The position numbers were made by a program, and so were the translations under genes. A DNA stretch of 64,000 nucleotides from Camelus ferus (taxonomy: Eukaryota): positions 14,510,001 to 14,574,000 of the forward strand of contig NC_045696.1 of the NCBI RefSeq assembly GCF_009834535.1, read 5' to 3'. The notes beneath the pieces were generated by a model that was not told the origin of the DNA, ran no database searches, and was given only the letters and a program-made list of their open reading frames with translations. This document shows positions 1-64,000 of the stretch, piece after piece. Each line of letters starts with the position of its first letter. Within the stretch, counting starts at the first letter, position 1.

Positions 1-494
1 CAATATCACAATGTTTGAAAATAAATTGAGTGTTTTTTTTTCAAACATAAAAAGTCATTGGATATTTATTATTTTATGAACTCACAAAAAAAGGAGAAGA
101 AAACTATAAAGTGGTTTCTCCAGAAATAATTATCAAGTGAATACAGCTGTAATCTTGATAACCTCACAGATTATTTCAAATGTAATTACCTGGAGGAAAA
201 GAACGCTATGTTCTGAAAGCCGGAAGCATGTTGGAAAACTCAGGAAAATATTAAGACCCCAAGGCATGAAACTATGCTTTTTACCCAATATAAAAAGGGT
301 AGAATCTTCGAAATACTTTAAAAAATACATTTCTTGTTACTAATAGCTGTACTGAATTCAGTATGAGAATAAAATGTATTATGTGTCATTGGTTTCAAAC
401 AGTTATGAGCCAATTTGCCCTCTGGTCTTAAAGAAATTAAACAAGATTCAATTTGAATTTGATTGGAACTAGTGGTAAAAATTCAAGGTGATCA

Positions 495-860
495 TATCAG
501 TCAGGACATTTGGGTTTAGTAGCAGAACCCTACTTAATGTGTCTTAGACAAAACCATTAGTTTTTTAAAAAGTTTTTTTTTTTTTTTTAAGAAAGGAAAT
601 ATATTAGGTCACATAATTGAGAAGTCCAGATTTTGGGCTGATTTTTGTCATGGAAGGGTTCAGGGCCTCATCCTCACCCCTATGTTCCCAAAGTAACTGC
701 ATCCAGGGAAAACAAGCACCGCCTTTAGGGCTTCCAGCAAAGAGGTTAAGGTGGTGAAATGCTGCTTTGTGATGTGTTTATCTACTCAGCCATGCCTCAA
801 TTATGAAATCATGGTGACCTAGGCAGGAAGGAGCAGGACCATCCAAACCAGGTGAACTGA
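495..860 (-). mobile_element. Old MaLR LTR (MLT1-type), degraded
   Basis: tcaggacatttggg...gcagaaccctac...aaggaaatatattaggtcacataattgagaagtccag resembles the reverse of late MLT1 (J/K/L-like) LTR ends. Confidence 0.5.
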
Positions 861-880
861 GGATGAAGGCACTGGTTTCT

Positions 881-881
<1 letters not shown>

Positions 882-912
<31 letters not shown>
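882..912 (+). repeat. A31 homopolymer
   Basis: 31 consecutive A. Confidence 0.95.
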
Positions 913-915
<3 letters not shown>

Positions 916-2181
916 GGTATTTCCAAATGATATGAGAAGGGATATTGAACAGACAATAACCTCAGAGATTTCACAGGGAGAAGTACTTCACCTTCTAATT
1001 CAATCAACAATTTCTGTTGCACCACTGGCATTACTCAGTATTCTGAGGCCGTGGACTTTATTAGTTGTTTTTCTAAAATAGAATAACAGTGAACGATTTA
1101 ATATTCCCCATTTGGTAAATTGCATTTTCCTTCAAAACATTCTAGTGTGTTTTAATTGAACAGCCCCAGGAAAAGTGGACTCTTCACTCTGCAGGGAACT
1201 CTTTCTTAGACTCTTTTTTGTTTTCCTTTAAGATTGCTTCATCATTCTCTTCCCTTTTCTCTCTCCATCAACCTATCATTAAGGCTGGGGTAGGGAGCCT
1301 CGCCCCGAGGGATCGCTCCCATGGGAGGTCTCCTGCCTCTGGAGGTGTGGGGCTGGGGCAGCCAGGCAGAGGTCTCGAAGAAGGAAATCATGGACAGGGT
1401 GACTCAGCTCTGCTGAGGCTTGAAGAGAAAGAAAGCTCTTTTGGGTTTCTTTTCTGAGCTAATCTCATTATCAGAGTGGTAAGATTCAAACACCAAGATC
1501 AGATAGATGGGGGCAGGCCCAGGTGAAGGAGCCCAGGGAATGATCTGGTCAACCTCTAAAATATGTGAAATCAGTTGCAGAAGCTCACGCTATGCACTGA
1601 GATAAAAAGCTGACTGCCTGGGCTTTTGGAAACAGCCCTGGTTAGTGATAACATCCATCCTCTGTGTTTCTCTTCTCCCATCACTCCTGTCATCAGAACA
1701 AGCCTGGCTGAGGATTCTGAGATCAGACTTGTCATTTTTGTGTCTCCTTTGATGACACAAAGATGAGTCATAGTGGTCACCTCTATGTGGCTTCCCAAAG
1801 ATAAGAAGATCTTCACGGAAAGAGCTAGAATATACAGGGAAGGCACTGAGATTTGGTTTCTGGGTCACTATGTCCCATGATTATTATTAATAGAACAGAT
1901 ATTCTTAAATTCTTTCTCCACTTGCAGCAGGGAGATACCTAATCATGGAAATGAAGTGTTTTTTAGGTCTTGAGGATTTTCATGCACTTTGCAGAAATTG
2001 TCATGGAAAATAATAATGAAAAACTGAAGCACAATTCAAAAGCCTAATAACTAGACAAGCTATCAGAATTATTGCTGTTATAACAGGTTAAGGGACGATG
2101 TGTTTTAAAAGCTTGGTATTATTTGAAAACAAATAATCAAGACCATGTACTTAAACCACAGTATTGTTATTTAAAAATAAA

Positions 2182-2235
2182 AGGAAGAGAGGAAGGAAGA
2201 AAGGAAAGAAGGAAGGAAGGAAGAAAAGAAAAAAC
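2182..2235 (+). repeat. (GGAA)n-like purine-rich simple repeat
   Basis: ggaaggaagaaaggaaagaaggaaggaaggaag. Confidence 0.8.
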
Positions 2236-2821
2236 AATTATAAAGAGCTTTTTTTAAGTACAGAAAAGTCAGAATATATATTAACTATTCAATTTGCTTT
2301 GTGGCTTCTTGAACAACTTGAAAAGGAACATTTTTCATAGTGAGAAAGAAACTGAGGTAATTAAGAATTAAAATCTAAGGAATGTTTTCAGATATTTGTG
2401 GCAGATTTTAAAAGAATTTTGTTTGTATAATAGTAAGTAATTTAATTATCTCTGCTTATATTACATTCCATTTAAATAAACTAGGCAAGCAACATCTTCG
2501 TTACTGGTACTTAACATATGCATCCTGTTTATGTTTTCACTGGTACTACTTTCTTCGAGTTAAGCGGTATTCCTGGAATTCACACTTTATTTATGATTGA
2601 ATCAGGAAATAATGACTTTGCCTAAATAGGTATAGAATAACATTTGTTAGTCATTGAATCGTTTTCCTCTTTATTTCATGATAGTCTTGTTAGTAGAAAT
2701 AGATGAACACTTGAGCACTAATTACTCATTAGGGTCAGAGTTATTTTTCTAGTATCGTGTACAGCTTTTTGATCATGAAGCTAGTATTCCCACACTTTTT
2801 TTTTTTTTTGGTGTGACAGTT

Positions 2822-2962
2822 ATCATTCTAAATGTTTTAATGTATGAACATGTTTAATCCTCAAGGCAACCTAAGGAGGTAGGTAGTATTATCCACTTTT
2901 TACCAGGAAGATACTGAGCATGAAAAGGTTAAGTAATGGCTGAAGGTCATGCAGCTGAGTAA
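2822..2962 (-). mobile_element. MIR SINE
   Basis: tttaatcctcaaggcaacctaaggaggtaggtagtattatccac...actgagcatgaaaaggttaagtaa...aaggtcatgcagct matches the reverse MIR core. Confidence 0.8.
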
Positions 2963-3966
2963 AATTCCACCACTTTATTTAATATGTTTTATTTTTGAAA
3001 GCTGTTTTGAACGGGTATTAAAAGGATGTTTGAGTCTGCTAAATGTCACTGCAATTTTTTACAGCAGTCTTTGTAATTAATGTGTGTTAAGCAATCATGT
3101 GATGTAAAATATACTAACATTGCTTTTGAAAGATTAACTTTCTAAAAATGAGAAAAATGAGGAACAAAAAATATTAAATATTTTCAAAATGTGTACATAA
3201 ATTGTTTTTTCAAGCTTAGAATTGTGATACCACCATTTAACTGAGAACCCATAATCATTCAGCAGACGTCTATGAGATAGCTCCCTTCTAGCTGATTTTT
3301 GGATAAAGCCTGTGTATCAAGCTATTGTGTATTTTTTTTTTTTGATAAGAGACAATTCCCCCTAATAGATGGAAAAATTAGGTTAAATTCTTTTCCTATT
3401 TTGTCTCTCACTGTCCCTTCTTATTTACATAGTATTTTTTCCTGTTATGAATGCTTCTTTTATGGTATAACTCAAGTAATAAAAAGCTCTTTGGTTGGTT
3501 ATTAAAATGCCCCCATCCCACTATAATTGTCAAGATTTAACTGCTGTGAAGATAGGCTTTCCCCCACTGTCCTTATTTGGACCTGCTATAGACAAGGATG
3601 CTAGCAGTCAGGGTCAGAAACCGAGTGAATGGCTTTGTTCTCTTTTCTTACCTTATGAGTCTACTGGTTTTCTCCATTCCTGATATCAGTGGTTTCTGTC
3701 CCCATATAGGGAGTGAGAAGAGGAGCTAGACGCATAATTTTGGGGACGTGAAAATGGTTGGAGGCTGATCCCTTTTTTTCTCTTGTGGCTCTTTCTTGTC
3801 TTCCACTCCTCACCCTCCAGGGGGGAGACACTCCTTCTCTGGCTCCTCATCTGCTTTTTTTTCTCAGCCTCTGAGCATCTAGCAGCATTTCTGGTTTGTC
3901 TTTATTTCAAGTCTATTTGCCCCTTCAGGCAGCTCTCTTGAGCACATGTGCATGTGTGTATTCAGA

Positions 3967-3980
3967 CACACACACACATA

Positions 3981-4012
<32 letters not shown>
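3967..4012 (+). repeat. (CA)n microsatellite, interrupted
   Basis: Visible CA run. Confidence 0.95.
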
Positions 4013-4014
<2 letters not shown>

Positions 4015-5034
4015 TCAGCATTGACAACTGGGGGTGGACTTCCCTAATCAGCCACTACTCACCTGGTTCATCCATCACCAGCTGTCCTGTCTGACTCTCA
4101 CCCTTTAGAGTTTTTACATAGAGGCTGACATCAGTTGACCCTGTCAACCAATCATAAGAAACACTTATCACGGTCCCTGAGTTGTCCTATTGAGATACTC
4201 TCTTTAATCTTGAGCTAAGGGAGGGTACATCCACTTCTTCCCTTTCTTCTCTCTGAAGTAATCATATTAAAAATATATCTTTTGATTTTCACCAGTCTTG
4301 GGGTTAAAAAATGGCCATGCCCATTCCTTCTTCTGCAGTGGGCAGAACTTGTCAGAGAAAAGTTCTCTCAAAATCTAACTCTCTCAAATAGAAATAGGGA
4401 GGGGCTGGAAATTGCCAACAAGTTTTGGCCAACAGCTTTATAAATTTTGCAGAGAGTCTAGAAAGTCCTTTGGAATGTGATATTGCGTCTTGGTGTTTCA
4501 GCAAAGTGTTTCACCGTCATGCTATTTGCCATGTATATAATATATATAATTTTGGTGGCCAAATATCCTACAGCCCTGGTCTGGCCAGGATTTGAATCGA
4601 GCCCTCACAACCAATCACACTGGTGCTGATATGGCTGAGCGCAATCCCCTCCTCCCCAGTTCACCTTTACATACTGGCCTCAAGTGACCCCCCTCTAGGG
4701 CACACACCTTAGCACCCGTTTCACTGAGAAATGCAGCAAATATAGCAATGGTATTAATTAGCTTTAAGGTAAGTTCATCTTACCTGGGTAAGTAGTTGAG
4801 AAACAGTGGATGAAAAAATCCAACCTTCAGCTCTCATAATACCTTCTGAAATGTAACCATGATGACTAGGTATATAGATACTAACAGGCAAAACTGAGTT
4901 TCCCTTTACAAAATATCATCACTGTGTGTATACCTATGTGTGTGCATGTATGCGTACATTTTTAAAAATGGGGAATGGAAGACACTTAGTCCAACACATG
5001 TAATGTTAGCCAGAATCATCAGACCCTTCTGAGC

Positions 5035-5056
5035 TAGAGCTAGGATCCTAGCTCTA
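5035..5056. repeat. Perfect 22-bp palindrome TAGAGCTAGGATCCTAGCTCTA
   Basis: TAGAGCTAGGA is the exact reverse complement of TCCTAGCTCTA, with no spacer. Confidence 0.95.
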
Positions 5057-5434
5057 ACTCCCTCGCTCCAAGGCAACAACGCCCATTAATTGCTAAGCAT
5101 TCCAGGTGAAGCTCTTTACAGCCGGTTAGAAGCGGCAGCTTGGCTCAGGTAATTCAGACTCTTCTGTTCTCCCTGACTGTTGCTCATTCTTTCTCGCCTC
5201 CACATTCCCTTGTAACTTGGTCTCTTTATCTTCCTCATATGGACATTCTCTCTGTAACACCAAAAACCCTAGGGAAGAGGTGGTTCCCATGAAGAAGTTC
5301 TAGGAAGGAACTATTAATCAGGGCTCTCTAATGAGTACCCAGGGTACTGGGCAGGTAGCATGCCTCTACGTGGACGGGAGATACTCCATAAAGTGTAGGG
5401 TAGGGGAGGAGTTTGCTAATGAAATTGAAGGCAC

Positions 5435-5854
5435 TATGGACGAATTTGCCTGGGTTGCACGACAGAGTACCCCAAACAGGGTAGTTTAAACAACAGAAAT
5501 TTACCGTCTCATGGTTTTAGAGGCCAGAAGTCTGAAATCAAGGTATCAGCAGATTGATTCCTTCTGAGAGTGATGATGGAATGAACTGTTCCAGGCTTCA
5601 TTCCTTGGCTTATAGGATAGTCATCTTCTCCCTGTGCCTCTTCACATTTTTAATCCTCCTTGTGTGTCTCTCTCAACGTTTCCCTTTTTACAAGGACACC
5701 AGTCATACTGGATTAGAGTCCACCCTAATAAGCCTCTTTTAACTTGATTATCTCTGTAAAGATCATAACTTCAAATAAGTTTACGTTCTGAGGTAACAGG
5801 GGTTAGGACTACAACACATCTTTGTGTGAGGGGGACACAATTCAACGCCTCACA
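5435..5854 (-). mobile_element. MaLR solo LTR, MLT1B/C-like
   Basis: aaacaacagaaatttaccgtctcatgg...ggccagaagtctgaaatcaaggt...aaggacaccagtcatactggattagagtccaccc...ggggttaggact...ggggacacaattcaac; near full length. Confidence 0.85.
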
Positions 5855-6530
5855 CACTGTTCCTTAAAAAATGGAGACGGGAACAGAATTAATCCTGAGA
5901 AGACAAACTTCAATGACTATATTCCACTATACACACATTTACTACATGGCAAATATGCAGGTGAAAGCAAGTAAGAAAGTTGTCATCATTCTTCTTTCTC
6001 TTTCTCAAAAATATAGACAAACTTAGATTTTCCTTATATTTGAATTTATTATATATATATATATATGAGCTTTTTATATTTTTATATATCCAGATTATTT
6101 TCAGTCATAAGAAATCCTACTATTTAATGATGTTCTGTGCACCTGTCTCCTGATAATTTTTGTTTCAACCTCAATTCAAATGGATAATTACTTCAATAAA
6201 ATTAATGGGCTTTACTTCACAGAAATCTCACCACACATACTGAATAGTCAAGTTGATATGAGATATTCTTTCCCGCTACCTTCTTAACTATAAAGCCCAG
6301 ATCTTCTTTTTCAATTATAACACATTGAGTTTTCCTTTACCATTAATAGCATGAGCAAAATAAATGACAAGTCATTCATCAAGTAAAACAAACAGCATCC
6401 TTATCTCTATTTTCCCTAAAAGAAAAGAAGATAGAAGGCAATTAAGAGAATTTAGAAACACACACACGTAAAGAGTTTAGAATTTATTTTCCACTAAAAT
6501 AAATTATTGTTTATTCTGAGATTCTGTTGA

Positions 6531-6656
6531 ATTTTTTCTCAGCTCTATTGAGGTATATAATTGACAAAATTGTAAGATATTTAAAGTGTACATTGTGGTG
6601 ATTTGCTATCTATATACATTGTAAAAGGATTCCACTATCTAGTTAATGAACACCTT
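6531..6656 (-). mobile_element. L1MA-type 3' end fragment
   Basis: ctattgaggtatataattgacaaaattgtaagatatttaaagtgtacattgtggtgatttg. Confidence 0.7.
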
Positions 6657-7341
6657 TTTTTGATGTTTGTTTGTTTTTGTTTTTGTTTTTTGAGTAAGAA
6701 ACTCTAACAATAATGGGTTGGCTTAAACTTTAGGATAAGCATATTATATAATTAAATATAATACAAAGTGATTGTTTTTAAATTTAATAGTTGTATGCCC
6801 ACAGAGTTCTGTTGTTGTTGTTGTTGGAAACTGTCTTCCCAAATAATACTCTTCAGAACAAAGTTTCTTCTGGAGCTGATACAAATTATTTGGTGCCTAA
6901 AGATATGTCCCCACAGCATCCTGTGATGGTCAGCTTACTTCCCAGATGTTCACATCATCCCTCATTACACAAAACAGCTCCTAGAAAAGAGCTGTGTCAG
7001 AGATTTGAACAGCAAATATCCAGGCTCTAGCATTTTTTATCAATAGACTAACACAGATTGGAATGGATACTCAAAACTTCTCTTTGTCATCCCATAATCA
7101 CATCATTATCCTGTCTGGGATTAGTCATTGCTAGCCTCAAGATGTATGATAGTCTAATTTAGCAGGCCTCTATTCTTTCATTTTCTGGAATCAGTTTTAT
7201 CGGTTTAACCTGGAAGCATATTACATTGTATGAAGTATAACAGAGGCATAGTCCATCTCCATGGGGAGAACAGAATTAAAGATAGGAGGGTGTCTGCCTC
7301 TGAAATATTTTATTCACTCACTAAAGGTATTAAAAACATAT

Positions 7342-7550
7342 GAGACTAGAATTCACAGACATCTGAGTACCAAACTCCAGCCATAATATTTTCTGGGGTA
7401 TCTCATTTTGGGATAGGACATCTAACGTTTTACAGGCCAGATTACCACTCTGTAAAATGGGAATTATAGTAACTATTCACATTGTGATGGAAAGAATTAT
7501 ACACAATGGCAGATAGATAACTGGCTCATAATAGATTCCTGATAGCTCAT
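7342..7550 (+). mobile_element. MIR SINE, degraded
   Basis: Core motif ctctgtaaaatgggaattatagtaacta. Confidence 0.6.
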
Positions 7551-9540
7551 TTTCTTCCTTTTCATTTGTATGAATAGAAAAAAGAAAAAAAATCATCCTA
7601 ATAGAAAAATCATCTATTAATATGAAAACTCATTAGAGGTGCTTGCATAGATTTCCACTCACTCTGTCATTCTGTAAATGATGTTTTGATTTTCAAGTAC
7701 AATCATAAAATCTTGCACCACTCATAGATATTGTGAAAGGATGGGAAATGGATAAAATGTAGAAGAGTTAACACTCAATTAAGTTCTCTGTTGAAAGAAC
7801 TTAAACTTGGAAGAAATATATTCAGTACATCATAAAATATAGTTTTGCTATGGTTCTATTTATATTAATTACTGATGAAGTGTATAGTCTTGGTCTGAGT
7901 GTCAGTGACATTCTCAATTTAGTATAGAAAAATCAACATAGATTATTGACAAATAATTTGATACATATCATGTATATGTTGTCTTTGAATTTACCATTTA
8001 GTATTTACAATTGAACAACTGTGACATTTATAATGGAAAAATTATAAAATGTGTCTATAGATCTTTATGATCTTAAACAAATTTTAGAAAATTTGAATTA
8101 AAACCACATGTTATTTTAAAGAAATGTTGTTTTAATACTTTCTAAAACATGGAATATCAGATGATAAATAGCCAATATTACTATATAATAATCATTGAGT
8201 CTACATTACTAAATATGTGATTATATTAAATGCATTGCTTTTATACAAATAGATAGTTCCCAGTGGCTTAATAATCTGAACTAGTTTAAAAGAATAAATA
8301 TTTATTTAAAAATATTTTTCCCCTATGCTACTGATCTTGGGGGAAAACTCTTGGAAAACACATTATTAGGAAATGTCTATACAAAAAGTTCCTCACAGTG
8401 AGAATTAAAACACACAGATTTATCTTGACAAATACAATATTCAAGGCATAAAGTGACTTAAAACATTTATTTTGTTATTTAGTATAGAAAGAAATAACTA
8501 GACTAACAGTCATCTTCTTTACTCAGAATAATGTCTACCTGATAACTAAAATTTACAGTCACATAATTTTCCTCTACTTAACATAATTGAAATTGCCAAT
8601 CTCTCATTCTCCTAAAAGTGGGAAAGAACCTGAAAACTGATAAGAACTTCTCAAGAGTCGAAATTAATTCTGTGCTTGTAAAGATGGAGGTATTCTGTAA
8701 AACATGTGCTAACACTCTTTCAGATTTATGTAATGTCTCTGAGACACTAGTGTAATTGATGAGTGAAAAGCAATGAGTAAAATACAGAATTGATTAGATC
8801 GCTAAGTCCATATCAACTATTATAATTCATAACTTAAACTTAGAAAGTAGAAAATTAGTGTGATTGAATTGTTAAAAATCCGTTTCTACATACAGACATG
8901 TTTTTAATAATAGATTCTCTAAATAGCTTACTCCCTCTGGTTTTTAGCTCAAAAAGTGATTAATAATTTGTATAAGTTGCTGTTTACAGCTCAACCCTTG
9001 TGAAGATTTCATGATAACTTACTATACTGGATCAAATTAATGGCTTGTATAACCAAGTGTTTTGTTTCTGAATGATATCAAGGGACATTTAATTAAGATG
9101 GGGAACAAAACTGGCCATGGCACCTATCTCTGAAGAATCTGGTTTATATATTTTTTTCATCCAAAGATGAGTTTGTTCTTTGGCTTACTTTTTCTTAAGC
9201 CAGTTTCATAATTGTGTCAAAATATTTTCCATAACCTTGTGATTTTTCTGTGAAAAACACCTGTGTGTGAACACCTTGCACGTGTGCACCTACCCAGAGA
9301 TGGATGTTCCTTTGTTTACATATTTTTGCCATCTTAAAAATTTAGCAACAGACTAGCATGGGTTTTCCATGACTATCTGATAGTAACTTATGTTTGCTTA
9401 AGTATGTTTTTCAATTATTACACTGAGATGGAGTATTTACTGAAGTTTTCATAAAAACATAAACAACCATAGCTTGTGCCTAACGGATAGCAAAGGCAGT
9501 CCCAAAGGTTAGAAATTATAGTATTCAAAAGTAAATTTGG

Positions 9541-9642
9541 TAACTAGTGACATTGAGCATTTTTTCATGTGCATAATGGCCATTTTTGTGTCTCCATTTT
9601 AGAAGTCCTTGTTTAGGTCTTCTGCCTATTTTTGGATTGGGT

Positions 9643-9680
<38 letters not shown>

Positions 9681-10738
9681 ATTAAGTTGTAGGAGCGGTC
9701 TGGAAATTTAACCTTTGTCAGTCACATCATTTGCAAATATTTTCTCCCCTTCTGTAAGTTGTCATTTTGTTTTACTTATGATTTCCTTTGTTGTGTAAAA
9801 GCTTATAAGTTTAATTAGGTCCCATTTGGTTAATTTTTGCTTTTATTTCTATTGCTTAGGTAGACTCCCCTAGGAGAACATTGTTAAGATTAATTATCAG
9901 AGAAAGGCAAATCAAAACTACAATGAGGTATCACCTCACACTAGTCAGAATGGCCATTATTCAAAAGTCCAAGAATGATAAAAGCTGGAGAGGAAGCGGA
10001 GAAAACAGAACCCTCTTACGCAGCTGGTGGGAATGTAGTTTGGTGCAGTCATTATGGAAAACAGTACGAGATTCCTCAAAAAACTAAAAATAGACTTAAC
10101 CATATGATCCAGCAATCCTACTCCTGGGCATATATCCAGAAGGAACTGTAATTCAAAAAGATACATGCACTCCAATTTTCAGAGCAGCACAGTAGCCAAG
10201 ACATGGAAACAGCCTAAATGTCCATCAACAGCTGACTGGATAAAGAAGTTGTGGTATATTTATACAATGGAATACTACTCAGCCATTAAAAAGAATAAAA
10301 CAATGCCGTTTGCAGCAACATGGATGGATCTGGAGAATGTCATTCTAAGTGAAGTAAGCCAGAAACAGAAAGACAAATACCATATGATATCATTCATATG
10401 TGGAATCTAAAAAAAGAAAAAGGAAGACACTAATGAACTCATCTACAAAACAGAAACAGACCCACAGACATAGTAAATAATCTTATGGTTACTAGGGGAA
10501 GGGGGTAAGAAGGGTTAAATTTGGGAGTTTGAGATTTGCAAATATTAACTACTATAAATATAAAAATAGGTAAAATTCAAATTTCTTCTGTATAGCACAG
10601 GGAAACTATATTCAATATCTTGTAATAACCTTTAATGAAAAAGAATATGAAAATGAATATATGTATGTATATGCATGACTGGAACACTGTGCTGTACAGT
10701 AGAAATTGGCACATTGTACTGACTATACTTCAATAAAA
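9541..10738 (+). mobile_element. 5'-truncated LINE-1 with 5' inversion (9541-9891 antisense; 9891-10738 sense ORF2 C-terminus plus 3' UTR)
   Basis: ORF2 C-terminal peptides IIRERQIKTTMRYHLTLVRMAII and AKTWKQPKCPSTADWIKKLWYIYTMEYYSAIKKN; 3' end acattgtactgactatacttcaataaaa; degenerate TSD aaaagtaaatttgg (9527-9540) / aaaagtgtgaatttgg (10735-10750). Confidence 0.92.
9644..9680 (+). repeat. (GTT)n microsatellite inside the inverted L1 segment
   Basis: About 12 GTT units. Confidence 0.95.
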
Positions 10739-11249
10739 GTGTGAATTTGGGAAAATCAACTACTAAGTGGGTGATTAAGGAATCTTGATTTATGTGCTTC
10801 ATTATTACTCAAGAAGCAGTAAAGGGAAAAGTCTGATGTTAAAATGAACCAATCTGAATGCATCGTCATGAAATACTGAAAACTGAGAGTCAGGGAGAGA
10901 AATCAATAGTGCCCACCAAATCTTTAGAGAGGTTTAGAGAAACTCCAACTTTTTGCTTCCTTTTTCTTTTGCTTCTATAGCAGAAGAGTTCTGCTAAAGA
11001 GAATAAATATATATTAGAGTTCCACTGTTTGATCTTGTTATGAGTTGTAACCATGTGAGTCGTAAAACTCTCTCATGAATTCTGTGTTCCCCGTCTTTTG
11101 ATTAGCATGTAGATTACAGTAGTTCTTTTCTTGTAAGAGAATGTCTTAGGTGGGCATAAGTAACCGAAGCCAACCCCTTGCAATTTTACTCCTTGTAAAT
11201 CAATACATTTGCATTGACTTCTATAAGGTAGTCTCCCATGAATGTTTTT

Positions 11250-11630
11250 GCTGCATCAACTTACTGCTTACAAGTGACAGAATTAACTCTGGTTTACTTC
11301 TGAAGTAAAATTATTTCTTAGAAGCACATGGAGACATGCACAGAAATGATGTGAGGCCTGGGGAACCAGATCATAGAATGGTTACAGTTCAAGGAAATCT
11401 AGATGGGACACTTCTTTTAGACGCTTGCTGGTACCATAGGGCTCTCAGTGCTGCCAGCACTGCTGTTAGGAATACTTTCTTAACTCTGGACTCTATTTCT
11501 CATTCCAGAGTCAAAGTTCTAGACAGGAGCATCTAATTGGCCAAGCCTGTCAGATGGCAAGGAGATAAATGTCTAAAAAGGAGGAAGTCTGTTTGAATGC
11601 TGAGCAGGCCAAAAATGATAGTTGTCCATG
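11250..11630 (-). mobile_element. Old MaLR LTR (MLT1-type), degraded
   Basis: gcttacaagtgacagaattaactctgg at the start and gagcatctaattggccaagcc near the end are typical of late MLT1 in reverse. Confidence 0.45.
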
Positions 11631-12189
11631 AAAACAAGATAGGTCAACTGTAAAGTGATGGCAACCTTCAATTGTCTGCATTTGCATAAAAGACCAGAAA
11701 CCAAATACTTTTCTTATTTAAAAAAATTTATAAAATAAGCACCAAAGGACTCTTACTCATCTCATCTGTTACTTCTTTAAGGTTCAGTTGACTACAGAAA
11801 GGGTAATAAGGACAAAGATTTTCCTTGAGACAGTCCATTTTATTTGCTTGGGTCAAGGGTCAGGGTGGGAAGGGCAGATCCCTTTATGAGAAGAGTATTT
11901 TTTTTTTCACATTTTTTTTATTGAGTGATAGTCATTTTAAAATGTTGTGTCAAACTCTAGTGTAAAGCACAATTTTTCAGTTATACATGAACATACATAT
12001 ATTCATTGTCACATTTTTTTTTTGCTGTGAGCTACCACAAGATCTTGTATATATTTCCCTGTGCTATACAGTATAATCTTGTTTATCTATTCTGCATTTT
12101 AAAATCCCAGTCTGTCCCTTCCCACCCCCCACCCCCTTGGCAACCACAAGTTTGTATTCTATGTCTATGAGTCTGTTTCTGCTTTGTAC

Positions 12190-12232
12190 GTATGTATGTA
12201 TGTATGTATGTATGTATGTATGTATGTATGTA
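12190..12232 (+). repeat. (TATG)n microsatellite in the L1 3' UTR
   Basis: About 10 TATG units. Confidence 0.95.
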
Positions 12233-12239
12233 TTTATTT

Positions 12240-12609
12240 AAGATTCCTCAAATGAGCGATCTCATATGGTATTTTTCTTTCTCTTTCTGGCTTACTTCAC
12301 TTAGAATGACATTCTCTAGGGACATCCATGTTGCTGCAAATGGCATTATGTTGTTGGTTTTTATGGCTGAATAGTATTCCATCATATAAATATACCACAG
12401 CTTCTTTATTCAGTCATCTGCTGATGGACATTTAGGCTGTTTCCATGTCTTGGCTATTGTAAATAGTGCTGCTATGAACATTGGGGTGCAGGTGTCATTT
12501 TGAAGTAGGGTTCCTTCTGGATTTATGCCCAGGAGCGGGATTCCTAGGTCATATGGTAAGTCTATTCCTAGTCTTTTGAGGAATCTCCATACTGTTTTCC
12601 ACAGTGGCT
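12240..12609 (-). pseudogene. L1 ORF2 C-terminal remnant (~120 codons, in-frame stops, no start)
   Basis: Translates to PLWKTVWRFLKRLGIDLPYDLGIPLLGINPEG...CTPMFIAALFTIAKTWKQPKCPSADD*IKKLWYIY. Confidence 0.9.
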
Positions 12610-12750
12610 TTCCTTGCTTCCCTCTCCCACTCTTAATGATTTAGATGTCTTCTTTTACAATTTTGTGTTTATTCTTTTTGTAACTCATGGCAGTTATCTC
12701 CTTTCCAGTTATGAGTTTCTCATTTTTGTAGCATCCTGCTTCTTTTCTAT

Positions 12751-13637
12751 TTAGACTAGACCTGTCAAAATTTCTTTTAGCATGGGTTTAGTGTTGCTAA
12801 ACTCTTTTAGTTTTTGCTTGTCTGTGAAGTTCTTTATCTCTCCTTCTATTCTAAAGGATAGCCTTGCTGGATGGAGTATCCTAGGCTGCATCTTTTTTTC
12901 ATTCAGGATTTTGAATATATCTTGCCACTCTCTACTGGCCTGTAGTATTTGTGTAAAGAAATCAGCTGAGAGCCTTATGGGAGTTCCCTTGTAACTCACT
13001 CTTTGTTTTTCTCTTGCTGCCTTTAGGATCATTTCTTTTTCCTTGACTCTGGCCATCTTGATTATGGGTCTGTTTGGGTTCTTCCTGTTTGGGACCCTCT
13101 GAGACTCCTGTACTTGGATATCTGATTCCTTCTTTTGGTTTGGGAAGTTTTCAGTCATGATTTCTTCAAATACCTTTTCAATCCCCTTTGTTCTTTCTTC
13201 CCCTTCTGGAACCCCTATTATGTGTAGATTGGCATGCTTTATATTATCCCATAGGTCCCTTATATTGTTTTCATTGTTTTTTATTTGTTTTTCTCTCAGC
13301 TGTTCTGATTGGGTGCTTTCTGTTGTCCTGTCTTCTAGGTCACTTATTCGTTCCTCTGCATTATCTAGCCTGTTTTGTGCAGCCTTTAGGTCAGCTCTCA
13401 TCTCAGCAAATAAGTTTACTAATTCTACTTGGTTCTTCTTTATAGTTCTATTTCATTTTTGACATATTTTATATCTCTAAACACTATTTCTTTTAGTTTC
13501 TTCAGTACTTTGATTGCTCATTTTTTGAAATCTTGATCTAGTAGGCCATCAGTGTCTATTTCCTTGATCGTGCTTTCAGGGGATTTCTCTTGATCTTTCA
13601 ATTGGGGGTGGTTCCTCTGCTTCTTCATATTGCTCAT
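12751..13637 (-). pseudogene. ORF1: LINE-1 ORF1p (RNA-binding chaperone), disrupted
   Basis: MSNMKKQRNHPQLKDQEKSPE...; in-frame TGA at 13518-13520 and a 1-nt frameshift near 13445, then an open 216-aa C-terminal part with coiled-coil, RRM (NLHIIGVPEGEE, IMTENFPN) and CTD motifs (ILKAAREK, KGTPIRLSADF, PARLSFRIEGEIKNFTDKQKLKEF). Confidence 0.93.
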
Positions 13638-14835
13638 ATCTCTCTGGCACTGTGGCTTAAGGAGTATTAGTCATCTAGTTCTCCTGGAGACGGTGTGCTC
13701 TTAATGATTTTATTGAGAGGTCTTTGTGTCTTCGCCCCATATCGTGGACTCAACTTGGTATTTCCAGAGGCCCTCTGTTGGCGCCCTTGTCTGTGCTGCT
13801 CCCAGTGGCTGTCGGCTAGCAGATCACACCCCCTCCCATCACCGTGGTCAGGTGCTGCATCCCTGCCAGGAAGGCAGGTGGCCGCCCACCCTTTCCCAGT
13901 GCCAGTCACTCCGCTACTCTATGCAGCTGCCTATTGCACCTTGGGTCAGTGCTCCAAAGGCAAGCTTGTGGAAGACTGCTGAACAGCCCCATCCCTGCTC
14001 TGTGCCAAATCTCAGCTCCTTGTTTTTCTTGGTGGCGTGAGTTCTCTGAGGTGCCAGGGCAGAAAGATCCCATCTGCCTTGGGCTGTAAATAATGCCTAG
14101 GAGGTTGCAGAGCCCCCAGGTGCTGATTCAGGTATCAGCCCCAACCCCACCCAGGTGCTGGTCACAGAAGGAGATGGCGGCTGTGGCTGCGCCCCACCTC
14201 TCTTCTCACTTGAAGTGCCAGTAATGGCGCCATGGGTCTGAGGAGACAAAGGCTATGATGTCCCTCCCTCCAGGGCACACCAGCCGTGTTGCTTTGCTTT
14301 TCTCACAATTTATGAGTGACTGAGGTGGTTCTGCTCCATATCCCCTCCCAGCCACGGTGTGCAGCACCCTGCAGTCCCCTGGGGCTGCCTCAATGCAGCC
14401 GCCCCCATCCTCCACCTGGCTTGGGCGGCCTGTCCCGGCCCCCAGCTGCTGGCTCGCATCTCAGGCTGGGTGTCGTGGGGACACTCTGTGCCCATTTAAC
14501 TCAGTTCTGTTGTTAAAGGGGTGCTCGGGGCAGATCTGAGCCTCGGAGGCTCCCCCTCTGTCCCGCTGACCTCTCTGTTGGAGAGGGGAGACCCAGCAAA
14601 TGAGTGCCAGTCCTCCTTTGTCGCTCTCTCCCTGTGGGATTGGTCCTGCACTGTTTTACTTTTCCTTTTCTCCAACCAGATTTTTGGCATCTTTGTCTTT
14701 CGAAGAGGGCAATGTTCTGTCAGATTTCGGCAGGTGCTCTGGTTGGCAGAGTAGGTCCATAGATGTGAGTTTTGGTGTATTTGTGGGAGAGGGTGAGCTA
14801 CAAGCATCCTTCTACTCTGCCATCTTGCTTCTCTC
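13638..14835 (-). promoter_or_regulatory. L1 5' UTR internal promoter with a YY1-type motif (CAAGATGGC, 14819-14827) at the 5' end
   Basis: GC-rich ~1.2 kb between the ORF1 ATG and the TSD; CAAGATGGC about 9 nt from the element start, as is typical of mammalian L1. Confidence 0.8.
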
Positions 14836-15058
14836 GAGAAGAGTATTTCTCGTACTGAAAATTTATCCTTTAGAACTACTTCTACTTCTTAGATCTACAG
14901 AGGAAGCTGACTCAAATAATTGAATCATGATCACCTCTTTTAAATTAAATATATGCATGGCTTTTGCATCAATGTTCTGATTTAATTAGTCCGAGTTTGT
15001 TTAACCATTCTTCATAGGACATGCTGTTGAAATCAGTATTCCTGATCTTGCCATTCCC

Positions 15059-15062
<4 letters not shown>

Positions 15063-15113
<51 letters not shown>
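15063..15113 (+). repeat. (CA)~25 microsatellite
   Basis: Perfect CA run. Confidence 0.97.
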
Positions 15114-15115
<2 letters not shown>

Positions 15116-16137
15116 TACTGAGAAGTGAAGTTAAATACTGGATAAAATCTGAAAAGTGCATGGTGTGAAGGTGCTAGCTTCTATATTTCTACAAAGCCCT
15201 AAGGTTACTTAGGCTTTTTTGATGGTTGTAACACTATTCAGTCACAGTGAGCTTTTCCCCACATTTTTTGCTTGAAATGTTCTCTTGTTGAATCATGTCT
15301 CTTTTTACATGTAACATTGTCTTAATCTGAGTCTGTGATGTGGGCTGAACCTGGATCTAGGTTTCCAGATGGGTAACACTGTACACGTGGACACTGAGCC
15401 TGAGAACTAGCTGGGAGACATTATTTCCCCCCTAGTAAATATGTTAATCAGATCATCAATGTCTTCATTAATTCCTGATTTAAAATAATTGAAAGGACAA
15501 GGTAAAGCATAAAGTCCCGAGACATATCCTTTGAAGTCTATATCAGATGATATTGTGAAAGACTGATGGATACACTTTGGAAATATAAGTGCGTAACATT
15601 TTGTGTTGATGTTCTCAGCTGGTAGAGAGGTGTCAGTATCCCTGCAGGGAATTTAAAACATACACATTTCTTTCAGACCCTAGAGGACAGAAAGTCTCCC
15701 TCAGAATCTGAGTAATTTATGTGGAATGAGAAAATGGTTTGATCCTAGGTATTTTTCTGTTCAAATTTATTCATTCATCTAAGTGGTTGAGGTCTTACGA
15801 TATGTCAAATCCTACCCTAAAGTCAATATTATGTGATGAGGGAAAAGATCATCTTTTCATCAAGTTAATGTTTTTATGACACCCCAGATTGTAGGGAGGA
15901 TTTTCCCTTAATTTAGGGCCAGGCAGATGCTTAAATTAAACAGAATTAAATGTGTGTGATTACTCATCACCTCTAAAAGGAACTACTCTCATTGATTTTT
16001 AACCTGAAGACCTCTCATTCTCTGTTTTATCCCTCTTTTGAGAAAGTTGTAGATCTCTACAAAGAAATAATTCTTTACACTGTAAAACTGCATGAATGAT
16101 GAGAAATGACAGCTGACAGGTTGAGAATTGAAGAATA

Positions 16138-16412
16138 TTAGGGAGTGGTGGGGACTGTGGTAAACAGACAAGCACATTCTTTTCTTGTTGGAGAGTCATT
16201 CCATCCATCTAGCCAACTGTTGTCACATAGGAATGTGAGCCCAGTGTTGCCAGATCTTTCAGTTTCTTCAGCAGAAACCAGAAATCTGGGGGTTTTTATG
16301 TGAAATTTCCCAGTTTTAAATGTTGGTAACATTTTTTAAAACAGTATAGGAGCCAAATAAAACATAGCTGTGGGCCAGGTTCAGCTCTCAAGTTGCCAGT
16401 TTGAAATCTCTA
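16138..16412. mobile_element. MER102-like hAT-Charlie DNA transposon
   Basis: tagggagtggtggggactgtgg...cccagtgttgccagatc...ttttatgtgaaatttcccagttttaaatgttgg...gccaaataaaacatagctgtgggccagg...gccagtttgaaatctct. Confidence 0.8.
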
Positions 16413-17624
16413 TTCTAGAGACATCAAGCTGGAGCTTGACTGAAAAAGCAACCTGCCCAGTAACGTTGCTCCCTGAGGACCTATGGCTCTTAACAGAAAC
16501 AGAACCTTGATAAACCTTCGCTGGCACCCTGCCCTTCTGCATCCTGATTCTGAAGGTGGCAAGCCTGATACATTCCCTTAGGGAGTCTCACTGCATAGAA
16601 TTTCACCATTAACTTTCCCACCAGACCATGAATTCCTCAAGAGAAGGGAAAGACTTTGTTCATGAGCAAATCATATGGTTAAGTGAGGCAGGCTAATTGC
16701 CATGGATGAACCTCATTGACCAAAAATTCTACAAGAGCATTTCCAACACTTCTTTCCCCAATTTTGAGAAACTACGCCCTTGAAATGCTGACTTACATTT
16801 TTTTTTTTTAATGTTGAGAGTGAGAGATAATATTTGATCTTTTGACTAAGCAGTCCTTCTAACTCAAAGGAGGAATTAAGTCTTTACTGTTAAAGGCATA
16901 GCACAGTGGAGAATAGAAACAAATTGATAAGCTGTCCATGATCAGGAAATAGTTACTGAGGTTCCCCCAAAGTGCCCCAAAGCTATAGAAACAGAATCAA
17001 CCACACATGTTGTGGGGAGCAAGTGTCTCCTCAAAAGCCATCATGCATAAAAGGGACAGGTGTAGGTCAAAATCAGCACATGAGTCAGAGGTGCTGAGCC
17101 TCTTGGGTGGAAGTGGCATGTGTGCACTAACCAAAGCCATCTTGCATATGAGACTCAAGGCCACCATGGATCTGTTCCTGCAACTCTGGACTGCTGGCTC
17201 TCCTCTGAGACTACTCCAGAGACAGGTCTGAAATGAGCCCCTCTGTCACTGCCAGATTCTCCAATCTTCCGTTTCATGCCACTCCCAGAAATCCCAGTGA
17301 GGACCTTGGACCACATACACATTTAAAAAGAACACTGAAAGAAGAAACCTAATAAATGCCAAGGAGTTACTTATACAAGATAGGCTTTTGGGTAATCACA
17401 TCTAGAATTGTAATTTGGGGCTAGTATCATTTTAGGAAAACAATTCTGAAATCAATGTCATAGTAATAACTATTATTTATAGAGTTGGGGGCCATATATG
17501 TCAGATATTATTCAGCTGTTACTTTGTTGAATCCTCACCACAAAAGTGATCAAGGACAATTTATGTGCTGGATGTGTGACATGTGTTAACTACTTACTAC
17601 CCACCAAAAAATAAAATAATCAAA

Positions 17625-17770
17625 AAGCTATTATTATTTTACTTAACATTTGAGGAAAATGAGACTTAGAGAGGTTTAAATATTTTGCATAAATATACCT
17701 TGCTGGTTAAGAGATTAAGTATGGGTTTGAACTCTACCTCTGTGAAAGTGGTGAGTTTTCTATCACACTA
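17625..17770 (-). mobile_element. MIR SINE
   Basis: gaggaaaatgagacttagagaggtttaaa...gggtttgaactc. Confidence 0.7.
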
Positions 17771-17869
17771 CAAAGTCTCTTTTGTTAGGGTCTAAAAATG
17801 TTAGTTTCACCTAGTGGTTTCTATTTAAGGAGCATCTCACCAGTCTTCCAATTGTCTCTATATACTCAT

Positions 17870-18780
17870 GTATAAATTAGGAATAATTTACTTCTGCAAG
17901 TCACAGAAAATCTAACATTGGATTAAACAATATAGCAATTTGGGTTTTGTCAGAAGCCAGTTCGAGACAGAGACTAGCATCAGAAGTTTTTAGAAGGAGT
18001 GTTCTCAGAAAGATCAACTTAGGGGATGTGAAGAAAGCAAGACTCTGGAGAGAGAGAGTTGGGCTAAGATTATTTATAACAAGACCTCAGCCGAACTTGT
18101 GGGGAGCTCCACACATGGGACCACTCTTCAGAGACAGTTATCCTGTGCTGAAGGGAGATACCCAGGTATGTGCACTCACATCAGCCAGGCACTGGGTATG
18201 GGCTTCTCTAGCAAGGGGACGTCTCCTCAGCAAGGAGGTGTTCTTCAGCAGACACGATTCCGGAAGAGAGCTTGACAGCCGAGAGATGTCAGCTCATACT
18301 CGTTTTAGCAGCTGGTAGAATCAATCCTTCGATCTTGAAGGGGGGATACAGACATCCCATCACCTCATTTGCCATAAATAAATAAATATCTTCATTTTCT
18401 CCCATATGACAAGACTAGATATTATTAGCTGCTAAGGTTTTTGTTCAGCCATTCAATAATGTTAGGACTTCTGCATATCTGCTTCTCTAGTCTTTATTTT
18501 TTTAATTTTTTAAATTTTTTTGGTCTTTCTTTATGATTGCAACGTGACAACTCCAGTGCCAGGCGTCAAGATAAGAGAAAAGTGTAATACACTAATCATG
18601 ATTCTCTTACCAAGACAGATAAAGTCCTCCAGCAGATGTACCTTTAATTTGTATAGTCCAAATTGGCCCAAATCTCAGGGCAAGGGAGATTGGCAAATTT
18701 CATAGTTCTCTGAAGGACACAGGGTTATCTTGATTGAGTTAGATTAATTTTATGAAGCTGGGCATATTGTTGCATGATAT
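17870..18780 (-). mobile_element. Old MLT1-type LTR split by an ERVL LTR
   Basis: ctgcaagtcacagaaaatctaacattggattaaacaa (17870-17930) appears to resume after ~18380 and runs to gcaagggagattggcaaa. Confidence 0.45.
17930..18375 (-). mobile_element. ERVL solo LTR, LTR16-like
   Basis: cagaagccagttcgagacagagactagcatcagaagtttttagaaggagtg...cctcagccgaacttgtggggagctc...ttcttcagcagacacgattccggaagagagcttgacagccgag...cttgaagggggg. Confidence 0.65.
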
Positions 18781-19339
18781 GGTTTATTAATAAGGGAAAA
18801 GGAGGGAATTAATATGTTGTAAGCAAAAAATAAGCAGTATTTCCGACAGGTCTTTTTATTCTTAGTTTGTAACCACACTGATCCCTAAACTGCCATATGC
18901 CTTAGAACCACAGACAGGGAATCTGAGTATTAGGGTCAGGAGAGGAAGGAGTCAAGGCTTGGAGAAGGGCAAGTACTACTCCGCTCAGCCTGGTGCTTTT
19001 CCCCACTCAGTCCCTCTGAATCTTTTGAATACACCTGACGATGAAGAATTAAGTTAGGATGGAACAGAGAATGGAGATAATACACGGAGGTTAGGGAAGA
19101 ATTCCAACCTTACATGTAAGAGGCAACAAAAAGAATGATGGGAGAAATCCAGTTATACCTAATGAGAACTTAACTGTGCTTTCCTTTATATCAGTGTCTG
19201 TTTGCACCATCAAGAACATTTAGCTTCTTCTTCGCTGTTTCTCAGTGCTGATGTGTATTGGCATTGACGCTGGACGAGAGTGCATCTGTGGTAAATTAGC
19301 TTAGTAAGATTTGGAAATGGGGTCACAGAGTCCTAGTAA

Positions 19340-19435
19340 TTTACGGCTGGAGAGACTGGAAATCGTCTCATGCAAACTCATCATTTCACACACAGGAAAC
19401 TGAGATCAAGAAGGGGCAAGTTGCTCAAAATAGAG
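19340..19435 (-). mobile_element. MIR/MIR3 fragment
   Basis: tcatttcacacacaggaaactgagatcaagaaggggcaagttgctcaa. Confidence 0.6.
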
Positions 19436-20364
19436 GTAAGAAATTTTTAAAAATCCTTTTTTTTTTTTTTCTTTTCCATTTAGCAACAGTGATGTGTTTT
19501 GCTGGTCTTGGATTTCTCTTTGGGCAAATTTTGACCAGAGTGTCATGGTCACACACACACAAAAAAGAAAATGATTCATTCGTATTCAGGAAAAAGAAAC
19601 GTAGATAGTTTAAGGAATTTTCACAAGATTGAAGTCTACTTCATGAGCCAAAAAAATCAAACATTAGAAGTACCACCTTTTGACAAAGTAATTACTTTAA
19701 AGTAATACTTGATGATTGTTGCTAAATTCGCAGAACAATTAACATGTTTCTGAATCAGCAAAATAAAACAGATACTTCAGCAAGCATCTATTTAACTTGG
19801 TGATGTCCCAACTGCCCAAATCTAAACATAGATTTCAATGGCAAAAGTTTGTTTAATGGGAAAATCTATCCAAAGAGAAACATTTGTTTCATCTGTAGTG
19901 GGGAAATAGCCATCTGCTATTAGGTTAGCACAGAGAGCCAAGAGTTTTGCAAAAATTTCCACTGGCTGGTTGTCGCTTGTGATCCAAGTGAGGGAATTAT
20001 TTGAAAAAAAAAAAATTCAATGGGGGTGGGTCAGTCACTTAAAAATGCTACTTTGGCAAAAATTTAATGAGTATTGGGTAGTTCAATACGTAACACTTTT
20101 CTGTTATTGGATGTGTTACATTTGGGAGTGTAAACAGAGCAGCATGAGCGAACTGGCATAGGCGAAGTGTCTTCTACATGGCAACATCATTTGCAATTGT
20201 GACTATTTTCAGATAGACTCTTAAGACGTGTGAAGATTTTTAGACTGACTTTTAGCTTACATTAATTAGCAAGCCATCCAAATTATTACTTTTCTTCTGC
20301 AGTAATTGCTTCAAAAATATGTATTAAATCCGATCAAAAGTTTGTCATAAAAATGTATGTTTAA

Positions 20365-20475
20365 GAGGGGACTCTAGAACTATTGTTGGTAAAACTTCCT
20401 CATTTTAAAAATGAAGTAACAAAAGCCAGATAGGGTAAATGACTTTGGCAAGACAACAGAGTTAATCAATGGTAA
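20365..20475 (-). mobile_element. MIR fragment
   Basis: cctcattttaaaaatgaagtaacaaaagccagatagggtaaatgactttggcaagac. Confidence 0.6.
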
Positions 20476-20877
20476 GCTTCCAGAACTTTCATTACATTTC
20501 ATTTGTCTGTAAAGAAAGACAGGAGGCTCCTTCAGGCTGTACTGTCTTAACATAGTCTATAAAATTAGACTACTCATTGAACCAGCATGGTTCTTATTTG
20601 CAGAACAGGACAGTGTATGAGACACAGACCAAGGGATAGCTATTCAAAATTCACATATATCCTAAATTGCCATCAGAGACTCACTTCCCAGCTAAACTGA
20701 GATTATTCAACCTAAGTGTAAACAGTATGCTACATATGCAAAGAAAGCTCAAAGCCGAGTTCCCCCTCCACTCCTTTCCAACAAAATGTCACCTTGGGGA
20801 TGTCCCTTCCCCCCATGCAGAAGCATCGCTGTTTTCAACATCATCCAAATCGACTTCTCTCATTTTTGTTGCCTAAA

Positions 20878-21190
20878 CTAGGGGTCAAAATACTGGTGGC
20901 CTGCAGGCCATATGAACCACATAGATGTGTGTTGTTTTGGCTCATAAAAGGAATCAAAATTTAAATTAGAATGATTTATCTTTAATACACAGAATTCCCT
21001 ATTCTGAAAAAAAAAGAAATTGAGGAATCTCATCTACATGGTTACAAGTGGTGAGAACCTCATAGGCCTTCCTTCCCTCCTTGAACAGCCCAAGCCCATT
21101 CTTGTTTCCCACCAAGGCCCATGGCCCCTGCTCCAACAGTCTGTGCAAATGAAATCAATACTAGTGTCAATTGTTTGCCTTAGTGACTTA
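20878..21190. mobile_element. hAT-Charlie MITE (MER102-related), opposite orientation to the 16138 copy
   Basis: aggggtcaaaatactggtggcctgcaggccatatgaaccacatagatgtgtgttgttttggc. Confidence 0.5.
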
Positions 21191-23390
21191 TGCTTTAGAT
21201 ATTCTCTCTACAGAAGTGTTTCAATATAAAAGCATCATTTGGGATTAAGTGTGTGTATGTGCTATATCGTTTACCTCTATATAACTCAGATTTATTTCTA
21301 TTAGACATGAAATTAAAACAAAGGATTTCAAGAAAAGGAAAAAAAGGACACACATAGGAGAGAAACAGAAATGCTATACAATGTAGAGGTTTCTTATACT
21401 TATCAGAGAGGTAAATAACATACTTCAAAAGACCTTAAAAACAGAACTACATGAAGCACACTTCAATTATTGGGGTTCATATTGTCCATTTTGAATTATC
21501 AAGGTATTTCCCAATATGTGTACTATGTCTGTATACAACTAAAATCTTCAGGGGTTAAAAAAAAGAATACAGGGGAATTTAAAATCTGAATAGAGCAAAT
21601 TTTGCATATTGCCTCTAGCACTTAGAGGCAAAATGAAATTCAGTAATGTGCAAAGATTTCTTGGGACTTCTGGTAGAAAATGAGGTATTGACATAATAAA
21701 AATCAAGGCACTGTATAATTAAATTAGATTTTATTAAAGTGATTCTAATATTCTGGTTCTTACTCATTCAAATTTTATTTCTTTTAGCTCTAGTTAGAGA
21801 TGGATTACTTATAATAGTAATTAATTCAAATAAACTTGTTCTTTCCTCTTATAATTTATAACTAAATTTTGTTTTCAAACACAAAGTCATCATAGAAATA
21901 GATTTCTTTGACTTAGGCATCTTCAGTACAGGATATATGTGATGTTTGTTGCTCATCAGTCATTATTTTATTATGAAATATAATGTAGGCTTAACCAAAC
22001 TTAACAAGAAGGAAACACTAGCACCAAAATTATTTTAAATGAAATATTTCATGACCTTTCTTAAGTATTGAGTTTATTAAACTGATAGGTAGAACTCTAT
22101 GAAATCACTGATTACAAAAAATAACTCCTCCAATCAGGAGAGAACTAGAAAGTTTCATTTATTCTCATTTCCCTACTCCCTTCTCTTCTCCCCAAATTAG
22201 ACAAGGCTTGACATGATTCATTTTTGAGTTTCCTGCAATTAAAATTTTTCTTTCCTTCTCTTTTTAATTATAAAATAATTAGGTAGAAACTCCAGTGCTA
22301 TTCTCTTCTATTTTCTGTTAAATCCCTTCCCTGACTATGTCTTTCATGGTGAGAAAAAAATTGTAATGGAGCATGGGGAGCTGTTTCCTGTCTCTCACAG
22401 TCTTCATGGTCAGTCTCTAGCATCAGTTGAAAAAGACACAGACATCTCAGACAACACCCATGCCTGACATTAAAATAAAACATTTTATGTTAAAATAGTT
22501 ACAAGTTTATTCCCCAATATTATAGTTAAAACCATGAGATTATTTTAATCAAGGGTTAGTCATGAAAACTGATGCTGCGAAAATCTTGAAGAGTAACATG
22601 ACCATGCGACAAGCCCAGTGCCAACATCAAAGCAAGCTAAGATATGGGATGTTGCCACTTGGAAAACAGCTTTCAAGTTTTCTCCATATACCACCCAAAG
22701 AAAAGTAGAGCAATAAAAAATAGATAGGCAATGATAAAAAAGCTGAATGAGTATCCCCCTTAGTGTAATATCTCACAAGGTTGAAATAATTTATTTTTAA
22801 AAGGCACCTAATGTAAATGCATTTCCACTGAAAATCTTGAGTCATTTATAAAAATTGACTGTGTATATTATAAAAACAACTAATACATATTATGGATTTA
22901 TGAGTTATATTTTGTAATATTCAAGTAAGTTACATATTTTTGTTCTTTCAGTAACTGGTTAAGTAAATATAATCATTATATTTATATTTGACTGTAGAGA
23001 TGAAATAATTGGAAATAATCATGTACTGTGAAGGTCTAGCCATGGAACAAAAGCTATGGGAACGACTTACTGTTTGTAAATAGGTGGTATGACAATTTCC
23101 TATAAAACAACTTAGACTCAGGCATGAGCATGTGGAATAACTTATTAAATGCCCTAGCATATTTATGTTCTATTCTTTCTTTCTTTGTAGTTCTGGTAAA
23201 TTTCAAATGCTATTGGATTTTGCTGTTGAATTAAAATGACTAAATCTCAATAAAACAACAAAAATACAACACTAAAATGATACTCAAAATCTTATTGTTA
23301 ATAGAAATTTTTGCTATATTTAGTTTCATGGTTCTTTCTTGCTTCTTCCTCACATCTCTACTTAACTTTTCCTTTAAAAAACTCACAATT

Positions 23391-24420
23391 TGACTTTAGA
23401 CAATACTACAAAGCTACAGAAGTCAAAACAATATGGTACTGGCACAAAAACAAACATAGATCGATGTAACACAATAGAAAGCCCAGAAATAAACTCATGC
23501 ATTTATGGTCAATTATTCCATGAAAAAGAAGATGAGAATATACAATAGAGAAAAGACAGTCTCTTCAATGAGTGGTGTTTGGAAATCTGGACAGCTACAT
23601 GTAAAAGAATAAAATTGCAACATCCTGTAACACTATGTACAAAAATGAACTTAAAATGAATTATTGAATGTAAGTCCTGAAACCATAAAACTCCTCGAGA
23701 GAAACATAGGCAGAACACTCTTTGATATAAATGGTAGCAATGTATTTTTGGATCTGTCTCCTAAAGCAAAGGAAATAAAAGCAAAAATAAACAAATGGGA
23801 CCAGGTTAGACTTAAAAGCTTTTGCACAGCATAGTAAACCATCAACAAAACAAAAAAGACAACCTACAGAGTGGGAGGAAATATTTTCAAATGACATGGC
23901 CAATAAGGGGTTAATACCCAGACTATATAAGCAGCTCATACAACTCAACATAAAAAAAAAAGAATAAAAAATAGGCAGAAAACTTGAATAAACATTTTTC
24001 CAAAGAGGACACGCAGATGGCCAAAAAGCACATGAAATGATGCTCAACACTGCTAATCATCAGGGAAATGTAAATCAAAACAACAGTGACATACCACCTC
24101 ACGCCTATTAGAATGGCTAAGCTCAAAAAGAATGCAAATAAAAAATGTTGGCAAGGATGTGGAGAAAAGGGGACACTGTGCATTGTTGGTGGGAATGTAA
24201 ATTGGTGCAGCTACTGTGGAAAACAGTATGGTGGTTTCTCAAAAAAGTGAAAATAGAACTCCCATATGACCCAGCAGTTCCACTCCTGGATATTTATCTG
24301 AAAGAAACAAAAAAGCTAATTTGGAAAGACACATGCACCCTAATGTTTATAGCAGCACTATTTACAATAGCCAAGATATGGAAGCAAAATGTCCATTAAC
24401 GGATAAAGAAGATGTGAGAT

Positions 24421-24482
<62 letters not shown>

Positions 24483-24510
24483 GAATACTACTCAGCCATA
24501 AAAAGAAGGA
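23391..24510 (+). mobile_element. LINE-1 ORF2 3' region, lacking 3' UTR and poly(A)
   Basis: tactacaaagctacag...tggtactggcacaaaaac...; ORF-track peptide [17 protein letters not shown]...PYDPAVPLL...CTLMFIAALFTIAKIWKQ; ends at ctcagccataaaaagaagga. Confidence 0.92.
24421..24477 (+). repeat. (CA)n microsatellite inside L1
   Basis: Visible CA run. Confidence 0.95.
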
Positions 24511-25560
24511 TTATCTCTTCAGCTGTTGATGAACCCTTGGGCTACTTACAGACTGGAGATATTATGAATAAAGATGCTAGAAGCACTTTTGTTCAGGTGT
24601 TTTGTTGGATATATTTTTATTTCTCTTAAGTAAATGCCTCGGAATGGTTATCCTGAGTCATACAGTACGTGTATTTTTAACTTTATTAAAAACTGTCCAA
24701 CTGTTTTCCAAAGAGTGTACCATTTTTCACTTCCAACAGAAATACATAAAATGTCTAGTTGCTAAACATGCTCTCCAACAGAAAGAACTTATGATCTATT
24801 GACTTATGACTGATCTTTTAAAACTTTTAGCAGTTCCACTCATTGTATGTGGTATCTCTCTGAGAAAATTTTTAAAATTCAACTTTATTGAGGTACAATT
24901 TTTATACAATAAAATGCATTGACTGCGGTTTGATAAGTTTCTCTGAATGCACATATCAGTGTGATAATCACAATCAAGAAACAGAGTGTTTCTGTCTCCT
25001 ACAAAGTTCCTTCATGCTTTTTTGTAGTCAACTTTCTCCACTCAACCCTGGCAACCACTGATCTGATTTCTGACAGTGGAGATTGGTTTTGCCTGTTCTA
25101 GATGTCATATACATGGAATCATAAAATGTATTCTTTTTTGTGTGTGTATCTGACTCCTTTCGCTCAGCATAATGCATTTGAGGTTTATCTATGTCATTTT
25201 GAGTATCAGTAATCCATTGCTTTTTATTTCCAGCTAGGATTCATGGCATGCTTATACACAATTTCTTTTCCATAGTAGTTGTTCCATTTTATATTTTCAA
25301 CAGCAATATATGAGAGTCCCCATTGCTCCAGAATCTCTGTAACACTTGAGTTTGTTAATTTTTTTTAGCCTTTTTAGTGTTTGTAAAGTCATTATCTCAC
25401 TATAATTGTAATTTCTGTCTTCCTAATGATACTGTGCCATCTTACTTCTATTTGTCACTGCATATTTTCTTCTGTGAAATATCTGTTCAATTTTTTGCCT
25501 GATTTTTGAACTGCTTGCTCTTATTAATCTATAAGAGTTCTATATAAATTCTATGTTTAA
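24511..25560 (-). mobile_element. Two tandem old L1M (L1MB/MC-like) 3' fragments
   Basis: ctgttgatgaac...tgaataaagatgct...actgttttccaaagagtgtaccatt; second copy starts aactttattgaggtacaatt at ~24881. Confidence 0.75.
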
Positions 25561-25794
25561 TGTTTATTGTTATTTCATAATGAGGAAAATGCCAGAATTA
25601 AATTTCGAAGTAAAATTTCAAATTATACAATTTATAGTAAAAACTAAACTTTGTGATACAGGCAAGAAACTAATACAATGAGATTAACATGCCTTTGTTT
25701 CCTTTTCTAAATGTTTCATTGTTAAATAAAAACATGACCATGGAGAAGAAGAAAAAAAGACGTTACTCAAAATGGAATGCAACTGAAGACATTT

Positions 25795-26230
25795 AATTTT
25801 TTTAGCTTTGTTGAGGTATAATTGACATACAAAAACTGCACACATTTAATGTATGTATTTTGATAAGTTTGGATGTATGCATACACCTGTTATACCATCA
25901 CCACAAGCAAGACCCTGAACCACATATCTATCCTCTTATATAAAGAGTACAATATTGTTGTTAATTATGGAGACTGTTTTACAGCCAGTCCATAGAACTT
26001 ACTCATCTTGCATAGCAGAAACTTTATACCCATTGAAAAACAATTCCCCATTTCCCTTTGCCCCAGCGCCTGGCAACCACCATTCTACCTCTGCTTCTAT
26101 GAGTTTGACTCTTCTAGATTCCTAGTATAAGGAGTATTATGCAATATTTACCCTTCTGTGTGTGGCTTATTTTACTTAGCATAATGTCTTCAAGGTACAT
26201 CCATATTGTGACAAATGGCAGAATTTTTTA
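25795..26230 (-). mobile_element. L1MA-type 3' UTR fragment
   Basis: gctttgttgaggtataattgacatac...cctggcaaccaccattctac...ttacttagcataatgtcttcaagg...acaaatggcagaattt. Confidence 0.85.
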
Positions 26231-26239
26231 TTTGACTAC

Positions 26240-26560
26240 ATAACTAATCTTGCTAAGTTTATTTATGAGTTACAGGAAATATTTTGTAGATTATTTAGAA
26301 TTTCCTACACACATATTTACTATTTGAAAAAAAAATCTGCATTGTATTGTATGTAAGTATGTATGTATGTGTTATTTATATTATTCCACTGGCTGGATCT
26401 TTTAGTGCAGGGATGCGTAAACATGATAAAATGTATATCACTGCCTTGTTCCTGATATTAAGCAGGATTGGTTCAGTCTTTCATTATTAAGTATGATTTT
26501 AACTGTAGAATTTTTCTTTATACATAAACTTTATCAGGTTGAGAAAATTTTCTCTTATCG
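26240..26560 (-). mobile_element. Old L1M ORF2 fragment
   Basis: ccttgttcctgatattaag...ttcagtctttcattattaagtatgattttaactgtag...tttatcaggttgagaaa. Confidence 0.65.
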
Positions 26561-26659
26561 ACTCAATGTAATTAGTCTCCCTCAGCAACTTGTATTCTTT
26601 GTATCTTTTGTTTTTCATGTAACTTGTTTCTTCATTATTAAGTCTCAAATTCTTCTCTA

Positions 26660-27001
26660 TGTGGTTTTTCTTTTGGTTTCACATGGGGTCTCCCATGTGG
26701 TTGCAGTAAGGTAGTATCTGGGGTGGGAGTAATGGAAGACTCAGTCAGAAGGCTAAGACAGCTGTCACTCTTTCCCCCAATATGTGGTCTTTGGGCATTT
26801 CCATAGAGTCTCTCCAGCTGGGTAACTGGCACCTTTTGTGGTGGCTCAGGGTTCCCAAGAGCTCAAAATTAGAAACCGGAAACTTTCTTAATGTATAGGT
26901 TAAGAATTGGCTCTTCATTCATTGTGGGCATTGACTACACAAGAGTTCAAATTATGGGAGGCTGGTTCACTGGGAGCCTTCTTTGGAGACGAGTTACCAC
27001 A
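26660..27001 (-). mobile_element. MLT1-type LTR fragment
   Basis: ggggtctcccatgtggttgcag...gtctctccagctgggtaactgg...gtggctcagggttccc...ggttcactgggagcc...ttaccaca. Confidence 0.6.
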
Positions 27002-27849
27002 ACCTGCCACCGTACATTTCATTTGTAGTATTTAAGTACTTTTCTTAGCTATTTCTGTAATATGGATTTCAGGTAACATCCCTCAGATACGATCTAACAG
27101 TCAAGGTTGTAGATTACAAGTAACTTTTCTACCTATGTATCTCCCACTGACTTTTCTAAATTATTTAAATATAAATTACAGAAAATATATAATCATAGAT
27201 CTGTACTCTTACTAATTTACATTTTGTGCATATTAACGTAAATAGTAAAACTATAGTGCTAAACTCCTAGAAAAATATTTGAAACAAATATCAAGGTAAT
27301 TTATTTATACAAAAACCTACATGAACATGAAAATAAACACTAAGCCTCTAATAAAACTAAAAGAAAAACTGGGAGACTGAATCAAAAATGCTCAAGAGTT
27401 AAGATACATGAATAACAATATGAATAAGAAATAAAGCTATGCTTAATTTTTTTAAAATTATTTATTACTTGAATTTATGCTTAATTTTAAATAATGCTAT
27501 GTTTACAAAAACCAAAACAAACTGAAAAAAAAGACGTGCAAGTATTTCTAAACTAAAACTCTAGACTTAGGCTTGTCCTGCAGAGGATTTCTGCAGGTGT
27601 TTGCCTTCAGGAAATTTGTGCAAAAGAGAGACAGTGTGTCACAAAAGGATTTCTCCCTATGAAAGTAAGTGATTTCTACTGAAATAAATACAAAAAATTG
27701 TATAGATAAACAAGGTAAACATAACTGATAAATATTGTACTTGTGGAAGTAAAATTTGCTACAAGATGTTGTAGTTAAAGTAATTTCTTGATCATTTGAA
27801 GATGATTGTCTAATTGTGATTTAGTCAGTCTGGGACCTTATTCTCAGCT

Positions 27850-28215
27850 CCACCTTTCAGCCCTTGCTCACGCTGTTCAGATTCTCAGTAATTTATTTAT
27901 TATGCTTTCTCTTCCCTTTTCTGGACATCTAAATTGGACAGTGGTAAGCACGGGTCATAACTCTCCAACAAAGCCTTCCTTAAGGATGTCGGTTCATAGG
28001 CAACCCTGTCTTCTTCTTTCTCATGCAACTGTCACGTTGAACCACTCAGGATTGTCATCTCTTACTCTTACTTCATTGTTATTTTTTCTTTTGTGATTTT
28101 CTCATTGAGATTCTTAATGCCTCTGTAACTAAAGACCAAGCCTTGTATCCATTGTTTCCCTCATATTTTAAACAGTGAAATCCTATTTTAAGACAGTAAA
28201 TATTTGTTAAATTAG
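27850..28215 (+). mobile_element. L2 3' fragment, degraded
   Basis: cccttgctcacgctgttc...aagccttcct...ccttgtatccattg...agtaaatatttgttaaatt. Confidence 0.5.
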
Positions 28216-30499
28216 GCAGAATTCAATCTAAAAATGTTAATGTCTTTCTTCTGTTAGCCTAATTTTGACATATTTTTCACCAACTTCTCAAGTAAAAGTC
28301 AGTAATTCAAAAATGAGGTTCAAAATAATTTGAACATGTAGTAGTCTGATCTTCAAGGATTCAGGTACAAGAAAGTGCACACACACACAAACACACAAGC
28401 CATAGTTCAGATTCTTCACATTGAAAAACAATGAAATATTTTATGTGCCACTTAACCAAACCATTTATTGTGTTCATTTTAAACTGTATTCTGCAAAAAG
28501 CATGGTGTTTTGATACTTACTAAAATAATAATTACTAATAATTCTTAAGCATTCAATTCCATTTGGCATCACTATGTCATTCAGCTCCACAAACTCCATA
28601 AATTTAGACGCTGAGCTGGAGAGAGCACTTAACTCATCCAGGCTTAGGTAGCTCTGGGAGGGCAGGGGGTGTGTCTGAGCATCACTGCATCCTTAGCAGC
28701 TGGCAGGAACAGTACTACATGAGTACTCTAGCAAATTTTCAGAGCCGATAATTAATTGCATTAAAGGATCTGCTTGGATATTTGCAAACATTATTAAATC
28801 ATTTTCTCCACAAGCTTCGTATATTTTGGTGATTGCCATTATAACTCAACAAAGTTATTATTATAGAGGATAAAATCTACCTGGAAAAAAACTTCATTCG
28901 GGTCATTTATGCAAAAGGTTACTGTAGAAAGAACTTCAAATAACTTTTTATCTCTGAGTGGGGAAAGAAACAACCTACCCAAATCCAAACCTTCTTGTTA
29001 ACAATAAATGGTTTTTCTGTTGTTAAAAATACAAGGAGCTGAGGCCAAAAAAGTGGAGACACCAAGTGAAGCAGAAAACACTGCTAAAGCACATATGTAG
29101 CAACATTTTCACTTACATTTGTTTTAAACAAGCAGTTACATTTTGTGGGAGACAAATGTCAAACCTACACAACCATTAATGAGGTGCCACTATAGTCTCA
29201 TGATTCTAGTAGCAACTACTAAGGTCAGAAAAGCAAATTTCTGGCAAAGAGTCAAGGTGTGAACTCTAGCCATGAGATAGCGGCGGTGCCTTACCTTCAG
29301 GCCACATAGAGAGAAACACCCAATAAAAGCAGAGCTTGGTTCACATGAAGCAAGAAAATTCATATTATTAAATCACTATAGAACATAATTATTTGCTGCT
29401 TTACTGCTGACTTCCATTGGCTATTTGCCATTTATTATTCACTACTAACCTGTGCTTAGGTTAAGTGTTTGTCCTAGAAGCGAAAATGTGCCTTATACAC
29501 TAGCAAGTCTCTTTGGTACCGAATGGTCAAAGTCCTTGATTGCGTGTATGTGTTGGTGGGGGGGGAGGGTGGGTAAGGTTTTAACCAGAATTTCAAGATA
29601 CTGCATTTAGGGCAGAAATTCAGATTTGGGGGAAATACAATATTTTAATATATGTTTAATTATGTCTTAGATAAATTTAGAGAACAAGGAAGCCTCAAAA
29701 TATTGGTCTCTTTGTTTGAGTCTTCTCTCTCCCCACCCCTCTACTGTTTGTTCTGAAATTCAGGGTATTTGAACCTTCCAATTTGATCTGATTTTCTTTT
29801 GAATAGAGAGCATGGTACAGGTAAGCCATAAATTGCATTATTCCACACTAAATACTTTTTAAAAGCATGGTAGGAACTAGCTGTTGCAAGAACTATTATT
29901 TATCCTAATTGATCCCAGCTGAGCTTGGAAGGGAGTCTGGCCCAAGAGCCTTCAAAGACTTGCCAAAAAGCTGTCAGGTTTGATAACTCACACCACTCTG
30001 AACTTGGCTCAGAGAGGTCAGTTACAGAGTGAACTCTAAGCTCCCCCCAATATCCAAACCTGCTGAAAAATGCAGATACGCTGCCAGCTGACTTGCAAGC
30101 CACTAGATTTTCAACTTTGTTTTAAGAGGCTCATGTGTTCTTGGAACTGGGGATGTGCTGCTTAGTAGTGAGAAGATGTTCCCATGTGGAGCTACAGAGC
30201 AGATGCGACTATCCTGTGTGCTGGGAGGCATCTGTTTTTTTTAAAAACATGCTTTAGACATTGGCCTAAAGATTTAGGATGAACAGGGGGTATAACAAAA
30301 CCTTGAATTATGCTTCTTTGCTTAAATAACTGAATCCACCCATGAATTTGTATTTTATATTTTTATGTTACATTAATCTTGTTCACATAAATATCCTTAT
30401 CTACGGATGACACAAAGGCTGACGTTGTGCTGCATTATCAGGGCTCCAGAGGAAGGATCTTCCCAGTTCATTTATAACATGAAGTTGTAAGCACCGTGA

Positions 30500-30630
30500 A
30501 GGAAAGAAAACAACATTTGTCTTTTCCTTGTTACAGCTTCTTTGCTTAACACAATCCTTGGTCTCATGATGAGCCCTCAGGAAACATTTGTTGGACAAAT
30601 AAATAAATGCAGAAACAATTGTATGAATGA
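30500..30630 (+). mobile_element. L2 3' end
   Basis: cacaatccttgg...ctcaggaaacatttgttggacaaataaataaatg. Confidence 0.55.
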
Positions 30631-30739
30631 AGAAACCAGTTAGTCTATTTGAAGACTTTTCTTCTTCTTAGTTCAATAAACTTCCTCAAATAATAGATCT
30701 GTTAACTAACCGTATCATGTAAACATTTTGCAATACATG

Positions 30740-30812
30740 CCATCATGTTATAAACCTTAAATTTTCACAATGTTGTATGTCAATTATATCTCAATAAATC
30801 TGGGGAAAATAT
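30740..30812 (+). mobile_element. Short L1 3' terminus
   Basis: accttaaattttcacaatgttgtatgtcaattatatctcaataaa. Confidence 0.65.
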
Positions 30813-31091
30813 AATTTTTAAGTAAATAAATAAAATTCCTCACTATTGCCACTTTTGAAGACATTTTGGTAGAAATACATCATTTAAACTGTATGCCTTC
30901 AGCAGTCTGTTCAAATTTTACCTGCAGGTTTCTGAAATTTCATACTATTCATGGAGAATTTTTTAATGTTGCCCAGATATTGAGGAGATAATTTTATATT
31001 GGAAGTTTTTTTCTTTTCCTTTTTCTAATTTATGGATTTGTGCAGCTTCTTCATATTTTTACCTTCGTATCTGGAATCTGGCTTTGTATCA

Positions 31092-31580
31092 TGATGGATG
31101 AAAGATGACCACATTCTTTGCTCTTCCTAATTGAGAGGAGGGGTCTCTTTTCTTTCTTCTTGAATCTGGATGGGTTCCATGACTCATGCTGACAGTAGAT
31201 TGCCTTAGAAATGGCAAGGTATAACTTCCAAGCTTGAGCCATAAGAGAATTGCACTTCCCTTTGTCCCTGCTGTTGGAATGCCCCCGTGGAAGCCAGTGT
31301 AAGAAGCACAATGACCACCATCTTGTGAGGAAACCTAGTCTTCCTAAATGGAGAGGAAGAGAACACATGAAGGAACACATGGGTGCTAAATATCCGAGTG
31401 AACTTCCTGGACCTTCCAGCATAGTGAAGGAAGAGAGCGAATGATGCCAGTGCCATCTTGCCTGACAAGCCCACTCCTTCCCAAATTCCTGATCCAAGTA
31501 TCATGAGCAAATTCAGTGTTTGTCAAGCGAAGCCAGTAAGTTTTGGGGTATTTTGTATACACAGCAGTATATAACACACT
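31092..31580 (+). mobile_element. MaLR solo LTR, MLT1H-like
   Basis: cttgaatctggatggg...ccaccatcttgtgaggaaacc...cccaaattcctgatcc...aagccagtaagttttggggtattttgtatacacagcagtatataac. Confidence 0.8.
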
Positions 31581-32160
31581 TGCACTTCCACTATGAAAAA
31601 TATTACTCTTCTAAATACAATAGTTGAAAACATACCAAATATTCTCATAATATATACTTTGAGAAACATAAGAAACGACTCCATATTATAACTTGTTGCC
31701 AGCAAGAGCTCTCTGGAGATAAGTCTTTCATTCTAGTATGTATCTATAATGTTAACTTTTCTACACTCCTAGTTAGAAATAAAAATGATCAAAGCTTTAC
31801 CCTGCCATTGTAACACTTTGTACTCAAAAGCTCAACTTTATAAAAATGACTTTTAAATGTAGATGTTTGCTAGAGTTTATTTTATTAACATTTTTAAACT
31901 TGATTATAGTCACACTAGACTTCAGTTGGTTATATTCTCTTTTCCATAAACAAATACCCCATGTCTCCGAGTTATTTATAAAAATGTTATTCAGTAAAGG
32001 GCTTCTCCCCTGCCTAACAATTGCAAAATGCCTTTCATTGTTTTTCTCTATGACTTGCTACGAAATAATTCAAACAACTATTGACTTAGCAATTGCTATT
32101 ACAGCTAGGTTGGGCTGACACTGTAAGAAATGTTATATCTTACTACACTCTCTTTCTTTC

Positions 32161-32640
32161 TGCATTAGTCAGTGTTTGAGTTTGAATGTAAGCAAGAATC
32201 CAAACAAGAGTAAATTAAAATCCAAACAAGAGTAAATTAAACATAATAGAAGTCTGTTTTTTTCCATAAAATTCCAAGCAGCTCTGACGGCTCCACTCAG
32301 CAAAGTCAAAAAAGGCGCCTAAGTTCCCTCTATCAGGTGGCACTCTATTACCCCGTAGGATGCTGTACTTAACTTCAGGGTTGATCGTGGACCAGCGAGA
32401 AGAGACAAGGCTGCCGGGGATGGCACATCCTTTCCTACAAGGACGCTACCTAGAAGGTGAACTGATAACTTTCACCCAAATCCCAACAGGTCTAAGTTAG
32501 TCACATGATCATGCCTAGATGCAAGGGGGCTTGAAATACGTATTTTCATTCTGGGTATCTACTTATAGAGCTAACATTTTTATTGCTATGGGAAAAGGGA
32601 AATACAGATATTTAGATGCAACTAGTGTTTGTCACACTTC
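32161..32640 (-). mobile_element. MLT1-type LTR containing a perfect 22-bp tandem duplication (32197-32240)
   Basis: tgcattagtcag...agttagtcacatgatcatgcctagatgcaagggggcttgaaat; (aatccaaacaagagtaaattaa)2. Confidence 0.6.
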
Positions 32641-34094
32641 TTTATCCATAAAGGACTGAATAACTGATAAAAAGGTGATGTCCTTCCTTCTCCCTAACCA
32701 ATGCTGAGGAGACTGGGGGGTGGAGTCCTGTCCCCTGAGTAGCACAAGTGCAGGAAACCAGCTCATTGCCTGAATGTTTCTGTATGTCTAGGTCAGTATC
32801 CTCTTTTCATCTGGTGAATCCAGGAGCCCCAAATAGCCCTGTGATGTTAATAACGGAGAGCAAACATTTCCAATTTTTGTACCTAGGACAGCTTTCACAC
32901 AGCAGTTTTGGTTCATCATTTAGCCTCTGAGTTTTTCAGAGAAATATATGAATTTCTATTCAACATTAAATGTTTTTTGATTGCCTCTCCCAGGCACAAT
33001 ATGATTTTTTTAGAGAAACCTTATTAATATTCTTATGTAATAATTAGAAAAATGCGGGTTCTAATGCTCCTTTTCTTGGCCGCGTTTTGTATAAGAACTT
33101 CCTCCACACCTGCTCTGTAACTGGAAGTGACTTTTCTCTAACGGCTGAAATTCTCCTTATCTTTGGCTAGAGACCTTTTTTTCCATCTGGGTAAGGAAGA
33201 GGCATCCAAGATTACTTGCACACGACTATCGTTTTGAGACATCTTTTTCACCACTGATCTTTTCTGAGATATTTGCCGTAACATATAGTTTCTTCATCCT
33301 GACAGTCATCCAATCTACAACCTCTTAACAGTCTCATTTCTTGAATACTTGGTCCACTATTTTTCTCTCCCCCCTAGTCCGATTATTAGCTTCATCATCC
33401 AAGTGAGTGATTCTTCTAGCATGCTGGCTCAGAATGCTTCAATCCTTATAAAACCGAGGTCTGCCCATTTTATTTGGTATCTACAAACATAAATGATGTA
33501 ACCTTGATTGAAATTATCACCTTTGTTTCGTCTCTCGCTACAGTTTTGAATGCTGAAATTTCTCTGCCTTGAAAGCGAAGAATTACAAGAGTAGTTCTTT
33601 TTAATATACTTTATCTCTCTCACTTCCATAACCCTATTAAGCCTGTTCTTTTTAAATCTTAATTCTAACATTTGCTGTTCCTTTATTCTCCAAATCCAAA
33701 GCCTACTTCTAATTTCACTCTCCTTCATTGCCAGCCAGGATACTAAAGGCAGCCATGTGATTTGTCACACAAGCCTCCAAAAGCATCAGTATACAGGCTA
33801 CACCACAATGACTGCATTGACAATCTGTTATTATATCCACTGATTGATTTTTCTACGTCTGCTCTCCAAATTGCAGTTGCTAAAAACTCAAAAACATGCC
33901 GACCACATCCACTTCGAGTTAATGTTATTCTCATCGTTCCTCACTTAAAAAAAAATCATTATCATGTTCCTTTCAACAGGTGTTCCAAGTGGACTCTCAA
34001 CTAACTGCCAATTCCCCTATTCTCAGAGGATCCAATTTCCTCCATCCTCCCCAAATAATGAAATCATACGACAAGAATTATTTTACTTCCACGA

Positions 34095-34230
34095 GTCCAT
34101 TCCATAAACCTATGTTGAGGAACCTGCCCTGTGTCAGGTGCTAGAGATGAAGGGACATTAAGCCAGGATTCATCTATCACAAAGTTCATGTCTGGAAGGA
34201 GAAACACATGAACAGTAATTTTAAGTAAGT
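34095..34230 (-). mobile_element. L2 3' end
   Basis: tatgttgaggaacctgccctgtgtcaggtgctagagatg. Confidence 0.55.
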
Positions 34231-35297
34231 ATGTTAAAGTTTACACATGTAGTTCTTCTTTCTCTCTTTCCTACTTTTTTTTTTTCTCTTTATCTTCATT
34301 TACTTTTTTTGCTTCCTACCTAGGAGAAACAAAAGCCCCCTCTACCTTCCAATGTTCTTTCCTTAAGCAACTAACATATGCCATCACCATACAAATTCTT
34401 GGATCTTTTGATGCTATGCTAATAAGTTCCTTCCTCCTTCACTGTGTCTATTTTTTTTAAAGTCTATGAACATTATCAAGTCCTAAGATGAAAATTGTCT
34501 TCCCTGGGTCCAGTTATTTCTCAATAATAATAGTTTAAAAATCATTTTCTCTACTCTGAGTATAATTTGTTCATTGTAAACTTAAAATCCAGCTTCATAT
34601 CCACCATACACTGAAGTTTGCCTTGCCAACTTCCAATCCAATTATCTTTATTTTTTCTTTATCTTCTTAGAATATCTTACTTCCTGAAATTCTTTTCAAC
34701 TGTTTTTTTTTTTTAATTATTGTTCCTACCAGGAAAAATCTACTCATCTTTCACATGTTAGTGTTAGTGTTTCTCTTTTGTGAAGACATCTTGACACCAC
34801 CAGCCTCTCAAATTAATATCTTTAATTTCACTTATTGTTTGCTCAGACTGCAATCACACCTAATTCACAATAGTTTATATTTTAGAAAAAGTTAATTAAT
34901 TTGAGCAACGAAACAGAAATAAAATTCTAGACTATAATAAGTCATTGGATTTGATATATTTGAGTTAAATGAGAAAGTGAATCCAGTAAATAAATATGAG
35001 TGGTAGATTACTTATTGTGGAGGTCCTAGAAAGCCACACAAGCTTTCTGAACTCTAGTACCATTTCCCTCCATATTTATGGTGCCAGCCCCATTTCTTAT
35101 TTTACCTTTTGGTAGGTAGTTTTGACAGTGGCAAGGGTGAGCTGGACAGAGTTATTTAATCAAATGTTAAAGAGGCAGTTTCTGGGACACTTGACATTTG
35201 TCGTAGGTTTACTATTTATTTCATTCTGATGTGTATTAGTATTTATTTGATTTTAATGCAATTTTCTGATAACACTGACCTGGATCATCTAACGTAT

Positions 35298-35564
35298 TTC
35301 TTTTTCTTTCTTTTTTTTTTTTTTTTTTTCTCCAGCATTAAGATCTTCACTCTTTTTTTTTTTTAACATTTTTTATTGATTTATAATCATTTTACAATGT
35401 TGTGTCAAATTCCAGTGTTCAGCACAATTTTTTCAGTCATTCATGGACATATACACACTCATTGTCACATTTTTTTCTCTGTGAGTTATCATAACATTTT
35501 GTGTATATTTCCCTGTGCTATACAGTGTAATCTTGTTTATCTATTCTACAATTTTGAAATCCCA
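35298..35564 (-). mobile_element. Short 5'-truncated L1 3' end (related to the 11901 element) with a second poly(A) 23 nt downstream
   Basis: 35365-35564 aligns by eye with 11910-12109 (tcattttacaatgttgtgtcaaa...tttccctgtgctatacag...aaatccca); T-tracts at 35353-35364 and 35298-35329. Confidence 0.88.
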
Positions 35565-36759
35565 TTCTACCATATGTGTGTATGTAGATCCCTTAGCTAG
35601 CTGGAACCAGTTTTAACAGACTTCAGAATTGTATGTATTCAAAGCTTCTTAAGTTAAACTAATTTGATGAGAAGAGTTTAACATCAGGATTGAGGATGAT
35701 CTCCTGAAGCTTCATCCATAGGAAATCTGGATTGTGGAGATTACTTTCCTATGGCTATTTCCCTAGGGGTAGATGCCTGAATAAAGGGGGAAAAAATCAG
35801 TGTCCTTTATTTCAACACTTATAATTCTAAACTGCAAGTTATAGAATGTGCTTAGGGAAAATTTCAGAAACATTATTAATTATACACCAGCTTTAATAAA
35901 TGAATATCAATTATCATTTTATTTTCCCTCTGCTTAATATGTCTTAGAGTAGAGTTTCTTTAGAACATATTGAAAGTGACCTTTCCATGACTTATACAAC
36001 AAACTTGATTATTCATCTAATTGGTGGGAGTGAGATTATGGAAGTAATTTACTCTCTTCAATTGCATAAGTAAATCCACTGATGCGAAAGAAGACACATT
36101 ATTTAACTAAAATGGTCTTTTGAAATGGAGGAAACTTTTATCTAATTACATACAATTGGATTTTATAAAGGTTTAAATTAGCCTTGACTACCACTTATCT
36201 GGGCAACAGTTTATCCTATATTCTGAGTCACTGAAGACTGCTGAGAAGCAAAAATGAAAGTTTTATCTTGCCAAAATTAGCAAAATAATGCTGTAAGATG
36301 CTCTTAGATAAGGTCAGGATAAAGTTCAAACTAACCTCATTTTAGCAATATCCTTCGGCAGTGGGAAGAAAGGGAGTTAACAAAGATTTCCTTAGGAGAC
36401 TCCGGGCTGACCTATCAGGACCTGAAGTCGACAGAGATTTGGAGATATAAAATATGCCATGGCTTCTATAACAGGATAAATAGTAGTATTTTCCTATACC
36501 ATGACTGACAGAATAATTTACTTGAATTTAAGTCTTAGAAAGCTCCATCTGCATCTTATATTGTCAAGAATTCTCAGTAAGATTCTAAACTATTTCACAA
36601 ACTGCTGAAAACTGGAAAAGATCCAGGAGAAGCTCTTCTGCCACTGGAATTGTTCCTGTTGTCTGATTTGACGAGCCTCAACTATTGTTAAAAAAACACG
36701 TACACTTGCCCTACAGGAAAAGTTCCCTAAGCATAGAATATTAAAAATTGTTCCTAGAA

Positions 36760-37390
36760 AAACGTATTGAAAGTTAACAATTCCAAGTGTTATCTAGGAT
36801 GTGAGTAACTGGCACCTTCATATGTTGCTGGTGGGTGTATAAAGTGATATAATTACTTTTGAAAGATTTGCTATTTCTTATAAAGTTAAACATACACCTA
36901 CCCTATGACCATGTAATTTTACTCCTGGGTGTTTATCCAAGAGAAATGTTAATATATGTCCATGAAAAAACTTGAACAAGAATATGTGTAGTAGCTTTTA
37001 TGTAAAATAGCCAAAGACCAGATATAATCCAAATATTTATCTACAGAAAAGTTAGTAAACAGATTGTGAAATAATATTCCATGCTGAAAAAGAATCAACA
37101 ACTGATGGATACAACAAAACAGATGACTCTCACAAGCCTTATGCTAACAGAGAGATTCACAAATGAGGATATACAGTATGACTTCATTTATATGACACTT
37201 TAAAGTAAACCAGTGGTTTTCTGGTGCTTCAGACAGAGTAGGGATTGAGTGCAAAGATCTTGTGTAGTAGACATAATTGTGTATACACTCGTCAAAATGC
37301 ACCTAACTATACAGGTAAAATATGCTCATTTTAATGTATGTAAATTTTATGTTACATATAATATATATCATGTTTAAATTGACTTAAAAC
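36760..37390 (+). mobile_element. Old L1 (L1ME-like) 3' region
   Basis: gttgctggtgggtgtataaagtg...aaagttaaacatacacctaccctatgacc...ttactcctgggtgtttatccaagagaaatg. Confidence 0.8.
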
Positions 37391-38049
37391 TAGGAAATCA
37401 GTGAATACTATAACACATCAATCATTCTGATAAGAAAACCCATATGATCATTTCAATTGATTACAAAAATAAAAACAACTTTAACTCCCATTTTGATTAA
37501 AAAGAAAAGAAAAACAAAGGAAAACATGTATAAAGGTAAACTAGAGAGTTATTTTTTAAAATATGGTTAAGAATATATGAAATCAATAGCCATTAGTATA
37601 TTTAATTATGAAATGGTTAAGACTTTCCAATAGGAGTTAGCTAAAAAAAGGAAAGAAGAAATTCCTCTATTAATGAGATGTTTAAGTATTGGAAAGAGAT
37701 CAGTATTTGCAGACATTTTGATTAATTCTAGAAAACTCAAGATAGCTAAATAAAAACAAACAGAATTACGCAGGGGTGCAGTTAGGAGAATAAGAACAAA
37801 CAGAGAAGGCTGAGGTTTCCTGCATAAATGATGAGTTAGAAGGAAATATCTACACACAAATTAAGTACACAAAAGAAGTGTATCTTTACAGGATAGTTAT
37901 AAGAACTGTAGAAAGAATATTATAATAATTATGGGTATGTGCATATGTAATATTTTGAATGAATTGAAATATATTTTGGTTAAACTATTTATTGAAAGTC
38001 TAAACATTGTCAAGTGTCCCAGGATTAATTTACACTTTTCTGGTAGTCA

Positions 38050-38262
38050 GGCAGCAAGAAATGAGGACGTCAGTGTGACAGCTGTGAGGAACAGATTCTG
38101 CCAAGAACAGAAATGAACTTGGGAAAGGATCCCCAGCTGCCAGATGAGAACACAGCTTGAACAGAGAGCCCAACCACAGTGCACTGGACTTCTGACCTAC
38201 AGAACTTTGAGTTGCTAAATCTGTGATAATAAATTACACAGCAATAGAAAACTAATGTGACA
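38050..38262 (+). mobile_element. MLT1 (D/E/F-like) LTR 3' part
   Basis: attctgccaagaacagaaatgaacttggg...ccagatgagaacacagc...gacttctgacctacagaact...ttacacagcaatagaaaactaat. Confidence 0.75.
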
Positions 38263-38399
38263 TGTACATATTCCCAGTCAGAGTCTGGGGGAAACATTTT
38301 TAATATTAACATGCTAAGTCGATTCATCTGGTGAAATGAAGTTTTTTTTTTTTAAGTTACAAATAATCTAAAGAAAAGTCAGAATAAAAAAGAAAGTAC

Positions 38400-39450
38400 A
38401 CTTTCAGATTTTATAGATATAATTGTGTTCTACTGTCTCAGTCATTTATAAATATATTGTGAAAGAGATGAAAAAGCCAATAGACAACCTCTAGTTTTCA
38501 AAATTCTTATTAAATGATTTTAAAATCATCAAAATTCATGAGACAGACATTTTTCACTCAATAAAATGTGCTTGAGAAATTACCCAGGAAATAAAACTAA
38601 ATTAGATCCTAATCTTACAAAGATAATTATAGTTAGGTTAAATATTTTAAACAAACAAAAAAAATTAAACCACATAATCTAAGAGAAAATAAGCTTAGAA
38701 TTTTCAGTGACTTTCTACATGTAAAACCAATGCAAGAAAATAAAAACTTCTGCATAGAAAAATATAAAATTAGAAAGATAAGTGAAATTGAGAAGTATTA
38801 GCAAGGAATATATCATTAACATAAAAAAGCTTTAAGAAATCATTGAGATAAAGGGGAAAACATACTGATGGACAGAATAAGATTCTCAGAGCAGTAGTAA
38901 TAGAAACGGCTAGAAGCATGCTAGTAATAAAATAAGCCAAATAAAGTAAACTAGCTTTCATTTATGAAATTGATAAACATATTTTTAAAAGTAATAATGC
39001 CGAGGTAGATATGCCTATGCAATTTGATTCAGAGTTTTAAAATGTCCATAACCTTGGATGAGGTAATTTAACTTCTAGAAAACCTGTCATAAGAAAATAA
39101 TCAGGAATGTTAAAAATTATTTACCCACATATTACTTATACTAATAAGACACTGGAAAGAATTTAAATACTTCATAGTATTGAACAAATAAGTTATCGTA
39201 TTAACTACATGGCAAAAAATTCTGTACAGTTTAAAATGTAATTATAAAAAAATAATTACATGGGGGACATGCCCATGATTTGTTAAGTAACAAAGTGAGA
39301 TGTAAAACTCTGTTATCTATTAGTCAACTATGTCTAAACAAAAATAACTGGAAGGAAACTCCCACATATGCATGATTATTTCAGGAGTTAAAGACTACAG
39401 GACTTTTTTTTTTTAATTATTCTTTAGGGTTTTCTTTCTTTCCTAGATTT
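38400..39450 (+). mobile_element. Highly degraded L1M (L1ME-like)
   Basis: A-rich strand bias with L1-like motifs (cataaccttggatgaggtaatttaacttctag; aaataactggaaggaaa). Confidence 0.45.
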
Positions 39451-40444
39451 CATTAACTTTTAATCAGAAACAGTTCTGCATAAATTCTTATTTTAGATGT
39501 TGCCTGCACCCTTGTTAGTGAAAATGTAGGGTGGCCCATCAGCATTAGCACCACCTGGGAGCCTGTGACCCATGGGGTAAAGGATAGGGGGGCTATTTAA
39601 AAATCAGATGATCCCCAGGGACCATTTGAGATTCCTCTATGGTCAAAGAAGCACTTTTTTCCCCTGCTTCCAAACATTTCACAATATTCATTGGTTTCCT
39701 CCATGTGTTTTACTTTAATATCTTTGTGTCTTAATTACTCCCATGTCTAAGCAGAGCAAAGCATTATTTTTTAAAGAAAAACATATTAGTATTTTGGCCA
39801 TAGTTTTAGATAACAGTGGTCTTTGTATAAGTCTCTTATTTTTTTTAATGACAATGTTGATGATATTATTAGGGGACATAATGTTCTAAAAACTGATTTT
39901 GCTTTGAATGGACACATAAGATGTTGTCTTCGTAGACCTATACATAGTTCATTTAGACGGGAATTAAATGAAATCTCCCATTCGTCCAGACTTCACTTTC
40001 TCAATTGAAAAATCTTACTTTAAAAAAATTGAAGGGCGCCATTAATTATCCATTACTGGAAATCCATAATTTTAATCTGTGTATTAAAATTTATGGTTTG
40101 AATTTTCCATGAATATGCTGCACCCTTGGCTCTTAAAGAGAGATGTTAACAATGATCTAATCTAATTACTTTGACCATAAAGTTATGCAATCTAGCATAA
40201 TTTCTCAAGATAAATATCTTCCTGCTAGAAAAAAAAGGTCTGCATAGATGAGGCTGCTGCTTCCTCTTATGAAACTGCAAGCACTGTTGAAGATAAATGT
40301 TGCTCATTGAAATACATTTCATTTTATTTTAACATTTTCAAACTTAGAGCTAATTCAGTACTAAAAACTCAGTCATTTATTCATCCAGAGTGACTTGTAT
40401 ACATACCTTTCTTCACTCATATGCCTTTCCACTTCTTTTCTTTA

Positions 40445-40590
40445 ACTTATGCAGATTCCTCATGTGTAAAGGAGAAGAAACCATACTTGACATGGTGGGT
40501 TTTGAGAATTAAATGAGGTAATACTTGTTCCTCAGAGTTTACCTGTCAGATATATGGTGATATTCTGTAAATAGCAGCTATGGTTACTAT
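40445..40590 (+). mobile_element. MIR SINE
   Basis: ttcctcatgtgtaaagg...ttgagaattaaatgaggtaata. Confidence 0.65.
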
Positions 40591-41465
40591 AAATTTCCCA
40601 TATACAAAGTATTTTAAAGTATAAGGCAATACAAATTTGGGGGAGTAGATAGAAATACAAATATTGTTATTTCTATAAAAGCTCTGTTAAGAACTTCTTA
40701 AAACACTTCCATCTAAATGTTGTAATATATTTTTATACTTTTATAATATGTTGAGATTTAATAACACTTATCAAAAGAAGCTTATTAGTTTCTTGACTAT
40801 TAATTTTAAAGCAATTTATCTACAGCATTTCAATTAATCATAAATCGATTTTAACAAAATGTTCGTCAAGGAGGAGGAATAGATCAATGCTGCATTTTGG
40901 ATTCATTATCCACTGTCCTAAGAATTAAAAGACTTCTTTTTAGACCCAATTTTTCAATTAACCAAATCATTTAATTTTCTTGAGCTTTAATTTCATCATC
41001 TATACTATGGCAAGATGAGCCAGTTTCTTGATAACTTTCTTCTGACTAAAAATTTCAAAAAGTCATTTATATCTCTCTAATCTGAATTTGGTTCCTTACC
41101 GTCAAGAATAAGGATTTTTACTTCTCTTATACTATTCAAAACATATATTGGAAAGTTTAAAATATATTTGCATTTCCAAAGTACATGTCCTGAAAAAGAT
41201 TTGGGAAGAACACAGCGATCCATAATCCAATATTCCAGAAACATACTGGATTTTTCAAATTTTGGTTTGTTTTCTTGGAAGTCTGAAGCTCATATCTGCT
41301 TTCCTGGTCTCTGCTTCAGCTAGTTTCTTGGGAAGCTGGAAATACTGAGACAATATGATTCTAGTGGGCTATTTAGTTAAAAGCGGAGAAACTCTCCAGC
41401 AGTAAGCTAGATTAAGTTCATCCAGGAAGATGGATTAAGTTTGCAATCATAAGCCTTCCTTGCTC

Positions 41466-41550
41466 TGTCTATCTGTCTGTCTGTCTGTCTATCTATCTAA
41501 CGATCTAACTCTCTCATCTGTCAATAAATCTATATCTATCTACCTATCTT
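41466..41550 (+). repeat. (TCTG/TCTA)n imperfect microsatellite
   Basis: tctatctgtctgtctgtctgtctatctatcta. Confidence 0.8.
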
Positions 41551-44303
41551 AATATCTAATTTGCTCCACAGCAAGCAAGCCAGTGCATTCCAAAGAGAGA
41601 AATTATGTGCATAGTAGTCACGTTTGCTTCTATTTCTTTGAAACAATAGTATTAAGACTGATGTAATGTCAATGAGACCAAAGCTATCTGTCAGTAGGTC
41701 AGAAACTGGATATACTGATGTATGAATGTTCTAACTGCTATTACACGAATATTTCATTTTTTTCCTTAAATAAAAAGCAACATATTGAATTGCTTTGTGA
41801 ATGAATGTATTTAGTTTAAGTTGTAGACCATGGAATATATACTAACAGGATGGTGATTATAGTTAAACCAGATGGAGTTTCTGGGTGGTCAGTCTTCCAA
41901 GCCAAGCTCAGTCTAGGATCCATTGCAGCAAGGTAATTTGAATGAGTTCATAAAAGTTGTAGATCAATATTGTGTGGTCTATATTACATTGCAAAAAAAA
42001 CCCTTAATATTTTTGTAGAGCTCTCGAATGCAAATATATTTATTTGGCATGTAAAAGTCCTGTTCATAAGATCAGTTAATGGATTACCTCAAAATATTTC
42101 AGACTATGAATTTAGTTGAATCAGGTTTAGAACTTGATCTAAATTAAATTCAATTTATATGAAAGTTCAGTTTCTAAATTTAGAGATAAACCAGATGTTG
42201 GGTCAGATTTATTCTCAGTTCTTTAAGAAAAGATAGCAAAATTGATGTAACACTTTTCAAACAAATTTGTTCATGCCTCTTCTCCTTAATACAACTTCTA
42301 TGAGATTATATCCACATAAGTAAAAATAGGTATCATTACCAGAGAAGATTTATTTTAATAAATATAAATTCATACCATAGCTTTTATTTAAGGGATGCTT
42401 ACTAAACAGAGAGCATCATTATAAGCTTTGTGTAGGGTGCTATTTGTGAAAATGTTTAAAAATCTTGAATAAAAATGTCTTATGCAAGTGGCATATTGAA
42501 TTATTTGGCTAAAATGCTCCTTCCAGTTAGCAATATCAGAAGACTTTTTGATAAGAAGATCAGGTTGCTTTTCCAATGCATTTTTAAAGTTTTATCACTG
42601 TCATTTACAATGCACCTAACCGTTCAGAAATATAGCTAGTATTTTTCAGATATAACTGTAGCTTCAACAACACTATTACTGAGAAACAGAACTGGGTCTT
42701 CTGATCCCAAGTTCCTTGCTCTTTTCCCCAAACCACAGGATGTACCCTCAGAATTCTCTCATATTAATGCAGTTAATTGAGAAAAGAAGACCAAAGACAA
42801 CAATTCATGTAATCAAGTGTAATTTCCAATTTGATATTTTCCCTGATTGATTTGCAAAATTTGCCTCATTTTAGTCTGACTGTGAGCATGTTTGCTGGCA
42901 GCTGATTTTTTTCAATTTATCTGCTATGAAATTGTAAAATTCACAACTTTTTGTGGTATGTCTGTGCACAGTAACTGGCAAGTGTTAGTTGGAACACAAG
43001 TTACTCAAGTGTTTTTGGATATGTTGTACAATGGTGTAAGGACAAGCCATTGGCTTTTGACTGTTATATCCTTGTCAATACTGATCCTATTTTTTAGAAT
43101 TACACAACTTGTTCAGAGTTCTCGGAACTGCAGAATTTAGAGGAAAAGAATCAAGACTATAATATTTATCATTTGTAATTAGATCAAGCTTTTGAAAGTG
43201 ACTTTAGTAATAATTGAATGACTTTGCAGACAAAATAATTGAGAGAGTATTAATTATACTCCTAAAAATCTTAACCTAACACATGGTGAATGCTGTTTTA
43301 ATGTCATAATGTTAATTTATAGTCCCTGCAAAGTAATGCACATTTTACAAAATGTGCTTTAAATTTCCGCATTAGTACATTTACCGTTAGAATATTTAGT
43401 CTATAAAATACTTTTCATTGCATATTTTATTTCTTAAATGTATTATGCATAACATACACAAGTGGAATAATGTAAGTAATCTATCAGGACTGAAAGTCAT
43501 TTTATCATCATCGACTAATCTGGAATGTCTGATTCACCATGCCAAAAATGTTCTGCCCCACAGGAGCTACTAGACCAAGCAGAATTTAAGGAGACCTAAT
43601 TAGCCCCAGGGTGCGTGTATTAAATGTTGGGTCAAGTTATCAAACTTCTCTTGTTCTCCATACATTCGTGCTGCTTATTTTACAATCCATTTTTGCCAAG
43701 AAATGTAGTCAGTATAAATTAATTTTGTACAATTACTTCAGTAAGACCTTTGAAAAATGTAGTTATATAAAACAGACCATTTAAACAAGCTCTTAATTAA
43801 CAGCATAGTTCTTAATACAAAAACCAGTATCAAATTGTTGGTCTTAAGCAAAAGTAGAACAGTTAACCAATTAATGTATTTCACCCAGCCCATGGCAAAC
43901 ATTTTAGTGAAGCTGAAACTAAAAGCATTTGGAGACACATATCAGAGAAAGGTAGTAATTCACAATGGAACAGTTTATTTTTAATACATGTAATTTTTTT
44001 TTCTCTTAAACTCGATGTAGACCTAAACAACCAATTAGGATACACAGTAAATGTGAATTTGATATGTGTTTTAAAACAATAAATTTTAATAAATCTTTTA
44101 TTTATTCATTCACAAAAAATATTTGTATTGAAATATGGAAAAATTCATACCAAACTATTGGCTGGTCATCTGTCAAGAAGGAAGTGGCATTTGATGGAAG
44201 AGGAAAAGTTTGGAGGGATTTTTATTTTTTCTTGGACATTTGTAATTATTTGCTATTTTTAATAAGGATAACATATTTGTGCATTACATAGTAATTAAAT
44301 TAG

Positions 44304-44373
44304 TTTTTTTTTAATTGCAGTATAGTCAGTTATGATGTGTCAGTTTCTGGTATATAGCATAACGTCCCAGTCA

Positions 44374-44423
<50 letters not shown>

Positions 44424-44439
44424 TTTCATATTCTTTTTT
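44304..44439 (-). mobile_element. Short L1 3' end (family of the 9541-10738 element) with an expanded (TA)n at 44377-44420
   Basis: aattgcagtatagtcagtta...cccagtcatgcatata...ttcatttcatattc is the reverse complement of the 10640-10735 type of sequence. Confidence 0.85.
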
Positions 44440-44602
44440 ACATGGTATTTTAAAACAATTTAAATTAAATATAAAAGTTACATTTTACATTGACGCCTTA
44501 TTTAGGCACCCAAGCTCTTAATTTGGGATGGGACATGTGTAATGAGAAAGGTACAGATATAGACACCTGTCATGGAAACCACATCCTTGCTTTGATTCTT
44601 TG

Positions 44603-44983
44603 CAATGATGTGCTGGTAAATGAGGTGGTTGCAGGGGAGCCCTGACTGGTGGCATTTGTGAAGTTTTATGGTGCCCATTTTCTTGACGTGGTCAATTTCA
44701 AGCTACCAACATGATGTCTCTGAATGTAAAACTCAAAGGGGCAGTGCAGTGGCACCCAGATATGACAGACAAACTCAAGAGCATAGAGAATAATAACACA
44801 TAAAATAATTAGGAAGTGACGAATCTGAATATTTATGACTTTTGTTCATAATATAATTTGATTAATTTTACATTTGTATAATCTATTTTTTAATAATGCA
44901 TCTAAAAACCAGCTTGCAAAATTCCTAGAAAGTTAAGAATCAGCTTTTGTAAGTCAGTACTGGTTGTTCCTAGCACACTATTG
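44603..44983. mobile_element. MER63(B-like) hAT-Blackjack DNA transposon
   Basis: TIRs caatgatgtgctgg / cctagcacactattg; internal atttcaagctaccaacatgatgtc; degenerate 8-bp flanks attctttg / gtccttcg. Confidence 0.85.
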
Positions 44984-45249
44984 GTCCTTCGCCTCTTTGC
45001 TCCCCATGGTTGCCATGTTTCCTCAAGGGCCCATATACCAGTCATGGTTAGCACCTTGGCCATGCATGAGGCAGAAAACCAAACCAAGCCATGGAAAAGG
45101 CAAGAAGTGAATTTCTATCTTTCTGATCTATTTACTGTCAATGTGAACTTTTGATGGCAGGGAAATTAGAATACTTTAAGAATACTTAGAATACTTTAAG
45201 ATTATGCTATTGTCTTGATAAGTTGGGGTAAAACAGAGCCATAATACAT

Positions 45250-45306
45250 TATCTATCTATCTATTTATCTATCTATCTACCTACCTACCTATCATCTATC
45301 AATCTA
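45250..45306 (+). repeat. (TCTA/CCTA)n microsatellite
   Basis: tatctatctatctatttatctatctatctacctacctacctatc. Confidence 0.85.
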
Positions 45307-46631
45307 TAAGTGATGTTGATGTTTTATGGTGTTTGTGTGTATGTGTGATGTCTTAATTTGCTTTGCCTCTCCTGATGCCATGTTGAGTCATGGAAGTCCA
45401 GCCTGAGGTGCAGGATAATGCTGGAAATGTTAGTAGTACAGGTGATCTTCAACTTACTGCTGTGTTTTCTTTCAGAACAAGATGCAGAGTGCGGATCTAA
45501 GTGGGTCGCTTGGCAGGATGATAGGGAAAGCAGAGAGGATCCAGCATGTCCCACAAAGAAATCCTGTGCACTCATGGCAGTGGATGTATGTCACATTCCA
45601 GAGCTCTGATGCTGTTAGCGTACCTTCTGAATGTCTCCGTTCTAACAAGGTTTGTTTAGAACTCACTCAGATGTAGATAAATGTCTTCTCTGTTTTGATT
45701 TGAATGTGACCATTTTCCTTATAGAATGCTATGAGTGGGTTGAGCCTAAATAGAGCCTCTTGAAATGATTTAATCTCCATAGCAGCCTACATCAACCTTA
45801 AAAACATGGCTGATTTGGTGACATTTGATCATCAAGATTACCATTAGTGTAGAAAAGTGTCAGTAATATCACCAATGTGTATTGATTTAAACCTTACTTT
45901 TTTCTTTCAAAAGAATATATTATATAATGGACTAGAAGAGAACTGTGACAGCTACATATCTTTTGATTCATTTAGTTCTCTGCCCAGAGCGAAAATGGCA
46001 GCATCAAAGGGACAGTCAGGAAAATGACTTCTCCAAGTATGAAGAAGGGAATTTCATTTCTCTGAGTTTCCAGTTTAGGAAGGACATGAAAAAGGACATG
46101 ACCAGCAAGAGAAAACATGGATTTGGGGAAATTCTATGCTTTTTGTTCTTTATAAGATGGCCAGAAGTTTGCTGATGATATCATGCTTGAGTAACCTGCA
46201 TGGCTTCAATCCTTTGAGTGATAAATTACGAAATTATAAAGAAAATGAATCTCATTTTTCCCCTAGTCAGAAAATTTAGTCATAGAGTTCCTCCAGATAA
46301 ATTTTTCTCAACACTTCAAAATAGCTGTGATATGATGCAAAAGGGGACCTGTGTTTTCCATCATCATTATAAAAATGAACAATAAAACGACCAAATTAAG
46401 AGACATTTTATGCTTGATATAGTACAGTTTGAGCCAGAGTAGACTGAATATTTTTATAGTAAGAGGTTGATTTAGACCATAATAAACAATAAGCAATCCC
46501 TCCAATTTGCAAATTAAAAAGGTGCACTGTTGCAAGAGGGAAATGGATCAAAAAATTCTGCAAATGAAGGCTACTTCTGCTGGAAGTTAGACTTCGATGT
46601 TAGACTCAGAAGCATTGCTATAAACCAGTGG

Positions 46632-46800
46632 ACCAGCGGTTCTTGACCTTCGGCATGCGCTGGAATCCCACGGAGGCTGTGCCCCAGTTCCAGAGTTTCC
46701 GGCATGGTACATCGGGGACGGAGACCGAGATCTTGTATCTCTAACTTGTTCCCAGGTGATGCTGTTGGACTGGAGACCACAGGCTGAGAACCCCAGCTAG
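46632..46800. mobile_element. MER5A-type hAT-Charlie MITE
   Basis: cagcggttcttgacctt...ccagagtttc...tctaacttgttcccaggtgatgctg...gaccacaggctgagaacc. Confidence 0.8.
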
Positions 46801-47319
46801 AACACTATGTATCAGAGGGAGATATGACCATTGATCTAAAGTTATAAAGAAATGCCTGGGCACAGAAGTTGCCAGATTCAGAATAACGTGTGTGTGCGTG
46901 TGTGAGTGTGTGTGTAAGCGCTCGCACGCATGTGTCGGGGAGAGTGATGTGGGAGGAGTATATAGAAATTTCAACCCTATTAGAAAAAATATTTCTAGTA
47001 ATTTAGCTGAATAGGTTGATGAGTCTTTGCTGGGTCATTTGTTTATAGATTTTGTATGTCTTGGATGTTTCATAATTCACTTTTTAAAAAGAGAAAAAGT
47101 CATATTTACTAAATTAAGTTGTAATCACTCAATTTGTATAAAGTACTACCGATCAGGTACATACCAATTAACCAAAAAATACACAACTGCTGGCTTTTAA
47201 GATTCTTTTAATCACATAGTTTAAATAATATATCTGAAAACACTTAGAAATCCTTCAGAAACACACATATATAAAGTGACACCATACAGAAAGATACTGG
47301 TAATAATTTTGCTCTCTTC

Positions 47320-47670
47320 TATTCATTAGTTTATTTAACAAATATGCATTGACTGCCTAATATGTGTCAGAAACTGTTCTAAGCATGAGAATCCAACAGT
47401 GCCCAAACTGACAACAATCTTGCCCTCATGGAGCCCAGATTCTATATGTTATTTTATTTTTGCTTAGTAACAAGCAAAACAAACAAACACCACCACCATC
47501 AGACTTGAAGCTGGTGAAAAGAAAGACTAGTAAATCTGAATTTAAAAAAATAAATCCAGCTTTGAAATCTAAAAAGAGTAGTGAGAGAGTAAAGATAATT
47601 CTAAGATAAGGAATTTCTTCGGGATATGCTAGTAAGGAAAAGTGAGTCTCAGAGCAAATGTGCAAGTTGA
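47320..47670 (-). mobile_element. L2 3' end
   Basis: atttaacaaatatgcattgactgcctaatatgtgtcagaaactgttctaagc...cttgccctcatggagc. Confidence 0.8.
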
Positions 47671-48009
47671 AATTATAAGTTTAATACAATTTTCATGGGA
47701 AAAACTGGTAAGATGAAATTTTCCCCACTTTAAAGTCATAATTTTCCCCAATGTTTTTCTTCTAAATCAGCCGTATGTAACAGTTTTTTGCCCTCTATGA
47801 ATATCTAATTCACACATGCGATGCATTTTTCAAGCTGCCATCTCTAAACAGAGCTAGAGGTTTGGGGGTGTGGGTAGAGGTGTTCAGATGGTTCCTCTCC
47901 CCAGCAAGCAAGCATTTCCCCTCCTAAGAATAATGTTTCCTTTTCATTGGGGAGTTAATGAACTAACTCATTAATAAAATATAATTTTCACATATTTCTT
48001 TACTGCTTC

Positions 48010-48310
48010 ACTAATTTATTTACTTAACAAGTATGTTTCAGATGTCCAATAGGTTACTTACTAGCAAAGGGCACAGAGCTGGAGATAAAAAGATCAGTCA
48101 GTTATGATCCTGTTCTTTAACAGTTCCAGTGTGGAAAAAGGGGATGTGAAAGTAGATTAATTTCAATATGGACAGAGAAGCGACCTAATAAAGCCATGTG
48201 GTGGAAAAATCTTTGAGTAACATGAAATTCCACGAGGTGGAGCAGGCAAGGTTTCCCAGAGGGTATGCTGCTTTGGGCGGAGCCTTAAAGACATAGCAAA
48301 ATGGCAATGG
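48010..48310 (-). mobile_element. L2 3' end, degraded
   Basis: tttatttacttaacaagtatg...ggcacagagctggagata. Confidence 0.55.
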
Positions 48311-51300
48311 TGGAAGCATTTGACTTGGCCATGACTGCAACCAAGAAACCTGGAGAAAATTATTTAAATACTGGTATGTGGTGTGTGAGTGTGTGTGTGC
48401 GCGTGCGCACGTGCACACGCAATATTTTTTCCAGTTTCTGCTAAGTCTCAGCAATATAAGACTTAGTTCTCAGAATATTAAATCCCCTACTGGGAGGCAG
48501 GAACTGCCATAATTGTCAGATATTCAAACATGCATTAGACATGGTCTTCCTTTCAATGAAGTTAGATTCCCATAGGAAATTCAACAAATTGCTCTTTACC
48601 TAAGGAACAGTAAACAAGTAAATTTTACTAGGTGAAAACTATAAAATAGTCCTTAGAAGAACTCTAAGTATCTTTCTTGCTCTTGGATTTTATGATTTCA
48701 GTGCTAAGAAAACTCAGTTTATGACATCACAGTAACTATTTCATATGTATTTTTTAAAGTCAAGTTCTTTCTTATGTACGTATTGAGTTGTTTATTAAAT
48801 TATTTCAGATACATTTTTAGCAGACTTGTATTACACTGTCTTATTTGGATATATCTGCAGGTAAATTCAAAATAAAACCAACCAATTGAATAAACAAAGC
48901 AAGAACTTTGGTTTTTCTCCAACTAGATGTTCCAGTGGTCTTTCTGTGTTCTCTGAAGTACAAAATCATATGTTGTAAACATATTTTATAATTATTCAAC
49001 TAGTTATTGTTCTGGGTTATTTATACCTCCTCTATATTAACACAGATAGTGTTATGAGAGTAAAACAGTGTGTCTGTTATACTTTTATTTAATCTAATAT
49101 AACTAAAATGGTAGCAACAAGAGGTCATTTTCCCAAATATATTATGAAAATATGTATGTTATTCACACAAAACAATCTAGGGATATGGTTCATGATAAAT
49201 TTTTCTCTTTATAACAAGTTATATCCTGTTGGTGTATTACAGTTCTTGGAAAAAATATGAGTGCATTTTAAAGTTTTGTGTTCTAAATTGGATCACATTG
49301 TGCTGTAAACTGAATCCTTTAAAACAAGTTATTTTCTCTTCTTAGCAATATTGAAATGAATAATATGCATAATTTTTCTTAATTAGGTTTTAAATCCAGT
49401 GAAACCAGGAATTATGTTTGGCATCCTTTATAAAATTTATATTTAGCCATCATAGCTAACAAAGCTAGTTATGACTATTGGCATGAAAAATGAGTAATGC
49501 TTTCTTTTTACTTACTTGTAAAGTTCAGTTGTTTGCTTAGTAATATAGTTACCCCGCAAATTTCAGAATCACGATAAGAACCATACAGATGCCAAGATTT
49601 CACGTAAAATTACTTCACAGAAAATACACTATTTAAAATAAGTGTTTTGGTAGTCTTATAAGGGAGCAGACATGATAATCCCTTTATTTTACAAATACTT
49701 TTTTCCTTTTATCTCAGTGAGGAGGTAAAGGGGTAGAGGTATCACATATAAACTTTTAAACTATTCTATTGTTTATGAAATAGTAATATTTCAGGTGTGG
49801 ACAGTCCATTAAGAAGGAGTTACCCAGAGCTCCTGGTACACGGCACTCCAAAACAAAAGTTATTATAATTTGTAACTCATCATAGGATTTACTAGCAGCA
49901 TCAACACTCACCACACTCAGTAAAATGCTGGCTTAATATATTTCCTCATGGATTATCACATTTATAAGGTCAACTTTTCACTGTTAATTCTAAATCATAT
50001 ACTCAATTTTGTGCACATCAAATAAACTGATTTACAAAAGAATAATTTAACAATCTTATTTTTTTTTATTTGTATGACAGCTGTCTACTGTAAAATCAAG
50101 TATCAATGTCTACTGGCATGCATTGAAGTTCTTATTGAGGAGATAAATGAGTGATAGTCCTGCCAGAGAGACAAAATGCCCTCTCGAGCCCCTTTCTAGA
50201 TTCTCATTCTTCAGTAAACAAGTTAGTAAGAAAGTGAATTTGCTATCAAGACTTTTCTCAGCTTGTTTCCAGGTTGGTTCTTTCATAGGCTACTTCCTGG
50301 TACCTTGTGTTTAAATGTAATGTTTGATAATTCCATAAATACGAACTAAAGTAGATCCCTCTTTGATTGTCCTTTCAACATAGTTTTCTTCCCTTTACTC
50401 TGCGTTGTCTACCTCTTCAGATCACTCTGAATATTAATATGGTTATCTCCTAGGAGGTTTACCTCTAATTTTCTGATGATTCTGTTTCTTATTATAACTG
50501 ATAAGTTGCACTCTTGTAGTGATTTTGAATCCACACTGGGGGACACATTAGCTCAGCAAGAGAGATGGATCAAAGAACTGTTTTCTCCAACCATGCTCAT
50601 TCCTAAACAGGATGGCAGAGATGATTATTTCTAAAATAAACCTGTATTTACTTCTGATCTTTTGTATTTATGCTTAACATTTAAAATAGAATCCCTCTTG
50701 TTTAATTGAAAAACTTTGGAAATCTTGTTAAATTTATGCCTTGAAATTAATTTTTGTTTCCTAAAACAATAAAACAGATTATTGAGCTGTAAGTAGGTTG
50801 ACTCAACCAAAATCCAACGGTAAATATTAAAACTAGTTTCTTACAACTAGCCCTTTGGCATGTTTTCTTTCTGAAATTCTTAATTTATAAAGTTGGTTAA
50901 AAATGCCTGGGTATGTCCACTGATAGCCTAAATTAGAACCTCATACCCTCTCACTTCCTCCCCAGTAGAACTCATTGCTTTCCAGAATGAATTTCATGTC
51001 TCCACTCTCTAATATACTGACCTTTGCTTGCTCTACCACTTTAGACAGTACAAATTAACATCCAAGATAAAATTCTAGCATATTTTGAAGTTACAGTTTA
51101 GCTTCTGAAGGTTGTTTTGGGATCCACATTTCAAGTAACACTTTATTAGTGATCCAAAGGCTTGATAATATCATAATCTTTGTACATCTGATTCAGGTGT
51201 CCTGATACAAGATTACATACGGAAGTGGCAGGGTTTAGGGTAACTGTCTGCTCCAATGCAACAGTATTTTTTTTTTTTTGTATCTAATTTCCCTTCTCCC

Positions 51301-53379
51301 CCTTTCATTGTTTCTTGTTAATCATTATAGGGATTTAGTTTGGGGGGCTAGATTCAGGTTATACAGCTCAGTCAGTAATCATAACCTATGCTTTGTAAAT
51401 TTACATCATGGCAAGACTAGTAGGTAGCAAGTTAGTTGCTTAAATATTAGAAGAAAGCAATACAAGTTTTCAAAAATTTAGAATCTGGATATGAAAATAA
51501 ATTTTGGATTATTCTTCTAGCTATATCTCTTTATACTTCTTGCATAGCACTCATTTGGCATAATGTAAGTTTAATTTTTTTCAAAAGGAAAACATTTTAA
51601 TCCCACAGAATACTTTGAAGTAATAATATGTTGTCATTATATTTTGCCAAATTTCAAGATGAAAAGTAATCATATAAGAAATAGATTGTTTTCACACTGA
51701 CTCAATATTTTGCTTTCATTGTGGTGTAGGTCTAAGGCAATTTTCAAAAAAAAATTAGGTATTTATTTTGTGTGATTTTCCTAGACCAAACTGTATCCTT
51801 TTTAAATTTTGGTACTTTATAATGGGAAACAATTTTGCAGCAAATTATACTGGTTGAATTTTACAGTTCTTCCTTGGACCATCTCATTCCCCGCCCCCAT
51901 CTTTTCTTTCATCAAACAGCAATTACTCACAGTCCACACACCATATTACTTGATTTTTCTTTTTATGAGAATTTCTAGTCACACAGAAAAAATAACAATC
52001 TTCCTCCTAAATGTTCTATTATAGAGTTTTCCTTTCACAAAGCATCTATGTTCCCTATTACACTGATTAAAATCAGTTTCATGTAGTGCCAACAAGAGGA
52101 TCATTTCTCTCCCTCAAAGGACTATTGTAAACACGTAATCTCTTTTATTTATATTATTCCCACTGTGTAAGGCCTCTTTTATGATATTTCTGATTCTAGG
52201 GTCCCATTGTCATGTCCCAGATCTTTATAGGTGCATAAAGTCTTTCTTCTTGCTCCAAGCTTTGCTTTAGAAATGGATGCAATCTGATTTTGACTTAGGC
52301 AGTCCGTACTGCAGACAGCAGCGACTGACTTATCAGGATCCAAACACCCTCCCTGACATCTGTGGGGAGTGGCACATCCAAATGAGACAGCAAGTCAGAT
52401 TATCAGGTTACTTATGTTGTAGAGTTGCTACAAACGATGAGACAATGCCTAGTAAAAATAATCAATTGACAATCATTAGCTATTATTATCTTTTCAACAT
52501 CAATCATTCTGAGTTGCTCATCCTTTCTCTCTTTTTATGGGGACCATATTGAATAGTTGAATAATAATAGAGCTGGCTAAAAAAATGACAGTTGACATGT
52601 TCCTTGATAAAGATTCAACCTAGACATATCTTTAATACATTCTTTTATTTTTATTTTTATTACTATATATTTTTCACAGTGTAGAAGCAAAACACAATCA
52701 ATATCCAATATTATACAATATTTTGTATGTCACTCTCAAACATACCTACTAAAGAGTAGATTACATGCCAAGTTATTACTTAATTGGCTCTTAACTATTT
52801 TACATTCTGTAGATATTTTTGCTAGATTATCTTTTATTCTTATTAATTCTTATTATTATTATTATCATTATTATTAAAGTACAGTCAGTACATTGGTTGG
52901 GGGGTCTTACATGGGCTAGAATGTGTTGCAATTTGTTTCCCCCAATACAAAATTGAATCTAAGATTTTGCTACCTAAATATTTAGTATCTAACACAATGT
53001 AAAGACTGGATTATAGATAGTAAGGGTTGCATTTTCTACCTCATTTAGTCTCTTTCAAGCTGTCATACTCTCTGGTGCCATCCTTTCATCTTCAAGTTCC
53101 CAAGGAATCAAATAATGCTCCCCATTTGTTTACTAATTTTACACTCAAATCCAGTAACTATGACTCTTTTGCATCTGCCCCTTTACTGACTTTCCTTCTT
53201 AAAGCTGATTAGCATTCATCGAGCAGAGGTCCTTCATCAGCCTTTATTTGGGCATTTACAATAGCTAATATCATTGACCTCCCCTGCCTTTGATTCTCTC
53301 TTTTCCTCATGTCTCTGATGTGAGAAGTTTGCTTTTTTGTGTGTCAGTTGGTAGCTAGTTCCTCATCCTGCTCTTGTCC

Positions 53380-53870
53380 TCTAAAAAGATATATTTATCA
53401 ATGTTCTTTCCTTGTCTGGTTTTCTTACAGCAGAGCCTACACCTATAAGTTCAACCATTGCTTTCCAACTAGATGCCCCGCCAAGCTCAGTGCCAGCCTC
53501 AAGTTCTCATTCCAGGTCTTTACGTACTTTCATCATATGTCCGGAATGTCTCGCAGGCATCTTGAATTTGAAATCATCAAACTGATGTTTTCCCCACAAG
53601 CCAAACTCTTATTTTTGATGCTCCTATTTGTATTTGTGGCATGATCATTCTCCCAGTCATCCAGATTTGAAACTGTCAGTCATCACAACACCTATTTCCC
53701 TTCATTTCTCACAGATAATCAATCTTATCCTAGTTAAAAAAAAAAAAATAGCATCTCTTGAATCTATCCCTTCATTTTTATCTCAAATTCCATTACCCTA
53801 CATCAAACCCTAATTGCACTGTTCTGGCTTACTAAAATAATATTCCAGCTGGTTTTTATCACATCTGAAT
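53380..53870 (+). mobile_element. L2 fragment
   Basis: atgtctcgcaggcatcttgaattt...cattctcccagtcatccagatttgaaac...atctcttgaatctatccc. Confidence 0.65.
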
Positions 53871-56800
53871 GCTGCTCAGACTTTGACCCCTAAAGATAAA
53901 GAGATATATTATGTACATGGTATACATTTCTTTGAACATCTAGGGCTCATTTGGGGGACTTTGAGAGCTTGTTTGGCGGTTCTAGCAGGGAACGCAGCTA
54001 CTTGTATCCCCTTGAACAAAAGACAGTTCTCCTCTATCTGGGAAGGTCAACCTCTTCCACCGAGTGAGCACTCAGCTTCCAGCGGAATGCACATAGGACC
54101 CCTGCCTAGCCAGCCAGAGGAGCCAAATCTACCCTGGGGATAAATGGGGTGACAGCTGTCACAGCCAGATTGTCCTCACATCCTCATTTGGGGAACTTTA
54201 AACAACAGTAGTTAGAGAGGTTTCTATAGGTAGAAGAATAATAAGATCTGAAAGGTAGCTGGGAGTAAAATCTTAAATCCTAGAGCACTGAGAAATTTTA
54301 GTGAACATGCTTTATCTACAATGTTGAAGTTTTATCTTTAGTATCCATAGTACCTAGCAAAATGCTTTGCATATGTGAGATGCTCAAGAAATCCTTATAT
54401 CAGGAAACAAAGGGAAATATGGCAAGTATATTAAATTATTAAAATGCACATTGATTTATATCTCTTAAAAGTCTCTAGAACACAGGAAATATCTTAATTT
54501 TGTTTCCATACTTCAAGTATTTAAACAATAATATAAATTTTAATGCTTTTCTTAATTACCATTGAGTGTCATATATCCCCCTAACTTATAAACATATACA
54601 TATGTATTTATTGTATTTATTGAATGTATTACATACATATATATGTATATGTGCTATATTCAAAGATAAGCTAATGATTCATTGAAAGAGCTTATCTGGT
54701 GCCAGAGTTTTGCTTTGCTTTTCGGTTCTTATTTTCAGTCTGCTTTCTTTACAGACCATCCATCTCTGCATAATAATTGAAGAATCTCCTGAGCTAAAAA
54801 TAGTAACTTCTGGAAAAGAACTCAGGCTCTTGGTACTTAGCCATCTTATTCATCTTATATGGTGGATACATTTACAACGCAATGATTCAAATGCATGTGG
54901 CTTTAAAAACTTTTTCAGAAAATATGAGGTCATACATCATAGATTAATATTCTTCTCATGTCCCCCCTCATCCATACACAAATGTCTCTTGGGGTTAGTG
55001 ATATTAATCCATTCCTGTGGTTTTGCAGTCCTGGAGAATATAGTGTAGCATGCCTCCTGGTTTAAAACAAAAAGCCTTATGGTGTTCTTTGGCTTTCTGT
55101 TCCCTTGGCTTTCTGCAGAGGCCAGCATCCATGGGAGGGATTTGCTTTGTTTTTCCTAATTATCAGCATCTGGCTGAAACAGAGTCCAAAATGAGGAAAA
55201 GCAACACAGAGAACTTCAAGCCATGCTAATAACAGGTGTTCCCAAGGATCAAGTTCACGAACAACCCTAGGGGTAAGATGAGATGCACTTTACAGCTGAA
55301 TTGTCTCTGAGACAGATCAAAAGCATCAGGAATTTGCATACAATAGTTGACTTGCTTCACTTCCCGGTATATTAAATGGATTTAACAATTTTTCAGAGGG
55401 CGATTTTGGGTAAAGAGAGTGAAAGATGTGCTAACGTGGAATGACTGCACAGAATAAATTCATGTTGGCTTTGATTGGTTACTCTTCCTCCTCTTACCAC
55501 GTCTCACCCCCAGTACACACACACACACATGCTTGCACACAGACACAGGTACACATTCATGGGCATGCACACATTCCCATTGATAACCTTGTCTGAACCG
55601 TTGCAGTGACGTACAGAATCATCCATTGTAACTCATGTATGAATTAAATAGAATGCAGAAGAGCACCGAAACACATCATGAGGTAGCTCCCTGGTTTTGA
55701 TTCGGAGTCGCAAGACTCTAAATTATTTCGAAAATTATCTTGAAATTATAAAAGCTGGTGAAAATGTTAGCATGATAGATTTAAGCCAAGAGAAGTACAA
55801 ACTCTTAAATACCTCCTCATGAAAGTACCTTGAACAAAATATAAGCTATACAGCAGGTTTATAGCAAAATCATGATACCAAAGAGGTTATCCCTCTTATG
55901 TAGGGTGCCAGTGTTATCGTTTTCACAACATGTGCATTCTACCAGAGCTTTTAGGAGGTGGATGAATTACCTCTTCAATTACCAATAGGGTTCTTTCATC
56001 AGCATGTAAAAACCTGCTACCTGCTAGTGGCCCAGAGTGTATCAAAGGTTAATCGATATTAGAGAGAGAAGCAGTGACAATAAGATGACTGAGCATTACA
56101 AGGGCAGACAGTTGAGAAAAGACACATCCCTTTGGCTCACTTTTCTCCCCACTCCAGCACACTGAAGAGGGCAAGGATGCGACAGCTCAGGGCCAGAGCT
56201 TGCCTCTCCCAACCCCAGCTTTCTGCGAACACCAGGTCTCAGCCCTAATCTAGGCTGGTTTAAGAGAAACAGATTCTTACGTTGAATTTGAGATTAAACT
56301 TTAAAGGGTGTATATTTGAATCCCATTTTGGAATCTGCTCACATGTCACTAAAAGGAAGAGAAAGGATGACTGACGGAGCATCGTGGAGGACAGTCATTG
56401 CAGGAAAGTAAAATTACATCCCCCAGTCGAAGCCCTGCATCACTTCGCTCTCCTGTAGATAAGACTGAGTTGCTCTCTGTTGAGGAAACTTGGTGAAGTC
56501 TTGAAAAATTCTGGAAGTGACCCTGTTTATTCTCTTTTACCTTTTAACATAAATGTAAAAGAAAAAAAGGAATGTAAAAGAAAGAAAGGAAATTGCCTAC
56601 TTTTCTGGGCAAATTGCAAATTCTGTATTTGAGACTATTAATTATTAGTCAATGACTAGATCCCAGTTTCATTTGTCATGCCATTTTTATTATCAACAGC
56701 TGTATCTTGGGCACTCACGTTTTCTATGAGTTTATACTGTACATGAACCCATTTTCTGCATAAACTTTGTCTTTTTCTGTCATTTTAAAATTTTCAGTTA

Positions 56801-58289
56801 ATAATAATTAAAGACAAAATATGGTTTGCTACTCCCCAACTTGTACTGATTTCTCCTCTCCTCCTTCTTCTGTCTTCTTTTCTTCTTTTTCTTATAATAA
56901 TAATTATTATTGTTATTATTATGATTCTTTTGCCAGTTCTTTTTCTTTAGATTGTTTTTTGGGGAAAGGTTATTACTGGTGGTGGGCCCAATATTACTGC
57001 ACAGTTTCTGCTAAGATTTTCACATTTGCCTTTTAACTAAACCTGTGCTTTTGCAAATCTTGTTCAATAATAAGATTAACTTTCTCAGACATCTTTTTCT
57101 ATGTCATCTGAACACTGTCTTGATGTATTGGTGCCATAAACATGTAACATCATCAATAATCTTTATCAATTAGTAGCATTTCCTAGGAAGAAAAATAATG
57201 TTTATAATGCCTTTCACCACACAAATTCTGCCTCACAAGAAAAGCTATTTAATAATGTAAGAGTTTGGGGAAATGTGCTTCCAAAAAAAAACCCCTAAAT
57301 GTTTAGCTCAGTTGACCTAAAACATCTACAGAGAGATGAGTTTCCCTTTAACCTAAGCTGGAGTAGTGGTGACTCCCATCAGACTTCTCTTTACTATGTA
57401 GGATCTTTCTTCAAATTATAGATTTAAAGTAATCTTCAAATCTTCAAATTACAGATTTTTCTCTATTGGGACTTGATGTCTCCTAGGCTCCCTCAATTAA
57501 ACATTTTTACTCCACCAAGAGTCTGAGTATAATATATCTCAACATAAATGTATCTATGTAAATCAATCATGCCGTAAATTCTCTTGAGTACATTTAAATG
57601 TGTTTTAAGACATGCTCCTGTCAGTAGTTCCCAAGTATAATACAGTCGTGGGGCTCCCACTATGTGGAAGTTGGTAAGTCCAACAGCTTGCATTCATACT
57701 CATATTAAAAGTTGTATTCACAGCACAACTTTGAGTATTCTTATTTGCTCTGTTTTTCTCATCTCTAGAAGCTTTCTAATCCCATGCCCCTGCTGTCTTT
57801 TGGCCATTTCCAGTTGCCACTCAAGATTTTTCAGTCTATCTAATTTTTATTTTTTCTGCCCACCATTTCCTTGTATCCGAGGTCTTCCTCTCAGAACATA
57901 GATTTATTCACTTATTTCAGCTTTCCTTACCTCCTGAGCTCCGGTCCTCAGATGAATGTTTTTCTAGCCTTTTGTTCAATGGTTAGCTAACTGGGCCTTC
58001 TACTCCTTTGGGTTTAGATCTTCTTGGTTAGTGAACTGAACAATCACCGTATTTTCTTTGTCTCAGCTCTAATGAACTTTATTTGAACTATAGTTTTTTC
58101 TTCTTCCTCTGACTGTAACTACTGCCCCTGAAAAAAGACAACCAAGATTTGAGGGTTCTGCTTAATCAAAATGTTAATATCCTTGAAAAATGGACTAACG
58201 TCAATGAGCCTGGCACCCAAGAAGAAACATTATTATACTTTCAATCTTTTTATAGAATTAAAAAATAAATAATTAAAGACTACAGCAGT

Positions 58290-58848
58290 GTTTTTTTTTT
58301 TAATTCAGTCAACCAAATCAAGGCTGCTTTCTTTTTCCTTTTTTTTTTTTTCAAAAGGTTTGAGCTCAATAAAATGCACAGGATTCTTTGCCAAGCCTTT
58401 TTTTTTTTTTTTAATTTTTAAACCCATGGGTATTTCAAGGGAAATTCAACCCACATGTTCCTGATTCATTTACACTTAATTCATTAAAATGTTGTTTTGT
58501 AAGACCTATTTGATGTCCAAGGGCCTTATGTGTCTTTTTAGATGATTTTTATGCCATTTTTCCCCTTAAAAACAGGAAATGGTATTTTACTAAGAACTCA
58601 AACTGCAAAAGGCTTGAATTTCATATGAATCACAAAAGTACATCAAGGTGATTATATCGCTCCTGGGTCATATTTGCCATGGGAGAGCACCTAGAACAGG
58701 TGCTCTGAATAGACAGTGTCATTAATGAAATTTCAGATTTCCCCAACACAAAGTCTCCCAAGTGGAGGAGACTTCCAAAGTCAGACTGTAAAAGGGCATA
58801 CACAACAAATCCATTTACCCTAATGTGTATATGAATGTAATGTTATTA
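58290..58848 (-). pseudogene. Putative old processed retrocopy (3'-UTR-like fragment), parent unidentified
   Basis: Terminal T-run at 58290-58301; ~550 bp matching no TE I recognise; degenerate direct repeats aattaaagactacagcagtgtt (58271-58292) / aattaggactggcgaagtgtt (58848-58868). Confidence 0.45.
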
Positions 58849-59974
58849 ATTAGGACTGGCGAAGTGTTAGAGCAGAGACATCTAACATCTGATAGCCCTG
58901 GGATATCACTGGACTCAATTTATTTAAATCTAAATTTTCCTTTTTTCCTCATCTCACCCCAAGAAAGGAGCTTGTAAGAAAAGCAGACAAGAGAGGAGAA
59001 GCAGACCATAAGAGATTAAGCCAACAGAAAGTGTGTATGCATTGACAATAAGAAACACTCTAATATAAAACATCACTTTTTCATTTTTTCTAAATTGAAG
59101 GGGAAACTTTTTAACCTGGAGACAGTTTGATAGCAATTATGCAGTATTTTATTTGTGACAAAGAAATGTCTGGGTGCCTGTGTAATGGGTCTGCATTTCC
59201 TCGGATCTGCTTTCTTTACCAGCACAGCACTGAAAACTCTGCCCTAGAACTTTTGAGTTCAAGAGCAGCTCTGAAGTCCCTAAGTAAAATCCAGCATCAC
59301 AGCCACACCAAAGTGCTCTTCAGCCTGGTTTAATTTATGGTGTAGGCAAATCTCGAAAAAGAATACCAATACCCACTAAGAATAACCCACAGCACTAATT
59401 TGGATTAAATCTTCTGCAGCCAAAATCAAAACTATTAGAAACAGTAAATTTATGGACAATTCACTCATAACCAAATGACCTGATTTATCCAGGGCTGGAT
59501 TCTATCCCAGGTAATATATATGAGATCCTTAAAGTGTTCTTGAGCTCACTTTTTCTTGTAGAAGTCTTTCAAGGTAGTCCTTTTAATTTCAATTTTGAAT
59601 AGTCTAAAATACATATGACTATTAAAAGTTACTGTGATTAATATTTTGTATACACAATCTTTAAACACACAAAGAAAATATGACCCTCACCTTAGACTAC
59701 TCATTAGAGACTTAGAAATTAATTAAAAGGCTCTTTTCTGAGCTCCATTGAGTAGTGCTAAAGGCCATACTTAACATACGAATTGAAAGAAAAAAGTCAT
59801 ACTCTATGTTGCAAAAGAAAGCTAAAGTTAATGTTCTTTGTAGAACTCATTAAGCAACACAGACAACTAAAGGTGTCACTTAGGTGAGAAATAATGGCTT
59901 GGTCAAAGAACACTACCAGATCTTATTCTGTATGGATGCTTATGTAGACATGGATGTATTTTTTTTTTTTAAAT

Positions 59975-60420
59975 CACTGCATCAGTGAGCAATGCTGTAT
60001 AACAAGTAACCCCAATATTTAGTGGTTAAGACAATATGCTTTTCTCATTTTCACAAATTTAAAGTTGTCTGAGTGGTTCTGCTAATCTGGGCCATCCTTG
60101 ACCAATCTCTGTTGAGTTTACTCATACATCTGAGGTCAGCTGGCTGATCTGAGAAGACTTCTGCTATCATGACCTGGGTATCCTCCTTATGGTCTTTCAG
60201 ACTCCAACAGGCTAGCCTGGGCATGACCTCATGGCAATAACAGAAGTCTAAAACAGACTCTCTAGACTGCCTTTTCAAAGCCCTACTTGCGTCACATTAA
60301 TCACTTCCTATTGGAAGTCTCATGGCTAAGCCTGGATTCAGAATAGGAGAAATCCCAAAAGGCATAACAGAAAGGGATGGATTCCAAGAAGCTGTTAACT
60401 TGAGCCACTAATACAACTGA
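59975..60420 (-). mobile_element. MaLR solo LTR (MLT1H/I/J-like)
   Basis: atgctgtataacaagtaaccccaatatttagtggttaagacaa...tggttctgctaatctggg...ccaacaggctagcctgggcatg...catggctaagcc. Confidence 0.8.
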
Positions 60421-62164
60421 TAATTGTATTCATATATTCATGATTATCTAGAAAAATCCTTAAAGTATTTCCACAGGAAATCTTTTCTCAAAACATTCTT
60501 GTGTGAGTTAGCAGGTAGGTGAGGCATATGATTAACATGAATATAATATCTTCATTTTCATCATTCACATTTTCTGTATCTTATTTTTTCTCTAAGTCAA
60601 TACAGTGAAATTATACTATGAAATTATTATGCCACTTCCCTTCCTCAAGAGTCTAGCTTTCCTTGATTCTCTGCTAGATTAGTTTATCTTTTATATGCTC
60701 TCTCACATTTTTTTTTCCTCTTCCAAAACTCATCTCTTTACTTGAACTTTATTAGATGGACATCTTTATTAGACTGCAGCTATTTTGTTGTTGTTAGGAA
60801 TGTGGCTTTCATTTTTCATTCCAGTTTCTCACCACTTGGCTAAATTGGTGGTGTATACTAGGCAGTCAATATACAGTTAAATCTATCTTGGAAAACACAG
60901 TGGAATATGAAAGGCATGGAGACCAAAAGAGGGAAATTACAGAGAACGTACAAGAGGAAACAGCTAGACTAGGAAGGAATGAGGTTAGATATAGAACCCC
61001 AGTGTAAGAGGATATAATACAGTGCAGAATGCGCAAAGGGAGCCAAGATGCTAGAAGTGGAATGGATCAAGTCTGAAGTAGAAGAGGAAGTTGTAAAAGA
61101 GAAAAGAAAGAAACACAATAAACTGGTAAAGGGAAACAAAAGCAAGTAGTAAAGCTAAAGCTGTATTTACTTAAATCCAAAATATTTGGCTTGCTCATTG
61201 GAAATACTGGAATTTCCAAATAAAGCAAATACATGGATTGCAGTAATTAGAGCATCCACAATGTTCTGCCATACTCTAGTATTCACTCCTGGGCCACTAG
61301 CTGGCTCCCAGTGCCAAACCTTTCATGTAGCGTCATGTAACAAGCACTGAAACTAATGTTTTGCAAAGCACCCAAGCTCAACATCTGTATAGAAACCGTC
61401 TAACCGCAGTGCAGATTGTCTTCAAATGCAAATGAACAGTCCTTCTACACCAACCTTGTTTATTCTGACACCAGTAAAATTCCCATTACCCCAGAAACAT
61501 AAATACATCGTGTAAACATCAACATGCATGGGTGTCCTTATCTTTCACAATATCTCATGATATTTGCCTTTAACACTGACGCATGATTCTGATTTCTTCA
61601 CAGGAAGTAAATCTGGACTAAAACGAAATACCACATGATTGGTACGATGTCAAACATTTTTATAATACCTTAGAAACATTTATTAATCTCTAATTGTGAC
61701 AAATTACCATTCTAAACTCTTTAAGAAATACAACTTCATTTAAGACTCATTTTTTCAAGAGGATTAAGATTTTTTGGAGGTGAGAGGCATGAAAAGAACT
61801 ATAATTTTAAACAGGATATTAACTTTTACAAAAGGTATGCAAACATATTTCCATAGATGCCAAAAATATTATAGCATTGTTGTAATTGGAGCTAGTAGGG
61901 ATGGTTTCATGTAAGAGTTGGCATGTAAATTAAAAAGAATGTTAATAGGCATGAATGGAAAAGTAAAAAAGGTTGAATAAAAGCAGGTGATAGAGGATAA
62001 GGTAAAATGGAATGGCTAGAAAAGCAGACTTACTGGGAAATTATATTAGAAAGTTAAATGGGAGTTGTGCTATTGAAGGCCATGGATACCAAACTAGGGA
62101 TGTTAGCCAGTGATTTTGAAAACAGGGGAAAATGATGTTTTAGATTTCTGACTGCAATAAAATG

Positions 62165-62323
62165 TGGGTATTCTTTAACCAGAATCTATGAGTGAGTTCC
62201 AGAAGTTCAAGAACCTTCTGTAATTGTCTAAAAACATTTGATGTGAGCATTTTCTGAGACAAGTTTCACAGCTTTTATCATTCTCTCGCAAGCACCATGG
62301 TGATTCAACTTAAGAATCAGTGT
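62165..62323. mobile_element. MER103-like hAT-Charlie MITE, degraded
   Basis: ttctttaacc...gcattttctgagac...cacagcttttatcattctc...ttaagaatcagtg. Confidence 0.5.
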
Positions 62324-62919
62324 GATCTGTTGGGAGACAATTCTTGAATAAGTTTATGTTTCTCCATGGTTAGAGCTTTATAAGCAGAGAACACTGGCAA
62401 ACTGGCAATAGCTGAAGGTTAAATTAAAAGATAATTGGAATAGCAAAAAAGAATAAAAATAAATAAAACCTCCTTGGAAGTTATAGTTACAGGAAATACT
62501 TCTGGAGGCTAACAGAGTTTCATCTCTCTGGATGCATTTGCTTATATTTCGGAGTGATAAAGTAAGAACCTTCTCTTCCAGAGAGAATTTGTTTACATTT
62601 ATTTATATTCAGAACAAAGGTTTCTTTTTCTTTCTTTTCTTTCTTTCCTTGCTCTCTCCTGTTTTCTTTCTCCTTCTTTCTCTCTCTCTGTCTCTCTCTC
62701 GGCTGAATTGACAGTACCTCCATGTAAATGCCAATTTTCATAATTTTGGGATCCCTCTTTTGTGGCCCCAACCTCACTGCAGAAACAGGGGACTTCTGCC
62801 TTTCCCCAAGTCTCCCCAGAGCAGCGTCAGGAACCAGCACAAGCTGCTTTCCAAGAAGTTGATCTTTTTCTCAATCTAGATTTTTGAAATCATATATGTA
62901 CATAAAAGTGTAACAGAAT

Positions 62920-63230
62920 TTTTTTGTTGTTGTTGATTCTTTAGGATTTTCTACATAGACACTCAAGTCATCTGCAAAGAAAGACAGTTTATTTCTTTTT
63001 CTCAACCAGTATACCTTGTATTTCCTTTTCTTGTATCATTGAATTAGCCAGGACTTCCAGAATGATGTTGAAAAAAGTAGTGAGAGTTACATCCTTGCTT
63101 TCTTCCTGATCTTAGTGAGGAAGCGTCTAGTGTCTCACAATTAAATACAATGTTAGCTGTCAACGTTTTGCAGAATTCTTCATCAAGTTTAAGAAGTTCC
63201 CCTTTGTTCCTAGTTTACTGAGAAATTTCA
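62920..63230 (-). mobile_element. L1M ORF2 fragment
   Basis: ggattttctacatagac...gtcatctgcaaagaaagacagtttattt...aggacttccagaatgatgttgaa...catccttgctttcttcctgatctt. Confidence 0.85.
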
Positions 63231-63319
63231 ATAATATATTGTGGTCTTGGCTAATTCTCCTAATAAAATACTCATCATTTGCGGATTAAATAATTATTAT
63301 ATAAAACTGTAATTTTTAA

Positions 63320-63480
63320 ACTGTGGTCTCCAAACCAGAAGCATCAGCCTGGTCTGGGGATTTACTAGAAATATACCTTCTTGGGATCTATCAGAGACAT
63401 ACTCTATCATTTCACCTATCTATAGTTGAACAAGCCCTCTGGGGATTCTAATGTGTCCTAAAGTTTAAATAACCACTGAT
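63320..63480. mobile_element. MER5A-type MITE
   Basis: ccagaagcatcagc...ttactagaaat...aacaagccctctggggattctaatg...aaagtttaaataaccactg. Confidence 0.75.
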
Positions 63481-63499
63481 ACAGAAATCTTAACTTTTA

Positions 63500-64000
63500 A
63501 TCAACTTAATAAACTCAAGAAATTTAAACACAATAAAGTGAAGAACTAGCAGAAAAAGTAAGAGAAATCAGCAAAGTGAGCATACGATTACAATTTTATG
63601 AGACTTTTTTATATTAACAATAATTGGTTAGGAAATGAAATACAAAAGTACATTAATGATATAATAATAAAACCTGAAAAATAATCTTTATGAATAAAAA
63701 TATTGAAGTCTTACTGAATGTCAGAAATGTACATATGGTAAAAAAGTTTGCAAATATGAGATAAAATTTTAATTTAAGTAATAAATAAAATACATTTCAA
63801 ATAAATAACTCAAAACATAAATGGGTAAAATATATGAACAAAGTTCATATAAATAGCCAATATACAAAACTGTTCAACCTCAAACATAATTATGGAATTT
63901 AATGCAGTAATAAAGTGTTTTTTATGTATTATATTGACAGTATGAAAGGCTTCCTATCCAGTATTGATCAGGATGTAGAAAAATTCTACACTCTTTACTG
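63500..64000 (+). mobile_element. Degraded L1M, runs off the window
   Basis: aaatgggtaaaatatatgaacaaag...aatagccaata...tgttcaacctca...tgatcaggatgtagaaaaa. Confidence 0.55.

Follow-up and report, generated by a model that had tools for sequence, protein, structure and literature searches.

The described systems closest to the locus reported here are all forms of the LINE-1 (L1) retrotransposon. HAL1 elements (half-L1; Smit 1999; Bao and Jurka 2010) encode only ORF1p and, in the available portions of the literature, are credited with several origins in mammals (PMC5753468, PMC13756887, PMC5786205, PMC4859970, PMC4161310); like the element described below, they keep the 5′ end, ORF1 and a polyadenylated 3′ end and lack the enzyme domains of ORF2. 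SpIREs (Larson et al. 2018), as excerpted, also have both ends present and an internal loss and are dead on arrival; they are 5′ UTR and 5′ UTR/ORF1 splices, whereas our element has instead lost ORF2. With the mammalian LINE-1 of the camelid lineage the element shares its 5′ UTR, ORF1 domains, spacer, ORF2 end, 3′ UTR, A tail and 13-base repeats, but it is without all but 122 ORF2 codons and its ORF1 is broken at three places. HAL1s are multi-copy families: many copies at different target sites have the shortened structure in common, and the consensus of such a family has an intact ORF1 that is under selection. The present element, in contrast, is known from one copy, and its tail consists of ordinary ORF2 sequence, undecayed and of the same L1 lineage; it does resemble a HAL1 in that ORF1 is retained and the ORF2 enzyme domains are absent.

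Results

Structure and borders of the element

The first-pass annotation had described an L1 of about 2.9 kb bounded by an exact 13-bp target-site duplication, and both points are borne out. On the minus strand of the window (the whole stretch of DNA analysed, 64,000 nt) a LINE-1 of 2,961 bases runs from 14848 to 11888 between exact 13-base direct repeats. The 5′-end copy of the target-site duplication (14836-14848) is identical to the 3′-end copy (11888-11900); the 13-mer occurs just twice in the window, both times at the element's ends, and is the sole repeat of at least 8 bases linking the two border regions. Pairs of 13-mers lying 2-4 kb apart do arise by chance in the window (4 overlapping, 3 independent, counting 13-mers with all four bases). 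A pair falling exactly on both L1 ends is not chance, given about 2,250 position pairs × 4^-13. Target repeats of full-length L1s peak at 14-16 bases in the available text of one survey (PMC2912911), so that the 13 bases seen here lie near the peak. Together with an A tail of 7 bases, the exact repeat makes up the hallmarks of LINE-1 insertion found in this element.

All of the following features lie on the minus strand. The 5′ UTR (13638-14835; 1,198 bases, 56% GC) is delimited by its place between the repeat and the start of ORF1, and a YY1-like motif at its start suggests that it is complete. ORF1 (12751-13637) is a pseudogene with trimerisation, RRM and C-terminal domains; PF17489, PF02994 and PF17490 all score above the Pfam cut-off, with matches in one of the six frames scanned, and it aligns to two protein records (P0001, P0018). 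After the ORF1 stop, 141 bases from the start of the inter-ORF spacer are kept (12610-12750), unlike the ORF2 of two other copies, and are followed directly by the final 122 codons of ORF2 (12242-12609; 88% identity to residues 65-186 of P0258), close to the roughly 140 bp and 120 codons first estimated. The 3′ UTR (11908-12241) contains a 4-base microsatellite (12185-12237) and a polyadenylation signal (11922-11917). It is 85% like a short 5′-truncated L1 3′ end at 35355-35568, around which no target repeat of at least 7 bases was found; because that copy also has the stretch that separates the polyadenylation signal from the tail, this stretch belongs to the family. The remnant A tail (11901-11907) runs into the repeat. 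The annotated intact ends with poly(A) thus hold as to the presence of 3′ UTR and tail; as to the tail's condition, just 7 bases stand outside the repeat.

The junction and the ORF2 remnant

The break lies at 12610/12609, where spacer is joined to the ORF2 end; bases 12609-12608 agree with the ORF2 side and could be spacer as well, which places the junction within 12608-12610. ORF2 likeness, measured against two older L1 copies of the window, sets in abruptly at 12609: of the first 20 bases, 17 and 19 match, and upstream of it each of five bins has only 1-7 matches in 20. No endonuclease or reverse-transcriptase sequence is left, in agreement with the first reading, and the element therefore lacks what defines an autonomous LINE-1. 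A full ORF2 has about 1,275 codons, of which 122 are kept, so at least 3.5 kb is gone. Stops fall in the ORF2 tail at 12412 and 12250, and the frame offers no start codon in the stretch from the nearest preceding stop to the junction.

The nearest named proteins to the element are the Camelus dromedarius L1 ORF2 fragments KAB1282936.1 and KAB1266627.1 (88% and 91%); over 65 and 58 residues the ORF2 tail is 91% identical to them. The window is read as probably camelid. Among the 120 proteins most like the junction frame, the anchor motif is present in 107 and at least 6 residues upstream of it in 23. The spacer peptide is found in none of these 23, most of which are about 70-79% identical and so come from other lineages. 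All three of the four closest relatives that reach upstream of the break run on there as normal ORF2 (P0139, P0140, P0258). Such protein checks of the junction are biased, as gene callers would seldom read across it. One of these records, P0140 (UniRef A0A8C3H5B0), carries a painted turtle label; its identity is 90% with a dromedary L1 ORF2 fragment and 92% with the element's tail. It is probably a contaminated or mislabelled entry.

Two adjacent insertions, each with its own repeats, were considered as a source of the junction and rejected: the junction and the 3′ end have no repeat of at least 7 bases in common, and the junction and the 5′ start share only one match of 8 bases (12613-12620 at the spacer end, 14824-14831 at the 5′ UTR start; purine-rich on the sense strand), which was judged to be chance.

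State of decay

ORF1 had been annotated as complete. This is right for its extent and its three domains, but the frame is not intact. A stop codon interrupts it at 13520-13518, and a single-base frameshift follows near 13445. Near 13065, 15 bases are missing in frame; this removes five codons of the RRM and is a second, small internal deletion in the same copy. With ORF1 in this state and ORF2 reduced to its end, the element yields no working ORF1p or ORF2p, and it is not a source element today.

The best three ORF1 relatives, among the best 120 matches, have 82-85% identity, and pig-named proteins 54-66%. Against the majority of its close relatives ORF1 differs at 17 of 252 agreed columns. 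In simulation this corresponds to neutral change of about 3% at the DNA level, which is an upper bound because part of the differences could be traits of the subfamily. The CpG observed/expected ratio is 0.27 in the 5′ UTR and 0.06 in ORF1. Because a 13-base repeat pair has a probability of 0.45 of remaining exact through 3% decay, the perfect target-site repeat gives no proof of youth. That this copy is young is not borne out, given the three ORF1 lesions, the private divergence of about 3%, a CpG ratio of 0.27 in a 5′ UTR of 56% GC, and the worn A tail.

The ORF2 remnant has decayed to a similar degree. Measured against the majority of four close relatives, it differs at 3 of 65 codons, and one of these differences recurs in a relative; with the frame-ending stop included the count is 4/66 and the contrast with ORF1 is weaker. 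For 3/65 against 17/252, Fisher's test gives p = 0.78, the relatives used being different records for each region, and a tail decaying at twice the rate of ORF1 would show three or fewer differences with p = 0.02 (stop not counted). ORF1 and the ORF2 remnant thus seem to have left selection together. Equal decay fits a single copy dying at once and also fits a short burst from a fresh master.

Origin of the deletion

We consider the element to be an old, dead L1 fossil, most likely internally deleted as a one-off. This option, already raised in the first-pass annotation, agrees with everything measured, including the equal decay of ORF1 and ORF2 remnant. It is also favoured by the second deletion within ORF1 and, weakly, by the protein relatives of the tail, none of which shows the spacer peptide. 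A single L1 copy would have been inserted by target-primed reverse transcription, to which the 13-base repeats and the A tail point; its middle, some 3.5 kb or more, would have been lost once, at this locus, and neutral decay would then have taken the copy to about 3% divergence. The loss may quite possibly have followed insertion, through end-joining repair with little or no shared sequence. That it happened during insertion, by the reverse transcriptase jumping to the spacer once it was about 700 bases along the RNA, strikes us as rather doubtful. These gradings, like that given for splicing below, are matters of judgement and not of computation; structure, lesions and equal decay are observed, and the single-copy status and the route and date of the deletion are inferred. 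In the available part of a long-read study of 3,598 tumour L1 insertions, no listed class has a large non-inverted internal deletion (81 insertions are unclassified), and internal deletions appear only at inversion joints and are short, with a median of 14.5 bases (10.1101/2024.08.27.596794). These tumour data suggest that loss at insertion is rare, and we therefore favour deletion after insertion over a template jump. Against a one-off event stands the position of the break, which spares the whole of ORF1 and removes both enzyme domains, as would be seen in an ORF1-only family.

Such a family is the main competing explanation. The element would be one decayed member of a HAL1-like family whose master, deleted but still with a promoter, ORF1 and 3′ end, gave RNA that the ORF2p of full-length L1s copied in trans, in a burst dated at about 3% divergence; we hold this to be unlikely. 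In its favour, both ends and the target-site repeats are intact, the shape is that of the ORF1-present bipartite non-autonomous LINEs, a class that in the available text includes HAL1 (PMC5786205), and more than one HAL1 origin in mammals is on record (PMC5753468, as excerpted). The lesions of one old copy, furthermore, do not reveal the state of its master. In a long-lived ORF1-only lineage we would expect the ORF2 remnant to have drifted further than ORF1, an expectation of our own making. The excess decay that this implies for a HAL1 is not seen in the counts above, which speaks against a long-lived lineage but not against a short burst, for which the comparison has low power. No second junction is present in the 64,000-nt window, and no camel-named protein is found among the best 120 ORF1 matches. 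In metagenome contigs, a collection that showed no camelid L1, the junction 20-mer has four matches, all four of them chance 20-21-mers without surrounding L1. In viral contigs, which likewise returned no camelid L1 DNA, neither the junction 20-mer nor a 23-mer from the ORF2 side has a match and no ORF1 alignment is obtained, and the same limit applies to plasmid and phage records, where the element has no match. These negatives therefore count for very little.

In a search of sequencing runs, 18 of the 23 listed (3 organisms, 6 studies) contain 0.66-0.69 of the 418 words from 11000-15050 of the window. Flanks make up 27% of that interval, and values of 0.42-0.66 could arise from an empty locus plus family relatives. 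With only about 3 of the sampled words crossing the junction, the search neither counts copies nor proves the locus. The literature on camelid repeats and HAL1, in the parts available, yields no camelid HAL1. No such family is named in the available text of PMC8605555, on camel transposable elements, where ORF1 has 0 occurrences, or in that of PMC6726744, where Repbase L1-2_Vpa is listed along with a single match, of 73 bases, to a bat HAL1; PMC13192797, in excerpt, describes older L1s as gathering internal deletions. We regard as unlikely an undescribed camelid HAL1-like family founded by one clean deletion, from the spacer to the last 122 ORF2 codons, with a short burst before the ORF2 remnant could decay. 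Were it so, the origin of an ORF1-only parasite from its parent L1 could be followed at single-base resolution. A multi-copy junction would mean another independent half-L1 origin, caught early, and would bear on whether retention of ORF1 helps a non-autonomous L1 RNA to borrow ORF2p. As a one-off fossil, the reading we prefer, the element is ordinary L1 debris and at most a presence/absence marker in camelids.

Two further explanations were considered. Short-read assemblies often mis-join young L1s, and the junction could in principle come from the collapse of a long repeat during assembly. The two sides of the break, however, have no long repeat in common: the likeness of the spacer end to the lost ORF2 is matched or beaten by 14/722 and 215/722 control stretches. 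The copy is also some 3% diverged and hence largely unique, and the window is without any N, all of which makes a collapse barely credible. Reverse transcription of a spliced L1 RNA, its donor lying in the spacer and its acceptor close to the end of ORF2, would be in keeping with the break itself, which falls at the AG of an ORF2 glutamine codon (relatives read ...LVQPLWK) and so has the form of a 3′ splice site; the AG is present in both older copies in the window. Spliced L1 insertions are known, but those described in the available text involve the 5′ UTR and ORF1 (PMC5860796), and in the two older copies the 20 bases before the AG are purine-rich, without a pyrimidine tract. A SpIRE-like origin is consequently very improbable.

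Other L1 sequence

The window holds further L1 pieces, and no host protein-coding exon was recognised by eye in the open-frame lists for 1-9900 and 15000-64000. An older L1 3′ end lies on the plus strand at 9553-10738 and is 74% like the element's tail. Its part at 9553-9865 matches a copy at 23.5-24.4 kb in reverse and its part at 9891-10253 matches it forward, a 5′-inverted (twin-primed) pattern; no target repeat of at least 8 bases was found around it. An old L1 ORF2 fragment occupies 23509-24713 on the plus strand, interrupted at 24421-24477 by an (AC) microsatellite, and a weak ORF2-like piece is seen on the minus strand at 24630-24713.

Outside the window, alignment of ORF1 to prokaryote genomes returned just one distant locus (L005, 265-1044, 45% identity), where a bacterial genome record includes a contig of 1,046 bases with an L1 ORF1 of mammalian type. 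Another mammal-type L1 ORF1 is present in a bacterial metagenome bin (P0035). Both are probably host contamination.
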